Positions 1 to 56,737 of a stretch of 56,737 nt of DNA are shown piece after piece (the first letter of the stretch is position 1; each line of letters starts with the position of its first letter). The position numbers and the translations under genes are program-made. Under the pieces are notes generated by a model. That model did not search any database and was not told where the DNA came from. It worked only from the letters and a program-made list of their open reading frames with translations. This stretch comes from a virus (lineage: Duplodnaviria > Caudoviricetes): positions 1-56,737 of the IMG/VR virus record IMGVR_UViG_3300042934_000724; one strand, given 5' to 3'.

Positions 1-27
1 CCCTACAAAGCAATCAAGGAGAAGACC

Positions 28-222
28 ATGCTGATACTCACCCGCAAAGTCGGTGAAAGCATAAACATTGGTGATGACATCACGATCACCATCCTCGGAG
101 TCAGCGGCCAACAGGTTCGCATCGGCATCAACGCTCCGAAAAACGTGGCAGTGCACCGTGAAGAAATTTACCAACGCATCCAGGCTGGCCTGACCGCTCC
201 GGACAAGCCGCAAACGCCCTGA
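28..222 (+). CDS. rsmE: CsrA/RsmA-family RNA-binding regulator, RsmE type (host)
   Basis: 64 aa [25 protein letters not shown]...[19 protein letters not shown] is the Pseudomonas RsmE type; SD aagga/ggag upstream. Confidence 0.9.
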
Positions 223-441
223 GCCACACTGCATCACGTAGCCAGTCCCTTTGCCGCCGCGCAAGACTGGCTAAAGATTCACGCGCCGTTTAGCCATCCG
301 CATTTCCCCCCGCTGGGCACGGCGCCTGAAGCATGCTGACTGTCTTGATTTGCCCCCTCTAACTCCCTTGCGCCGATATTACCTTTCACTCCTGGAGCTG
401 GCTGTCGGACGTTTCCGATACAGAGCGGAGAATTTCGCCCT

Positions 442-897
442 CTAAGCGAATATCACCCCACGAGCCATGCCTGTGGCCGCGACCATCATCAAAACCAGAA
501 GCAGCGCTTCAACGTGACTGATTCGCGCGTATAACCTCGCCCTTCCGGTATCAAGCGCTGCACCGCGCGAGGATGCGATGCGCCATTTGATCAGGGTGAT
601 CATCGGTGCAAGCTCCATGAGAAGGATCAGCACAAACAGCGTCATCTTCAGATGAAACAGCGGCTGATGCAGGTAATAGTCAGAGCCCTTCTCGTAACCG
701 CCAAACGCACGCATCCCGCCCGTGACCAGCAGTGTCAAAGCCGCAAGTCCCCACAGGTTATCCGCGAGCAGAACCCGCTTGACGTGTTCATGACCCGCCG
801 CGAGCTGGCTGAACGCTCTGCCGCGCGTCAGCACCGCCCAGACAGCCAGGGCAAACGCGAATAGATGAACAGCCGCAAGAACCCACTGACTCAGCAT
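442..897 (-). CDS. DUF2214-like integral membrane protein (host)
   Basis: 151 aa, four hydrophobic helices, ADNLWG and EKGSDYY..PLFHLKM motifs. Confidence 0.7.
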   Translation of the reverse strand: MLSQWVLAAVHLFAFALAVWAVLTRGRAFSQLAAGHEHVKRVLLADNLWGLAALTLLVTGGMRAFGGYEKGSDYYLHQPLFHLKMTLFVLILLMELAPMITLIKWRIASSRGAALDTGRARLYARISHVEALLLVLMMVAATGMARGVIFA

Positions 898-1011
898 CGA
901 CGCACTCCCTTACAAAGAGTTGAATATCGGCAAGTCAGTAGTAGACGAAAAAGCGGGGCCTCGCCTGGAGGTCAGGGAGGGACAGGAGCCAAATGCCAAA
1001 TCGCAGGCAAA

Positions 1012-1050
1012 AAAAATCCCAAGCAGCTGATGGAAGCTTGGGATTTAAAA
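1012..1050 (-). terminator. Probable intrinsic terminator
   Basis: AATCCCAAGC...GCTTGGGATT 10-bp stem with an A-run on its left (U-run on the minus strand). Confidence 0.5.
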
Positions 1051-1294
1051 ATGCATAAACCGTGGTGGTGAACGCGGGATGGATGTTACTTAAATTCACA
1101 ATCACCAACAAGGTTTTTTCGATAGCCGGTTGGGGGAAAAAAGCTGTAAGCCTTTAAATATGCAGGCGTTTTCCACGACGGATCGGAAGCGAAGCGCACC
1201 AGAATGGCGCTTGATCGTTTTGCAGAAACACTAATGAGTGCATAACTGAACAAAGCGGGGCGAAAATTACCAGGAAGAAGCGTTGCGCAAATCG

Positions 1295-1410
1295 CAGACA
1301 ACAAAAAAGGGCTCACCTTTCGGTGAGCCCTTCCAGACCGCCCAGCAGAGCGGATTTTGTTTGGTAGGCGCGATTGGACTCGAACCAACGACCCCCACCA
1401 TGTCAAGGTG
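1295..1410. repeat. Attachment site, left copy: tRNA-Val 3' portion plus terminator
   Basis: Matches 55188-55303 with 2 mismatches; identity ends at TGTCAAGGTG, just past the anticodon loop. Confidence 0.95.
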
Positions 1411-1495
1411 ACCCCGAAACACGCGCAACCTATTGATGGACAAAGGAAACACACCTAAATTTGCAGGTTCGAAAACTGACGTTACCCGCTATAAG

Positions 1496-1508
1496 AATCA
1501 ATAACTTA
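1496..1508 (+). promoter_or_regulatory. IHF-binding site in att arm
   Basis: AATCAATAACTTA fits WATCAANNNNTTR, ~85 bp inside the att repeat. Confidence 0.6.
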
Positions 1509-1602
1509 GCGCTGTATTTTCCTACAGTACTCTGCCATTCCCCGGCGTTCTGCCGATCAAATCTCCCTCTGCTATTCTGGGTTCTTCCATGGAGGACACC
1601 CA

Positions 1603-1812
1603 ATGCCGAACTCAGATCTACTCCCTTCCCTGCTCGCCAAGATCAACGAAAACCAACTTGCCCTTGAAGCCGCCATCATGGAGCTCACCCTTTGGGTAGA
1701 GCAGCGCGGATCAGCCGATGTCGCCGAAAATGTCCGAAGCTCTCTGGCCGCGCTAGATCGGAATGAAGAATTCATCAAAATGACCTTGGCTGTTTTGATG
1801 ACGCCCGACTGA
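1603..1812 (+). CDS. Hypothetical protein (69 aa)
   Basis: GGAGGA SD, helical ORF MPNSDLLPSLL... Confidence 0.7.
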   Translation: MPNSDLLPSLLAKINENQLALEAAIMELTLWVEQRGSADVAENVRSSLAALDRNEEFIKMTLAVLMTPD

Positions 1813-1853
1813 CAGCTCGTCGCCCCACCCTCGCCCGCCGGCACAGCCTCGAT

Positions 1854-1873
1854 TACTGTATATGCAAACAGTA
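1854..1873. promoter_or_regulatory. LexA (SOS) box
   Basis: TACTGTATATGCAAACAGTA = CTG-N10-CAG with TA flanks, 11 bp upstream of the GTG at 1885. Confidence 0.85.
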
Positions 1874-1884
1874 TTCAGTAAGGC

Positions 1885-2256
1885 GTGCCCGTGGACCCCC
1901 TTTATATAGAAGACACCGACGATTGGCTCGGTAACCCGACCCCACTCGAAACCTGCCGGCATCAGCTGCGGATGTATGAGAACGAATTTGAAGCTCTCAC
2001 CCTCAAGCTCGATCGCGCGCTGGCGAATATCGAAGGCCTGGTCAGAGACAATGACGCGCTCACGGAGGAGAGAAACTCTCTCAGGGCAAAGCTTCAGTAC
2101 GCCGAAGGGGCTTTGTTGAGCGAAAAGCGAAGATTCGCCGACGTCGAGCACAACAGAAACCATCTTTTCAATGAAAACCAGCGCCTGTTCAGAGAAGCTC
2201 GAGATCGGGAGGAATTCGCAGGTCATTGCGAATGCTGCACTGAAAAAGGTTTGTGA
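1885..2256 (+). CDS. SOS-regulated coiled-coil hypothetical protein
   Basis: 123 aa, acidic N-terminus, heptad coiled coil, C-terminal HCECC; directly behind the LexA box. Confidence 0.7.
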   Translation: MPVDPLYIEDTDDWLGNPTPLETCRHQLRMYENEFEALTLKLDRALANIEGLVRDNDALTEERNSLRAKLQYAEGALLSEKRRFADVEHNRNHLFNENQRLFREARDREEFAGHCECCTEKGL

Positions 2257-2310
2257 CGAGTCCAGCCCTGGCGGGTCTACGCTGAATCAGATCCAGCCGA
2301 GGACATGGCA

Positions 2311-3009
2311 ATGTGCGGACGACTTTCACAGTACAGCGGAATTCACGACTTTGTGGCGGCGCTGAGCATGCCGAACGCGCTCATCAACTCGACCGGCGAG
2401 CAGCCCTTCGAGCGGTACAACGCCGCGCCAACCACTCAACTGGCTCTCTTCCACCAAGAAGGCCAGTTCCTGCACGCCGACATGGTTCGCTGGGGGTGGC
2501 GCCCGCATTGGGCGAAAGACCGAGCAGCGCCAATCAACGCCCGCGTGGAGAAAGTCGCCCATGGCCCGTTCTTCCGCGCGATCTGGCCGCACCGGGCAAT
2601 CATCGCGATCAACAACTGGTTCGAGTGGGTCGATGAAGGGGAACCGAAGAAGCAGCCCTACCTGATCAGGCACCGGGACCAATCCCCAATCCTGTGCGCA
2701 GCGATCGGCCAATACCCGAACGAGGAGCACGGCCCCGGCGAGCACGACGGCTTTGTGATCATCACCGCCGACAGCGCCGGCGGCATGGTCGATGTTCACG
2801 ACCGGCGCCCTGTTGTTCTGCCGCCAGAGCTTGCCCGCGAATGGCTCGACCAGGCCACGCCAAAAGAACGCGCCGAGCAGATGGTTCTGCATGAGGGCGA
2901 GCCATCGGAGGCGTTCGAATGGTTCAAGGTCGACCGCGCCGTGGGAAATGTCCGCAATCAACAAAGTGGATTGATTAATCCGATCGATGAAAACAGCCGC
3001 ATGAATTAA
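2311..3009 (+). CDS. SOS response-associated peptidase (SRAP/YedK/HMCES family)
   Basis: Starts MCGR (catalytic Cys2); RYNAAPT, INARVE, FEW, HDRRP motifs. Confidence 0.93.
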   Translation: MCGRLSQYSGIHDFVAALSMPNALINSTGEQPFERYNAAPTTQLALFHQEGQFLHADMVRWGWRPHWAKDRAAPINARVEKVAHGPFFRAIWPHRAIIAINNWFEWVDEGEPKKQPYLIRHRDQSPILCAAIGQYPNEEHGPGEHDGFVIITADSAGGMVDVHDRRPVVLPPELAREWLDQATPKERAEQMVLHEGEPSEAFEWFKVDRAVGNVRNQQSGLINPIDENSRMN

Positions 3010-3221
3010 TGCTGCGAGAGTGTTTTCAGGTGCTCCACCAGCGCAGATTCGAAAATGATATAGAGCCTTTCAGCATCGCCAGCGCGCAGGGCGCCGGCGG
3101 TTTCCAGCCCAAGCACGAAGCCTTCTGCCCGTGCGCCCGCCTTTACCGCCGTGATCATCGAATCCGTCCGGACGATCTGCGCCAGCAGGCGATCGGCCTC
3201 TCGCTGCGTTCTGTCGCCCAT
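3006..3221 (-). CDS. Hypothetical protein
   Basis: ~71 aa helical ORF with ARAEGFVLGLE motif, convergent with SRAP. Confidence 0.6.
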   Translation of the reverse strand: MGDRTQREADRLLAQIVRTDSMITAVKAGARAEGFVLGLETAGALRAGDAERLYIIFESALVEHLKTLSQH

Positions 3222-3255
3222 CACTACGCCTTCCACAACGATTCACCCTTTGTAT

Positions 3256-3345
3256 TCACTGCGACATCCAATACATCACTGCCAAGACGACCGTGATCCA
3301 AGCGAGGGTCATCAAAAAAGAAAGCCCTGCGAGTCGTTTGTCCAC
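3256..3345 (-). CDS. 29-aa single-TM peptide (not in ORF track)
   Basis: GTG start; manual translation VDKRLAGLSFLMTLAWITVVLAVMYWMSQ. Confidence 0.4.
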   Translation of the reverse strand: MDKRLAGLSFLMTLAWITVVLAVMYWMSQ

Positions 3346-3417
3346 GTAAATAATGCCATCATCAAAAAGGAATGATGGTTCAGGAGCTGCGCCTTCGCAA
3401 GGCGTGGCGGAGGGCCA

Positions 3418-3921
3418 TCAATGTTGCAAGTTTCGCACATAGTCCTGGCACGCCTGTAGCGCGATCAGTCCACGGTCGCCGGTGTCGGTGATGGCGATAA
3501 TTCTTTGAGCATGCGCCGGGTCAAGTCGGGCTCGTACGGTTGCATGATCCACGCCGCCGGCGCCGGTGGCTTTTGGCACGTCACAGCCACCGGCTGAATC
3601 CGCGTCGATGAGGACTGACAGCCGCAGATCAGCAGTGGCAAGGCGATCGCGCAGGCGATCTTGGTCACGTTGTGCATCGCTCAATTTCCTGTAATGGGTT
3701 TGCTCACTGGCCGCCAGCTTCTGCTCGAGCACCAGACGCTTGTCCTGCTCGGCCTTCTGCGCCTCGGCGCCGGCGGTTGCGAGCTGGTTCAGCGTTTCGC
3801 CGTGCAATCTGGTTTGCTCCGCGAGCTGCCGGCCGTAGCGCCAGTCCTGGAACTGCCAGGCACTGCCGAAGCCGGCAAGCACCAGCACCACCACGCCGAC
3901 CAACCGCCACGGCACAGTCAC
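3418..3921 (-). CDS. i-spanin (Rz-like), distal lysis cassette
   Basis: N-terminal TM, coiled coil; GTGA overlap with the endolysin stop. Confidence 0.85.
   Translation of the reverse strand: MTVPWRLVGVVVLVLAGFGSAWQFQDWRYGRQLAEQTRLHGETLNQLATAGAEAQKAEQDKRLVLEQKLAASEQTHYRKLSDAQRDQDRLRDRLATADLRLSVLIDADSAGGCDVPKATGAGGVDHATVRARLDPAHAQRIIAITDTGDRGLIALQACQDYVRNLQH
3465..3677 (-). CDS. o-spanin (Rz1-like lipoprotein) embedded in Rz
   Basis: Lipobox LICGC; CQKPPAPAAWIMQP resembles the lambda Rz1 proline-rich PPAWIMQP segment; alternate frame inside the i-spanin. Confidence 0.8.
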   Translation of the reverse strand: MHNVTKIACAIALPLLICGCQSSSTRIQPVAVTCQKPPAPAAWIMQPYEPDLTRRMLKELSPSPTPATVD

Positions 3922-4451
3922 GCCAGCACCGCCCGCGCCTTCTTCCACAGCGCCAGCCGATCCGCCAAGCCGTTCAGGCCGCCGTTAATCCTCCGAGTGA
4001 TGGTGTTGAACTCGTCTCGGTCGGCAAAATCGTTCAGGCCCTTCTGTTTCCAGAACCACGCCGCCGACATCGCGGCATGCTGAGGCAGTTCGAGCAGCTC
4101 AGGGTGATTGATCAGGTCAAGGCCCAGCGCCTCGCCGCACTTGGCGTAGTTCGCCCGCCCGGTAATCTGGAGCAGGCCGCGCCCGCAATACTTCCGGCCG
4201 TCACCGGGCACGGTGTTGCCCAGGTCATCGCGACCCTCGTACCCGCGCTGGGCAGCGGTCGGCCCCCAGATCTCGCGGACGTAACGCAGATGGCCGGACT
4301 CATACCCGATTTGTGCGAGGAATGCGGCGGCGCGCTTCGGACCGACAATCTGGTAATGCTGCATGGCGGTGTTCAAAGCGGAAACAAAAACGCCCGCTTG
4401 GGTGCGGGCGTTCGGGAGGATCTGCAGCAGCTGCTGCTGGGTGATCGGCAT
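3918..4451 (-). CDS. Endolysin, glycoside hydrolase family 19
   Basis: FLAQIGYESG, GRGLLQITGRANY, SAAWFW, ITRRINGG motifs. Confidence 0.93.
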   Translation of the reverse strand: MPITQQQLLQILPNARTQAGVFVSALNTAMQHYQIVGPKRAAAFLAQIGYESGHLRYVREIWGPTAAQRGYEGRDDLGNTVPGDGRKYCGRGLLQITGRANYAKCGEALGLDLINHPELLELPQHAAMSAAWFWKQKGLNDFADRDEFNTITRRINGGLNGLADRLALWKKARAVLA

Positions 4452-4508
4452 GGCTTTCTCCAAGCAAAAAAATACCCGCTAGATGGCGGGCGGGATTCCG
4501 TGACGATG

Positions 4509-4931
4509 TCAGATTGAAGGCGCGGCGCGCGCCACAGTTGTCTCTTCGTTGTATGGCTCCGGCTGTTCAGGCCATGCCGGCTGCGTTGGCCAGACCGGAA
4601 GACCGGTCACGCGCCCGAGCAGAACTCGGTACTTCTTCCATTCGGCGAGCGCTGATACCCGCACCGGTTTTTCTTCGACTTCTTCCGGAAGCGCGTAATC
4701 GCCCTCGATGGCATCGTTGATCGCATCGATCCGGCTTTGCAGTGCGGATATTTGCGCGGTTGCCAGACGGGTGCGTGAGTTGAGCATGGCGGATGTTTCA
4801 CGCAAAAAATCTTGCGCGACGATCGCGTCAATCAGCTCCTGCGGAATCTCGTCGACGTAAGTCTCGCCAACCATCAAATCCATATCGGGATTGATGGCCC
4901 GCCAGCCTGTTGCAGTAATCGCGTAGGGCAT
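4509..4931 (-). CDS. Tail fibre assembly chaperone
   Basis: C-terminal WKKYRVLL.RV...WP.QP typical of Tfa; follows the fibre gene. Confidence 0.8.
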   Translation of the reverse strand: MPYAITATGWRAINPDMDLMVGETYVDEIPQELIDAIVAQDFLRETSAMLNSRTRLATAQISALQSRIDAINDAIEGDYALPEEVEEKPVRVSALAEWKKYRVLLGRVTGLPVWPTQPAWPEQPEPYNEETTVARAAPSI

Positions 4932-4934
4932 ATT

Positions 4935-6197
4935 TCACCTATCAAAGTAGTAACCAAGGCCATAACAATTGGCGTTCCCGCCACCGTTTCCCTTGTAGGT
5001 AATCGTGCCATCGCTAGCGATTGGGCATCGGCCGTTGAAAATCGTGTTTGGCCCAACGAATACCATCCAGCCCGTGTTGATGTTCGTTCCTGCATCCGAG
5101 GGCGTGAACTGAACCGCAGCAGTGCCAACGTTCTGCCAGGCGCCTTCCAGCGTATGAGCAGTGACTGGCGCTATCGGCCGAATGGTGAATGCGGCAATTG
5201 AGGTTCCAGCACTCAGCAGTCGGAAGGGGGCTCCCTGCGGGTTGGCCACTGTGTACATCATCGAACCATCCAGCGGACGGTGTACAAACTGGTAAGCCCC
5301 CAGGGCATTTGTATTTATCAGAATGGAACCGATGTATCTGCGAGTGTTATCACCGGTCTTTTGAAAGGCCTGGTTGTAATAGCGCACTGGGGCGTCTAGC
5401 GATTGGTCAATGGTTCCAGCATCCGTCAGATAAAGATGCACAAAGGAATTCACTTCTACCACCCCTCTCGGAGTGATATTGGCGCCGGGGTAGGTGACCA
5501 CCTTTCCTACGGACGGGACGTATGCACTGCCCGCGCGGATAGCGATGCTTGTGCCTGAAGACCAGACGAGCGTCAGGCCTTCGATGAAACCGAACGCGCC
5601 ACCTATCCCGCCCTGCTCGCGCGCGAGAGGAGTGGTCAGGCCAGTGATAGAAGTGATGTCGCTGTTCGCGCCCTTCGCCGCCTTCGATGTTGCCTGAGAC
5701 TGCAGCTTGCCCAACGCAGTAAGGACTGTGTCAGCAGCCGCAATCGCAGCCGGGGTGCCGGGAATGGAAAGCCCGGTCAAGGCAGCCAAGCGAACACGGG
5801 CATCGGTGAAATACTTGTTGGTCGCCCCCTCCGCCAGGCCATCCGTATTTGTCAGCCCCAATGAGGCGCGGACACCAGCAAGGGTTGGGTCTTCGCCCAA
5901 GACAGCCAACACACCTCCGAACTGATTCTTCAAACCGTTGAAAGCGTCGGCCAGTAGTTTCGGATAGCCCTGCACCGGCATGATCGCGTACGCAGATCCG
6001 CTTACGGTAGCGCCTTTATATGCGGGGATGATCGATAGCTGGGTCGGACTGGCGATGTTGCCGATCTCATAATTGAGTCCATCAGGCCCGACGAACGCGT
6101 CGCCCACCCGAGCATTGGCCACAAAATCGGCGTTCGTCCCTACGACAGTCGTTGATCCGCTGGTGACGGCGACTGTTCCCCCTCGGAGCCAAGGCAT
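4935..6197 (-). CDS. Side tail fibre protein
   Basis: MPWLRGGTVAVT..VGDAFVGPDG N-terminus and GANSDITSITGL repeat typical of Pseudomonas phage/F-pyocin fibres. Confidence 0.85.
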   Translation of the reverse strand: MPWLRGGTVAVTSGSTTVVGTNADFVANARVGDAFVGPDGLNYEIGNIASPTQLSIIPAYKGATVSGSAYAIMPVQGYPKLLADAFNGLKNQFGGVLAVLGEDPTLAGVRASLGLTNTDGLAEGATNKYFTDARVRLAALTGLSIPGTPAAIAAADTVLTALGKLQSQATSKAAKGANSDITSITGLTTPLAREQGGIGGAFGFIEGLTLVWSSGTSIAIRAGSAYVPSVGKVVTYPGANITPRGVVEVNSFVHLYLTDAGTIDQSLDAPVRYYNQAFQKTGDNTRRYIGSILINTNALGAYQFVHRPLDGSMMYTVANPQGAPFRLLSAGTSIAAFTIRPIAPVTAHTLEGAWQNVGTAAVQFTPSDAGTNINTGWMVFVGPNTIFNGRCPIASDGTITYKGNGGGNANCYGLGYYFDR

Positions 6198-6253
6198 GGT
6201 GTGTCCTTTTTTGGTCGAAAAAAAACCCGCTCATCGGCGGGCTGTGTGTTGGT

Positions 6254-6979
6254 TTAAAGCGCGCGCATCGGCCTGGCGGCAAACGTGGTCCTGCCGTTCT
6301 TGGCAGTGCCACCCTCGGAACTGACCATCGCCCCCACATAACCGTTGAGTGTTGAGCGCACACCCGCATGAAAGCCGCAGGGAGTCTCGAGGATTGTGTT
6401 GCCGTTATTGATCTTCCCGCCCAGCAAAGTGGAGGCGAGAAAATAATCCTCGTAGGACCCGGTCCACGGCATCTGGCACCCACTCCAGTAGATGCCCGAC
6501 ACTTCGCCTCCCCTGTTGTCCAGCGACCAGCCCTCGTTGATCGGGAATCCTGTCAGGACCAGAAGGTTGTCCGCTCCCACGAAGATTTGCTCATTGGCTG
6601 CGTTGCGCAGCCGCAAATCATATTCATTCGGGGGCGAGGTCGAGCGGAAAGTCGCAACCAGCCACTTACCGCTGCAGTCCGTGCTGTTGAACGGCGCCAT
6701 CAAGTGAAGCTTGAAAGCAAACCCCGTCCAGTTCCCCGGGCCACCCGAGTGAATCAGCGAGTGGTACATGCCGTGATTCGTCGGGTTGAGGAAAACATGT
6801 GGCGCTTCGGCGGTGGTGATCGGCGACGAATACGTGATGACGGCAGTAGTGATCGTTGTCGGCGAAGCGGGTGTTTTACCTATTGCGTAGTTACCTGATG
6901 CCGCGACGTTCAAAACCTTGTTTTCGCTATCGATCTGAAAAAAGTTCGACCCGTTTCGCGACCGGAACCCGTAGTCCAT
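6254..6979 (-). CDS. Tail-associated protein
   Basis: MDYG..N..QID start, beta-rich, lies between J and the fibre. Confidence 0.65.
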   Translation of the reverse strand: MDYGFRSRNGSNFFQIDSENKVLNVAASGNYAIGKTPASPTTITTAVITYSSPITTAEAPHVFLNPTNHGMYHSLIHSGGPGNWTGFAFKLHLMAPFNSTDCSGKWLVATFRSTSPPNEYDLRLRNAANEQIFVGADNLLVLTGFPINEGWSLDNRGGEVSGIYWSGCQMPWTGSYEDYFLASTLLGGKINNGNTILETPCGFHAGVRSTLNGYVGAMVSSEGGTAKNGRTTFAARPMRAL

Positions 6980-6987
6980 GCTCGCTC

Positions 6988-7284
6988 CTATTGGTATGTC
7001 AGGATGAAAACGTTGAGTACCACCCCCGGCCCACGCCGCACCCTTAACTGCCCCGTCGACCAGAAAACGGCAGGCAAGGCCGCGAATTCATTGGTCGGAT
7101 TGGGCAAAGTTACGCAGACGAACGACTTCGCGGTGATCTCCGGCATGCTGATAAAGCTGGTGAAGTCGCTGGTGATCGGAGGAACGGTGACCTGTTTTGT
7201 CACGACTGATCGAACGGTCATCGTCGATGACTCCAGCGTCACCCTTCCCATGGCGTCCTTCGTCCTCGCGCCGTAGTAATCCAT
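6988..7284 (-). CDS. Tail-associated small protein
   Basis: MDYYGART.D..G start; coupled to the J stop codon. Confidence 0.65.
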   Translation of the reverse strand: MDYYGARTKDAMGRVTLESSTMTVRSVVTKQVTVPPITSDFTSFISMPEITAKSFVCVTLPNPTNEFAALPAVFWSTGQLRVRRGPGVVLNVFILTYQ

Positions 7285-10200
7285 TACGTCATCTTCCCGA
7301 GCGCTGCGCGCTCGATGTAGTTGAGGTCGTAGACGTAGATACCGTTGTTGTTGAGCAGCGTATAGCCGCTGTCGGACTGACCACGTAGCGTGAACGTCCC
7401 TGCCGGAATGTTGATCTCCAGAAGCGGCAGGCCCTGATTGTTCAGCGCTGCTGACCGCAGCGTCATGCCGAGCACCAACTCCTTGATGAAGGCCTGGCTG
7501 ATGATTGCCGTATTCATGAATACCTGGCCGCCCTGAACCACGAACGGCGCGATCATCTGCCCGCTGACCTCATCCAGAATCGCAAAGCGCTGCGCGAACG
7601 CGAGGATCTGCGACTCCTGCAGCTCGCCATCTACGCCAATGGCCAAGCCAGCCATGACGGTTCTTCCGCCCACCGTGGTGGATGTCTTGATCGTTGTCAG
7701 CGCCGAAACCTTACCGTTCAAGCCAGCAACAACGGTGCTGGCAGTCTCGGCTTTCGCTGTGGCATCGCTGGTTTTGGCGGTCAAGGTGTCGATTTTCTGG
7801 GCTGTCGCCTCCTTGTCGGTCGCTACAGCCGTCGCCAGAGAAGTGACATTGGCAGCGTTGGTTTCCACGGCCGCATCAAGCGTCGTGATTCTGGTAGCAG
7901 ACGCTCGGTTTTCCTCCGCCCTCACCTTGTCATTGGTCACGATACTGGCTGTGTTTTCCCAGCCGTGAAGCGCATCGGCCATTGCACCGGTTCCATCATC
8001 TTCACGCCAGGCAGCCTGCAGCGCTTGCATCGTCGATGCCTGCGCCGAGACCTTGCCATCGAGGGTTTCGATCTGTGTGCTGTGTTGCTGAACCTGCAAG
8101 GCCAAAGCATTGGTGGTCTCAGCAATCGTCCCCATGTCATACCAGAACTCGGGGTTCGGAGGTGCCGTGCCGGCCGGTACAGCCTTGATCGCCGAAAACA
8201 GGCGACCATCGAGCCTAACCACTTCACCTTTGCCATACGGCTTCGCCGGGTCATAAACCATGGCATCGGTAATTTCACCGATCAGCTCTTCCAGTTCCTG
8301 CTTGGCCTGTTCGATCCGGTCGTTGACCGAGCCCTCCCCATCACCCGAGATCTTCCCGATTTCCTCCAGCAATTTCTGGCCGAGCGCGGACTCCTGGATC
8401 TTGCCGAGGAAGTACAGCTCGTACTCGGCCTGGTCAATACTCACCTGCCCATTGACCCCGTTCACCGCTGGAAACCACGGACCAACGTTGCCGGTTCGGT
8501 CGACCAGACGCGCCCAGAAAAACAGGCTGGTACCGGGGACGACGTTCTGCATTTCGTGGTTTGCCTGTGGGTAGGCAAAGTCTGCCAACTTCACGGCAGC
8601 GGCGAGGTCGTTGGTCTTGCTGTTCCAAATCTCGGTGCGCTGAGTATCTTCCGCACCAGGTGGAAAACCCCACTCAAGGCCGATACCGTAGACCTTGCTG
8701 ACGGTACGCAGGAATGAGACCGCCGGTGGCAAGCCCTCCTTGCCTTTCAGGTTTGTCAGGATCGAGTTGCGCCAGATCGACGAGATGTCGAACGCGCTCA
8801 CCGCACGAACTCGAGCCACATAGGCGCCTGCGTAGATGCCGACCACGTCCACGTTGGTCATGCCAGTGCGTTGCAGCTTGATCCAGTTGCCGCTGTCCTT
8901 GCGCCATTCGACGTCGTAGCCGACCGCGCCATCTACGGCTGGCCAGCTGATGGTCATGGTGGCCACGGCCAGACCCTGCACCACCGATGAAGTCGACGAC
9001 AGCGTAACGCTAGCCGGCGCCGGAACAACGGTGATTGGGATAACGCTGATTGGGCGTTCTTCCAGACGTGCGCCAGTGTCGATGAAAGCAAACTTGCTCG
9101 GCTCGAACTGAAGCGCGCTGATTTCATAGTCACCCTCGGTGGTGCGCTTGGTGCGCAGCACGCGATACAGCGGGATTGCTAGATCGTCCGCGTCGAGCGC
9201 CCATTGCAACTGCGCCACCGGCGGTTCGCTGTAGGCAACTGTGACGGTCACGGATCGGCCGTTGACGCTCTGCACGGTCCGACCTTCGGCGCGGCCGCCC
9301 GGCAGGTTGATGATCAATCGATCCCCGGCCTTGGCCAGGGTGTCTCGATCGAGCGTTACCACCTTCCCTGCAACTGCCGAGATCCGTCCGCCCACCTCAC
9401 GACCAGCCAACAGCGAATCAGCCACTGGGATGATATGCCCAGGCAGCGGGATCACGCCTTCCATGCCTGTCTTGAACGAGACGGTGCGGTCTTGGTTGTT
9501 GCTGAGGATCGCCCACTTGCCACGGCGCTGAGCCTCGGAGGCGCGGGTGCAGCCAATGGCGCTCAGCTCAGTCGGCCGGTCGCCGTATCGGCGTTGCAGA
9601 TCCAGGTCGGCGAATGGGATAACGTCGGTGTCGTAGTTGTTCGCCGGGTTGTCGTAGCTGACCAGCGCCCGGGTGTAACGGGTCTTCGCCGAGGCACTGC
9701 CGTAGGAGAACTTGCCGTCGATCACGTTGGACCGGGTGAAGACATAATCGAAGTCCTGCGCGCGCGGCATGTCCGCCTGCATCACCAGCTGGCCCTGCGC
9801 CCAGTACGTCATGCCCCGGTAAATGGCCGAGATATCACGCAGCAGCGACCAGGCATCAGCCTTGCCCTGCAGGTTCATGTCGCAGAGAAAGCGCGGTTCC
9901 TGCCCGCCCAGGCCGTTCGGTACCAGCTGATCGCAGTACTGGGCGATGCGGTACAGCTCCCACTTGTCGACCATGAACGGCTTGATACGCTTGCCCAGGC
10001 CGAACCGGTCTTCGGTGCAGATGCCGTAGGTGATCCACGCTGGGTTATTGGTCCAGGCCGATTTCATCGAGCCATCCCACGTCCCGGTGTAGGTGCGGGC
10101 GATCGGGTCGTAGTTGCTCGGGACCATCCAGCGGCGGGCCTTGCACTTTACGGTAACCGCTGGAATGTTGGTGAACTGCTCGGCGTCGAATTCGATGTAG

Positions 10201-10889
10201 AGCAGCGCGGTGTTCGGGTAGCGCAGCTTGGCGTCAATGACTTCGGTGTAACCGGCCACCAGCATGGTGTCGGCGATCTTGTTGGTGTTCTGGTTCGGCG
10301 TCAGGCGGCGCACGCGGATCTGCCACCCAGTGGTGGCGTCCGGCAAATCGATGCGGCGCGAGCGCTCGTAGCGCGTGGTGGTCTTGCCGTCGACGGCGTC
10401 CACGAGCACCTGCTGATAGGCGCCGCCATCGGTGGCCACGTCGATCGCGTATTCGATCCGGTAGCCGCCGACATTGCCCTGGTCATCGGAGCGTTGCAGC
10501 GCCGGCCACGCCAGACGCATACGCACGGCGGAAAGCTGGGTGTTGGTGATTGACCGAACCCACGGTGAATCGCTGCGCAGCTCAATGTTCAGCGACGTCT
10601 CGTTCTCGACGGACGGAATGCCTGGGATGTAGGTCTGATCCACCGAACCCGGGCGCCAGTCCCACTTCACGTTCGGGAAGTTGTAGTTGCCGCTGGCATC
10701 GCGGATCGGCGTGTTGTCCAGGTAGATGTCGTAATCGGTCGGGACGCTGTCGAACTCGCCCTCACCCACGGCGATCAGCAGTTTTGCCAGGTTGGTCGAG
10801 CGCAGGCTGTCGCTGGCTTCGGTCGGCGACTTCGGCTTGCTGCTGCCGCCCTTCTCGCCGTGGATATCGATCTGTGCTGCTGCGCCCAT
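7284..10889 (-). CDS. Central tail tip / host specificity protein (lambda J-like)
   Basis: 1201 aa; GEGEF, YPNTAL, WTNNPAW, GCT..SEAQRRGKW motifs, FN3-like segments, C-terminal coiled coil. Confidence 0.93.
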   Translation of the reverse strand: MGAAAQIDIHGEKGGSSKPKSPTEASDSLRSTNLAKLLIAVGEGEFDSVPTDYDIYLDNTPIRDASGNYNFPNVKWDWRPGSVDQTYIPGIPSVENETSLNIELRSDSPWVRSITNTQLSAVRMRLAWPALQRSDDQGNVGGYRIEYAIDVATDGGAYQQVLVDAVDGKTTTRYERSRRIDLPDATTGWQIRVRRLTPNQNTNKIADTMLVAGYTEVIDAKLRYPNTALLYIEFDAEQFTNIPAVTVKCKARRWMVPSNYDPIARTYTGTWDGSMKSAWTNNPAWITYGICTEDRFGLGKRIKPFMVDKWELYRIAQYCDQLVPNGLGGQEPRFLCDMNLQGKADAWSLLRDISAIYRGMTYWAQGQLVMQADMPRAQDFDYVFTRSNVIDGKFSYGSASAKTRYTRALVSYDNPANNYDTDVIPFADLDLQRRYGDRPTELSAIGCTRASEAQRRGKWAILSNNQDRTVSFKTGMEGVIPLPGHIIPVADSLLAGREVGGRISAVAGKVVTLDRDTLAKAGDRLIINLPGGRAEGRTVQSVNGRSVTVTVAYSEPPVAQLQWALDADDLAIPLYRVLRTKRTTEGDYEISALQFEPSKFAFIDTGARLEERPISVIPITVVPAPASVTLSSTSSVVQGLAVATMTISWPAVDGAVGYDVEWRKDSGNWIKLQRTGMTNVDVVGIYAGAYVARVRAVSAFDISSIWRNSILTNLKGKEGLPPAVSFLRTVSKVYGIGLEWGFPPGAEDTQRTEIWNSKTNDLAAAVKLADFAYPQANHEMQNVVPGTSLFFWARLVDRTGNVGPWFPAVNGVNGQVSIDQAEYELYFLGKIQESALGQKLLEEIGKISGDGEGSVNDRIEQAKQELEELIGEITDAMVYDPAKPYGKGEVVRLDGRLFSAIKAVPAGTAPPNPEFWYDMGTIAETTNALALQVQQHSTQIETLDGKVSAQASTMQALQAAWREDDGTGAMADALHGWENTASIVTNDKVRAEENRASATRITTLDAAVETNAANVTSLATAVATDKEATAQKIDTLTAKTSDATAKAETASTVVAGLNGKVSALTTIKTSTTVGGRTVMAGLAIGVDGELQESQILAFAQRFAILDEVSGQMIAPFVVQGGQVFMNTAIISQAFIKELVLGMTLRSAALNNQGLPLLEINIPAGTFTLRGQSDSGYTLLNNNGIYVYDLNYIERAALGKMT

Positions 10890-10981
10890 GCTTTCCTCCA
10901 GGCATAAAAAAACCCGCCGAAGCGGGTTAGGTGGTGATCTGTGCGGTGGAGCTTATGAAACTGCTGGCAGATGGAGAAACT

Positions 10982-11335
10982 CTAAAGACAGGTCTTGGCG
11001 CTCGCGACGCGGCGATCGATTATCCATCCCATGCTGCCGCTAGTGTAGAACCGAACTACGGTTTGCCCTTTTTCGCCGATAACGTCCGCCATCTCTCTGT
11101 TTCCGGCGTTAACCACAGACTTTCCACCACCTGGGCGAGGCTGAAGGCTTACCGCGTAGTGAACCCCAGCCAAGGACTGGTTTTGCCAGGCATAAAGGAT
11201 GCATTCTGCGACCTGCTGCTCCGGCTTCTGGGTTGTGAAAGTCTTCTCAGGTCCCTCTGCCCGCATATCTTGGAGTGATGTGGTACAGCCGCCAAGAGCA
11301 ACAACACAACAAAATGCCGCGATAATCCTTTGCAT
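10982..11335 (-). CDS. Lipoprotein moron
   Basis: Lipobox LGGC; inserted between tail I and J; terminator near 10905-10930. Confidence 0.75.
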   Translation of the reverse strand: MQRIIAAFCCVVALGGCTTSLQDMRAEGPEKTFTTQKPEQQVAECILYAWQNQSLAGVHYAVSLQPRPGGGKSVVNAGNREMADVIGEKGQTVVRFYTSGSMGWIIDRRVASAKTCL

Positions 11336-11384
11336 CGTCTTCCCTCCGAAAATGGCGACTGTATCACCGGCCGGTCCTAGGCCG

Positions 11385-11987
11385 TTAAGCTTTGTCTTCA
11401 GCCAAGATTGACGCAGAGATGATCATCCCGCCCCACCGGCGTTCGCCGATGCAGATCGGTACCGGGTTGCCGCTGGCCGTGGTGTTCTTCGCGCTGCCGA
11501 AAGCGTAGGAAGGAGAGTTCTCGGGGGAGGCGCTCTGCTTTAGGCCTGAGGCCTGCGGACTGAGCATTTGAATTACGCCGCCGGCGACCAAGCCAATACC
11601 TGCACCGATCAGAGGCGCGCCGAACGGGGTGGTGGAAAGGAACGTACCTGCAACGATCAAGACCGCTCCAATAATCGTCTGGATGAGGCCGGCTTTTTTG
11701 CTCCCCTGGATGATCGGCACAATGCGAATATCAGTTGCTCCACCCAATCCAAATTCCGCCTCGCCGACGTTTTTCCGATTGCGAAACACGGCGAAGCGCA
11801 TGCCCAGCCGGTCGAGGCGTTGAATTTCTTCCTTGAACCCTACAAGCGTTGCCTTCAGCGCTCTGAATGCCTCCCATGCTTGGCCGGAGTCCAAGACTCG
11901 ACGGTGAACCCTGCCAAACTTCGCCGCCAAGGACCCTGACAATTTGATCGTAGTCATTGGCTGATAATGAGCAACGGTGGAATGCAT
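11385..11987 (-). CDS. Tail assembly protein I
   Basis: IKLSGSLAAKFGR, IRIVPIIQGSK, GNPVPICIGER..GG motifs. Confidence 0.9.
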   Translation of the reverse strand: MHSTVAHYQPMTTIKLSGSLAAKFGRVHRRVLDSGQAWEAFRALKATLVGFKEEIQRLDRLGMRFAVFRNRKNVGEAEFGLGGATDIRIVPIIQGSKKAGLIQTIIGAVLIVAGTFLSTTPFGAPLIGAGIGLVAGGVIQMLSPQASGLKQSASPENSPSYAFGSAKNTTASGNPVPICIGERRWGGMIISASILAEDKA

Positions 11988-12040
11988 GCTTTTCTCCGGA
12001 CATAAAAAAACCGCCCGAAGGCGGCTGATTGAAAATTTAC

Positions 12041-12463
12041 TTACTGATAATCGACGTATGGGCCAATAAAAAATCCGCTCATGTCCCCGCTGATTCGGTA
12101 GAGGCTTTCTTTGCCGCTTTTCACATTGGCAGAGATCGTACGGATGGCTGCCCCGCCACAAAGCCCAGAGCCGGCAAGACCAGCTCCGATACTTGGATTA
12201 CCCGGCGGAAGGTAAAAGGATGCGCGCTGCCCGGTGCCGATTTTAGCGGCCTTCCGGCCATCGACATACACGACTATGTCACAACCAGATCCCACCATTC
12301 CCGAGTCCCGGACGACGGTGACCTTGCCGCTTTCGCCGGCCGGCTTATTTTGAAACGCGTACAGCTCATCACGCGGCACCGGATCAGCCTGGCTAACCGG
12401 AATGGCGGAAGATGCACACCCCGCCAACATCGCTACCGCCAGCGCTCCTACGATCAATTTCAT
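12041..12463 (-). CDS. Lipoprotein moron
   Basis: Lipobox LAGC; VVRDSG..GSGC..YVDG; flanked by terminators (12003-12026, 12518-12548). Confidence 0.8.
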   Translation of the reverse strand: MKLIVGALAVAMLAGCASSAIPVSQADPVPRDELYAFQNKPAGESGKVTVVRDSGMVGSGCDIVVYVDGRKAAKIGTGQRASFYLPPGNPSIGAGLAGSGLCGGAAIRTISANVKSGKESLYRISGDMSGFFIGPYVDYQ

Positions 12464-12556
12464 GCAGGTCACTCCTGTGGGAAAGGGTGAACAATATCAC
12501 TGGGGCGGACGGAAATGAAAAAGCCCGGCAGATACCGGGCTCTTTTTTAGAGTTAC

Positions 12557-13048
12557 TTATTTCTTAGCGGAAATCGAAATGTGTACCTGTGAAGAATCTA
12601 CGCGGTAACTGTCACCCAATTGTTTTGCGGCCTCATCTAAGGATAAAAAGCCGCGCCGATGCAAGTCAGGCTTCAATTGAACAATTTCACCAGCGCTGAA
12701 AAAATCATCTTCCGTAAATTCGAAAAGCTCAGGCCTCATTCTGTCAAATGAATGATAACGATAGGCACGCGGAACCTCGGGATTACGCCATGATAATGAG
12801 CGCAATTCAGCAGCCCTTACGGTTACCAAACCACCTTCTTCTTGAGGCAACAACACCTCTCGCACCTTCACAACCCAGCTAGGAGTATTGTTAAAAACCC
12901 CAATCACATATTGCAGCCCGACGAGCTTGAATAAATTAATCTCCCCCAATGGGAGCTTGAATTCATGGGCTTCCAACATTTTCTTGTAGTCATCATCACT
13001 AAAGTATACGGAAACCGCTTTGATCTTTTTTACTTCGTCCGTTGACAT
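12557..13048 (-). CDS. AT-rich hypothetical moron
   Basis: 163 aa from the ATG behind a GGGAG SD; visibly lower GC than neighbours. Confidence 0.7.
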   Translation of the reverse strand: MSTDEVKKIKAVSVYFSDDDYKKMLEAHEFKLPLGEINLFKLVGLQYVIGVFNNTPSWVVKVREVLLPQEEGGLVTVRAAELRSLSWRNPEVPRAYRYHSFDRMRPELFEFTEDDFFSAGEIVQLKPDLHRRGFLSLDEAAKQLGDSYRVDSSQVHISISAKK

Positions 13049-13262
13049 TACAGCTCTCCCTATTGATATCAGATAGACATCAATTTTTAGCACGAATACG
13101 AGCTGAAATAAACTCCAAATTTACTGTACAAATCCACAATATCGCGCCGCCCCGTCACATAGTAGCCTCGCGCCCTAACGCAACGGATTCCCCAGTCCTT
13201 TGCCTGCAAGCCCAAGGACTGGGATTGCGCCACTTCGGCGCGCTTATGACCTGGAGGTCAAT

Positions 13263-13526
13263 GTGAGTAACGGACAGAAAATTTTCCCGTATTTACTGAT
13301 TACACCAAACCAAGAGGTAGGGATCACGGCAGCTTTGTTTGCCGAAGGTCAGTTTTTCCAGACCGACGATAATAATCTTTACTCATTCCTCAGCACAAAG
13401 TCCTTTGAAGAGATAGACGGCGAGCTGAAAAAGGCCGGTAAGCCGTACGCATTGGTGTTAGCTGAACAATACGGATACGGTGGAGCGGACGGAAAGCTTG
13501 CCCGGGTGTTTGACCACATCAAATAG
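13263..13526 (+). CDS. Hypothetical moron, antisense to the tail operon
   Basis: GGAGG SD plus GTG start, 87 aa. Confidence 0.65.
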   Translation: MSNGQKIFPYLLITPNQEVGITAALFAEGQFFQTDDNNLYSFLSTKSFEEIDGELKKAGKPYALVLAEQYGYGGADGKLARVFDHIK

Positions 13527-13725
13527 GCCGAGAGCGTCCACCAGACCACCGCAATTTGCCGTCGACCACCTCAATTTTTGAGTTTTCGGTCATTCGATAC
13601 GGGCCGCTGAGCAAATACTCGGCGCGCCCATCGTGCACATCAACCTCGACCGGAGAGCGGTCTGGCTGATGCTCCAGCCCTTGCCTCCAAGCGATTATCG
13701 GCTCGTACGGATCTTTGTTTTTCAT
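13519..13725 (-). CDS. Hypothetical protein (68 aa)
   Basis: GAAGGA SD; downstream of tail K, convergent with 13263-13526. Confidence 0.5.
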   Translation of the reverse strand: MKNKDPYEPIIAWRQGLEHQPDRSPVEVDVHDGRAEYLLSGPYRMTENSKIEVVDGKLRWSGGRSRPI

Positions 13726-13749
13726 AATTTTTCCTTCGGCTCTGCCGCG

Positions 13750-14514
13750 TCATTTGGTCGGGTGTGAGTTTCTGTGTCTGAGAATCAGACGTGTCCGGTC
13801 GAGCCACGGCCCACCGAAAACGACAACCTCGGATGGCCTGCCGTACAGGTGGTGAAGCAGGAACGGTCCAGGGCCGAACGTCGCGGCATCCTCGCCGGGC
13901 AAAGCCGGATCGGCGCCGAGGAAGATCCCGGCATGGTTCGGATAAACTGTCCGCCCCACCTCCATCACAATCATGTCGCCGCGCTGCGGCTGGTCGACGC
14001 GGCAGAAGCCGGCTGCCTCGTAGTTCGCTTCGTACAGACTGGTGTTGTCCTTGCTCTCCCACCAGCCGTCGGCGCGCTTGAAGGCTTCGAACTCCAGCCC
14101 CCACTCGCGCTTGTACCAATCGGCGCACACCTGCCAGCAGTCCCACGCCCCGTGCACAAATGGCCGTTTCAGCAGCGGCACCTCGCCGGTAGGCACGATG
14201 GTGCGCAGGTCACCTTCCGGCCAGCTCAGGATATGCCAAGGCATCGCGGTCGCTTCGCACATGGCGAGGTCACGCGGTGACGGCCTGCTGGTGGCGTCCG
14301 GATGAGAATGCACCACGCCGATCACCTCACCGATGTCCTCGGCTGCTGCGTACTGCTCAGGGTCGATTCGGAATTCTTCGTTCGGCTCGATCGAGACGTT
14401 GATGCAGGGGAAGTATTGCTGCTTGCGCCCAATTGCCAGCAGCAGCCCGCAGCACTCTTTCGGGTACTCGGCCGCCGCGTGCGCTTGGATCGCGTTCAAT
14501 ATGTGCTTTCGCAT
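13750..14514 (-). CDS. Tail assembly protein K (JAB + NlpC/P60)
   Basis: YPKECCG, HSHPD...PS..D, DCWQV, NHAGIF motifs. Confidence 0.93.
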   Translation of the reverse strand: MRKHILNAIQAHAAAEYPKECCGLLLAIGRKQQYFPCINVSIEPNEEFRIDPEQYAAAEDIGEVIGVVHSHPDATSRPSPRDLAMCEATAMPWHILSWPEGDLRTIVPTGEVPLLKRPFVHGAWDCWQVCADWYKREWGLEFEAFKRADGWWESKDNTSLYEANYEAAGFCRVDQPQRGDMIVMEVGRTVYPNHAGIFLGADPALPGEDAATFGPGPFLLHHLYGRPSEVVVFGGPWLDRTRLILRHRNSHPTK

Positions 14515-14515
14515 G

Positions 14516-15265
14516 TCAGCTCCGTGCGATCAGAGAAACGGCCGGGAAGCCACCGAACGGCAGCGGATTCCCTTCGCCGAAGCGTGGAATGCAACCCTTG
14601 CCCAGCGTGGCGTCGCATTGGTCGAGTTCAGGGTTATCGGTGATGACGCCGTCCTTCGTGACGTACGGCCCGGTGTAACCGCAGTTCGGCCCGCGATAGC
14701 CACCGGTGAGACACCAATGGCAAAGAGTCGTGGCTTGGCGTCCGATCGACTCATTCCCCACGTCGCCCGGGCTCGCCAACTCCCAACTGACCGTCTCCCC
14801 GTCCTCGTTCGTCTTCTGGTCGATGTACCAAACCTCGATCGTCTCTTGGGTTGGGTCGGCGGTTGGGTTGCCTGCCGGGAAGTTCGCAGCGTCGAGGTAG
14901 CTGCCGAGCGTGTGCCGCATCGTCAGTTTGAACTCGAGCAAATCCTCGAACGCAAGACAGAGCGCAGTGATGCGCCCGTTTACGTTGCCCACCGACAATG
15001 TCGGCCGGACCGCTGTACCGTCGCCGTTCGCCTCGATGCCGTCGATCTGCATCGGCCAGGCGCTGTACTCGTTTCCCTGCCAGTAGATCGCCTTCGCCGG
15101 CAGCTGGTCAGCATCAGCGCCAGCGGCGATCAACTCGGCTGGCGTGTGCGGTATCGCGTGCCCATGGAAGCGCAGTACATCCGCGCCGTAATCCGTGCCG
15201 TCCAATTCAAAGAGCAGCACTTCGCTGCCAGGCTCAAGCACCTGGATGTCACCGATCAGCGGCAT
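14516..15265 (-). CDS. Minor tail protein L
   Basis: RPTLSVGN, C.W...YRG..CGY, C..RFG...PFGGFP Fe-S cysteines. Confidence 0.93.
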   Translation of the reverse strand: MPLIGDIQVLEPGSEVLLFELDGTDYGADVLRFHGHAIPHTPAELIAAGADADQLPAKAIYWQGNEYSAWPMQIDGIEANGDGTAVRPTLSVGNVNGRITALCLAFEDLLEFKLTMRHTLGSYLDAANFPAGNPTADPTQETIEVWYIDQKTNEDGETVSWELASPGDVGNESIGRQATTLCHWCLTGGYRGPNCGYTGPYVTKDGVITDNPELDQCDATLGKGCIPRFGEGNPLPFGGFPAVSLIARS

Positions 15266-15274
15266 GGTTGCCCC

Positions 15275-15613
15275 TTATGGTTGGAATGCCCGCTCGAACG
15301 TGGCGGTGAGTTTAAAGACCCCGCCGCCCATTGGGGTAGGAGCGGGATTTTTGCAGGTGAACAGCCCGAGCTCGCCGAGCGGCGTTGTCCACAGAAACGC
15401 CTTCGCGCCGGCGTGCCGATCAAGGAACCCCATGATCTCCAGCACCTTGGCCTTTCGACCGGAGCAAGTGATCGGATAGGAATCCTCCTTGTTGTTCGGA
15501 CCGTCGCCAACGTTCTGCGCGTAGCCGCCGCCGAACTTAGAGGTGCGCACCCGATAGGTGATTTCGGGTGCCTCACCGCGCTCGGTTGGCCAGGTGAATT
15601 TCTCGATGGCCAT
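15275..15613 (-). CDS. Minor tail protein M
   Basis: FTW, FGGGY.Q, FLDRH.G.KAFLWT.P. Confidence 0.9.
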   Translation of the reverse strand: MAIEKFTWPTERGEAPEITYRVRTSKFGGGYAQNVGDGPNNKEDSYPITCSGRKAKVLEIMGFLDRHAGAKAFLWTTPLGELGLFTCKNPAPTPMGGGVFKLTATFERAFQP

Positions 15614-18600
15614 CAGGCCCTCCCATTGGCATTTCGAAAGCTGGTGCCGCCAGCGCGCCAAGAATCAGCGACGGCCTTTTCCGCTACCGCCTGCATTTGC
15701 GATTGAAGATTTTTCGAGAGCGCTTGCTGGTCGATCTGCATGCCTTCAGACCCACGGTCCTCAGTTACCACCGTGACCGGCGCGCTGATGCTGATCGTTG
15801 TCCCGGAACCGCCACCAGCAGCAAGAACGCCGAGTTTGCCGCTGGAAGTTCTGGTCAAAGGCATGATCGCCTCAGGCCCTGCCTCGCCCATTACACCCGC
15901 CCTGCCGCCGGCCATCCCGAAAGCTGTCGGCGTGCTGACGATGTTGTTGGTGAAGGCGCCGCCGTTGGCAAACATCTGCACACCCGACGACCAGGCACCG
16001 CCGAGCGCCTGCGGAAAGTAGGCGCTGGAATAGCCCGCCGAGGATGCGCCGAGATTGGAGGACGTCGCGCCCGCAGACCCAGCCGCCAGCCCATTGCCGC
16101 CACTACCGCCGGTGAAGTAACTGGTGGCAGCACCGACGAGGCTGCTCAGCAATGCCGAACTGGCCTGACGCGTCGCGATGCGCGCCATATCCGCCAGAAT
16201 CGACTTGGTGAAGTCAGCAAACGACAGCTTCCCGGTCATAGCGAAGTTGACGACTGCGTCCTCCATGGAGCTGAAGGCGTTGCCGAACAGGGTTTTCGTC
16301 TGGCCGGCGATGTTGCTCGCCGAATCCAAATAGTTGGCCCAGGCCGATGTCGCGCCCTTCGTCCAATCACCCTGCGCCGCCTCCACATCCGCGTAGTTCT
16401 GGCGAATCTGGTCGGTAGCCGCCTTGTTCGCATCCGCGAGAGCCTGCGATTTTCGAGCGAACTCTTCCTCCGACATATTCCGCGACGGGTCGGTTTTCTG
16501 ATTTTCCAGCTCGAGCGATTGCTGAGCGAACCGATCTTGCTGGCTGTTCAGTTCACCGTTCAGGGCGTTCTGCCGATCCCCTTGGCCAACGCCGACTACC
16601 GCCCGCTGCCCTGCCAGTTCCAATGCTCGCTGCTGCTGGCTCAAGGCCTGAACGTAGGAGGAAATCGCTCGCTCCTGCTTCGCCAGCCTTCCGGTTTCGC
16701 TGGTAGCGAGCACTTCGAGCTGGCTGTCAGCTTCCTTTTGCGCCTTGAACATGGCGGCGCGAGCATCGGCAATTTTCTGGTCCAGCTGAATGCTTTGCGC
16801 GGCAGAGGTGGTCTTTTTGGCTTTCGCGGCTACCAGCGCAGCGATCTCAGCCTTGTAGGTTGCGGTCACTTCGTCGCGCTCGTTGCCGATCAGCGCTTCA
16901 CGCTTCAGGACGTAGTCGGCCTGAGAAACAAGTCCAGCCTTCTGCGCTGCGTCCAGTTCCTTCTGAGCGTTTTTGTACTCAGCGCTGATAGCTGCCAGGT
17001 CGTTCTTGGCATTGTTGAAGCCGGTCATATCGACCTGAGTGGCTGCCGTTTTCGCGTCCTTGAACTGGTCGTTGATGTTCGCCAGGTTCTTGTCGATCGC
17101 CGCCTGATTCAGGCGAGGATCGTTCGGGGCGACCTTGCGGATGTCTTCGAGCTGACGCTTGTACTCCTTGATCGCCTCGGTGCGCTTCTGCTCGTTCGTC
17201 CATGCCGACTTGGTGAGAGCGTCGATCTTCGCCATCGACGAGACGGCATCGCCTTGTGCCTTCGCCTGCTCACCCTGCCACTTGGCGATATCGGCTTCTG
17301 CGGCCTGCTGGTCCTCCAGCATGTTGAGGCGATTTTGATAGAGATCGATCATCTCCTGCTTATTCTGGAACAGGCCTACGTCACCCGCCTGAGCGCCCGC
17401 CAAGTCACGGCGGGCCTGCTCGATATCAGCGCCGATATCGCTACGCCCGATGTTCTTCAACCCATCAGCAGCGCGAGCAACGGCGTTGTAGCCCTTCTCC
17501 CAGAAACTCAGGTTCTCGAGGATTCGCGGCGTGCGCTCGTTGATTGCATCAGCGAACGACTCGGTCGCCAGCTTCACGGCGCCGGCATGGTCGCCCTGCT
17601 TCTCCAGTGCCGTGATCTGCGAGTAAACCGACGCAGTGAGATAGTGGTACTGCTCATTCAGCGCGGCAGATGACTTGACCGGGTCGTCGGCGAGCTTGGC
17701 GAACTCCGCGACAGTCTCGCTCACGGCCTTGCCGGTCGCTTCCTGCATCGACACCGCGGCTTGAGTGATGCCCGTAAAGCTCTCGCCAGCAATCTTTCCA
17801 TTACCGGCCAGCAGCGCTAGAACCTCAGCGGCTTGCCCAGTTGTGCCGACAGTCGCGCTCACCTGATGCGCCATATCGCCGAGCTGTCCAGCACTCACAC
17901 CGGCGTAATTGCCGGTCAGGATCAGCGATTTGTTGTAGCTGTCTTGCTCCTCGCTCCCCTTGTAGAAAGCGTATGCCAATCCACCCACCGCGGCAGTGGC
18001 CAGCGCCAGCGGGCCGAGAATCGCCAGCAGGCCCGCCGCGCCCTCACCCGCCCCGGCGCCCAACTGAGCAACAGCACGAACGCCGCTTCCCCAGTCGCCC
18101 GACGACAGCGCATTCCCCAGCTGCACCACGTTTTCCTGCGCCTGGCGCGAGCCGAGCCGCAGCTTTTCGAAGCCGGTCGCAGTTTTGTTGAGCTTGTCGT
18201 AGTCCTTGTCGATCTTGCCCAGGGCGGTGTTGTACTCGCCCTGGCTGATCCGGCCGGCATCCAAGTGTTTGCCCAGTTGCTCGACCTGAGTATCCAGCTT
18301 CGCCAGTGCAGCGCGGGCCGGGTCAATGGCGCCCAGCAGGCTATTCAGTGCCTTCTGCTCATCCATCGTCGACTTGGCTAGCGCCACCTGCTGCTTGTCG
18401 AGCTGCGCAGAAATCTTGGCGGCCTCAGCCTCGCCATAGGCGCCGGTCTTGGTCAGCTTCGCCAATGCTTCCCGCTGTTTTGCGAGATCCTGCGTGGTCT
18501 TGGCGTTGGTAGAGAGCGATTTCTCCAGCGCCTGCATTTCGTTCATCAACGAAACGGCGGACTGCTCGGCCCGGCCGCCGGCCTTAGCCATTTCATCTAG

Positions 18601-18663
18601 GCTGGTTTTGGCCTGAATAGCGTCGGCAGAGTCGATCTTGACGCCGAGTTCTGCAATGTTCAT
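15613..18663 (-). CDS. Tail tape measure protein (lambda family)
   Basis: 1016 aa Ala-rich helical protein; C-terminal GEAGPEAIMPL motif. Confidence 0.95.
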   Translation of the reverse strand: MNIAELGVKIDSADAIQAKTSLDEMAKAGGRAEQSAVSLMNEMQALEKSLSTNAKTTQDLAKQREALAKLTKTGAYGEAEAAKISAQLDKQQVALAKSTMDEQKALNSLLGAIDPARAALAKLDTQVEQLGKHLDAGRISQGEYNTALGKIDKDYDKLNKTATGFEKLRLGSRQAQENVVQLGNALSSGDWGSGVRAVAQLGAGAGEGAAGLLAILGPLALATAAVGGLAYAFYKGSEEQDSYNKSLILTGNYAGVSAGQLGDMAHQVSATVGTTGQAAEVLALLAGNGKIAGESFTGITQAAVSMQEATGKAVSETVAEFAKLADDPVKSSAALNEQYHYLTASVYSQITALEKQGDHAGAVKLATESFADAINERTPRILENLSFWEKGYNAVARAADGLKNIGRSDIGADIEQARRDLAGAQAGDVGLFQNKQEMIDLYQNRLNMLEDQQAAEADIAKWQGEQAKAQGDAVSSMAKIDALTKSAWTNEQKRTEAIKEYKRQLEDIRKVAPNDPRLNQAAIDKNLANINDQFKDAKTAATQVDMTGFNNAKNDLAAISAEYKNAQKELDAAQKAGLVSQADYVLKREALIGNERDEVTATYKAEIAALVAAKAKKTTSAAQSIQLDQKIADARAAMFKAQKEADSQLEVLATSETGRLAKQERAISSYVQALSQQQRALELAGQRAVVGVGQGDRQNALNGELNSQQDRFAQQSLELENQKTDPSRNMSEEEFARKSQALADANKAATDQIRQNYADVEAAQGDWTKGATSAWANYLDSASNIAGQTKTLFGNAFSSMEDAVVNFAMTGKLSFADFTKSILADMARIATRQASSALLSSLVGAATSYFTGGSGGNGLAAGSAGATSSNLGASSAGYSSAYFPQALGGAWSSGVQMFANGGAFTNNIVSTPTAFGMAGGRAGVMGEAGPEAIMPLTRTSSGKLGVLAAGGGSGTTISISAPVTVVTEDRGSEGMQIDQQALSKNLQSQMQAVAEKAVADSWRAGGTSFRNANGRA

Positions 18664-18690
18664 CGACTCACCTTGAATAGATGCCCGCGT

Positions 18691-19020
18691 TTACGGGCTG
18701 TTTTCCCTTTCCTCTGCCATGACGCGCAGGGCTTCGCCTTCCAGCACCTGAAGGTCTGGGAAGATTTCAGCGAGTTTCTTTTTCTTGATGCCGAGGAAAC
18801 CGGCCACGTCGCGGATGCTGCTGTAGTCGAGACCAATTGCGCCGCCGGCGCCGACACGCCACTGAGTGGACATCCTGTTGAACAGAAGGAAAGCAGGCCA
18901 AAGGCACGGCCAAACTTCGAATTCCTCTTCGATGTCCTCAGCGTCCAACCCGAATGCGGCAAGTTGCTCCGCATTCGGAGGAGGCTCATACATGGCGCGG
19001 GCGGCGCGAATCAGTTTCCC
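18691..19020 (-). CDS. Tail assembly chaperone GT extension (reached by -1 frameshift)
   Basis: TQWR.G..G..GLDY motif; the frame is open across the slippery site. Confidence 0.8.
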   Translation of the reverse strand, partial: GKLIRAARAMYEPPPNAEQLAAFGLDAEDIEEEFEVWPCLWPAFLLFNRMSTQWRVGAGGAIGLDYSSIRDVAGFLGIKKKKLAEIFPDLQVLEGEALRVMAEERENSP

Positions 19021-19391
19021 GTACGGGCCTTGGCGTAGGCAGCCTGATAAGCATCCACCACGGCCTCGGTTGCTCCGTGGCATGAGGTCACCAGCGCCTT
19101 GATGCCCTCATCGTCGAACTTGTCGTCGAACTCCCAGCTAACAACCAGATCCTTGATCTGCTGAACTTGGTTTTCGGTATCGACCGCAACGATTTGAGAC
19201 ATCGTAGGCTTGTCGCCGAACTGCTCAAGAGCTTCCTTGTGCCGTAGGTTCCAGCCATCAAACAGCGCCGCCAGCTCGATCCGGTCCCGATACTTGAAAA
19301 TGAATTCCACTTTCACCGGATCCTGGCCAACTACCGGGACCATCACTGCACCGGGGAAAGTTGGCGCTTGCGCAATTTTGAACTTCGCCAT
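19011..19391 (-). CDS. Tail assembly chaperone G
   Basis: 126 aa ending RTGN-stop, between tail tube and TMP. Confidence 0.85.
   Translation of the reverse strand: MAKFKIAQAPTFPGAVMVPVVGQDPVKVEFIFKYRDRIELAALFDGWNLRHKEALEQFGDKPTMSQIVAVDTENQVQQIKDLVVSWEFDDKFDDEGIKALVTSCHGATEAVVDAYQAAYAKARTGN
19014..19020 (-). promoter_or_regulatory. Programmed -1 ribosomal frameshift heptamer
   Basis: G GGA AAC immediately before TGA; the -1 frame reads GKLIRAARAM into 18691-19020. Confidence 0.85.
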
Positions 19392-19393
19392 GA

Positions 19394-20065
19394 TTAAGCC
19401 CCGCCGCCAGCAGCAACCGGCGCGCGATACGCGGTGATTTCAGCGTTGATGGTGAAGCCAAAGGAAACGGCCGCACCTTCGTTGCGCACCAGCGTCGGAG
19501 TTTTGTTGAAGGATGCATAACCGGCGTAATAGATCGTTTTGCCGTTGGGCAGCGACATACGCAAGATGCGCACTTCCTTCTCTCGATCGGCTTTATCCAG
19601 TTCTTCATACCAGGCCAGGCTGTCATCGTCAGCCAGCTGGAAAGCGAACGCCTGCGCATTTTTGGTGGTCGGGATCTGCTTGTCACGGCGCGCTTCGAGC
19701 GGCGCGTAAGTCCAGTATTGCTGCTCGCCGCCGGACATGGAGTTGCCGATCACCTGGTTGACGGCTACCCAGCCGGTCACTTTCTTGGCGGTACCGCCGC
19801 TGATTCCATCGGGAAAGAAAGCCACGTTGGACGTGTCGATGCCTTCCAGTGTGAATGCGCCCGCCGCCGCGTTGGCTACACGCACGGCGCGCTCGTTGAT
19901 GTCCTCCCAGCCCGAGGTGATCAGAAGGATGTCGCCATTGGCAAAGCCGTTTGCGGCGCTGGTGGCAACACCTGGGTTGGCGTTGCTGATTGCCGAAATC
20001 AGCTTGGCGGCGGCGAATCCGCTGGAAATCGAAAGCGTCGCCCCGTTGGGGAAGTAAACAGACAT
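19394..20065 (-). CDS. Major tail tube protein
   Basis: PNGATL, SGW..INER, SGGEQQY motifs; position before the chaperones. Confidence 0.85.
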   Translation of the reverse strand: MSVYFPNGATLSISSGFAAAKLISAISNANPGVATSAANGFANGDILLITSGWEDINERAVRVANAAAGAFTLEGIDTSNVAFFPDGISGGTAKKVTGWVAVNQVIGNSMSGGEQQYWTYAPLEARRDKQIPTTKNAQAFAFQLADDDSLAWYEELDKADREKEVRILRMSLPNGKTIYYAGYASFNKTPTLVRNEGAAVSFGFTINAEITAYRAPVAAGGGA

Positions 20066-20134
20066 GGGTTTTCCTCTTTGCAGAAATGACAAAACCCGCT
20101 CAGAGGCGGGTTCAGGATTTGCCCAACGGGCGGG

Positions 20135-20554
20135 TTATGGCGTGGTGTCGGATCGGTATGAGAACGACAGCGGGACGGTGTAAGTTGAATCGCCAGTTAT
20201 GCCTGGGCCGACATCTACAGGCGTCATCGGCGTAACTACGAAACCGTTCTTCACGTCGCGCACATAAAGCGGGAATAACGCGATTATCTCGGCGGCGATG
20301 GGGTTGGTTTTTGCCTTACCGGTGCCAGCCGGAGAAATAATGCTCACCTGAAACACGCCGGTATACAGCCGGTGCTCTCCGTCGAGCGTGTTGCTGGCCG
20401 TGTCGCCCGGGATGGTGAACGCACGCAGATAGGTCTCGCCTGCCGCCGGGGTGTAAGCCATGTTCTCAAAAACGACTTTTAGCTTTTCCAACCTGGCATT
20501 GTTCCAGGCGATCAGCTTTGCCTCGTAGATCGAGGCGATGATGGCGTGACTCAT
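20135..20554 (-). CDS. Tail terminator-like protein (DUF4128-like)
   Basis: ENMAYTP, GVFQVSII.PAG.G motifs. Confidence 0.75.
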   Translation of the reverse strand: MSHAIIASIYEAKLIAWNNARLEKLKVVFENMAYTPAAGETYLRAFTIPGDTASNTLDGEHRLYTGVFQVSIISPAGTGKAKTNPIAAEIIALFPLYVRDVKNGFVVTPMTPVDVGPGITGDSTYTVPLSFSYRSDTTP

Positions 20555-21147
20555 ACCTGGTTGTTCCTGATGGCCTCCAACACGATTTGCTGGAAGCGAG
20601 CCACGGTCACCCGAACCATTCCGCCGGGGGCCTGGGTCGAATGGCCGAACTCCAGCGGAATCGCATAGGGCAAATTGTTAATGATGTAAGCCATCTGGCC
20701 GGCGGTGAAGTCGCTCATTGCCGCGACCAATGCCGCCGTGGTTTCAGCACCGCTCGGGTCTACCTCGTCGAAGGTGACGCTTTCGACCACGCCGAGAGAG
20801 ATGTGCCAGTTCGCTCGGAACCGGCCGCCGACGTAGCCTTCCGGTGCGACGATGTCCATGCCATCGTTGAGCTTGCGGCCTTTCTTGAGCCTGCCACCCT
20901 TGGTCAAGTTGGCCGGGTCGCTGCGCAGCGCAGTGTTGTGTTCGTCGACAGCCCTGTTGTACTCGGAGGCCACTGCGTTCTGCGCCCAGATCTCCGGATT
21001 GCCCACGGGAGACATGCGGATCAGGCTGCTACCGACCTCGATAATGATCTCGCGCACACTGGCATCGATCGCTTCGCTGGTCTGAGCTGCAAACTCGGCC
21101 AGGCTCAAGGCGAAGCTGCCGGATTGGCCGGCACCCGCGCGACTCAC
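20551..21147 (-). CDS. Neck protein, HK97 gp10-like
   Basis: SPVG, GRFRANW, NNLPYA..LEFGHS.QAP.GMVR. Confidence 0.8.
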   Translation of the reverse strand: MSRAGAGQSGSFALSLAEFAAQTSEAIDASVREIIIEVGSSLIRMSPVGNPEIWAQNAVASEYNRAVDEHNTALRSDPANLTKGGRLKKGRKLNDGMDIVAPEGYVGGRFRANWHISLGVVESVTFDEVDPSGAETTAALVAAMSDFTAGQMAYIINNLPYAIPLEFGHSTQAPGGMVRVTVARFQQIVLEAIRNNQV

Positions 21148-21512
21148 GACCGCACCTGCAGCTCATAAAGAATCGCCGTGCCGGCGGGATTCACCTCTTT
21201 CAACGGCGGCACAATTGCCCAGGTGCGCCCCTGAATGATCACCTTGTTCAGCAGATCCGGAACCCACTCCAGCCCCTGCGCGGCAATCTTCAGCTTCTTG
21301 TCGCCCTGCTTGATGAGGCTGTTGTTCTGGAACTCCTGACCCGTGAAGTCGAGCAGGATGCCTTGGGCGGTCTTTTCAATGGTGGCGCCCGGCGCCTCGC
21401 CGCCCGTCTCCGGGTCGTACTCGCCGGGCTCAGTCTTGCTGATGGTCACGGGCTGGCCGAACTCTGTGATCATTTCCAGAGCCATCACGGCCATTTCGTC
21501 GTAGAAGGCCAT
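21144..21512 (-). CDS. Head-tail joining protein
   Basis: I.EFGQ.VT, IKQGDKK, Y.LQVR; synteny. Confidence 0.7.
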   Translation of the reverse strand: MAFYDEMAVMALEMITEFGQPVTISKTEPGEYDPETGGEAPGATIEKTAQGILLDFTGQEFQNNSLIKQGDKKLKIAAQGLEWVPDLLNKVIIQGRTWAIVPPLKEVNPAGTAILYELQVRS

Positions 21513-21531
21513 GGTGGCTCCAGATTTGAAA

Positions 21532-21753
21532 TTAATCGTTGAACATACCGATGTGGTACTCAGGCAATGGCTTCCGTTTCCTGCGCTCCTCAACCATGTT
21601 GTCAGCAATGCCCGCAGCCTGCTTAAGCACCTCGGTCCAAGATCCATCAACCTTGCTACCCGTAGCTTCGCCCTCGGCTTTTGCAAGAGGTAGCGCTGCG
21701 GAAAAGTAAAGGTCCCACGCTTGCTGTTCTTCGTCGGTGTATTTATCAGCCAT
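21532..21753 (-). CDS. Small hypothetical moron (73 aa)
   Basis: AGGAG SD; AWDLYFSAAL...AA.IAD.M..ER; inserted between head-completion genes. Confidence 0.6.
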   Translation of the reverse strand: MADKYTDEEQQAWDLYFSAALPLAKAEGEATGSKVDGSWTEVLKQAAGIADNMVEERRKRKPLPEYHIGMFND

Positions 21754-21788
21754 GGTAGAGCTCCTGTGATTGAGCCCTAACGCTACCA

Positions 21789-22292
21789 CTACGCGCGCAC
21801 AGCAAACAGTCCGCGCCTTTGTAAGTAGTCAGCAAACTGCGTTGCGCTCGGCCGGTCCGGCGCCGCGGGCATCAGTCGGCCGCTCGTGTTCGGAATGGTC
21901 GCGTATTCGCGAGTTACCGCGCCTTCAACACGCTCCAGCGTTACTGCGCCTTTGCGCTTCTCGATCGGGTCGACGTCGTCAGTGTGGATCTCGGCAGCCA
22001 GCGCCATCTGGCCGTACTGGATCCGCGCCGGCAGGTAGTTGTCGGGCTTGATCTCGTAATCCAGTTCGACGTCGCGGCGCGGCCAGGACAGGGCCTGTTC
22101 GCTGTTGGACTTTCGCCCTTTCCACGTCATGCCATCCATTGCCAGCGCGGACCGGCGCAGCAGCGCTTCCTGTGCTGGCACTTCTGCCGGGATGGTCACG
22201 CCGAATTTCACGGCGTACATGGCCAGATCTTCTGCGGACGCGTAGCTCTCGGCGTTAGGTTTGCCGGTACCGTCCTCGATGATGAGAGTCAT
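21789..22292 (-). CDS. Head-tail adaptor (DnaT-like annotated family)
   Basis: IEDGTG...A.SY, WKG......QAL.WPR motifs. Confidence 0.75.
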   Translation of the reverse strand: MTLIIEDGTGKPNAESYASAEDLAMYAVKFGVTIPAEVPAQEALLRRSALAMDGMTWKGRKSNSEQALSWPRRDVELDYEIKPDNYLPARIQYGQMALAAEIHTDDVDPIEKRKGAVTLERVEGAVTREYATIPNTSGRLMPAAPDRPSATQFADYLQRRGLFAVRA

Positions 22293-22348
22293 GAATCAGC
22301 TCGCTATGGTGTGCTGGATCGGGCGCCGCGTTGTAAGCGCCCGGATGG

Positions 22349-22924
22349 TTACGCCTGGTGTAGATCAGCAACTGCCTTTTCCAGCGATTCTACCGAAGCA
22401 TTCGCCCGATACGTCACATTGGCGGCGTCGAGTTGCGCTTTGAGGCTAGCGATCTTCTCAGCATTGTCGACGGGCTCCGCTGCTGCCTTGAGCCGTGCAA
22501 CTTCGCCACGTAGCGATTCAACCTCGCCCGCCAAGTTGTCGCGTTCACCCGTGAGGGTTTCGAAACCTTCGTGAATGGATTTCAGCGCACCGAACAAGCG
22601 GATCGGCAATTCGCCGGCGCCCGGGTGTTCCAGTTCGGTCAGTCCTTCTGCGGCTTCGATCAACAGCACGATGCCATCGCGCTCGGCATTCAACTCGTCG
22701 ATCAGCTCCTGCAGCGCGGTGTGATCGCCACTATCTGCGATCAGCAGCACCGGCGCCGGTTCAACCTTCCGCACCGTCACCTCCGGCACATCATCGGCCT
22801 CTCCATCGCGACTTTCGGTGATGTTCGCGTCGATGATGCGCAGCCCGTGTTCCTTCGCCAGCGCCTTTACGTCTTCCCGGTACTGGTGAAACGGTCCGGG
22901 TAGATACCAGATTTTGTTACTCAT
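22349..22924 (-). CDS. Capsid-adjacent hypothetical protein with C-terminal HeH-like motif
   Basis: Follows the capsid gene; LKAQLDAANVTYRANAS..SL ending. Confidence 0.65.
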   Translation of the reverse strand: MSNKIWYLPGPFHQYREDVKALAKEHGLRIIDANITESRDGEADDVPEVTVRKVEPAPVLLIADSGDHTALQELIDELNAERDGIVLLIEAAEGLTELEHPGAGELPIRLFGALKSIHEGFETLTGERDNLAGEVESLRGEVARLKAAAEPVDNAEKIASLKAQLDAANVTYRANASVESLEKAVADLHQA

Positions 22925-22975
22925 GATTGCATCTCCGCCAAGCCGGGCACACGTCCCGGCTTGGACATCACGGGG

Positions 22976-23944
22976 TTACTTAGAGGCGTCACCGATCAGA
23001 GCGACACCGGCGGTGTGCTTGATGCTGGTAGCGGTCTTGTCCCAGTTGGTACCGGTCGCCAGTTCAGCGTCGGTTGGCGACTTGCCGCCGGTGGTGGTGT
23101 CCCAGGTGTAACCCTTCAGACCCAGGCCGAAGGTGTAGTCGGTCTGCAGAGTGGTTTCGATACGCTCCTTACCGTTGGTGGTCTGGACGTTGCTGATGAT
23201 GTCGCGACCGTCGTGGACCAGCGCAGCGCCTTGCACCAGGGACAGGATGATTTCCTTGTTCGGGGTGCCGGCCTGCATCAGCGCAGGGGCATCCGTTACA
23301 ACGGAGATCTTGCCGAGGATGTCCACCACGCGAACGTTGCCTGCCTGGAACAGCTGCTGCTGGTTCGCCAGGTTCTGGCCGACCAGCTTGTGGTAGGTGG
23401 TGCCTTGCATCACCTGGGTTACCAGGTTCTGGCTGGCGTCGCCGAACTTCGCGTGGGCGTTGTTCAGACCGGCGTAGGTGATGCCTGCGGTCGCCGACAC
23501 ATCGTTGACTGCGGCGGCTTGGGCGGTGATCGCTGCAACCAGAGCGGCGATCGCGGTGTTCAGTTGATCCTTGAGGAGGATTTCAGCGAACGCGCGGCTC
23601 GCGACTTCGATACCTTGCGCGGTTGGGCGCTCCAGCCAGGTCATCTGCGAGGGCTCATAGCGGATCGGGCCGAAGCCACCGGCGACTTTTACCGAAGTGT
23701 TCTTCAGCTCGGTCAGGTCGGTGGCAGCAACAGCGGCGTTGGCGCTGTAGCGGTCAACGCGGCGCTGGGCGGCAGCCAGTGTTTGGAAGAACGACTCTTG
23801 GAGGAAATCGCCAGTGAAGCCGTCCGGGGACAGCACAATAGCGCCCCGGCTCGCAGCGTTGAACGCGGCGAGATATTGATCCAGCGTCTCGAGAGTCGCC
23901 GGCATGATGTATTCGTTGAAAACCTGCATTTGCGACAGGGACAT
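22976..23944 (-). CDS. Major capsid protein
   Basis: 322 aa after the scaffold; FNAASRGAI, GLKGYTWD...GG.SPT...L.T..NW; strong codon bias. Confidence 0.88.
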   Translation of the reverse strand: MSLSQMQVFNEYIMPATLETLDQYLAAFNAASRGAIVLSPDGFTGDFLQESFFQTLAAAQRRVDRYSANAAVAATDLTELKNTSVKVAGGFGPIRYEPSQMTWLERPTAQGIEVASRAFAEILLKDQLNTAIAALVAAITAQAAAVNDVSATAGITYAGLNNAHAKFGDASQNLVTQVMQGTTYHKLVGQNLANQQQLFQAGNVRVVDILGKISVVTDAPALMQAGTPNKEIILSLVQGAALVHDGRDIISNVQTTNGKERIETTLQTDYTFGLGLKGYTWDTTTGGKSPTDAELATGTNWDKTATSIKHTAGVALIGDASK

Positions 23945-23955
23945 GAGTTATTTCC

Positions 23956-24663
23956 TTACGATTGAGGGAGATCTGGGAACCAGCTTGCGATTGCAGCCGT
24001 GCGTTCCTCTTTGGTACCGCCGATTTTTCCTTTCGGGGCCCCGCCCCCACCACCTGCACCGCCGGCCCCGCCGCCAGATGCCTTGCTACCCGCGATCAAC
24101 GGCGCGAACGCCGCGTCATTCGCGATTTCTGCTTTCAGTTCATCCAGCGTTGCCGCCGAGAGCTTGCCCTGAGCGTCGAGGACGACGACAACAGGCTTCC
24201 CGTCGCGTTGCTCGACGCTCAGACGGCGTTCGATATGCGGCAACAGGGCTTTTGCGCTGCCTTGAACAGCCAGGGCAGATGCGATATCAGTAGCGGTACG
24301 GCCAACAGTCAGATCCCGGATCTGCCCGCTCAGCGTTCCACGCTCCTGTTCCAACATGCCGTTCAGCTCAGCTTCGCGGCGGGTAAATTTTTCAGTCCAG
24401 GAGCGTTCGAGCTCTTCGACGTTGCCGGACTTGCGAGCGGCTTCTTCGCGCTCCAGGCGAGCGGCTTCTTCAGCTTCACGCGCCTTCTTCTCGGCCAGCT
24501 TTTTCTCGCCGAGCAGCTCATCAACTTTGGCCTTCAGCCCGGATACATCTTCTTGCTGCGGCAGACCTTCAATGCCGAGTACGAACTTGCCGTCCTTCTC
24601 GGTGTAAAGAGCGCGCACGGCTTCATCTACCCCTTCCAGGGTATCCAGTTGGAATTTCAGCAT
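23956..24663 (-). CDS. Capsid scaffolding protein
   Basis: Y.EKDGKF.L, GLK.K..ELL.EKK coiled coil, Gly-rich SGGGA tail. Confidence 0.8.
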   Translation of the reverse strand: MLKFQLDTLEGVDEAVRALYTEKDGKFVLGIEGLPQQEDVSGLKAKVDELLGEKKLAEKKAREAEEAARLEREEAARKSGNVEELERSWTEKFTRREAELNGMLEQERGTLSGQIRDLTVGRTATDIASALAVQGSAKALLPHIERRLSVEQRDGKPVVVVLDAQGKLSAATLDELKAEIANDAAFAPLIAGSKASGGGAGGAGGGGGAPKGKIGGTKEERTAAIASWFPDLPQS

Positions 24664-24824
24664 TGTGTGTCTCCCAGAGACGATTTGCAGGCCCAGCCCG
24701 CGGATATGAAAAAGCCCCGTCATTGACGAGGCCGGTGTAAATCGTGTGCAAAAAAAACCCTGACGGATGCCAGGGTTGAGTTACTGCGAAAACTTTAAGT
24801 TAAAGGTGACTACGCTGCATTAGC

Positions 24825-25256
24825 TCAGGCTTCTCCCCCCTTGCTAGCTACAGCAATGCCTTTCCCTTTGGGAGCCTGTTGAGCAGATTTCAGTCTTAAC
24901 CCTTGATATTCATTGAAGGCATCTTTGAACTCTTGCTCGCTCGTAACCAGGTAACGGAGTCGGTCACGAAGCGCTTTTCCCTCTGCGTGTATTCCAGCAT
25001 AGAAATTCGCTTTTTCAGAAAAATTGAATGCGTCATTAAGGCCGATCAATACCGTCATGGCGATGCCCAGTACTCCAGCAACCTTCGAGTAATCAAAGAA
25101 CCCGGCAGCAGTCACCGCTGCCCCTAGCAAAACCCCAAGCACGGTAAATGCGATGGATAGATAAGCCGCGCTTTTGTGTTTTCGCCACTGGTTTACTTGA
25201 AAGCTATCAACCTGTTTCCGTAACTCCTCAGTGTTCGCACTAACCAGCTCTGTCAT
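24825..25256 (-). CDS. SLATT/DUF4231-like two-TM protein (moron)
   Basis: N-helix, two TMs, then FNFSEKANFY..helix; lower GC; between minor capsid and scaffold genes. Confidence 0.6.
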   Translation of the reverse strand: MTELVSANTEELRKQVDSFQVNQWRKHKSAAYLSIAFTVLGVLLGAAVTAAGFFDYSKVAGVLGIAMTVLIGLNDAFNFSEKANFYAGIHAEGKALRDRLRYLVTSEQEFKDAFNEYQGLRLKSAQQAPKGKGIAVASKGGEA

Positions 25257-25309
25257 CGACTTTGGACCGCAATGATATGGGGTAGCCATACTGAATTAGT
25301 CGTGGCGAG

Positions 25310-26398
25310 TTAAGCAATACCCGCCCTTTCGAACGCCAGAGGCTCAAGAGCCTTCATCTGCACGAGGGTCAGAGGTGAAAAGTTACGATCAAGCTGCAGT
25401 TCTGCAAAGCGCTCGACACTCAACCCACCTTCGCGGAACAACTTCGCCCGCATCGGGCCGATGGCTTTGTCTTGGAACGCTGCTGGCTGCTGCCTGAGCC
25501 AGTCGTAGTAGCTGAGGCCTGCTCTTACCTGTTGGGCACCGCCGTCGCCGATGGATGCGCGAGTGGCATCCTTAGCGAACAGATCACTGAAGCGAGTCAC
25601 CGCCACCACCGTCGAGCGGCAGTTGATGTGAATCGGTGGCCTCGGCCCCTCGGTCAGCTTGAACCGACGCTTATCGAGCGTCCGGCACTGGCTGGTCGTC
25701 TTCGAATCCAGCGTGCTGACCCACTCCACCGACGGCACGACATCGGAGTTCGCTTTCAGCGTCTCCATACGCGCCTGGGTGGCGACGTGCTGCACCGCCG
25801 TCCGCACGATGGCGCCAGCGTTGCGATTGGTCGTGGCCAGGATGCCGTCGTTGTATTTGAGCGCCTTGGTACCGCGGATGTTCTTGATGATCTGGAAGTT
25901 GGTTTGGCCTTCGAAGAAGCCCTGCCGGATCGCGCCAGTGAGGCGTTGCCGCTCTGTACTGGTGAAGCCATCAATGAACGACTTGAGCAGTTTGCCGCCA
26001 TCCGCGCCGCGCACACTGAGCGGGTTGGCGAGGATTGCCGCACGAATCGCAGCGGCACCAGGCACCGCCGCGTCGAACGACACGCCTACCGGCGCCGCTC
26101 GGGTCAGGCTGGTCGCTTCAAACTCAGCCTCGTAGTTGGCGATATCCACCAGGTCGAGGTTCAGCTTCTCGCTGTACCGGTCGAAGATGCCCAGCAGCAG
26201 ACTATCGACTTCGCTGAGGAGTCGCTCCAAACGCACAACGGTGTAATCCGTCAGATCGGCCCGGGTCAGCCGCTCGCGGATCGAACGGTCGATCTCCTTC
26301 AGGAAGGGTGCGAACTTCGCCACCTCCCCCGACTTCAGCTGCTCAAGGAAGACGGCGTGCCGGATCGTGGCATCAAGGATTGCTTGGTTTGCCGCCAT
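25310..26398 (-). CDS. Minor capsid / head morphogenesis protein (SPP1 gp7-like)
   Basis: IVRTAV.H, STLD.KT...C..LD, PP.H.NCRS motifs. Confidence 0.88.
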   Translation of the reverse strand: MAANQAILDATIRHAVFLEQLKSGEVAKFAPFLKEIDRSIRERLTRADLTDYTVVRLERLLSEVDSLLLGIFDRYSEKLNLDLVDIANYEAEFEATSLTRAAPVGVSFDAAVPGAAAIRAAILANPLSVRGADGGKLLKSFIDGFTSTERQRLTGAIRQGFFEGQTNFQIIKNIRGTKALKYNDGILATTNRNAGAIVRTAVQHVATQARMETLKANSDVVPSVEWVSTLDSKTTSQCRTLDKRRFKLTEGPRPPIHINCRSTVVAVTRFSDLFAKDATRASIGDGGAQQVRAGLSYYDWLRQQPAAFQDKAIGPMRAKLFREGGLSVERFAELQLDRNFSPLTLVQMKALEPLAFERAGIA

Positions 26399-27833
26399 TT
26401 ACGTTTGCCTCGTCGTCATCCAGGTCAGGGCCAGTGCTTTGCGCTTCCAGCTCTCCCCGGATTTCATCGTCCGTTTTCTCCGGGTTGATCACGCCTCGAT
26501 CGCGCAGGTACTGCCAGAAGTCGCCCTCCGGCAGCTTGCCGCCCTGCACTGCGTTGAACAATGCCGCCAGAATCGTCGCATCCAGGGTTATCTGGCTGAA
26601 GTCCTGATTGAGTTTGTAGATCGCTTCGCCCGGCGCGTTGACGAACTCGGCCATCCACGCCAGGCATTGGCTGTAGGCCTCGCTGACGTTGCTCACCACC
26701 AAGGAGAGAACGCTGTGCTCGGCGGCGCTGTCGTTGTCAGCCTGGGTGGCTGTCTTCACTGCACTGCCGCGCTCGATCAGTCGGGCGCCGAGCGACACCA
26801 TGTCTTGTTTCTTGGCATCCATCGCTTCCTTCACGAGGGTATTCGGCTCGGGCTGAGCGAATCCGCACGATCCATTGGCAGGAAGCGTCAGCGGTGCCCT
26901 GGAGCCGACGTAAATACCGTTGTCTTCCAGATGGTCGCGCCATGCTTCGTCCAGCCCAGAGATCCAGAACTGCGGCTGGCCAGAGAACCAGACAGAGTCC
27001 TCATAGTCCGCGCTGTTGCAGTAGTGACCGATGTTTAGCACCGCCATGTCGTACAGCGGCGCGTCGTCGATGCTGGTGTCGTTGTTTTCGCTGCCAAGGA
27101 AGTGGAACGGGATGATCCGCCAAGGTTGCCCTGCGCCATTCAGCGGCGTGAACGGCGGGATGATCATCGCCGTCTGGCTTGCCCCTTCTTCCCACACCTC
27201 CTGGGTGTACACGCCCGTGTCGTCCAAGCGCAGCACTCGGTATTGAGTAACCTTTTCGCTACCGAAGCCATCATCGGTGTCGACATCCACGGATTCCTGC
27301 AGCACGACCAAGCTCAGCAGGTGCTGCCCGCCAACTTTGCGGGTCTTCCAATTCCTGATCGACTCAGCGGGGTAGCTCGCAACACTCGCTCGAGCGCGTC
27401 CGGCCTGCTCGTCCGCTTTGCTCACCGTGCCCGCCTGCACCGCGGCGTAATCCACCAGCAATCCGTGTCGGCCAACTTCGAGCAGGTGCCCAATGACCGA
27501 TTGAGACTGCTGGTAAACGCTTACGCCCTGCCCGTCGATATCCGTAGACACGTAATCGAGTGCGCCAGGGACAGTGAGGGTTGGCCAAGTGCGGAACACC
27601 GCGCCGACCAAGCTGTGTTTCGTACGCCCCGTAGCGTTGTAAAACACTGCCCGCTGCTTGTAGGACTTGTACCGTTCGATGTTTTCCCGGCTGGTGTCGT
27701 GATGGTTGGGCTTCGGCAGATACACATCGCCGCGAGCCTTGACAGTCTCGGACCCCTTGCACACGTCGCGCACCAGCCGCCAACGGGACTGTGCCGCGTC
27801 GTATTCCGGGCGGGTATAGGTGACGTCTGCCAT
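26373..27833 (-). CDS. Portal protein (DUF4055-like)
   Basis: 486 aa after TerL; YLP, RAVFYN.T..T, LN..HY..SADY motifs. Confidence 0.88.
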   Translation of the reverse strand: MADVTYTRPEYDAAQSRWRLVRDVCKGSETVKARGDVYLPKPNHHDTSRENIERYKSYKQRAVFYNATGRTKHSLVGAVFRTWPTLTVPGALDYVSTDIDGQGVSVYQQSQSVIGHLLEVGRHGLLVDYAAVQAGTVSKADEQAGRARASVASYPAESIRNWKTRKVGGQHLLSLVVLQESVDVDTDDGFGSEKVTQYRVLRLDDTGVYTQEVWEEGASQTAMIIPPFTPLNGAGQPWRIIPFHFLGSENNDTSIDDAPLYDMAVLNIGHYCNSADYEDSVWFSGQPQFWISGLDEAWRDHLEDNGIYVGSRAPLTLPANGSCGFAQPEPNTLVKEAMDAKKQDMVSLGARLIERGSAVKTATQADNDSAAEHSVLSLVVSNVSEAYSQCLAWMAEFVNAPGEAIYKLNQDFSQITLDATILAALFNAVQGGKLPEGDFWQYLRDRGVINPEKTDDEIRGELEAQSTGPDLDDDEANVNGGKPSNP

Positions 27834-29320
27834 TAGCGTGCGAATCCCATTTTGATTGATTTGACCGGCTTCCTTGCGCTCTTGGCGACAGCGAAGTACC
27901 GGAATGCATCGGACGGGTGAGACGCCCAGTCATGAAGAGGCTTGTCTTTCCAGCAGCCCTTCTTGTCGTCCCACTCTTTGCGGTAGTTCTCCAGCGCGGT
28001 GATGCCCTCTTCGCACTTCGCCTCGTCAAAGGCACAGTGAGCGAGAATCTCGCGCGCCTGATCGATACCGTCGTCTACGCCGATTTTCGGCACGACCTGG
28101 AACGTCATGCGGTAGTGCTGGCCGTCGATCTCGTAGCCTTCGCGCGCCATTTCCCGGCGTGTCTTGGCATCGCTGCCGAACTCGCGGTTGTCGATGTCGT
28201 GCGGCCCCCAGTGCTCGGAGTAGGTGTAGCCCTTGTCCTTGAGCACCTTCATGTAGTGCCGCAGGCCTTCCCCGCTGTTCTGGTAGAAGTTGATGACGTG
28301 GTACTCGTTGCCGACCTGACGCACGAACCAGATGGCCGTGGAGTCGCCGACGCCGATGTCCCAGAAGGTCATCACCGGCAAGTGGCTGTTGTCTGGCAGC
28401 GTGCCGATGCGCTGAGCGGCGTAAAGCTTGGTGAATTGCTGGGCGTAGTAGGCGCCCTCGATCGACTGCTGGAAGGCTTCAGCCGGGATCGACGGGTATT
28501 CCCGCTTCATGTCGTCGCCGAGGGTCTTCTCCTTGGCGGCGTACCAGGCGCGCTGACCGGGGTTGGTGTCGATACCATGCTTGGCGAACAGTTCGTTGAA
28601 GTAGTCGGTCAGGCGCTGCGGAATGATCGCTTCGGACGGATCGAGCCAATAGGCCTTGTTCTTCCACCAGCTGAAGAAGAAGAACTTCCAGTCCAGCTTG
28701 CCGAGCGGCGTGCCGGATAGGAGTTGCTTCTCTGCGCTCTGCGAGTAGTCGAAGAAGTAGCCCGCCCGCCCTTCCGCCGTCGATTCAATCGTGACGAAGC
28801 AATCGGTGGCGACAGCCTCGAAGGCGCCGGTGACGATCTCTCTGGCCTTGTGGGGAAACTTGGCGCAGATCTTCCCGAACTCGGATACGTGCAGGTAACG
28901 CAGCGTGCCGCCCCGGAACGAGGTGCTGACGTAGAGCGAGCCGCCCTTGCTGAACACCAGTTCGCCGGCGGCATCGTTGCTCGCCGGGTTGGCGGCGCGG
29001 ATCTCTTTCGGCAGGTTGTCGTAGGCGTACTTCACCTTCTCCCGGAACAGGCGCTTGGCGTCGTTCAGGGTGTGGGCGATCAGCGCGCACTTCGCCGACT
29101 CGAATAGAGCCGCGTCCAGCTGGATGATGCAGCACTCGGTTGTGAAGCCGAGCTGCCGAGCCTTCAGGATGATGTTGCGGGTATGCATCCCGTCGAAGTA
29201 TTCAATCTGCTCGTCGGTCATCCTGAAGCGGGTTTTCTTCCCCTGCTTGTCAGTGATGAAGTAGAGATTGTTCAACCGCCAACGCTTATCCCGGAGCAGC
29301 TTCATGTGCTCGGGCTTCAT
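27833..29320 (-). CDS. Terminase large subunit
   Basis: ILKARQLGFTT Walker A, LHVSE Walker B, ESTAEG, WDIG..D and H..DAFRY nuclease motifs. Confidence 0.96.
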   Translation of the reverse strand: MKPEHMKLLRDKRWRLNNLYFITDKQGKKTRFRMTDEQIEYFDGMHTRNIILKARQLGFTTECCIIQLDAALFESAKCALIAHTLNDAKRLFREKVKYAYDNLPKEIRAANPASNDAAGELVFSKGGSLYVSTSFRGGTLRYLHVSEFGKICAKFPHKAREIVTGAFEAVATDCFVTIESTAEGRAGYFFDYSQSAEKQLLSGTPLGKLDWKFFFFSWWKNKAYWLDPSEAIIPQRLTDYFNELFAKHGIDTNPGQRAWYAAKEKTLGDDMKREYPSIPAEAFQQSIEGAYYAQQFTKLYAAQRIGTLPDNSHLPVMTFWDIGVGDSTAIWFVRQVGNEYHVINFYQNSGEGLRHYMKVLKDKGYTYSEHWGPHDIDNREFGSDAKTRREMAREGYEIDGQHYRMTFQVVPKIGVDDGIDQAREILAHCAFDEAKCEEGITALENYRKEWDDKKGCWKDKPLHDWASHPSDAFRYFAVAKSARKPVKSIKMGFAR

Positions 29321-29321
29321 G

Positions 29322-29843
29322 TCAGGCGTCCTTCGATAGTTCGTCCATCATCGCGGCCAGGGTATCGACTGTCTTGTCACCCTCTTCCGTGTCGAGATTG
29401 TAGGCCTGGCGCTCGCCCTTGATGACCTTGAGCTGGGCATCGACGCCTGCGTTGAGCGATCGGGAGAAGTCGCCGATGTTGTCTTCGTTGACCGTCATGG
29501 CCTGAAGCGCGGCGCTGAGCTTGTTCGCAATGCCTCGCCACTGAGCCAGATCAACCCGATGCGCGAGAACTACAGAGGCAACCTTGTCGGAAGCCTCCTC
29601 AATGATCTGTTCTTCGGTTACCAGTGGGTCTTGGTAACTTTCAGTGGTAACCGCGTTGGTAACCTTTCGTTTGGCTGCGGCTCTGACCTTATCCGTCAGG
29701 TCGCGCACCCAACCTTCCTTCTTCGCTCGCTTGGCAATCGCTACGTGAGAGATGTTGCTCTCTTCGGCGATTGCTCGAACTGAAAGCGACCCAGCCCGGT
29801 AGGCTCGCTCGATCGCCTCCCAGTCGGGTTGCATGGTTGTCAT
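29322..29843 (-). CDS. Terminase small subunit
   Basis: PDWEAIERAYRAG.LSVR.IA HTH, KRAKKEGW.RDL; directly upstream of TerL. Confidence 0.85.
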   Translation of the reverse strand: MTTMQPDWEAIERAYRAGSLSVRAIAEESNISHVAIAKRAKKEGWVRDLTDKVRAAAKRKVTNAVTTESYQDPLVTEEQIIEEASDKVASVVLAHRVDLAQWRGIANKLSAALQAMTVNEDNIGDFSRSLNAGVDAQLKVIKGERQAYNLDTEEGDKTVDTLAAMMDELSKDA

Positions 29844-29917
29844 AAATTTACTCTGGCACTTGAAATGATGGCCTGATGCCGGTATTGGTTAAGTTCACTC
29901 AATGCAAGGAAGTAGAT

Positions 29918-30109
29918 ATGTCTGAAACATTTAAGTTAATCGCAAACACGAACGTCTCGGGCACAGATCGCGAATCTATTCGTCGTGCAGCGGCGGTGGC
30001 CAGCGCGCTGGAGTTGATACTTGCTAGCGTGGCGAAAAGCGGCGGCTTAGAGGGCGAACTGGAAAACCTCAGCGCCTATGCGGACAAGATCGAAGCGGCA
30101 CTCAAATAG
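29918..30109 (+). CDS. Small hypothetical moron, antisense
   Basis: AAGGAAG SD, 63 aa helical. Confidence 0.6.
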   Translation: MSETFKLIANTNVSGTDRESIRRAAAVASALELILASVAKSGGLEGELENLSAYADKIEAALK

Positions 30110-30142
30110 TAAGCCTTAGTGCCGCACTCACCTGCGGCACAC

Positions 30143-30397
30143 TTACCCTTCCCCGCCGTCCAGCAGCACATCAATCAGCTTCTGCTCACCCAGGCGCACC
30201 GCACCCAAGCATTGGAGGTCGTCGCACTTGGGGCCAAGCCCGAACACAGTCACCTGCCCTTTCGGGCCAATCAGGGTCAAGGCGCCTACGGTGCATTCAG
30301 GATGAACACCGCCATCAAGGTCATCGGCGATCTTGCGCAGTGTCTTCGCAGCGTCTCGCCATCCCTCTCGCTTGAAGTCAATCAGCTTGGCGGTCAT
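30143..30397 (-). CDS. Hypothetical protein
   Basis: 84 aa, ATGA-coupled. Confidence 0.65.
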   Translation of the reverse strand: MTAKLIDFKREGWRDAAKTLRKIADDLDGGVHPECTVGALTLIGPKGQVTVFGLGPKCDDLQCLGAVRLGEQKLIDVLLDGGEG

Positions 30398-30585
30398 GCC
30401 TTCACCATGTTGTGAGTCTGTGCGTGGGCGTGTCCGTGCAGCTCGGCGACGATCAGACCCTGTGGAAGTCCGGCAGCCTTGGCCGCGTCGATGGCCTTGG
30501 CGATCGCGCTATCCAGCTCGGTCAGCGCCTTGTTGATGTCGGCGCTCAATGGAAGCGCATGACGCAGTCGCGTAACGTTGCTCAT
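30394..30585 (-). CDS. Hypothetical protein
   Basis: 63 aa, coupled to neighbours; AK.AGLPQGLIV..LHG. Confidence 0.65.
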   Translation of the reverse strand: MSNVTRLRHALPLSADINKALTELDSAIAKAIDAAKAAGLPQGLIVAELHGHAHAQTHNMVKA

Positions 30586-30815
30586 CAGCTAAATGGATCA
30601 GCAGGCTTGGCGATCGAGCGAACGAACCACATGAAGCCCTGCTGGAGATTGGTCTTTGCCAACGCCAGCAGTCGTGGGTCAACGCCTTCAATCTGGCCGA
30701 TCTGCTTGAACAGCTCACCGGCGTCAGCCTCAAGCGACTTGATGGAGTTCATGCCGTCGATTTCAGACTGGGTCAGGTCTCTGTAGCCGGTGATCTTCTT
30801 GTGCTGGTTATCCAT
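30585..30815 (-). CDS. acb2: Acb2-like anti-CBASS cyclic-nucleotide sponge
   Basis: MDNQHKKITGYRDLTQSEIDGMNSIK...ALAKTNLQQGFMWFVRSIAKP resembles Pseudomonas phage Acb2 as recalled; GAGGAG SD. Confidence 0.82.
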   Translation of the reverse strand: MDNQHKKITGYRDLTQSEIDGMNSIKSLEADAGELFKQIGQIEGVDPRLLALAKTNLQQGFMWFVRSIAKPADPFS

Positions 30816-30834
30816 TCTGCTCTCCTCGTCGCGT

Positions 30835-30874
30835 GTCGCGACACAATTTGCACTCTCGCGAAACGTGTCGCGAC
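30835..30874. repeat. 40-bp palindromic element, copy 1 (intergenic)
   Basis: GTCGCGACAC-N20-GTGTCGCGAC. Confidence 0.8.
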
Positions 30875-31141
30875 CTACTTGCTCTGACTGCGCTTGATCT
30901 GCGCGTCCACCTGGTCTGCACAGGTGTCGAGCAGGTTGATGGCTTGGTTCTTCAGTTCCCACAACTGGCCGTTGTCGGCAAGGTCTTCATCAGCCACCCG
31001 CTCACACGGCACCAGCTCAGGGGGCTCGACTCTTACCGCCGCTGTCTTTGTTACCACCGCCGGCTTTCCCGCGCAGGCCGTCAGGCAGAGGCTGAGCAGC
31101 CCAATCACGAACAGGCTTGCTGTTGCGTTTGAGTTCTTCAA
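30875..31141 (-). CDS. o-spanin lipoprotein (LysC-like), proximal lysis cassette
   Basis: Lipobox LTAC, PC...NG.L....C..QVD; overlaps the i-spanin 3' end. Confidence 0.8.
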   Translation of the reverse strand: MKNSNATASLFVIGLLSLCLTACAGKPAVVTKTAAVRVEPPELVPCERVADEDLADNGQLWELKNQAINLLDTCADQVDAQIKRSQSK

Positions 31142-31403
31142 AGTTCTTCTCCGCCTTTCTGGCTTTGGCCTGGCTGACCTGTAATCGCTTGTTCAGGTCT
31201 TTCTGGTAATCGGCGTTGCGCTGGGCTTCGGCGCGCAGAGTGGTGATTGTGGCCTGGCTTTCGAGGTTGGCGTCGACCGCCTTCTTCTTCTCGCTGGCTT
31301 CGAATGCCACCTCCCCGCGAAGAGCGACGACGCGCGACTGCTGGATCCCTATGAGGAGCAGACCGACCAGGGCGATTATGATTGCAGCAGCGAAGGCCTT
31401 CAT
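31017..31403 (-). CDS. i-spanin (LysB-like)
   Basis: N-terminal TM, coiled coil, VRDWAAQPLP motif; ATGA-coupled to the holin. Confidence 0.82.
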   Translation of the reverse strand: MKAFAAAIIIALVGLLLIGIQQSRVVALRGEVAFEASEKKKAVDANLESQATITTLRAEAQRNADYQKDLNKRLQVSQAKARKAEKNFEELKRNSKPVRDWAAQPLPDGLRGKAGGGNKDSGGKSRAP

Positions 31404-31723
31404 GGGGCATCCGCCTTGCGACCGAGGAAGCGGGTCACCAGCTCGCGAATGGCTGTCACGCCAAGGAACCCAATAGTCCCTCCCGCAGCAACCGACAGAC
31501 TGGAAGGCCAGGCCATCCACTCGATAATGCTGGACGCGACCAAGCTCAGCGATCCGCAGATCAGCGCCTCGAATACGATACGGCGCTTACTGGTTTCCTT
31601 CGCGTCGTACATGACTCGAAGCAACGATACGGTGATGGACATGATCACGCCCTGCCAGAGCGGATTGCTCAACGCCAGCCAGATCTTGGCCCATGTGTCT
31701 GGCTTGTCGGGCATGTTTGGCAT
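31400..31723 (-). CDS. Holin, lambda S family
   Basis: 107 aa, three TMs, EAL.CG, GG.IGFLGV..IR motifs. Confidence 0.88.
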   Translation of the reverse strand: MPNMPDKPDTWAKIWLALSNPLWQGVIMSITVSLLRVMYDAKETSKRRIVFEALICGSLSLVASSIIEWMAWPSSLSVAAGGTIGFLGVTAIRELVTRFLGRKADAP

Positions 31724-31982
31724 CCGGGTTGCCTCCCCCTTGGGGAGATTGATAAATCCGGCGTCCGCTGCACTCCCAGCTCGGGGCAATGGGTGTGGGG
31801 AGCCGAAAACGAAAAAGACCCCTGCGAATGCAGAGGCCCTGAATAGGTACGCGGCGACCGAAACCCGGCAGCGCATAAACAAAAAGCCCCGCACGTTGGC
31901 GAGGCTCTGAAGTGGTCGTGCGCTGGAGGTAAGTTGCGCAGTGTGGGAAAAGTACATCAAATCCCCCACCATGACAACACTT

Positions 31983-32660
31983 TTATGCCGCATCCTCTGA
32001 ATTTTCTGCGTGAATAACCTGCCACACCGGTTGCTGAGCCTGAATATCCACTTCCTCAATAGCATTTCGCAGGAAATTCCAGATGTCGAGCCAATCGCGA
32101 TCCCAGTGCTTGGGCTGGATAGCGATCCCGTACAGCTTCATCATGGCGTCAGACACTCGTGCAGGGCCCCACGCGTCACCGCCGTTCGCCTCGGCCTTGT
32201 AGGACTGCAGGGCGCAGGTAATCAGGCAATGCACCTTCGCCGCCTTGGCATCCGTCAGCGCACTAAAGTCGGTATCCGACCAGATCAGCTTCTCGGCGTT
32301 GAGCATGTGAACGACCGTCATGCACGGGTGGTAGAGATAGTGCCCCAGCTGCTGCACCTGGAACGGCAACGACTCGATCGCCTTCTGGACCTTCCCCATG
32401 GTCACCAGGTGGGCAGCTCGATGTGTCGACCGACCAATCGGCGTGCGGCGCGTCTCGGCGATGTGGATCTTCTGTCGCACGGCCTTGATGCGCTCTTCTT
32501 TGTCGTCGCCCTGGGCGGCGAAGATGATCTCTCGAAGCGCGGCCTTTTCCTTCCGGACGACAGTTGCGGATTTTGCCCGGTCAGCCGCTGCCGCACTGAT
32601 TGAGGCGTTCGACTCATGCTGTGCGTCTGTCCACGCTTGACGTGCGTTGATCAATTTCAT
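31983..32660 (-). CDS. Late antiterminator Q-like protein
   Basis: Last gene before a 260-bp gap with several terminators ahead of the holin; positional call. Confidence 0.6.
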   Translation of the reverse strand: MKLINARQAWTDAQHESNASISAAAADRAKSATVVRKEKAALREIIFAAQGDDKEERIKAVRQKIHIAETRRTPIGRSTHRAAHLVTMGKVQKAIESLPFQVQQLGHYLYHPCMTVVHMLNAEKLIWSDTDFSALTDAKAAKVHCLITCALQSYKAEANGGDAWGPARVSDAMMKLYGIAIQPKHWDRDWLDIWNFLRNAIEEVDIQAQQPVWQVIHAENSEDAA

Positions 32661-33262
32661 GCTGCCTGCCCCTTCTTCAGTTCTCGGGTCTTGGCCCGGT
32701 ATTCGGTCTTGATGGTTTTGATTTCTTCGACGGTGTACTTGCGGGGCTCATGAGGCCCTTCCAGCCAAGCAACGGTTTCGGCGCCGATGCGCTGCACCAA
32801 CCGGATGCGGTACTCGACCGCGTTACCGGACAGGTTGCGGTTGCATTTCACGCACTGACGGTGGATGTTCAGCGGTTCGAATCGCAGCTCCGGACAAGCA
32901 CCGACGGATCGGTAGTGGCCGGCGTCCCAGCGGCTGCCCGTCATGAGGCCGTTGTCGTTCGGCATCGAGTCGCAGCTGATGCACGGCAGGTGTGCGTCAC
33001 GCAGGCGGACGTACTCGTTCACGGCGGCCTGTGCTTCTCGCAGGTGATCCGCCCTGCTCTTCAGCTTCTCCTTTCGCACCTGGATCTCGCGGCGGTCGCG
33101 CTGGGCGATTGCCTTGCGGGCTTTCTCCATGTGGCGCGGTGCATCAATGGCCGCGCAGGCCGGGCTGCAAACCGCCTGCCCAATCCGCGACGGGACGAAT
33201 GAGGCCCTGCAAGTAGCGACTCGGCATTTCTTCGGTTTTGGCTGCTTCCGTTCAATCGTCAT
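32657..33262 (-). CDS. ninG: NinG/Rap endonuclease
   Basis: CSP.CA, RLRD...PCISC, WDAGHYRS, N.HRQC..CN...SGN motifs. Confidence 0.92.
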   Translation of the reverse strand: MTIERKQPKPKKCRVATCRASFVPSRIGQAVCSPACAAIDAPRHMEKARKAIAQRDRREIQVRKEKLKSRADHLREAQAAVNEYVRLRDAHLPCISCDSMPNDNGLMTGSRWDAGHYRSVGACPELRFEPLNIHRQCVKCNRNLSGNAVEYRIRLVQRIGAETVAWLEGPHEPRKYTVEEIKTIKTEYRAKTRELKKGQAA

Positions 33263-33729
33263 GCGGCCTCCTGGCTCAGCAAATCATCGAAGTACACGCC
33301 CTGCGGTGCGAAGCGCGCGACAATGCGATCGGTGTAGGCAATGCCCTGGGAACGATTAAACAGACTGGTCACCGGGAAACCGTCCGGGCCGAACAAATGG
33401 CACTCGCCCATCATGTCGAGCTTGGTTTCGTACGGGAGGTGCCGCATGACCCGGTACCACTCAGCCTGAAACCCGGCATCCTCGTTCAGCAGGATCTGCA
33501 CGCCGATGTGCAGCTTGCAGTAGCGACGGGCTTCAGCCTCATCGCCGATCTGGGTCATTTCCGCGATGCGCTTGTACATCGCGAACCACAGCCGGTTCTG
33601 GTCTAGCGTGCGGTCCTTGCCCGGGCGCAGGGATACCACGACGAACTTCTTGTCGCGGAACATGGCACTAAGACGGGTGATGGCCTCGGAGAGCTTGGCC
33701 TGGCAGTTGACGCTGATTTTGTCGGTCAT
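33259..33729 (-). CDS. NinB/YbcN-like protein
   Basis: RTLDQN.LW motif; position before ninG. Confidence 0.6.
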   Translation of the reverse strand: MTDKISVNCQAKLSEAITRLSAMFRDKKFVVVSLRPGKDRTLDQNRLWFAMYKRIAEMTQIGDEAEARRYCKLHIGVQILLNEDAGFQAEWYRVMRHLPYETKLDMMGECHLFGPDGFPVTSLFNRSQGIAYTDRIVARFAPQGVYFDDLLSQEAA

Positions 33730-33953
33730 GACTTCACCCCCGTCGACCTGCTCACCTTCACTTCCGCCTCAAGCTGGCGCATCGTCTTGCGCAGTGTCTT
33801 CAGGTCCCAGTGAAATCGCAGGTACTTCCCGATCAGGTTGACCTTCGCGGACAGAACCAGGCTGATCACCAGAAGCATCGCCGCCACCAACAGGGCGCCA
33901 CCGACCAGCATCACGCCGTACCCCAGCCACAAAGCAATTGCGTTCAGGGTCAT
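33726..33953 (-). CDS. Hypothetical membrane protein
   Basis: 75 aa with a hydrophobic N-terminus; ATGA-coupled. Confidence 0.55.
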   Translation of the reverse strand: MTLNAIALWLGYGVMLVGGALLVAAMLLVISLVLSAKVNLIGKYLRFHWDLKTLRKTMRQLEAEVKVSRSTGVKS

Positions 33954-34408
33954 GGCTGCACCCCCTTGGCCATGGCGCCGTCCACAAGTGCGTCGAGGTC
34001 TTCGCCGATCATCCCGGTAGCGTGCGGTCCGATCCACTCGACGACTTCGATGTAGCCACTGTGACCGTGCTGAAGCCAGCGGTAGCGCTCGGCATCCTTG
34101 CGCAGCGCCTCGTTCTCGGCCTTGAGTTGCTCAATCTCCTTGAGCGTCCCAGCCTTGGCATCCGCCGCTGCGGCATCGGCGATCCCCTTGACCGCTTCGG
34201 TTACAGCGGCGCGGATGATCTGGCGCTCCGGCGATGCGGAAAGGCGGTCGTTCTCTGCCAGCAGCTCCAGCGCCACCTCCTCCACGGTCTTCTCGCCAAG
34301 GAATTCCTGCAGCGCCTCGGTGTTGCGCTTCCAGTCTGCGCAGTCGGCACGGAATGACGCGGCTTCGGCCCACAGCAGCTTCTGGAGTTTTTGTTTATCA
34401 ATGCTCAT
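33950..34408 (-). CDS. Ead/Ea22-like mosaic protein
   Basis: MSIDKQKL, LELLAE, LRKDAERYRWL, LDA.VD.AM motifs. Confidence 0.7.
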   Translation of the reverse strand: MSIDKQKLQKLLWAEAASFRADCADWKRNTEALQEFLGEKTVEEVALELLAENDRLSASPERQIIRAAVTEAVKGIADAAAADAKAGTLKEIEQLKAENEALRKDAERYRWLQHGHSGYIEVVEWIGPHATGMIGEDLDALVDGAMAKGVQP

Positions 34409-35202
34409 TGAGCCGCACTCCTTGCTTCCAGTTGTTCGGCCTGCTGAATGAGCAGCGCCCGGCGATCCGCCAGCTCATTGGCTGCCTGAATTCGCATTTC
34501 TGTTTTTTCCTCGGCTGATGCTTGGCGCATGGAAAGCATGGAATCCTTCACCGCGGCGAGCCTCTCGCGCAGCTTTGGCGAAGGCCGCGCAACCTTACCG
34601 GTGAGCAGCGCTACGACGGCCCGACCGTCTTCAGTGACCGGCACGACACTCAAGTCGGCCAGGTACTGCTGAGCGCGCTCCTGAGGGATTCGCTGCATCT
34701 GCACGGCCTTGGTGATCGCCTGTGTGCGGCGGTTGGCGTCGAAGCCGACGGACACATGCCAATTGACATGCTTGTTGTCCTCCCGCGCTTGGCCGACCAA
34801 ACGCTCGTAGGCGCTATTGAACGCCATGCGCGCACCGACCTTGTCGCCGGCATCGAGGACAGATTTCGCCGCTGCGAGTGCGAGCTGGATCTCGTCGGTC
34901 AGCACCACGGTTTCGAATTCATCGTTGGTGGTCATCGCGATCGCCCAGGCTTCGTCCTTGCACGGCCGGCCGTCAGCAACCTGAACGCGCTGAAGAATGT
35001 CGGCCATTGCCAATTTGCCCTTCACCTCAAAGCGGCAGGCCTTAAGCGCGGCTTTGACAACCGGTACCGGGTAAGCACAGAGGTCTTCGGCCATGATCGC
35101 CGCAGTGCCTGGGTTCATTTCCTGACCCATGGCCTCGGCGGTGGCGCAGATCGCAGCAGCGAGCCCGGCAACTTGCTGGTCGTTCATTTCAAAGGTACTC
35201 AT
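34405..35202 (-). CDS. Replication accessory protein (P-position)
   Basis: Follows the initiator; DGRP..DEAW, ARMAF..AY.R motifs. Confidence 0.65.
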   Translation of the reverse strand: MSTFEMNDQQVAGLAAAICATAEAMGQEMNPGTAAIMAEDLCAYPVPVVKAALKACRFEVKGKLAMADILQRVQVADGRPCKDEAWAIAMTTNDEFETVVLTDEIQLALAAAKSVLDAGDKVGARMAFNSAYERLVGQAREDNKHVNWHVSVGFDANRRTQAITKAVQMQRIPQERAQQYLADLSVVPVTEDGRAVVALLTGKVARPSPKLRERLAAVKDSMLSMRQASAEEKTEMRIQAANELADRRALLIQQAEQLEARSAAQ

Positions 35203-36160
35203 TGCGCTCTCCCGCTTGGCGCTTGGCCAAGACCATTTGCGCGGCCTGCTCCGCGGCGGAGACGTTCGCTTCGGTGCGTTCCATCTGGCGCGCGGTTGTT
35301 CCGTTGATGCGCTGCCCGGTCACCCACTGGGTGTGGTAGCTCTCGGCATTGGCCAGCAGCTCGTTGAGGCTGTGGCACTTGCGGAGCACAGCGGCATCGC
35401 TGGTTTTCAGGAAGTGAGCCGCGACGTGATGAGCGACATCGGCGCCGAGGCGGTCGACCAGTTGGCCGAGCTGGCCACCGACCTTGGCGTTCCACACAGG
35501 CCAAGTGCTGTAGCGCTTGCGGTAGGCCATGGCGTAGTTCGCCCAAACCTTGAAGGTTTTGCAGGACTGGTCTTTGGGGCCCGGCATGTCAGCGGGAATC
35601 TCAACCCGTGGCGCATCGGTGCGATCAACCACCAAAACCAGATTGCGGGCCGGCTTGTCCGGGCTGCCTTGCAAGTCCTGACTGGTATCCTGATTGGTAC
35701 CCTGATGATTGGTATCCTGATTTGTCGGAGATTTTTCCGACCCTGACTCGGATTTTTCTCCGACCTTGATCGGATTTTTTTCCGAGGTAGATCGGATTTT
35801 TTTCCGACCTTCGTTCTTTGGTGGGGTCGGATATTTTTCCGACCCATCCAGTTTCTGATTCCACTCGATCGCCTTCTCGGTCAGACGAAACAGGGTGATG
35901 TTCGAAGTGCTGGAAAGCTCAATCAGACCGGCCTCTTCCAGGGCCTTCAGCATGCGATAAGCAGTGTCCGGCTTGTCGGTGAGCAGCGGCAGCTCCTCAA
36001 TGATCTTGGCCTTGCTCAGCGCGAAGAAGATCCCGTCGTCAGTCTTGATTGGCTTGGTCCAGCTCGGGCAGCCGTAGACGAAGGCGAACAGCAGGGCTTG
36101 CTGAGAATTCAGCCCCCACTCCAACGCCTTCACCTGATTGATCGTGACGGTGAATTGCAT
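35189..36160 (-). CDS. Replication initiator (O-like) containing the origin
   Basis: N-terminal wHTH (YRMLKALEEAGLIE); internal iterons. Confidence 0.85.
   Translation of the reverse strand: MQFTVTINQVKALEWGLNSQQALLFAFVYGCPSWTKPIKTDDGIFFALSKAKIIEELPLLTDKPDTAYRMLKALEEAGLIELSSTSNITLFRLTEKAIEWNQKLDGSEKYPTPPKNEGRKKIRSTSEKNPIKVGEKSESGSEKSPTNQDTNHQGTNQDTSQDLQGSPDKPARNLVLVVDRTDAPRVEIPADMPGPKDQSCKTFKVWANYAMAYRKRYSTWPVWNAKVGGQLGQLVDRLGADVAHHVAAHFLKTSDAAVLRKCHSLNELLANAESYHTQWVTGQRINGTTARQMERTEANVSAAEQAAQMVLAKRQAGERNEYL
35725..35842. repeat. Origin iterons: five TCGGA-N6-TCCGA
   Basis: Starts at 35725, 35748, 35770, 35792, 35827 with T-tract spacers; short CTGATTGGTA-like repeats at 35677-35723. Confidence 0.85.
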
Positions 36161-36161
36161 A

Positions 36162-36911
36162 TCAGGCCTCGGCCAGCTTGTACTGAGCCCAAAGGCCGGC
36201 AATCCAGTTGACGCCCTTGGGAGTGAATTTGGATTGGTTGTAGGCGTGGCCGCTGTCGCTGGTGCCGGCTTTTACTTCGAAACGGCCGGCGTCGACGTGA
36301 GGCTGGTAGGCCTGCCACTCGCCGCCCATGCGGTACATGATCTTTTTGTCGAGCAGGAACTCGCGGAAACGCGCTTCATTGGCCTTGAGCAGTTTGGCGA
36401 CCTGGCGGAAGCCTTTCAGACCGGTAGACTCAACATATTTTTCGACAAAGGCGATCTTCGGCGCAGCTTCAATAAGCGCCTGATTGGCAGCCTGCTGAAG
36501 CTCGAACTGCTCAGCCCAAGCGCGAGCGGCGGCGGCAGGATTGGAGAAGTCAGGAAGCGTTGCCAGGACGCGTGGGCGAACCTGCTCTTCGAGTTCGGTC
36601 CAGCGGCGCACCACCGCCCTTCTCATTTTGGAGCTGTAACCAGTCAGAAGGGTCTCGGTCAGCTCTTTATCCAGCAAATACTCAGTCTGCTCACGATTCA
36701 TGCTGTCCAAATAGATGTGAGCAAAATCGCTCACATCTTCTTCGAGCTCAGACGCCATTGCTTGGATGTCGCGCTTTACATCGGGATGACGCTTCCCCGT
36801 GAGTTCAGCAATTTCGCGAGACGACATGGTGGTACGCGACACGTTTTCAGAATTCGAAAAACGTGTCGCGACATTCGCGGGGGTATTGACGAGAGAAGAT
36901 TGTGTATTCAT
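36162..36911 (-). CDS. Rha-domain / KilAC antirepressor-like protein
   Basis: MSSREIAELTGKRH..V.RDI, LTGYS...R..V..RW.ELE, LP...AARAWA, PK..F, FTPKG..WI. Confidence 0.88.
   Translation of the reverse strand: MNTQSSLVNTPANVATRFSNSENVSRTTMSSREIAELTGKRHPDVKRDIQAMASELEEDVSDFAHIYLDSMNREQTEYLLDKELTETLLTGYSSKMRRAVVRRWTELEEQVRPRVLATLPDFSNPAAAARAWAEQFELQQAANQALIEAAPKIAFVEKYVESTGLKGFRQVAKLLKANEARFREFLLDKKIMYRMGGEWQAYQPHVDAGRFEVKAGTSDSGHAYNQSKFTPKGVNWIAGLWAQYKLAEA
36833..36872. repeat. 40-bp palindromic element, copy 2 (within Rha 5' end)
   Basis: TACGCGACAC-N20-GTGTCGCGAC. Confidence 0.8.
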
Positions 36912-36972
36912 TATTGCCTCGCTGAAGTAGCAATGAGCCAGGCCACGAACCTGGTTTTTTTGTGCCTGCGAT

Positions 36973-37440
36973 TTATGCGCGGGCTTTGTGCAACTCAATC
37001 ACCGCCCCGATAGCCTCAAGGCTCGCCGACATGTACTTGGCGTGCAGGGCGCGGATCTTCTTTGCTTCGTTCGAATCGATTTCGCCGTCTTCCAGGGCGG
37101 AAGCCACCATCTGGTCAAGCGCACCACGCTGTGCGGATGCAGCCAGTGAGCGCTGATACAGATCGACGTTGTCCAACTCCCCCGCTTCCGGGATCTTCAC
37201 GAACACGCCGCCGTACATCGCGCAGATGTAGTCCGGCAGGTGCTCGGTCTTCGTTTCGCTTTCCAGCACGAAGATCTCGGCATCGCTCAGCGGCTTACAC
37301 CCGGCGGTTTCATAGATCTGGTTCTCCAGGCGCTTGTCCTTGATGCCAAGGCGAGCAGCTGCGCAATCCATCCCGCCAGGAAAAGCGTTGGACACGGCCG
37401 CCATGACTTGGCGGCGGGTCTCTAGTACGGGCGTTTTCAT
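36973..37440 (-). CDS. YmfL/CII-position regulatory protein
   Basis: PGG...AAARLG...L.N..Y, GG.FV..P, ALEDGEI...E motifs. Confidence 0.75.
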   Translation of the reverse strand: MKTPVLETRRQVMAAVSNAFPGGMDCAAARLGIKDKRLENQIYETAGCKPLSDAEIFVLESETKTEHLPDYICAMYGGVFVKIPEAGELDNVDLYQRSLAASAQRGALDQMVASALEDGEIDSNEAKKIRALHAKYMSASLEAIGAVIELHKARA

Positions 37441-37558
37441 GTCCTAGTTTTTCCTTGGGTCGGTTGCGGTCAAGATTGCTTCGTCGCTGGAATGGCTTGG
37501 GGGCGCTCATATCTGGTATGAGCAAAATTCCGGACCTTTTAAGGGCGGAAGAAATGCG

Positions 37559-37762
37559 TTAAGCGGCGATCGGGTAAATATCTGGACGAAGCTCATGGCG
37601 TGGAATACCGGTGGCTTGCTCTACTGGAATAACTCGCTCAGCTGGGATGCGACCTGTTGCGCACCACTTCTGAACGTTTTGAGGCGTACAGCCAAGAACG
37701 CGAGCAAGGGCGGACTGGCTTCCTGCTGCTTCAGCTGCACGCACGGCTGCGTTCTGGTTCAT
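37559..37762 (-). CDS. cro: Cro-like repressor (YdaS family)
   Basis: GSQSALAR.LG..PQ.V.KW HTH, ELRPDIY; divergent from cI. Confidence 0.88.
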   Translation of the reverse strand: MNQNAAVRAAEAAGSQSALARVLGCTPQNVQKWCATGRIPAERVIPVEQATGIPRHELRPDIYPIAA

Positions 37763-37783
37763 AGGCACCTCTAAAATTTGGCT

Positions 37784-37858
37784 TACAACGCAAAGTTACA
37801 ACCTTTGCCAAAAAACTACAACTGAGAATTGCAATGCTGGCTACAACGACTAGTTGTA
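37784..37858. promoter_or_regulatory. OR: three 17-bp operators TACAA-N7-TT(G/A)(T/C)A, with pR
   Basis: Operators at 37784-37800, 37817-37833, 37842-37858; minus-strand TTGTAG-17-TAACTT; cI ATG has no SD (possibly leaderless). Confidence 0.75.
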
Positions 37859-37868
37859 AAGTGTCTCT

Positions 37869-38459
37869 ATGAGCACAATCGGAAAAAGAATCGCTGCTGC
37901 ACGAGAGGCTGTCGGGCTGAACCAGTCGGAACTCGCTCGTCTATTGGGGGTTAAGCCTCAGTCCGTCCAGGCTTGGGAGGCGGACAAAAATGTTCCCCGC
38001 CCGAAGAAACTTGAAGGAATTGCAGGCGCGCTGAAGGTTTCAATCTCCCACTTGATGGGCGAATCGGGCTCATTTAGCACTCCACACTTCACTCCTCTGA
38101 CGGGCTCCGAAATCAAAGGCGCTGCGGCCAAAAACCTGAGGATCAGCTCGTCCGGCGGAGTGGAAAAAATCCTCCGTGATGTAGTGTCCCGCGCGCTTCA
38201 AAAAGGGGAGCTCGGAGAGAGTGATGTGTCACTTCTTACAGCCATGGCAAATGTCATGATTGAAAGAAACGTTTCCTCCGGGGAAAACGTGCCACATCTT
38301 CCTGATGAATTGGATGCACTCGCAGAATCCGCGTTTAAAAATGCAGACGCTGGCGGCGATTCGGGAGATATGGTGAAGATGATCGGTCATGGCCTTAAGA
38401 AGTCAGTAGCCAAGGAAAGCGGCCCTACACATGCAAAACGCAAAACCGGAACCGATTGA
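37869..38459 (+). CDS. CI-like XRE repressor with atypical C-terminal domain
   Basis: IG.RI..AR...GLNQSELA..LGV..QSV..WE HTH; no S24 Ser/Lys motifs visible. Confidence 0.85.
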   Translation: MSTIGKRIAAAREAVGLNQSELARLLGVKPQSVQAWEADKNVPRPKKLEGIAGALKVSISHLMGESGSFSTPHFTPLTGSEIKGAAAKNLRISSSGGVEKILRDVVSRALQKGELGESDVSLLTAMANVMIERNVSSGENVPHLPDELDALAESAFKNADAGGDSGDMVKMIGHGLKKSVAKESGPTHAKRKTGTD

Positions 38460-39222
38460 CATTCCACTCGCCCTTTATCTCCAGGGCGAGGCTGTTGTTG
38501 ACCCAGACGTGAAGGGTCAGCACCCACTTTTCTACGGCACCATCAGCGGGCTGAAAGGCTACCGTAGAGACCTCCATGCATACATAAAGGTATTGCCTGC
38601 CGAGCGATTGTTCGCCGAAACCATGAGCGCGAGCATCGGGAGATATTTTGGCCTACCTATTCCCCTAACTGCTCTTGCGGTTGCCCGCGGAAAAGACGTT
38701 GGGCGAGGGCACGGTAAGTGCATCGTATTGGCGAGCGTGGACACCAATGCGGTGCCTATGAGCCGCGTGATCAATTTCGACAAGGTCTCACACTTACTCA
38801 ATAAGTGGTCACACCTGCATGCCGCCATTGTCTTCGACGAACTCCTAGCTAACACCGACAGGAATTTGCGCAACCTCCTTATCGGTGGCGATGGAGCTAT
38901 TTGGCTTATCGACCACGAGGAGGCGCTGTCAGCACCAAGCCTCCAAGCGAGCGAAAATATCCGGAACCATCTTCTGGGGATGGTCATCGGAGAGGTGTCT
39001 GAGTTTGAAAGACACCAGGCGTCCAAAAAGCTGAAAGATCGATCTGCCCCAGCATATACTGCTAACTTCAGGAAACATGCTGCGGCGAGTCAGCCGCATT
39101 ATTGCCAAGTCGACCAGGCACATGTCGACAAAGTGGTGGACTTCCTCGAGTCACGCGTAAAACATATGAGCGCTCTAATGGATGGGGCTCTCGGCTTCAA
39201 ACAGAAAACCATGGCGGTCTAA
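38431..39222 (+). CDS. HipA-like (PI3/4K-fold) kinase
   Basis: AYIK, LFAE, GLPIP, FDELLANTDRNLRNLL, WLIDH catalytic motifs. Confidence 0.85.
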   Translation: MQNAKPEPIDIPLALYLQGEAVVDPDVKGQHPLFYGTISGLKGYRRDLHAYIKVLPAERLFAETMSASIGRYFGLPIPLTALAVARGKDVGRGHGKCIVLASVDTNAVPMSRVINFDKVSHLLNKWSHLHAAIVFDELLANTDRNLRNLLIGGDGAIWLIDHEEALSAPSLQASENIRNHLLGMVIGEVSEFERHQASKKLKDRSAPAYTANFRKHAAASQPHYCQVDQAHVDKVVDFLESRVKHMSALMDGALGFKQKTMAV

Positions 39223-39225
39223 AGG

Positions 39226-40113
39226 ATGCTCCCAGATCTCTCTGAATTCCCCAGCTTTCCTGAATATGAGGCGGATTGGGCCCCTGTTTACCTGGAGCCC
39301 ATCGTTCAGTCCGGCGAGCGTCTAACTATTGCAGTGGTCGCAGCTTCTGGCGACGAGGTCAACGGCTGCCTCACTATTAGTGAGAAGGCCTTGAAATGCC
39401 TATACGGCAGCTCGGCGGTAGGCATGCAACGAATGATGGGGCTTGCGTTGTCCCGCGCCCTGGAATTTGCCGAAGGCGGCTTCGAGGGGCAGTTCTCATG
39501 CGGCATTCACGGAGTAGTCATCGGCAAGACCCGCAGGGGGTTGGGCAACAACATGACCCATATCCTCCAACAAGCATCCAGCCTTACCTCAAGCCTTTCC
39601 ACCGTTCATGCCTCGGCTCTGATGGAAGAGGACGATGAGTCAGACGATCCGGTAGCCTACGAGGCAAATCTTGGGCAGCTACGATCTGACATACAGGATC
39701 GAGTGCTGGGCATTCTCCCCCGCCTGAGGGATCGCTTTAACTTGCCTTTGCATACTCAAGCAATTCAGGGAGCGCGTGGCAGCCTGTTCTTTGCTGGCAA
39801 TCGCATGGCAGCCAGCCTGGCCAAGATAAAACCATCGAAGCAAATAAGTCGCCACGTAGACGGCGCCAAGAGCCGACTATGGGATCTGCATTTCGTTAAG
39901 CATAAGGTCGCCGACGCCCCGCAGAATAAATGCACGCTATTCATCTGGACGCCAAAGGAGCTAGACAGGTTTGATCCCTCGCTCATAGCGGAATACGAGC
40001 AAAGTCTTGAAGATCTCCAGCGCCAGAGTCTTGAAGACGGCATTGAGCCACACATTTTTTACGGCGCCGAAGAGGCAGCCGCTGCCATCATTGATTATGA
40101 GCGTGCTGCCTAG
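39226..40113 (+). CDS. Kinase partner protein (DUF3037-like N-terminus)
   Basis: YLEP...SGERLTIAVV; starts 3 bp after the kinase stop; ends RAA. Confidence 0.6.
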   Translation: MLPDLSEFPSFPEYEADWAPVYLEPIVQSGERLTIAVVAASGDEVNGCLTISEKALKCLYGSSAVGMQRMMGLALSRALEFAEGGFEGQFSCGIHGVVIGKTRRGLGNNMTHILQQASSLTSSLSTVHASALMEEDDESDDPVAYEANLGQLRSDIQDRVLGILPRLRDRFNLPLHTQAIQGARGSLFFAGNRMAASLAKIKPSKQISRHVDGAKSRLWDLHFVKHKVADAPQNKCTLFIWTPKELDRFDPSLIAEYEQSLEDLQRQSLEDGIEPHIFYGAEEAAAAIIDYERAA

Positions 40114-40157
40114 TCAGGCCTTCCCGTAACGCTCACCCCGCCATCTAAGACACCTAT

Positions 40158-40188
40158 AAGCCCCTGATTCCTAAGGGGCTACAATTTT
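40158..40188 (+). terminator. Terminator of the cI-kinase-partner operon
   Basis: AGCCCCT...AGGGGCT stem followed by ACAATTTT. Confidence 0.5.
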
Positions 40189-40201
40189 CATCGCTCATAA
40201 T

Positions 40202-40242
40202 TACAATTTAAAGTTGCGCATTACAATTTTAGGTTGTAGATT
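40202..40242 (+). promoter_or_regulatory. OL operators and pL promoter
   Basis: TACAA-N7-TTGCG (40202) and TACAA-N7-TTGTA (40222) match the OR consensus; TTGCGC-17-TAGATT. Confidence 0.75.
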
Positions 40243-40292
40243 GAACCCATCGAGTCACCCAACATGGACTCGCCAGGGCCTCAGGGCCCGCA

Positions 40293-40301
40293 GCTCTTTA
40301 G
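40293..40301 (+). promoter_or_regulatory. boxA-like (nutL-type) element
   Basis: GCTCTTTAG ~50 nt after the pL -10, similar to lambdoid boxA GCTCTTTA. Confidence 0.45.
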
Positions 40302-40574
40302 CGACGCCGTTTCACCTTGCCGGATCACCACCGGCCCAGATTCGAAGGCAGCGATGAACCGGCCTCAACGGTTCAGAGGGTTGGCAACTGACCCGGGCGT
40401 GCAGCGTAAAACGTCGAAAGTAGTTATCCAGCGGGAGAACAAGCCGAAAGGTCCGCGGCTGGAGAAACAATTTGAATTGATCTGTACCGCGCCAGTCGCG
40501 CCGAAGGATCAGCGGAGATTTTCACTGATGCACCTGGTGACGGGTGCATTGGGAAAACAACCGAGGGCACCACG

Positions 40575-40772
40575 ATGAATAAGGTCATCCACATCACCCT
40601 GCGCGGTGAGCTGCAGGTCTTCGCCGACGCCGACCTAAATGCCTGCATCCGAGAGGCGAACAGGCTCAACGCTGAGCGTGGACTCACCAGTGGCGTGCGC
40701 GTTGTTGAGTGCGAAGACGGCCATCGAATGACGGCGGCTGATTGCAAGGCTGCTGCCCGATCCTCTCTATGA
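40575..40772 (+). CDS. Early hypothetical protein (65 aa)
   Basis: GAGG SD; first clear ORF after pL. Confidence 0.6.
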   Translation: MNKVIHITLRGELQVFADADLNACIREANRLNAERGLTSGVRVVECEDGHRMTAADCKAAARSSL

Positions 40773-40775
40773 GAG

Positions 40776-40913
40776 CGCATCGGGGTGTGATTTGGAGTTT
40801 GCCTCGGCGGATCAGGGGCGCCCTGCGTGCGGGGTGATGTCGACTAGGTAGCGCTGCCGAAATCGACGTAATTCTTTTGGGTTCGAATCCCTACCAAATC
40901 ACACCCCGATGCG
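40776..40913 (+). ncRNA. Candidate structured RNA: 20-bp stem enclosing a T-arm-like motif
   Basis: Perfect IR 40776-40795 / 40894-40913; GGGTTCGAATCCC at 40879-40891. Confidence 0.45.
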
Positions 40914-41194
40914 GACGAAACTGCGGCCTATAACCGCCCACCTGCATCGAAACCAACTACCGAGGAATGCTCGGCAGTTGCCTTAAATCAGAGGAATGGC
41001 AGCCATGTAGCAGAGAGCGATTCACCTGCGCGGCGCGGCAAGCCTGAAGGCCGGCGCCCATCACTCATACAGGCAGCGGACAGTAGGCCGTCGATGTCAC
41101 CGCGCATCGGCCGAATGAGGTAGGCCACTCCCACGCACGTCGCCAATTTGATGCTAGAAACCCAGGCCGTCGCCAGTAGCGGGCCTGGGACGGA

Positions 41195-41533
41195 TTACTT
41201 GCTAGCTTTCGGCGCATAGCTCGGGCAGAAATGTTTTGCTGCCGACGGATCCCCTGCGGCCTGCACTTGAACTGCCTTGATTTCATCCTGAAATGCCGGA
41301 TTGGTATCTACTGCAAGAATCTCCTTCTTTAGATCTGCGTTTGCCGCTATGTCTGGAAGGGAAAAGATGTTCTGCAGCGAATAATTCATTCCAGGCTCTT
41401 GTTCTGCACACATACGCCCCATAGCCACCATGGTTATAGCGATATCGTGATCCTCGGTAGCCGCTTGGGTCAGCCCCAAATTACTGAGCGCGACCAAAGC
41501 AACTAGACATACGGCCTTCGAAATAACACGCAT
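41195..41533 (-). CDS. Secreted hypothetical moron
   Basis: Signal peptide (TQA-A), two mature Cys; antisense to the pL operon. Confidence 0.65.
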   Translation of the reverse strand: MRVISKAVCLVALVALSNLGLTQAATEDHDIAITMVAMGRMCAEQEPGMNYSLQNIFSLPDIAANADLKKEILAVDTNPAFQDEIKAVQVQAAGDPSAAKHFCPSYAPKASK

Positions 41534-41715
41534 GGGAATTCATCCTTAGAAGTTCTGTGCTTTATCGGCAGTGCAATCAAAAAATTCAACTCGCCATTTT
41601 GCAAATCGTTCGACACCACCCGAATGCACTCCCCTCCGCGCCCAACGGCAACCAGCGGAGCGGATGAGTGCATCCGAGTTTTGTTGAATCAAAACCCGCC
41701 ACCACGGAGGCGACC

Positions 41716-41952
41716 ATGGCAACCAGCTATGCAGACAGTGCGCAGGCCCGAGAGTGGGATCGGCGCTTTGATGAATGGGGGCGCCCCAAAGCGCTGAAGG
41801 TTGAAGACTTTCACGACTACGAAGCCGCAGCGCAAGAACACACACAGCGTCAGGCGCTGATGGCAGCCCAAGAGTTGGTCGACCGCAAGGCGCGGGCCAA
41901 GCGAGTCGCGGCAGCGGTGGTCGCCTATGGCGAATTCTGGGGGCTCAAATGA
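41716..41952 (+). CDS. Hypothetical early protein
   Basis: GGAGG SD, MATSYADS... Confidence 0.65.
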   Translation: MATSYADSAQAREWDRRFDEWGRPKALKVEDFHDYEAAAQEHTQRQALMAAQELVDRKARAKRVAAAVVAYGEFWGLK

Positions 41953-42182
41953 ACATCCAGCAGCGTGACCATCAAACGGCGGTGACCTGGATCGAGGGCG
42001 AGATCAGCAACATGATCCGCGACCTCGGCAAGCCCAACGCCAGCGCCGCCGCGACATCCTGCATCACCCTGGCCTTCATGCTTCGCGCCATTGACGACGC
42101 CGAGCACCGTCACTTCCGCGCACGCATCGACCAGATTTACGCCACCTACAACGCCTCCGCCTCGCAAGGAGCTGCAGCATGA
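41949..42182 (+). CDS. Hypothetical early protein
   Basis: ATGA-coupled, 77 aa. Confidence 0.65.
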   Translation: MNIQQRDHQTAVTWIEGEISNMIRDLGKPNASAAATSCITLAFMLRAIDDAEHRHFRARIDQIYATYNASASQGAAA

Positions 42183-42373
42183 CAACCCCTCTGGTGAAAA
42201 CGCTGGCCGATGAACAGCTCGAGGATATCGAGCGTCGCATTGCGATTCTCGGCTTCGGCCTGCCCTTCAATGAAGTGATCGGCCGCAAGCGCGAGGATCT
42301 GGTCGACAACCTCCCGCAGCGCCTGTCGGTGACCATGAAGGGCGGACGCATCGCGGTGAGGGCTCGGCCATGA
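42179..42373 (+). CDS. Hypothetical early protein
   Basis: ATGA-coupled, 64 aa. Confidence 0.65.
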   Translation: MTTPLVKTLADEQLEDIERRIAILGFGLPFNEVIGRKREDLVDNLPQRLSVTMKGGRIAVRARP

Positions 42374-42495
42374 AAACCATGTTCTGGTGTCTTGCCGCTG
42401 GCCTGCTGGTCGTTCTTGCTGCTTACAGCGCAGCACGTGAATCGTCCGGCGTGTGCCAAGTGCCCCGCACCACCACCTACAACGTGTTCCGATGA
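42370..42495 (+). CDS. 41-aa membrane peptide (not in ORF track)
   Basis: ATGA-coupled; MKTMFWCLAAGLLVVLAAY... Confidence 0.55.
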   Translation: MKTMFWCLAAGLLVVLAAYSAARESSGVCQVPRTTTYNVFR

Positions 42496-42608
42496 CGAGC
42501 CGGCAGATGGCCCGCCGGATTCTCATCTGGCGCGGCTCGTTCCCGATCCTCGCCATCTACACCTTCCTGATGCTGCTCAGCGCCCTCGCCGACCGCATCA
42601 CTCAATAA
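42492..42608 (+). CDS. 38-aa membrane peptide (not in ORF track)
   Basis: ATGA-coupled; MTSRQMARRILIWRGSFPILAIYTFLMLLSALADRITQ. Confidence 0.55.
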   Translation: MTSRQMARRILIWRGSFPILAIYTFLMLLSALADRITQ

Positions 42609-42650
42609 CAACACCACTAAAAGCTGCGCTGTGCGCGGCAAGGAACCGTC

Positions 42651-43793
42651 ATGTCCGCAAAAGCCCAACACGCACCTTTGCAGGAATCCATCGAAATGAC
42701 CTCTGTAGCGCCAAAAGTAGCTGTCACCGACATCGCCGAATATCGGCCACATGAAGAACAGATCGTCCGTCTGGAAACGACCTACGCGAACCTGGTTGTC
42801 GACTGCTCTACCAGTGAGGGCTTGGCGAATGCGAAGGAAGTTCGCGTGGATATTCGCGATGTCCGCTACGCCTTGGCCAATACCACGAAAACGGCGCTGG
42901 TTCCCTATCAGCAGGCGGTTAAAGACGCCCAGGCTCGCGTCAACCAAGTGAAGGAATTTGGTGAAGCACTGAAGGAGCGCGTGCTGGCGATCGAAGCGCC
43001 TGTAGACGAGGCAATCAAGGCCGAAGAAAAGCGCGCCGCTGACGCCAAGGCCGAACGCGAGCGTGTCGAGGCTGAACGTGTCGAGGCCATCCGGAAAAAA
43101 ATTACCCGATTCAGCTCTGTAGCAGCAGCGTACGCAAGCCGCAGTGCTGCCGATGTTGCAGCCGTAATTCAAAGCGTCAAAGAGTCGGTAATCCTGCCAG
43201 ACGAATACGCCGAGTTTGAAGCTGAAGCCACCATCGCCCGCGACAACGCTATTGATCAGCTTGAAGCGCTGCACCGGGCTGCTGTTGACCGCGAAGAGGC
43301 GGCAGCCAAGCTACTGGCCCAACAAAAAGAGCTGGACGAACTGCGTGAGAAGCAACGCATCGCCGATGCTGAAGCAGAGGAGTTGCGCAAGCAGCGCGCC
43401 GAGGAAGATCGCCTGCGCTTGAAGCAGCAGCAGGATGAACTCGACCAGCAGCGCCGCGATATGGAAGCGCAACAACGCCAGCAACGTGAGCAGCAAGAAG
43501 AACAGCAGCGCCAGCAGCGCGAACGCGATGCGCAGTATCAGCGCGACCAAGAAGAGTTGGCTCGCCTGCGCGCACTGGCTGCAGCACCCGGTGCGGTTGC
43601 AGGCGTCATCACGACACCAGCCGTTACCGACACAGCGCCAGCAGATGCAGTGGGAGTTGATCCGGTTCCAGTGGCTGACGAAGTCGCTGACTCGAACATG
43701 CCGAGCGCCAACGAAGTGGTCGAGGTCGTGGCCATGGCCTTCTGCGTCACCAATGACGAGGCATCGGCCTGGCTGCGCGCCCTGTCGTTCTAA
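42651..43793 (+). CDS. Coiled-coil protein upstream of the recombination genes
   Basis: 380 aa, E/Q/R/A-rich coiled coil. Confidence 0.75.
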   Translation: MSAKAQHAPLQESIEMTSVAPKVAVTDIAEYRPHEEQIVRLETTYANLVVDCSTSEGLANAKEVRVDIRDVRYALANTTKTALVPYQQAVKDAQARVNQVKEFGEALKERVLAIEAPVDEAIKAEEKRAADAKAERERVEAERVEAIRKKITRFSSVAAAYASRSAADVAAVIQSVKESVILPDEYAEFEAEATIARDNAIDQLEALHRAAVDREEAAAKLLAQQKELDELREKQRIADAEAEELRKQRAEEDRLRLKQQQDELDQQRRDMEAQQRQQREQQEEQQRQQRERDAQYQRDQEELARLRALAAAPGAVAGVITTPAVTDTAPADAVGVDPVPVADEVADSNMPSANEVVEVVAMAFCVTNDEASAWLRALSF

Positions 43794-43848
43794 CAAACCC
43801 TGAAATCACCCCGGAGGCCGGCCAAAGTCGTCGGCTATGGAGTTAGGA

Positions 43849-44829
43849 ATGAACGCTCAAACCCAGATTGCCACCGTACCAATGGACACAAGCCCGACGG
43901 GCCTGATCCTCAATCGCGACAGCATGCAGTCGATGACTGAACTCGCCGGCATCATGGCAGGCGGCAAAACCACCCTGCCAAAGCATTTCCACGGCAACAC
44001 TGCCGACTGCATGGCAGTGATCATGCAGTCCATGCAATGGGGCATGAATCCCTTCCAGGTGGCGCAGAAGACATTCATCGTCAACGGCGGCCAGCTCAGC
44101 TATGAAGCACAGCTCGTCAACGCGGTGATTACCACGCGAGCGCCGACCCTTGATCGAATCCATTACGAGTGGTTCGGCGACTGGGACAAGATCATTGGCA
44201 ACTTCCGCGAAATCGAAAGCAAAAAGCAAACGGATGATCACGGGCAGCCGAAGAAATACCGAGTCCCAAACTGGAATATCAACGACGAGAAGGGACTCGG
44301 CGTCCGCGTTTGGGCGACGTTCGTTGGCGAAGACGCTCCCCGCGAACTGACCACCTTGATGACTCAGGCGCGAACCCGGAACTCTACGCTATGGGCGGAC
44401 GATCCGAAGCAGCAGATCGCGTATCTGGCGCTCAAAAAATGGGCTCGTCTGTATTGCCCCGACGTGATTCTGGGCGTGTACACCCGTGACGAGCTGGACG
44501 ACGGCTACGCGCTTCCGGAAACGGATGTTACCCCACGATCTACCAACGAAAAACCAGCAGATGTGGGAGCTTCGTCGGTTCCTCAGGGCGACACCACTGA
44601 CGCAACAAGTGACCTATTCGAGCAGCTGAAAAAGATCGCTCAAGAACAAGGAATTGATGGCTACGAAAAGGCCTGGAAGGCGTTGAAGCCGCAGCAGCGC
44701 GGCGCTATTGGCGTGACACGTCACGGTGAGCTGAAGTCGATTGCACAGACAATTGAGGCAGAGTTCACAACCCTCAATGAAAGCTCAAACGGCAGTGCGA
44801 ACGACGATGTGCAAGGCGGCGAGCAATGA
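43849..44829 (+). CDS. RecT-family single-strand annealing protein
   Basis: ADC.A..MQ..QWGMNPF.VAQKT, YEAQLVNAVI, W..DP.QQ..YLA.K.WAR.Y.PDV.LGVY..DE. Confidence 0.88.
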   Translation: MNAQTQIATVPMDTSPTGLILNRDSMQSMTELAGIMAGGKTTLPKHFHGNTADCMAVIMQSMQWGMNPFQVAQKTFIVNGGQLSYEAQLVNAVITTRAPTLDRIHYEWFGDWDKIIGNFREIESKKQTDDHGQPKKYRVPNWNINDEKGLGVRVWATFVGEDAPRELTTLMTQARTRNSTLWADDPKQQIAYLALKKWARLYCPDVILGVYTRDELDDGYALPETDVTPRSTNEKPADVGASSVPQGDTTDATSDLFEQLKKIAQEQGIDGYEKAWKALKPQQRGAIGVTRHGELKSIAQTIEAEFTTLNESSNGSANDDVQGGEQ

Positions 44830-45494
44830 ACGCCTCAGTAGACCTTCAACGCACCGAGCAGTGGCATCAGGACCGCAGCGGGCGCCTAACGGCAAGCAGG
44901 TTCAAGGATGTGATTGCTTGGGGTGATCGCGACAAGCACGGGAAGCGCAAGCCGCTCGCGGCTCGCACCACTTACATGCGCGAACTAGCTTTTGAACGTC
45001 TGGCGAACAGATCGAAACATTCGGTCAGCAGCAAGTCGATGGCTTGGGGGACTGAGGTTGAGCAGTCGAGTCACGACTTTTACGAAATCCTGACCGGCAA
45101 TACCGTCATCAAGTCGGGCTTCTTGGTTCATCCAAAATACGACTGGTTGGGCTGTTCGCCGGACGGCTTGATTGGCGAGGACGGCGGCATTGAGTCGAAG
45201 TGTCCATTCAATGAAGCCGTCCACGTCCGTACCTGGCTCGAAGGAATGCCCGACGAACACAAGCCGCAGGTTCAGGGCTGCATGTTCGTCACGGGCCGGG
45301 AATGGTGGGATTTCTTGTCGTTCGATCCGCGCCAAGACGAAGACTGCCGGCTGTACATCGAGACCATCAAGCGCGATGACGAGTACATCGCGATGCTTCA
45401 TCAAGAGCTGGTCCAGTTCAATTTGGAGCTTGGCCGGATGGTTGACGAAGTAGCGGACAGAGCGCGGGCGCAAGCCCATCGATTAGGAGCCTGA
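44826..45494 (+). CDS. YqaJ/lambda-exonuclease family protein
   Basis: W...R.G.LTAS, WG...E, CSPDGL, E.KCP, QVQG.M. Confidence 0.9.
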   Translation: MNASVDLQRTEQWHQDRSGRLTASRFKDVIAWGDRDKHGKRKPLAARTTYMRELAFERLANRSKHSVSSKSMAWGTEVEQSSHDFYEILTGNTVIKSGFLVHPKYDWLGCSPDGLIGEDGGIESKCPFNEAVHVRTWLEGMPDEHKPQVQGCMFVTGREWWDFLSFDPRQDEDCRLYIETIKRDDEYIAMLHQELVQFNLELGRMVDEVADRARAQAHRLGA

Positions 45495-45496
45495 GC

Positions 45497-45739
45497 ATGA
45501 TCAGCAACCACCTCAACCTCGTAGAGCAGCACCGACCGGATGCCGAGTCGATCGCTGAGCGAATCGCGCAGTACCTGGCCGCCGGCGGACGGATCGACCA
45601 ACTGAAAAGCCCGCCGCGCAATCCGCTGCCACCGCCCCGCTCGAAGAAAATAGACCCTGAAACGGTCCTAAAGCGTCGGCCGAAACCGATATCGGCGGCT
45701 GACCGCAAGGCTCTGCGCAAAATGGCGGACTCGCTATGA
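45497..45739 (+). CDS. Hypothetical protein
   Basis: AGGAG SD; YLAAGG.I motif. Confidence 0.65.
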   Translation: MISNHLNLVEQHRPDAESIAERIAQYLAAGGRIDQLKSPPRNPLPPPRSKKIDPETVLKRRPKPISAADRKALRKMADSL

Positions 45740-46200
45740 AGTCGAAACGCAAACCCAACAACGGTTTGGCCCGGGCAGAACGCAGCTGCCGGGCGCTGCT
45801 GCGCACCAACCACGTCGCAGTGGTGAACATCGACCCCAGCGGCAGCCAGATCATGGCGAACTGGAAGAGCTGCAAGCAGATCCGCAGTCTGGCGATCGCC
45901 AACGCGATATTCGATTTCTCCTACCGCTGGACGATCTACATCGCCGCCATGTGTCGAGACGAGCGCGGCGCCGAGTACATCAAGTCGGTGGAGATCTCGC
46001 CCGAGGGCATCTACAAGGTCGAGCGCTTGACCGATGCGATCGAGCATTACTACCTGGAGCTGCGCAACAGCGCGAACCCGAACCATCTGGTTGCGTCAGG
46101 CTGGATCGCCATCCCCGACGAGATATCGATGGACGAAGCCCAAGCAGCGAAGCTGTTCTACGCCGCCGGCGCCTGGCATCAGGTGAAGGTCGCAGCGTGA
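45736..46200 (+). CDS. Hypothetical protein
   Basis: ATGA-coupled, 154 aa. Confidence 0.7.
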   Translation: MKSKRKPNNGLARAERSCRALLRTNHVAVVNIDPSGSQIMANWKSCKQIRSLAIANAIFDFSYRWTIYIAAMCRDERGAEYIKSVEISPEGIYKVERLTDAIEHYYLELRNSANPNHLVASGWIAIPDEISMDEAQAAKLFYAAGAWHQVKVAA

Positions 46201-46276
46201 GACGTTTTTGCACCCAACAACGCAAACGACAGATCTGGCTGGAAATGCCGGCCAGCGGAATAGTAGAAATAGGCCA

Positions 46277-46560
46277 TGCCAAAACTGGCAGCAACGGTCG
46301 GCGGACACCGCGCTGAAGCGGATCGAATCCGATGAGGGAGAACTGCATTACCGAGTCAGGCTAGGCACCCGGCAGAAAATTGACGACCTAATAGCTTCGA
46401 CGCGAACAAGGTCACCCAGAACATGATCCAGAATGCTGCCGTGTTCGGTCCACGGCTGTGTAACACGCCATTGGCAGTCCGCGCCGCAATGTGCAGATAA
46501 GCGAAACGTGGCGCGGATGTTTCGGAATCAGAGCCTAGCCGAGTTTAGCCATCAAGCTTC
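46277..46560 (+). pseudogene. Frameshifted remnant, probably paralogous to 47550-47942
   Basis: Fragments QRSADTALKRIE..ELHYRVRLGTRQ and NVARMFRNQSLAEF in different frames, with stops. Confidence 0.45.
46478..46517. repeat. 40-bp palindromic element, copy 3 (degenerate)
   Basis: TCCGCGCCGC-N20-GTGGCGCGGA. Confidence 0.5.
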
Positions 46561-46580
46561 GATCAAAAAAAGATTACAGC

Positions 46581-47441
46581 CTAGGATCTGAGCCTTTTTT
46601 TGTAGTTCTTGCAAAAATAGTCATGAACAAAACCAGAAACAAAACTTTCCCGCTTTATAGAAAACGCGAGCATGTACTTTCTAAGCTTGCGACGCACAAA
46701 TGGAAATGACACAAAAATGCAACTAAGCAAATAAATTGTCTCATGCGGCTCGAGGATCTCAAACATAATTCGCATATAGTATTTTTTGCGAGAAAGAGGC
46801 TGATCTGACTCATCTATGAAATTGCAAAGCCTAACAGCACCAATACAAAATCTTTTTTCTACATCCGTTTTTACGCTTTCATCAACGATTTCGACAACCT
46901 TCTTGTAGCGGTCGCGAATATGAAGAGCATCCAAAATATCTCTATCTTTACGAAGCGCTAGAGACAATTTAGCCACGGAGCCGTCTTCAGCTGGCTTCTT
47001 TGCTCTAACGCCTTTTTCAAGTAATGTTTCAAACTTCTGAAGCATTGAATAAAATCCTGACTCGAAGCGCTCATGCTCCAAAAGCTGTTGCTGCTTTAGG
47101 AGAATTTCTGCTGTCTTTCTCGCCTCTTCAGTTTGGATAAGATTGGAGCGCAACAATACCAAAAGCGCGATAAAGCTTAAAACCGGATTAGTCAGCCCTC
47201 CGATAAAATCGCCAACCTGTCCCATGTTGTTTTTTATTTCAAAACCCACATCAACAAAAATATAAAAAAGGAACACCACAATTAAACCAAAGGTTAGAGC
47301 ACACACACCAATGAGAAATGGATTGAACGGCTGCAACTCCTTGGCCGATTTACCGCCGCGTGACAAATTATAGTAATAAAAGGCGACCCCACTCATTAAC
47401 AGAAAAGCAACAATTAATCCTATCAGTGCTAATTCGAACAT
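46581..47441 (-). CDS. AT-rich membrane protein, putative abortive-infection family
   Basis: TMs followed by GQVGDFIGGLTNPVLSF...Q...FESGFYSML. Confidence 0.65.
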   Translation of the reverse strand: MFELALIGLIVAFLLMSGVAFYYYNLSRGGKSAKELQPFNPFLIGVCALTFGLIVVFLFYIFVDVGFEIKNNMGQVGDFIGGLTNPVLSFIALLVLLRSNLIQTEEARKTAEILLKQQQLLEHERFESGFYSMLQKFETLLEKGVRAKKPAEDGSVAKLSLALRKDRDILDALHIRDRYKKVVEIVDESVKTDVEKRFCIGAVRLCNFIDESDQPLSRKKYYMRIMFEILEPHETIYLLSCIFVSFPFVRRKLRKYMLAFSIKRESFVSGFVHDYFCKNYKKRLRS

Positions 47442-47549
47442 AGGGCTTTACCTTGAAGAAGGAGTGCGAATATAAGGTAAGCCTATGCACTTTCCAACAA
47501 AAAATCTCTCGCATGCAGTCTCGCAGGGCGGGGCATGACTGGAGAATCC

Positions 47550-47942
47550 ATGAGCCACAACTGCGATATCGAGCGAAGAGATTTGACGGATGAAGCTAAG
47601 AAGCAGCGGAGGAAGCGCGAGAAGGCAGCAGCAAAGGACGCTGCATTGGGCGTCGAGAAGTTTACGGTCGAGGTGGCCGGAGTGTTCAAGCCTGGCCTGA
47701 AGGCAGTCATGAAGGCCCACGGCATCAACAACCAGCAGGAGGTTTACCAGCTGCTGCTGATGAACCTGATCGCCGCCGATTTCGAAACGCAGGCCCAGAT
47801 GCTCAAGTGTGTCACGACACCTTTTGTTGTGACTGAAAAGGTGTCACTGGCATTTTACGAAAAGAGCATGGCTGATATTTCGGCGGATCCCGGCGATGAG
47901 ATCATTTCACCGCCATATGGTCGGAATGTTCCAGTGCTCTAA
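47550..47942 (+). CDS. Hypothetical early protein (possibly DNA-binding)
   Basis: GGAG SD; basic N-terminus KKQRRKREK. Confidence 0.65.
   Translation: MSHNCDIERRDLTDEAKKQRRKREKAAAKDAALGVEKFTVEVAGVFKPGLKAVMKAHGINNQQEVYQLLLMNLIAADFETQAQMLKCVTTPFVVTEKVSLAFYEKSMADISADPGDEIISPPYGRNVPVL
47811..47850. repeat. 40-bp palindromic element, copy 4
   Basis: GTCACGACAC-N20-GTGTCACTGG. Confidence 0.6.
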
Positions 47943-48482
47943 CGCCAAAGCCACCGTAGCAGCTGCAACGGCAACACCCACGATGATAACGGCGCAACGA
48001 GAAATCAATTTCAGCAACACGAACGAAGGCTCGCCACGCTTCACCCGCTCCCATTCGGTCTTCAAAATCTCTTGAGTCTCGATAGCAAGATTTTCCATAT
48101 GAGCTTCCATCAAACTATCAGAGCGACCTATCCCGTCAGAATCTTTGACGAGCGCCAGCAGTGCTTTGTGTTCGTTTGGGTTGAGGCGAAGCCGAATTCT
48201 TGAGGACAGCATGGCGGTTTCCAAAAAATCCTTTTCTTTTGAAAGGATAAACTTCTGGATTTCTGGCTGAGACTGCTGCCTGACTATTGCCGATAGTGTC
48301 TTTACCACAGCGAGATGGGCGATAAGTTGAGATACATCATTTCGGAGACCATCGATCCAAGCTTGCCGAAATTCCGATGTCTTCTGATCCTTGGCAAGAA
48401 TCGAAACCACAAGCGACACCACACCCGCAATCAATGCAACAGCCAATGTAGCGGCAAGAGTCATTGAAACTTCATTATTCAT
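47907..48482 (-). CDS. Membrane protein moron (N- and C-terminal TM)
   Basis: K.SEFRQAWIDGLR, I.LRLNP.E, LK.EWERVK.GE motifs. Confidence 0.7.
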   Translation of the reverse strand: MNNEVSMTLAATLAVALIAGVVSLVVSILAKDQKTSEFRQAWIDGLRNDVSQLIAHLAVVKTLSAIVRQQSQPEIQKFILSKEKDFLETAMLSSRIRLRLNPNEHKALLALVKDSDGIGRSDSLMEAHMENLAIETQEILKTEWERVKRGEPSFVLLKLISRCAVIIVGVAVAAATVALALEHWNIPTIWR

Positions 48483-48567
48483 TATTGCCTCGGGCAAATA
48501 GTGTGAAGCCGCCTATCAAACATCAACCACAACTAATTTGCCACCACCGGTCACGGAGGGCGGCGCC

Positions 48568-48798
48568 CTAGCCAATATCTCGATCGACCCAGTGTTTGGC
48601 GAGCCAGCTTGGAATCGACAGCGTTCGGGAGGCGTCAATTTTCTTGTCGGCATCTGGCAAATGAGCAACTTCAACACCGAAGTAAACCATCCAGCTTCCA
48701 TCCGCCTGCATTTCGAGAGCTGTTAAGTACGTCCCGACCTCTGCTTCGGTCAGACCGCTTTGCTCTGCGATCAATTTGTTGGAAGGTTTTGTGTCCAT
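48568..48798 (-). CDS. Hypothetical protein
   Basis: AAGGAG SD, 76 aa. Confidence 0.55.
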   Translation of the reverse strand: MDTKPSNKLIAEQSGLTEAEVGTYLTALEMQADGSWMVYFGVEVAHLPDADKKIDASRTLSIPSWLAKHWVDRDIG

Positions 48799-48867
48799 CT
48801 CAGGCTCCTTGGTCCGGCTCCATGCCGGGCCGAACACAAATACCGCAACGACGGGCAATGCGCCAGC

Positions 48868-49056
48868 TCAGACGAAACCCGGCGCTTCAACCTGCCGATG
48901 CTTCGACTCCATGTAGCTGGCCAGGTCGATCACCTCCCGAAGGAACACGACCACCTCCAGCTTCACTGCGTCGTCCGGCAGCCCTATCCGTTTCAGCATT
49001 GCCTTGGCGTCCTCTTCGATAGCCGCCAGCGCATCTACATCGCTCTGCAACCTCAT
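48868..49056 (-). CDS. Hypothetical protein
   Basis: AGGAGG SD, 62 aa. Confidence 0.6.
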   Translation of the reverse strand: MRLQSDVDALAAIEEDAKAMLKRIGLPDDAVKLEVVVFLREVIDLASYMESKHRQVEAPGFV

Positions 49057-49147
49057 GTCGGCCTCCTGCCAGTGTGAGATTGCAGATAAATACCCCACTT
49101 CTACGAATCACGCCAGCCGGCGAGGCAATCGGCTGTCTGGAGCAATT

Positions 49148-50017
49148 ATGAATCCCTACCTGATCACCGGCCCGGCCCAGATCGGCATCAGCGGTGGTCG
49201 CACCAGCGGGCACATGGTCTACAAGATCCTCGAAGCACACGGCGGCACCCTCCCGCCTGATGTTCACCTGTTCTTCCAGAACACCGGCAAGGAGCGCGAG
49301 GAAACGCTGGTCTTCATCGATCAGATCGCGAAGCGCTGGAACGTGAACATAGTGTGGATGGAGTGGTGCCGCGAGTACGGCCAGCCAGACGACGCGCCGT
49401 GGTACAGGCTGGTGGACTTCGATACAGCCAGCCGTAACGGCGAGCCGTTCACCATGATGCTCGAGTATTACGCCGCATACCGCAAGGTAGAGAAAAACCT
49501 GCCGCCGGTGCTGCCGAACTTCTCGAACAACATGTGCACCGCTTATCTGAAGGTGAAGATCGGCGAGAAACACATGCGCGCCCTGGGATACACCGAGTGG
49601 GATTGCGTTGTCGGCATTCGCTACGACGAGCCGAAGCGGTATCACCGAATGATGGCTGCCAATGATCGCGGCGGCACCCGCTGGGACAACGTGTGCCCGT
49701 CCTACACCGCCGGCGTCACCAAGGAGGATGTCGGCGCGTTCTGGACGGCCCAACCGTTCGATCTCGGAATGGACTCGGACTTCGGCAACTGCGACCTGTG
49801 CTGGAAGAAGAACGAAGGAAAGCTGATCAAGACCATCATGGATGACCCGTCGCGGGTAATCTGGTGGTCAGGCACTGAAGAGCGGTTCGGCCAGGTGTTC
49901 AGACAGGATCGAGCAGACTACAAGACGATGGGCTGGTCTGCCGAGCAACGCTCCCGACAGACCAACTTCGATTTTGAGTATCTCGCCGAAGACATCGAAT
50001 GCTTCTGCGGCGATTGA
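49148..50017 (+). CDS. PAPS-reductase/NinC-like protein
   Basis: SGGRTS PP-loop, NTGKE...TL.F, CT..LK, GIRYDE..R, NCDLC and C-terminal CFC. Confidence 0.85.
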   Translation: MNPYLITGPAQIGISGGRTSGHMVYKILEAHGGTLPPDVHLFFQNTGKEREETLVFIDQIAKRWNVNIVWMEWCREYGQPDDAPWYRLVDFDTASRNGEPFTMMLEYYAAYRKVEKNLPPVLPNFSNNMCTAYLKVKIGEKHMRALGYTEWDCVVGIRYDEPKRYHRMMAANDRGGTRWDNVCPSYTAGVTKEDVGAFWTAQPFDLGMDSDFGNCDLCWKKNEGKLIKTIMDDPSRVIWWSGTEERFGQVFRQDRADYKTMGWSAEQRSRQTNFDFEYLAEDIECFCGD

Positions 50018-50020
50018 TTT

Positions 50021-50701
50021 TCATAATATTGGCTTCTGTGTCCCCGGGTATGCCTCATCAAGCTTCTCATACGCCTCTTTTACACCGCTTTCCAGAAACG
50101 CACGGACTTCCGCAACACTTTTAAATTCAGCAAGCGATATATCCAATGCAACTTTTGACAAGTGATCCACTGACTCACGAGCTTTGTTTCGATGATCAAT
50201 CATACCTTTGAGCTTATTATATTGCTCTTCCGTCATATTTTTTTCGAACTCTGCACGATACCTAAAAGACATGTCATGCTGCCGATCAAAGTCACGCTCA
50301 TGCATATTCATTCTCATCTCGATTAAACGAACCGCCGACTCTTGCGCAGCTGCGACTTGAATAATTAAAGCGTCCCGAGCAGAGCGTTCCACTTGCGATT
50401 GTTGGGATTCGAATGTCTTCGTCTGTAGCTCATTCATTCGATCAAACTCTTTCTGCTGAGCGCCTAACAATTCGCGCTGCAAAAATACGGTTTTCAAAAC
50501 CGCCATTAGAGTCACGAAAGAAACAAGTGGGCCGAAAACACCACCAATATAACTACCAAAATTCGACCACTCGCTAGACACACTCGAAAGCTCACCACCG
50601 AATTTTAGTCGATATAAATATACCGCTATCGCGAGCGCAACGATTAGTGGCAGCAAAGAGAACAACCAAAATCCATTTAACGAACGAAAATATTTATTCA
50701 T
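50021..50701 (-). CDS. AT-rich membrane protein moron (Abi-like TM motif)
   Basis: WSNFGSYIGGVFGPLVSF...LKT..LQ followed by a coiled coil. Confidence 0.7.
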   Translation of the reverse strand: MNKYFRSLNGFWLFSLLPLIVALAIAVYLYRLKFGGELSSVSSEWSNFGSYIGGVFGPLVSFVTLMAVLKTVFLQRELLGAQQKEFDRMNELQTKTFESQQSQVERSARDALIIQVAAAQESAVRLIEMRMNMHERDFDRQHDMSFRYRAEFEKNMTEEQYNKLKGMIDHRNKARESVDHLSKVALDISLAEFKSVAEVRAFLESGVKEAYEKLDEAYPGTQKPIL

Positions 50702-50768
50702 GTATTGCCCTCATGCTGTTCCAATTCTTTTCTGGATGATCGCATGACGGCAATTAAGTAGAAATCCC

Positions 50769-50805
50769 CCCTCCATCGCCCGGGCATGACCCGGCATAGG
50801 ACGCC
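50769..50805 (+). repeat. 37-bp leader repeat, copy 1
   Basis: 35/37 identical to 53083-53119; small hairpin plus AGGA SD. Confidence 0.85.
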
Positions 50806-50807
50806 CC

Positions 50808-50909
50808 ATGCCCACTGCAATCGATTTGTTCGCCGGTCTCGGCGGATGGTCCACCTGCGCGCGCTGCATCGCCAGATTTACCGGGGGGCGGTCTGCAATC
50901 GCCACCTAG
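50808..50909 (+). pseudogene. Truncated C5 cytosine methyltransferase stub
   Basis: MPTAIDLFAGLGGWST = SAM-binding motif I; stops after 33 codons inside the 3' end of the antisense moron. Confidence 0.7.
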
Positions 50910-51174
50910 CGGCTTGGAGCAGTTGACCACTGAACAAGGAAGCGAAGTCGGGTCTGAGCATGATCGCCTCGACTGTCAGGTGCTCCCTTCCCTCTCGCAA
51001 TAGCTTCCTGAATCCGTCTTGAAACTCGGGGGATTGAACCAGTTTGATTGATGCTTCAACCGGATGCTGCGCTCGGTTCATTGCCTCCCATTTAGATGGG
51101 TGGTATCCAAACTCGTGGCATTCCCTAATTGCATCAAAAATCGCCTCAGCAAATGCAGCTCTGACCTGCTCCAC
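50878..51174 (-). CDS. Hypothetical moron (98 aa)
   Basis: AAGGAGG SD plus GTG; GY.P, GF..L...G...LTVEA, F..LF....A..RL pattern. Confidence 0.7.
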   Translation of the reverse strand: MEQVRAAFAEAIFDAIRECHEFGYHPSKWEAMNRAQHPVEASIKLVQSPEFQDGFRKLLREGREHLTVEAIMLRPDFASLFSGQLLQAARWRLQTAPR

Positions 51175-51272
51175 GCAAACCTCCTTGCTTATAAGGATGG
51201 CACATTGCCGTCCACAACCTCCTGAATACCCCAAATCATCAACTCACGCCACCTCAGGCGAGGCCCCCCCCT

Positions 51273-53078
51273 ATGTCCGCACAACAGATATTGCCTCATT
51301 TCATCCATGGCCAGCCGAGCATGGGCCTGCCGTTCGAAAAGGAACTTGTGGTGGACCTGTTCGCCGGCGGCGGTGGCGCCAGCACCGGCATCGCCCGGGC
51401 ATACCGGGAGCCGGACGTGGCGGTGAACCATAATCCAATTGCCCTGGCTGTGCACCGCGCCAACCATCCCACGACGGCGCATTACGTCGCCGACGTGTTC
51501 GAAGTAGATCCGCGAGAAGCCACGGGCGGCCAGCCGGTGGCGATCATCTGGGCATCGCCAGACTGCCGTCATCACAGCAAGGCAAAGGGCGGCGCGCCGC
51601 GCGATCGTGGTGTGCGAGGGTTGGCCTGGGTTGTGATCCGCTGGCTATTCGTGACGAAGTCGCGCCTGCTCTTCCTCGAAAACGTTGAAGAGTTCTGCGA
51701 CTGGGGTCCGATCGACGATGACGGTCAGCCGATCAAGTCTGAACGCGGCCGCACCTTCAAAGCGTTCATTGCCGCGATCAGCACCGGTCTGCCCGCTGAT
51801 CATCCGGACATGCCGGAGATCATCGAGGCGATCGGAGAGTTCGTGCCGGTGGAGGCTCTGGTGCGAGGGCTGGGCTACAACGCTGAGTGGCGGGAGCGCA
51901 TCGCGGCGAACGCCGGCACCCCGACCATCCGCAAGCGCCTTTACCTGGTGGCCCGCAGCGACGGGAAGCCGATCGTCTGGCCCGCGCCGAAACGTCACAA
52001 GCGGCCAGCCGCGAAACAATTGCCGTGGCGCTCGGCGGCAGAGTGCATAGACTGGAGCAACCTCGGGCGCACGATCTTCCGCGACAAACCGATGGCCGAG
52101 AACACCATGCGCCGCGTGGCCAAGGGCTGCTGGCGTCATGTCCTGACCAGTGCGAAGCCTTTCATTGTTCCAATGCGCGGCACCTCATCGGCGCACACCA
52201 GCACGCACGGTACCGACGAAGCGCTTTCCACAATCAGCGCGGGCGGCACCCATCACGCACTGGTGCAGCCGGTTGCAGCGCCCTTCCTCACCGAGTGCGC
52301 CAACGGATCAGCACAACGCAACTTCGACGTGCAGGAGCCGCTGCGCACGCAGGTCGCCCAAGTCAAAGGCGGACACTTCGCGATGGCGGCAGCGCATATG
52401 ACTGCGTTCGGGCAGAACGCAGCCGGCAGCTCGCCTGACGATCCAACTCAGACAGTTCTGGCCGGCGCCGCGCGTCACGGCATCGTCACAGCGTTCTTCG
52501 AACAGGCCAATGGCGGCTTCTACAAAGGCGACGGCCGATCGGCCTACGATCCGATATCGACCATCTGCCAGTCCGGCGCCAACCAGCGGCTGGTGAGCGC
52601 TTACCTGGTGAAATATTACGGCAACGAGAAGGACGGAATTTCGCTCAATGAGCCGATGCACACGCTGCCGACGAAAGATCGCGTCGCGGTTGTGGAGACG
52701 GTGCAGGTGCCCGACACGCTGACTCCCGAGCAGATGGAAGGCGCACGCCGCTGCGCCGCGTTCATGCACCAGTACCTGCCGGAGCACTTCAAAGACCCGG
52801 CGGAAATGGTGATGGTCGGCGGCTATGTGCTGATCGATATCACGCTGCGCATGCTGCAACCGCCTGAGCTGAAGGCCGCCCAAGGCTTCGACAAGGACTA
52901 CATCATCGATCGCGGGCTGTTCGTCGACCCGGTCACCGGTGCCGAGGAATGGCGCGACATCAAGAAAGTCGACCAAGTGCGGCTGATCGGTAACAGCGTC
53001 TGCCCCGACGAAGCTGAGGCATTGGTCGCCGCCAACGCCGCAGACATCATCGAGCTTTATCAGCGGCTCGCCGCATAA
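51273..53078 (+). CDS. DNA cytosine-C5 methyltransferase (phage orphan type)
   Basis: DLFAGGGG, WASPDCRH.S, LENV.EF, R.RL, RML.P.EL..AQGF, IGNSV.P. Confidence 0.93.
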   Translation: MSAQQILPHFIHGQPSMGLPFEKELVVDLFAGGGGASTGIARAYREPDVAVNHNPIALAVHRANHPTTAHYVADVFEVDPREATGGQPVAIIWASPDCRHHSKAKGGAPRDRGVRGLAWVVIRWLFVTKSRLLFLENVEEFCDWGPIDDDGQPIKSERGRTFKAFIAAISTGLPADHPDMPEIIEAIGEFVPVEALVRGLGYNAEWRERIAANAGTPTIRKRLYLVARSDGKPIVWPAPKRHKRPAAKQLPWRSAAECIDWSNLGRTIFRDKPMAENTMRRVAKGCWRHVLTSAKPFIVPMRGTSSAHTSTHGTDEALSTISAGGTHHALVQPVAAPFLTECANGSAQRNFDVQEPLRTQVAQVKGGHFAMAAAHMTAFGQNAAGSSPDDPTQTVLAGAARHGIVTAFFEQANGGFYKGDGRSAYDPISTICQSGANQRLVSAYLVKYYGNEKDGISLNEPMHTLPTKDRVAVVETVQVPDTLTPEQMEGARRCAAFMHQYLPEHFKDPAEMVMVGGYVLIDITLRMLQPPELKAAQGFDKDYIIDRGLFVDPVTGAEEWRDIKKVDQVRLIGNSVCPDEAEALVAANAADIIELYQRLAA

Positions 53079-53082
53079 CCCA

Positions 53083-53119
53083 CCCTCCACCGCCCGGGCA
53101 TGCCCCGGCATAGGACGCC
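53083..53119 (+). repeat. 37-bp leader repeat, copy 2
   Basis: See copy 1. Confidence 0.85.
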
Positions 53120-53123
53120 AAAC

Positions 53124-53315
53124 GTGATCAATCTCTTCTGGCGAATCATCGCCACGGTACTCGCGCGCCCGGCCATCGCCGAATGGCTCATCGCACGCGC
53201 CAAGCTCACCCCGTACCAGCACATCATGTCCGCCGACGGCACCGAGATGTACATGGGCCGCTGGTGGTTGTTCAACCCGTACAGCCGGGAAACGCACAAG
53301 GCGGCGCTGTGGTAA
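53124..53315 (+). CDS. Hypothetical protein, possibly truncated
   Basis: GTG after the leader repeat; 63 aa ending abruptly after YMGRWWLFNPY. Confidence 0.5.
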   Translation: MINLFWRIIATVLARPAIAEWLIARAKLTPYQHIMSADGTEMYMGRWWLFNPYSRETHKAALW

Positions 53316-53395
53316 AGGTTCCCGCCGAACTGATTCAGCAGTAACCCCTCCCCCAACTCAACAGCCTGCCGGTGTACGGCGGGCGAGGTGTACCC

Positions 53396-53725
53396 ATGAA
53401 AAAAGAACAGTTGCCAGAAGTGGTGGCAGCAGTCGCGCGTGCCATTGAAGCCGGTAAAGCCGCGGCAGCAGCTGCACCGGACGATGGCGGTACCGCGAAC
53501 CTCGATCGCGTTTATCTGCGCGTCGGCCTTCTTCGCGAGAAGACGCTCCACGATGCCGGACTTCATGGCTGGATGCAGTCAGCCAGCACCTACCACGCCC
53601 GAGCCTTTCACCTCGGCGCGCCGTTTGATGGCCAGGGTAACCGGCGCTATGCCGGCGTGCAGGCCATGCACAAGTCGCTGCAATCCGAAGGCGTCGATTG
53701 CGGCGTCTGGTACCAAATGGATTAA
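53396..53725 (+). CDS. Hypothetical protein
   Basis: GAGG SD; DDGGTANLD, GQGNRR motifs. Confidence 0.7.
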   Translation: MKKEQLPEVVAAVARAIEAGKAAAAAAPDDGGTANLDRVYLRVGLLREKTLHDAGLHGWMQSASTYHARAFHLGAPFDGQGNRRYAGVQAMHKSLQSEGVDCGVWYQMD

Positions 53726-53769
53726 CCCATCACCACCTTCTGCCGCCACGCGCGGCATGGAGCATCATC

Positions 53770-54003
53770 ATGGCAAAGGTCATTGCCCAAATTACGGCTA
53801 GGCTGCCGCGCCTCATGGAGGCAGGCGAATACAGGAAGCTGCGGTACGCCGGCGGTAAGCCGAGTCTGCAGCAGTTGAAAAAATGGATTGAGGAAGGCGA
53901 AGTAGTGGGAGAGGTAAAAGGCGGGATGTATTTCGTGGATCTGCAGGCGGTTGTGCTGGGGTCGAATGATCCCCTGCTCGCCAAGATGATGGAGGTGGGC
54001 TGA
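53770..54003 (+). CDS. Excisionase-like protein
   Basis: Small wHTH-like ORF (LKKWIEEG.V.G...GG.YFVD) coupled to the integrase. Confidence 0.7.
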   Translation: MAKVIAQITARLPRLMEAGEYRKLRYAGGKPSLQQLKKWIEEGEVVGEVKGGMYFVDLQAVVLGSNDPLLAKMMEVG

Positions 54004-55142
54004 TGGCTCCGCCGCGCGCCAGGACAATCAAGAACCGGGATCTGCCGGCCAACCTTTACCCGAACGGGAAATATTGGCAGTACAAGAACCCGATCACCGG
54101 CAAGAAGACCAGCATCAATAAGCCGATGGCGGAGGCCATCAAGCTGGCCAACGCCGCCAACGCGAAGTTGCTGCCCTTGCTGGCCGACGACGGCGCGCTG
54201 CTGGCAATGCTCACAGGCGAGGCCGCGCCGAAGTTCAGCGGGTGCCTCGATCGTTTCGAGAAGGAATGGCTGGGCACAAGGAACTATGCCGAGCGGACGT
54301 TGAAGGAAATCAAGTTCAAGTTGGCTCGGTACCGGGATGACCTGGGCGATTTGATGATGGGGCAACTCGACGTGCTGACAGTGGCCGAATACCTGGACGG
54401 TTTCGAAAATAACGCCTACACCAAGCATCGCGGGCTGCTCGTCCAGATCTTCGCCTTCGCCGTGGCCAAGGGCTTGTGCGAACGCAACTCGGCCGAGCTG
54501 ACACTGGTCAAGAAGGAGTCCGAGAAGAAGCGCCAGCGCCACACCGTTGAGGGATTGAATGCGATTCTGAATTACGTGGGGACGCCGATCTGGCTGAAGC
54601 GCGCGATCCGGCTGGGTTTGCTGAGTCTTCAGCGGCGGGAGGATATTGTGATGTGGCCGAAGTCAGCCGTTGACCTCGAGCAGAACACCATCAAGGTGTC
54701 GCCCGGGAAGACGCAGAACTATGGGAAGCCTGTGCACCTGGAGATTGCCATGGGACCGGCGCTGCGCGACGTGGTCGCCGAGTGCATGCGGTCGCCCGTC
54801 GTGTGCCCTTACCTCATCCACTACTCGCCGAAGGCCCGCAAACGGTCGCAGCTCGACGCCAAGCTTCACTGGAACGCCGTCACGCCCGACTACCTGACAA
54901 AGTCATTCGCCCAGGCGCGGGATGATTCCGAGGCATACAAGGACATACCCGCCGGCGAGCGCCCCACCTTCCACGAGATCCGGGCGCTGGGTGCGTGGCT
55001 GTATGAGCAGCAGGGTTTCCCGCAGGAATATATCCAAGGGCTGATGGGTCACGCGGACGTCAAAATGACTGAACACTACCAGGCGGGCCACGGCGATGAC
55101 GCCGTGGTGTACATGCGGGTGAGCGCCGACCTGAAGGTGTGA
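54003..55142 (+). CDS. int: Tyrosine integrase (lambda Int-like)
   Basis: LPANLY..Y.NP.TGK arm domain; QRREDI, KT, FHEIR, LMGH, TEHY catalytic residues; adjacent to att. Confidence 0.96.
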   Translation: MAPPRARTIKNRDLPANLYPNGKYWQYKNPITGKKTSINKPMAEAIKLANAANAKLLPLLADDGALLAMLTGEAAPKFSGCLDRFEKEWLGTRNYAERTLKEIKFKLARYRDDLGDLMMGQLDVLTVAEYLDGFENNAYTKHRGLLVQIFAFAVAKGLCERNSAELTLVKKESEKKRQRHTVEGLNAILNYVGTPIWLKRAIRLGLLSLQRREDIVMWPKSAVDLEQNTIKVSPGKTQNYGKPVHLEIAMGPALRDVVAECMRSPVVCPYLIHYSPKARKRSQLDAKLHWNAVTPDYLTKSFAQARDDSEAYKDIPAGERPTFHEIRALGAWLYEQQGFPQEYIQGLMGHADVKMTEHYQAGHGDDAVVYMRVSADLKV

Positions 55143-55151
55143 GCGGTGGTC

Positions 55152-55184
55152 GTTTGCCCAAAATATTCCCAAAGTTTGCCCAAA
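55152..55184 (+). repeat. Probable integrase arm-type sites
   Basis: Three tandem TTGCCCAAA / TTCCCAAA / TTGCCCAAA between int and att. Confidence 0.6.
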
Positions 55185-55187
55185 GGC

Positions 55188-55303
55188 CAGACAACAAAAA
55201 AGGGCCCACCTTTCGGTGAGCCCTTCTAGACCGCCCAGCAGAGCGGATTTTGTTTGGTAGGCGCGATTGGACTCGAACCAACGACCCCCACCATGTCAAG
55301 GTG
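55188..55303. repeat. Attachment site, right copy
   Basis: Direct repeat of 1295-1410; completes the intact tRNA. Confidence 0.95.
55195..55225 (-). terminator. tRNA-Val terminator
   Basis: Minus strand AAGGGCTCACC-GAAA-GGTGGGCCCTT followed by a T-run. Confidence 0.85.
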
Positions 55304-55331
55304 GTGCTCTAACCAACTGAGCTACGTGCCT
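55255..55331 (-). tRNA. tRNA-Val(GAC)
   Basis: 77 nt AGGCACGTAGCTCAGTTGGTTAGAGC ACCACC TTGACAT GGTGG...GGTTCGAGTCC...CCTACCA. Confidence 0.97.
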
Positions 55332-55514
55332 GCTGTGAGGCGGCATTCTACGGAATTTCGGAGGGGTGTCAACACCTTTTTTTCACCTAACCCTATGAAT
55401 ATGCAAAATATTTAATTTCAGCTTAGCAACGAAGACTTTCCGGTGGCTGGCGGAGGTTTTTCAACTCGGGTAGGATCGACGCACTCGTAAAATATATTAA
55501 ACAGAGGCGGCAGG

Positions 55515-56737
55515 ATGGCGAACACCCAATACCCAGAGTCTTATTACGCCGCGTCGGCCACTGCCGTACCGCCACGTCCTGTGCTGCAGGATGATGTGGA
55601 GACGGACGTCTGTGTGATCGGTGCCGGGTATACCGGGCTGTCTTCCGCCTTGTTCCTGCTGGAGAACGGTTTTCGCGTAACCGTACTGGAAGCCGCCAAG
55701 GTCGGTTTCGGTGCCTCGGGGCGCAATGGTGGGCAGATCGTCAACAGCTACAGCCGCGACATTGATGTCATCGAGCGCAGCGTCGGCCCCAGGCAAGCGC
55801 AACTGCTCGGTGAAATGGCCTTTGAAGGCGGCCGGATCATTCGCGAGCGCGTGGCGAAATACAACATCCAGTGCGACCTCAAGGACGGAGGTGTGTTCGC
55901 CGCCCTCTCCGCCAAACAGATGGGTCACCTTGAATCGCAGAAACGCCTGTGGGAACGCTTCGGACACACGCAGCTGGAGCTGATGGACCAACGCCGCATC
56001 CGCGAAGTCGTCGGTTGCGATCAATACGTTGGTGGCATGCTCGACATGAGTGGCGGCCACATCCATCCGCTGAATCTGGCGCTCGGTGAAGCGGCGGCGG
56101 TCGAGTCTCTCGGCGGCACCATCTACGAGCAATCTCCCGCCGTGCGCATCGAGCGCGGCGCCAATCCGGTTGTGCATACGCCGCAAGGCAAGGTCAGGGC
56201 CAGGTTCATCATCGTTGCCGGCAATGCCTACCTCGGTAATCTGGTGCCGGAACTGGCGGCCAAATCGATGCCGTGTGGCACTCAGGTGATCACCACCGAG
56301 CCTTTGGGCGATGAGCTGGCGAACGCGCTTTTGCCGCAGGATTACTGCGTGGAGGACTGCAACTATCTCCTCGACTACTATCGCCTGACCGCCGACAAGC
56401 GCTTGATCTTCGGCGGCGGCGTGGTTTATGGCGCTCGCGATCCGGCAAACATCGAAGCGATCATTCGCCCGAAGATGCTCAAGGCTTTCCCTCAACTCAA
56501 GAACGTCAAGATCGATTACGCCTGGACCGGCAACTTCCTGCTGACCCTGTCCCGCCTGCCGCAGGTCGGACGCTTGGGCGACAACATCTATTACTCGCAG
56601 GGTTGCAGCGGTCACGGCGTTACCTACACGCATCTGGCGGGCAAAGTCCTCGCCGAAGCGTTGCGCGGTCAGGCCGAGCGTTTCGATGCCTTTGCCGACC
56701 TGCCGCACTACCCCTTCCCCGGCGGGCAACTGCTGCG
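55515..56737 (+). CDS. FAD-dependent oxidoreductase, gamma-glutamylputrescine oxidase (PuuB-like), runs off the window (host)
   Basis: Manual translation MANTQYPESYYAAS...DVCVIGAGYTGLS...GASGRNGGQ...GHIHPLNL...SGHGV; absent from the ORF track because it is 3'-incomplete. Confidence 0.88.
   Translation, partial: MANTQYPESYYAASATAVPPRPVLQDDVETDVCVIGAGYTGLSSALFLLENGFRVTVLEAAKVGFGASGRNGGQIVNSYSRDIDVIERSVGPRQAQLLGEMAFEGGRIIRERVAKYNIQCDLKDGGVFAALSAKQMGHLESQKRLWERFGHTQLELMDQRRIREVVGCDQYVGGMLDMSGGHIHPLNLALGEAAAVESLGGTIYEQSPAVRIERGANPVVHTPQGKVRARFIIVAGNAYLGNLVPELAAKSMPCGTQVITTEPLGDELANALLPQDYCVEDCNYLLDYYRLTADKRLIFGGGVVYGARDPANIEAIIRPKMLKAFPQLKNVKIDYAWTGNFLLTLSRLPQVGRLGDNIYYSQGCSGHGVTYTHLAGKVLAEALRGQAERFDAFADLPHYPFPGGQLL

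Follow-up and report, generated by a model that had tools for sequence, protein, structure and literature searches.

A probable three-part kinase defense module in the immunity operon of a lambdoid Pseudomonas prophage whose repressor lacks an S24 domain

We analyzed a window of 56,737 nucleotides (positions 1 to 56,737 of IMG/VR record IMGVR_UViG_3300042934_000724), in which a cI-like repressor gene is followed by the genes of a HipA-like kinase and a partner protein. By analogy with characterized systems, the locus probably serves a lambdoid Pseudomonas prophage as its immunity operon, and the kinase, the partner and the repressor probably form a three-part defense module of the kinase toxin-antitoxin type that is read together with the repressor gene. 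What appears to be new is the place of the repressor, which we infer to belong to the kinase module.

The three genes are tightly packed, with the start of the kinase reading frame overlapping the 3' end of the repressor gene by 29 bp and the partner frame beginning 3 bases past the kinase stop, an arrangement that by its sequence leaves no space for separate signals. Clusters of one operator motif flank the genes on both sides, and cro- and cII-like genes lie on the opposite strand (Table 1). The initial annotation had described three packed genes between OR and OL, and the reading frames, the overlap, the gap and the flanking operator clusters are all as it stated. Allowing up to two mismatches, the operator motif TACAAY-N5-GTTGTA has 16 strand matches in the window, compared with 2.2 +/- 1.9 in shuffled sequences. 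The cro-CI region of Pseudomonas phage PS-1 has ~69% nucleotide identity to the cro-like/repressor region of the window. Pseudomonas weihenstephanensis DSM 29166 carries a prophage (L003) that is almost identical to the one studied here. The sole antirepressor-like gene that we saw (36162-36998) lies within the repressed cro/cII operon.

Table 1. Features of the repressor-kinase-partner locus and its surroundings (positions in the window; aa, amino acids of the encoded protein)
Feature	Position	Strand	Evidence or detail
cII-like activator gene, downstream of cro	36973..37440	-	PF06892 Phage_CP76 E 2e-9; phrog_101 CII-like E 5e-40
cro-like gene, 69 aa, oriented divergently to the repressor gene	37559..37768	-	YdaS_toxin/P22_Cro-type HTH, E 6.1e-19
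OR-like operator cluster, three 17-bp TACAAY-N5-GTTGTA-type sites	37784..37858	.	37784-37800, 37817-37833, 37842-37858 (the last a perfect palindrome)
cI-like repressor gene, 196 aa: XRE HTH (aa 1-65), Ser/Gly/Thr-rich linker, C-terminal domain in the place of S24	37869..38459	+	HTH_3
Repressor C-terminal domain, conserved helical part, aa 97-135, ...KGELGESDVSLLTAMANVMIERN	38157..38273	+	aligns across all Pseudomonas-type loci
Repressor segment predicted to bind the kinase, aa 138-181, VPxLPxxLxxLAESAF...GGxxxDMxKMxxHG	38280..38411	+	complex-prediction interface
HipA_2-family Ser/Thr-type kinase gene, 263 aa, catalytic residues intact	38431..39222	+	PF20613 E 1.8e-6
Partner gene, 295 aa	39226..40113	+	
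Partner N-terminal domain, aa 1-125, E24-P25...S29-G30-E31 motif; remotely DUF3037-like	39226..39600	+	hhalign E 0.0035
Partner linker, acidic and disordered, aa 131-144	39616..39657	+	residues 131-139 and 141-144 have pLDDT <50
Partner C-terminal domain, aa 145-295, ERCC4/XPF/restriction-endonuclease-like fold, ends -RAA	39658..40113	+	VIA-align
Terminator-like hairpin, 7-bp G+C-rich stem, 8-nt loop, weak U tract	40159..40180	+	RNA fold of 40105-40200
OL-like operator pair, motif as at OR	40202..40238	.	40202-40218, 40222-40238

The terminator is the weakest point of this otherwise confirmed description of the locus. The initial annotation had all three genes end at one terminator, and an RNA fold does place a hairpin after the partner gene, followed by ACAATTTTC, but this hairpin is absent from the output of a consensus terminator scan, and the 96-nt stretch around it folds with a z-score of just -0.95. 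A consensus promoter scan returned zero sites upstream of the repressor gene, and an Rfam search of 40100-40700 gave no match. Contigs from three RNA libraries of three studies map onto the repressor, kinase and partner genes, with one bridging each gene junction, although such contigs can reveal neither a transcript nor its strand. Those of runs X6, X8 and X9 have zero cover on 34000-37900 and, beyond 40420, cover only 43503-43537, with 35 bases of an X6 contig; these gaps are no sign of silence, because the runs were picked by words from 37500-40300 and the data are contigs.

The kinase is a marginal member of the HipA_2 family, as PF20613 matches its residues 56-189 at 27.9 bits against a cut-off of 27, a pass by less than 1 bit, while 32 of its 34 relatives carry a precomputed PF20613 annotation. 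The motifs named in the initial annotation are all present (K53, E63, D136-x4-N141-x-D143-R144-x3-N148 and I160-D161-H162), and K53, E63, D136, N141, D143, R144, N148, D161 and H162 are invariant both in 32 close relatives and in five canonical DUF3037-linked kinases that match PF20613 strongly. Among the classical HipA Pfam families we found no match in the kinase, which hits only HipA_2 and, weakly, PI3_PI4_kinase at E up to 0.1, and the eukaryote-like kinase family PF00069 of Pfam did not match either. The PADLOC model PDC-M66A matches the kinase over just 42 residues (127-168; E 6.5e-4). Its AF2 model is poor, with a mean pLDDT of 63 and a catalytic region below 50, and a sequence search of the PDB with the kinase profile returned chance-level rows only (E 0.24 or worse).

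The partner belongs to a large family of ~290-residue proteins, with 782 cluster representatives at E 0.001. In its N-terminal domain, which is modeled by AF2 with a pLDDT above 90, the E24-P25...S29-G30-E31 motif is nearly invariant in 147 representatives; over the whole protein, the nearly invariant columns are M1, P9, E24, P25, S29, G30, E31, G100, F171 and L221. The C-terminal domain (model residues ~143-295) aligns in VIA-align to the ERCC1 central domain, CdiA-CT, FANCM, Hef, PspGI and Can2 with Z of 9.5-8.1 (rmsd ~3 Å over 108-128 residues), best Z values of 7-8 being typical even when no true match exists, and Foldseek gives E ~0.01. Matches to this domain took up the structural hit lists of the partner. 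Among the 147 sequences, no D, E or K catalytic residues are conserved in this domain. The partner terminates in ...YERAA, the degron-like RAA end that had been noted at the outset, and 99 of the 147 family representatives end in -AA, far above chance given an overall alanine content of 10%. Such a tail resembles ClpX-type degrons. Its conservation fits a labile partner and suggests proteolytic control, and it offers a handle on regulation.

Our comparisons link the partner to DUF3037 only remotely, by profile and language-model searches. The initial annotation had called its N-terminus DUF3037-like, and this holds in that hhalign aligns the partner family collinearly with five long DUF3037 proteins over nearly their full length (18-284 against 16-284; E 0.0035, probability 9%; E 0.13 with a smaller DUF3037 set) and that both share a P-x-V-x-(S/T)-G-E motif. 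It does not hold for direct family matches: PF11236 (DUF3037) did not match the partner in Pfam even at E 10, nor any of the 147 representatives at E 0.01, nor any of the 37 relatives with precomputed annotation. Searches of the partner against Pfam, NCBIfam and PADLOC returned nothing, including for PDC-M66B at E 10, and a PF11236 search of the window record and three host genomes gave sub-threshold matches only, all elsewhere. Of the 30 ESM-Atlas clusters nearest to the partner, 28 fall in one set, whose shown cluster has PF11236 in 19% of its members, and BFVD gives a match of the partner to a DUF1828 protein (E 7e-4). The locus thus reveals a large sister family of the HipA-like kinase + DUF3037 systems that escapes current detectors, with Pfam DUF3037 missing all 147 representatives scanned and PADLOC PDC-M66B missing the partner of the window.

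Judged by sequence, the kinase-partner pair appears to be a diverged offshoot of the known HipA_2 kinase + DUF3037 pair (PDC-M66, DS-6 or HipAD) and is not new in kind. Both have a short HipA_2-family kinase gene directly followed, with overlapping or abutting ends, by the gene of a ~280-295-residue protein; both have the invariant K, E, FD..N.DR...N and IDH kinase residues, a partner of equal length with a P-x-V-x-(S/T)-G-E start, and a location downstream of cI, as two canonical pairs (L078 and L080) from viral contigs closely follow a cI gene of the S24 type. However, all five canonical pairs examined match both PDC-M66A and PDC-M66B, with PF20613 at E 1e-18 to 1e-89, whereas the kinase of the window is marginal to PF20613 and PDC-M66A, its partner is missed by PDC-M66B and the partner family by PF11236. 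The conserved -AA end of the partner family is not seen in the five canonical partners, and the fixed third gene here encodes a DNA-binding protein with a kinase-linked C-terminal domain. Validation of systems that pair a HipA-like kinase with a DUF3037 protein dates only from 2025-2026. For a related pair from the Retron-Sda1 operon, PMC12548924 reports that deletion of the kinase abolished defense, that deletion of the DUF3037 gene was toxic and that deletion of the HTH gene left defense unaffected. PMC13092281 reports that a catalytic mutant of DS-6A lost defense and that AlphaFold3 predicts binding between DS-6 A and B; it cites HipAD as the later name of DefensePredictor DS-6, from Brenes & Laub 2025 (Cell Host Microbe 33:1004). 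By analogy, these deletion and mutant results and the -AA tail agree with the kinase toxin and labile antitoxin that had been proposed for this locus, and the accompanying caveat, that a characterized match would remove novelty, applies to the kinase-partner pair, of which a characterized relative exists.

The repressor has several traits of a lambdoid CI, namely an N-terminal Cro/C1-type HTH, a divergent cro and repeated operators, but the C-terminal Peptidase_S24 autocleavage domain is missing. HTH_3 matches its residues 8-61 (E 2.6e-13), and residues 1-65 are 60% identical to the CI of phage PS-1, while neither S24 nor any other family matches residues 70-196. Peptidase_S24 was detected in PS-1 CI (E 2.8e-17) and in the cI of an Acinetobacter locus (L013). 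On sequence evidence, it seems that the repressor has retained the cI-type HTH and lost the self-cleaving S24 domain of its relatives, a combination that is apparently new. The replacement domain has few detectable relatives: a word-based search of 5.8 billion proteins with residues 70-196 as query found only three, and the ESM Atlas gave no usable neighbor for this domain, with a top score of 0.80. D167, M171 and G175 are invariant in 26 sequences, and no Ser or Thr is conserved in the linker or C-terminal domain among the aligned relatives.

Co-occurrence of this C-terminal domain with the kinase, a check proposed in the initial annotation, came out positive. At the intact kinase loci of at least 40% identity, an ORF with the C-terminal domain overlaps the kinase start, with the partner downstream, in 26 of 26, a score for which the HMM of the domain was built from 20 of those same 26 sequences and in which several loci duplicate each other. 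The independent tests were a BLAST survey of loci and a sample of 401 Pseudomonas genomes. In the survey, the kinase is followed by the partner in 36 of the 67 loci examined, including all 26 close ones; in the genome sample, the domain occurs four times, three of them adjoining kinase and partner (all three intact). The domain is joined to at least five HTH types that are unrelated, as judged by eye. All loci with this co-occurrence are prophages that belong to a single broad group. Beyond them, Alteromonas phage P24 has the identical three-gene order, and Acinetobacter phage qsb1 has an Arc-like protein followed by kinase and partner. By BLASTP, the C-terminal similarity between the repressors of the window and of P24 is below significance, and the link between the two depends on the short helix motif. 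A similar C-terminal helix occurs in the qsb1 Arc-fold protein and in HTH proteins of a Verrucomicrobiota MAG and other MAGs, just upstream of kinases of only 25-30% identity; the helix of aa 97-135 and the C-termini of HTH proteins upstream of distant kinases give weak reciprocal HMM matches (E 0.002-0.09 in one direction and 6e-4-0.02 in the other, in a database of 5646 ORFs).

Complex prediction, another of the proposed checks, supported binding between the repressor C-terminal domain and the kinase: the ipSAE was 0.80, compared with 0.00 for the best of three controls, a mark that 58 of 80 solved complexes attain, as do 2 of 110 mismatched pairs, though predictions from user-supplied alignments such as ours are calibrated just roughly. 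Three runs share at least 92% of contacts, with a partner pLDDT of 70. The interface lies at residues 138-181 of the repressor, which is predicted to dock on the kinase N-lobe, beside the ATP-binding lysine; this docking is apparently new. We found no report of such repressor-kinase coupling in a literature search that covered few subscription journals, and the neighborhoods of DUF3037 homologues in S1 File of PMC12548924 may already show an HTH association.

If the locus is a defense module, as we consider probable, the kinase would be a latent toxin in the lysogen, kept inactive by the partner, as characterized relatives suggest. A superinfecting phage would then upset the kinase-partner balance, most simply by halting the resupply of a protease-labile partner, and the released kinase would phosphorylate an essential host protein, arresting the cell and aborting the infection. 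The repressor may have the role that HipB has in hipBA, binding DNA at the operators and tethering, possibly also restraining, the kinase there. The division of labor would be unexplained if repressor and partner both restrain the kinase, and this counts against the defense reading. Defense cargo is usually sporadic. The kinase seems never to be separated from this type of repressor, which suits a core switch no less than defense.

Such a switch is an unlikely alternative on present evidence. The kinase would serve as an induction device bound to a repressor that, lacking S24, could not be cleaved through RecA; the partner would sense some signal, for example a superinfecting phage, damage to DNA or proteolytic stress, the kinase would then phosphorylate or release the repressor to bring about induction, and defense would be secondary. 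The loss of S24 behind a still cI-like HTH, the strict co-occurrence in the close loci and in the intact matches of the genome sample, the predicted binding, and the retention of the kinase-linked domain behind at least five HTH types, as for the conserved regulatory half of a repressor, all speak for it. So do the DNA-enzyme fold modeled for the partner C-domain, which could sense DNA, and the position of the sole antirepressor-like gene inside the repressed operon. Yet the characterized relatives act as stand-alone two-gene defense systems with toxin-antitoxin behavior. The invariant residues of the repressor C-terminal domain are D167, M171 and G175, none of them a Ser or Thr, and the Ser/Gly-rich linker varies among relatives, so that it qualifies poorly as a specific site of phosphorylation; the initial suggestion that the kinase modifies the repressor survives, but the linker, one of the two regions it had named, is a poor target. 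Moreover, canonical pairs follow ordinary S24 repressors, and Acinetobacter loci keep an S24 cI beside the same kinase clade, so the pair does not require this type of repressor.

It is quite improbable that the association reflects mere linkage, in which the C-terminal domain would only oligomerize the repressor and travel with the kinase in an immunity region inherited as a block, the predicted contact being a modeling artefact. The restriction of the co-occurring loci to one broad prophage group, the lack of a known family match for the domain and the rough calibration of predictions from one's own alignments would be expected in that case, but HTH halves have been exchanged at least five times with the overlapping kinase junction intact throughout, none of the three controls approached the predicted contact, and the similar helix recurs upstream of distant kinases in qsb1, a Verrucomicrobiota MAG and other MAGs. 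Prophage addiction, in which the kinase and a labile partner would kill cells, or arrest them, once the prophage is lost or silenced and the repressor tether would couple release of the toxin to loss of immunity, seems more improbable still. It would draw on the toxin-antitoxin logic of the relatives, on the short-lived partner suggested by the conserved -AA tail and on the one repressor-controlled promoter region that serves all three genes; against this, loss of integrated prophages is rare, the relatives were discovered and validated via phage defense, and nothing here distinguishes addiction from abortive infection.

It is possible, if doubtful, that the master repressor of this Pseudomonas prophage group, and of look-alikes in other phyla, itself serves as the subunit through which a HipA-like kinase complex binds DNA. 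A kinase-docking domain would then replace the RecA-sensitive S24, and one kinase, gated by a protease-labile partner of nuclease fold, would decide between lysogeny, induction and abortive defense. This would amount to a lysogeny switch based on phosphorylation or sequestration that doubles as an immune sensor. The predicted contact, if real, would itself be a concrete case in which a temperate phage has its lysogeny repressor physically linked to a toxin, and would provide an induction route independent of S24.

The probable defense module can be compared with several known systems. Like hipBA and hipBST, it has an XRE-HTH gene upstream of, and overlapping, the gene of a HipA-superfamily kinase, and binding of the kinase by the HTH protein, as it occurs in hipBA, is predicted here (ipSAE 0.80 versus 0.00). 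HipBST likewise has three components. Unlike in both systems, the 263-residue kinase lacks a classical HipA Pfam match; unlike in hipBA, the predicted contact involves an extension at the C-terminus of the HTH protein, unrelated to HipB, and the HTH protein is a prophage repressor with operators on either side of the operon. In lambda (cI-rexA-rexB) and 933W (stk), exclusion genes are read with the repressor gene in the lysogen, between OR and OL. The cI of these phages retains S24 and is not known to bind the exclusion proteins. 933W Stk aborts HK97 infection, as stated in PMC8008677; the kinase and partner of the window are unrelated in sequence to lambda Rex and to Stk. PS-1, whose CI has no kinase downstream, shares the divergent cro arrangement as well as the N-terminal half of its repressor with the window, and where PS-1 CI carries Peptidase_S24, the repressor of the window bears the kinase-linked domain instead.

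The three genes that the initial annotation had placed in one operon in the rexAB slot are arranged as it described, with the 29-bp overlap and three-base gap as claimed, and the same operator motif flanks them on both sides (see table). Across the 56,737 bases of this IMG/VR virus record, the 17-bp motif TACAAY-N5-GTTGTA (up to two mismatches) has 16 strand-counted matches, compared with 2.2 ± 1.9 in shuffles. A AAGGAAAG stretch ends 11 bases before the kinase ATG, and the partner ATG comes immediately after TAA-AGG. The proposed single terminator stood only in part: a hairpin is present past the partner gene, but a consensus terminator scan did not call it, and we therefore grade it as terminator-like only. 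A near-identical prophage (L003) occurs in Pseudomonas weihenstephanensis DSM 29166, where the kinase is 99% identical. On the opposite strand, the Ant/Rha-type antirepressor-like gene lies within the cro/cII operon and overlaps the end of the cII-like gene by 26 bases.

Features of the repressor-kinase-partner operon and its surroundings
Feature	Position	Strand	Description
Repressor	37869-38459	+	ORF, 196 aa
Kinase	38431-39222	+	ORF, 263 aa; 29 bp overlap with repressor ORF
Partner	39226-40113	+	ORF, 295 aa; start three bases past kinase stop
Cro-like gene	37559-37768	-	YdaS/P22_Cro, E 6e-19
CII-like gene	36973-37440	-	family match
Ant/Rha-like gene	36162-36998	-	KilAC E 1e-23, Phage_pRha E 7.5e-13
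OR-like operator cluster	37784-37858		three TACAAY-N5-GTTGTA sites, between cro and repressor gene
OL-like operator pair	40202-40238		two TACAAY-N5-GTTGTA sites, just past operon
Hairpin	40159-40180	+	7-bp G+C-rich stem, then ACAATTTTC; between partner stop and OL-like pair

Contigs from three RNA libraries (X6, X8, and X9), each from a different study, lie on 37909-40119 at 99-100% identity, one X6 contig crossing the repressor-kinase junction and another the kinase-partner junction; contigs of this kind cannot tell whether the genes share one transcript or from which strand it is read, and the libraries may contain DNA. Just past the OL-like operators, the 65 bases at 40346-40410 also occur in other contexts, because contigs of X8, X9, and a further run, X1, carry unrelated sequence on either side, with loose ends at 40346 and 40410. 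An Rfam scan of 40100-40700 gave no match.

The kinase scored just above the threshold for Pfam HipA_2 (27.9 bits against 27), a family annotated in 32 of its 34 database relatives. As the initial annotation had noted, its catalytic residues are intact: K53, E63, D136, N141, D143, R144, N148, D161, and H162 are invariant across 32 relatives and also in an alignment with kinases whose HipA_2 matches have E-values of 1e-18 to 1e-89. These strong HipA_2 kinases came from a DUF3037 search of 300 genomes and viral contigs, and each is followed directly downstream by the gene for a DUF3037 protein. All five canonical pairs tested match PADLOC PDC-M66A and PDC-M66B. The pair of a HipA-like kinase and a DUF3037 protein is a validated defence system in the literature, reportedly named HipAD by Brenes & Laub in 2025 in work on E. 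coli prophages. One report on the Retron-Sda1 operon describes loss of defence against phage Bas51 once the HipA-like kinase is deleted and toxicity upon deletion of the DUF3037 gene, while deletion of the HTH gene or the ncRNA, or loss of RT activity, had no effect (PMC12548924). For DS-6, since renamed HipAD, a catalytic mutant lost defence, and an A-B interaction was predicted by AlphaFold3 (PMC13092281).

Both genes of a canonical pair match PDC-M66, whereas the partner encoded here matches neither Pfam DUF3037 nor PADLOC at E 10. No DUF3037 match was found among 147 distant representatives of the partner family, and precomputed annotations list it in none of 37 close relatives. The DUF3037-like N-terminus previously assigned to the partner thus persists only as a remote link, seen in a collinear full-length alignment of the partner profile with five long DUF3037 proteins (18-284 against 16-284; E 0.0035, probability 9%; E 0.13 against four mixed sequences) and a common N-terminal P-x-V-x-(S/T)-G-E signature. 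From these model misses and the remote evidence, we regard the partner as probably a distant relative of DUF3037 rather than as a proven member. Its family is large: a profile search found 782 proteins at E ≤ 0.001 and 603 at 1e-10 among 1.84 billion representatives; nearly all of the 150 matches listed are about 280-300 residues long and align end to end with it. The ESM-Atlas adds to the remote link with DUF3037: of the 30 nearest clusters, 28 fall in one set, and PF11236 is found in 19% of the members of the cluster shown for that set. A confident AF2 model of the partner (pLDDT 90) has two domains with a disordered acidic stretch (131-144) linking them. The C-terminal domain (~143-295) resembles ERCC1, XPF, Hef, FANCM, CdiA-CT, Can2, and restriction-enzyme folds at Z 9.5-8.1, modestly over the Z 7-8 that the tool gives as background, and Foldseek gave E of about 0.01. 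As the family alignment has no conserved acidic or lysine residue in this domain, a catalytic nuclease is unlikely. In BFVD, the partner matches a DUF1828 protein (E 7e-4), which fits the DUF3037 + DUF1829 make-up reported for DS-6B (PMC13092281). We read the kinase and partner as a divergent branch of this known system, which has characterised relatives. Two IMG/VR contigs (L078:406-3370 and L080:1075-3364) carry canonical HipA_2 + DUF3037 (PDC-M66) pairs directly downstream of an S24-type cI, and the slot after cI is therefore used by both branches.

The RAA ending that had been pointed out in the partner belongs to a conserved tail: -AA ends 99 of 147 family representatives and 23 of 37 close relatives, and the last residue is alanine in 124 of the 147, alanine making up 10% overall. 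None of the five canonical long DUF3037 proteins compared has it. A C-terminal Ala-Ala is a mark of ClpXP substrates, and the tail fits a short-lived antitoxin. Cro-like proteins opposite these repressors often end in -AA too, like the partner family (37559-37768 in the window, ...YPIAA; divergent ORFs of loci L004, L005, L007, L008, L011, L054, L055, L061-L064, and L066).

Residues 1-65 of the repressor are 60% identical to CI of Pseudomonas phage PS-1, in which the HTH is followed by a Peptidase_S24 domain (E 2.8e-17); the repressor encoded here has no S24 domain. PS-1 has a divergent cro like the window, but lacks the kinase. In a BLAST search of the repressor against all ORFs of the related loci, only its C-terminal part (query ~84-195) found matches, in loci with kinases 44-73% identical and always in the ORF overlapping the kinase start, and by eye the N-terminal halves of these ORFs represent at least five HTH types. 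Type II antitoxins typically combine a variable DNA-binding head with a conserved tail and are encoded next to their toxin. The linkage of the three genes is strict: the C-terminal domain lies upstream and the partner downstream in each of the 26 loci whose kinase is unbroken and at least 40% identical, a count that is not independent because the domain HMM was built from 20 of the same sequences. These loci include duplicates (L003, L051, and L052 with the window; L010/L065; L007/L064; L011/L066) and leave out L012, which has a broken kinase ORF and a TetR-like neighbour; by eye, a Cro-like gene is clearly present on the divergent side in about 15 of the 26, and the closest divergent ORF of the others seems spurious. 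Independent checks come from the repressor search and from a domain-only search of 401 Pseudomonas genomes, in which kinase and partner come after three of the four matches, one of these three belonging to the same prophage lineage as the window. The co-occurrence that the initial annotation had put forward for checking is thus found. The fourth match is an orphan 59-aa ORF (L086:1483-1662; VPKHLEGLVDAAF...DVLKMVSYGLEK) that contains little beyond the predicted kinase-binding motif, with no HTH and no kinase within 1.5 kb; it may be a relic, or it may bind a kinase as a separate protein.

Within the domain, a helical segment (aa ~97-135, ...G-x-L-x-x-S-D-x-x-L-L...) precedes a Pseudomonas-type extension (aa 138-181, VP..L..LAEAAF....GG..D.LKM..HG) in which D167, M171, and G175 do not vary. 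The helical segment also ends HTH proteins that overlap kinases only 25-30% identical, in a Verrucomicrobiota MAG, a Halomonas, an Acidithiobacillus MAG, other MAGs, and Alteromonas phage P24, and by eye it ends the Arc-fold protein before the kinase in Acinetobacter phage qsb1. Reciprocal HMM searches of 5646 ORFs ranked those upstream ORFs first among foreign matches, at weak E-values (0.002-0.09 in one direction and 6e-4-0.02 in the reverse). In the literature within reach, the HipAD naming paper and supplements lying outside it, we found no description of a repressor with S24 replaced by a kinase-linked domain, of the three-gene form, or of the conserved -AA tail. In Acinetobacter phage vB_AbaS_qsb1 (L002:2427-5570), the Arc-like protein, kinase, and partner lie between tail genes and adjoin a divergent gene pair, Arc-like and BRO, a layout that we take to recall the P22 immI region. 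Members of the same kinase clade follow an ordinary S24-type cI in Acinetobacter ursingii (L013:4456-7621) and in loci L014 and L017; in the first, cI and kinase are separated by a 100-aa ORF (5616-5918) that matches no known family and may be a free-standing counterpart of the repressor domain.

A complex prediction, of the kind suggested earlier for all three proteins and run on the kinase with repressor residues 90-196, predicted binding with ipSAE of 0.81, 0.80, and 0.80, compared with 0.00 for the best control. Among 80 solved complexes, 58 attain the tool's ipSAE mark, and so do 2 of 110 mismatched pairs; these counts hold only roughly here because user-made alignments were supplied. At least 92% of contacts agreed between runs (partner pLDDT 70). 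The predicted interface joins repressor 138-181 to kinase 13-17, 39-45, 54-60, 84-99, and 223-226, on the N-lobe sheet near the ATP-binding K53. A PDB search with the kinase profile found no relative and the contact segment is not an HTH, so a pass through memorised HipA-HipB structures is unlikely. The prediction supports, short of showing, that the repressor binds the kinase.

We consider it fairly likely that the three genes form a defence module. The operon's anatomy, the intact kinase residues, the strict three-gene linkage, and the conserved -AA tail are shown by the sequences themselves. By analogy with relatives, the kinase would be a latent toxin that the partner keeps in check, and the protection it confers against other phages would depend on kinase activity. 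From the present analysis, the repressor would dock the kinase, in the part of HipB, and the partner would be proteolytically labile. The strict linkage and the lost S24 domain also favour a lysogeny switch, which we nevertheless judge unlikely. That the genes are merely linked seems quite improbable, and prophage addiction slightly more so. Defence, switch, and addiction are not mutually exclusive in mechanism.

Elsewhere in the record, ARAGORN and Rfam differ on a second tRNA (45727-45816 against 1365-1456). A 379-aa ORF at 54003-55142 adjoins a tRNA-Val gene (55255-55331, minus strand), and the region 54003-55331 may be the prophage end and attachment site.
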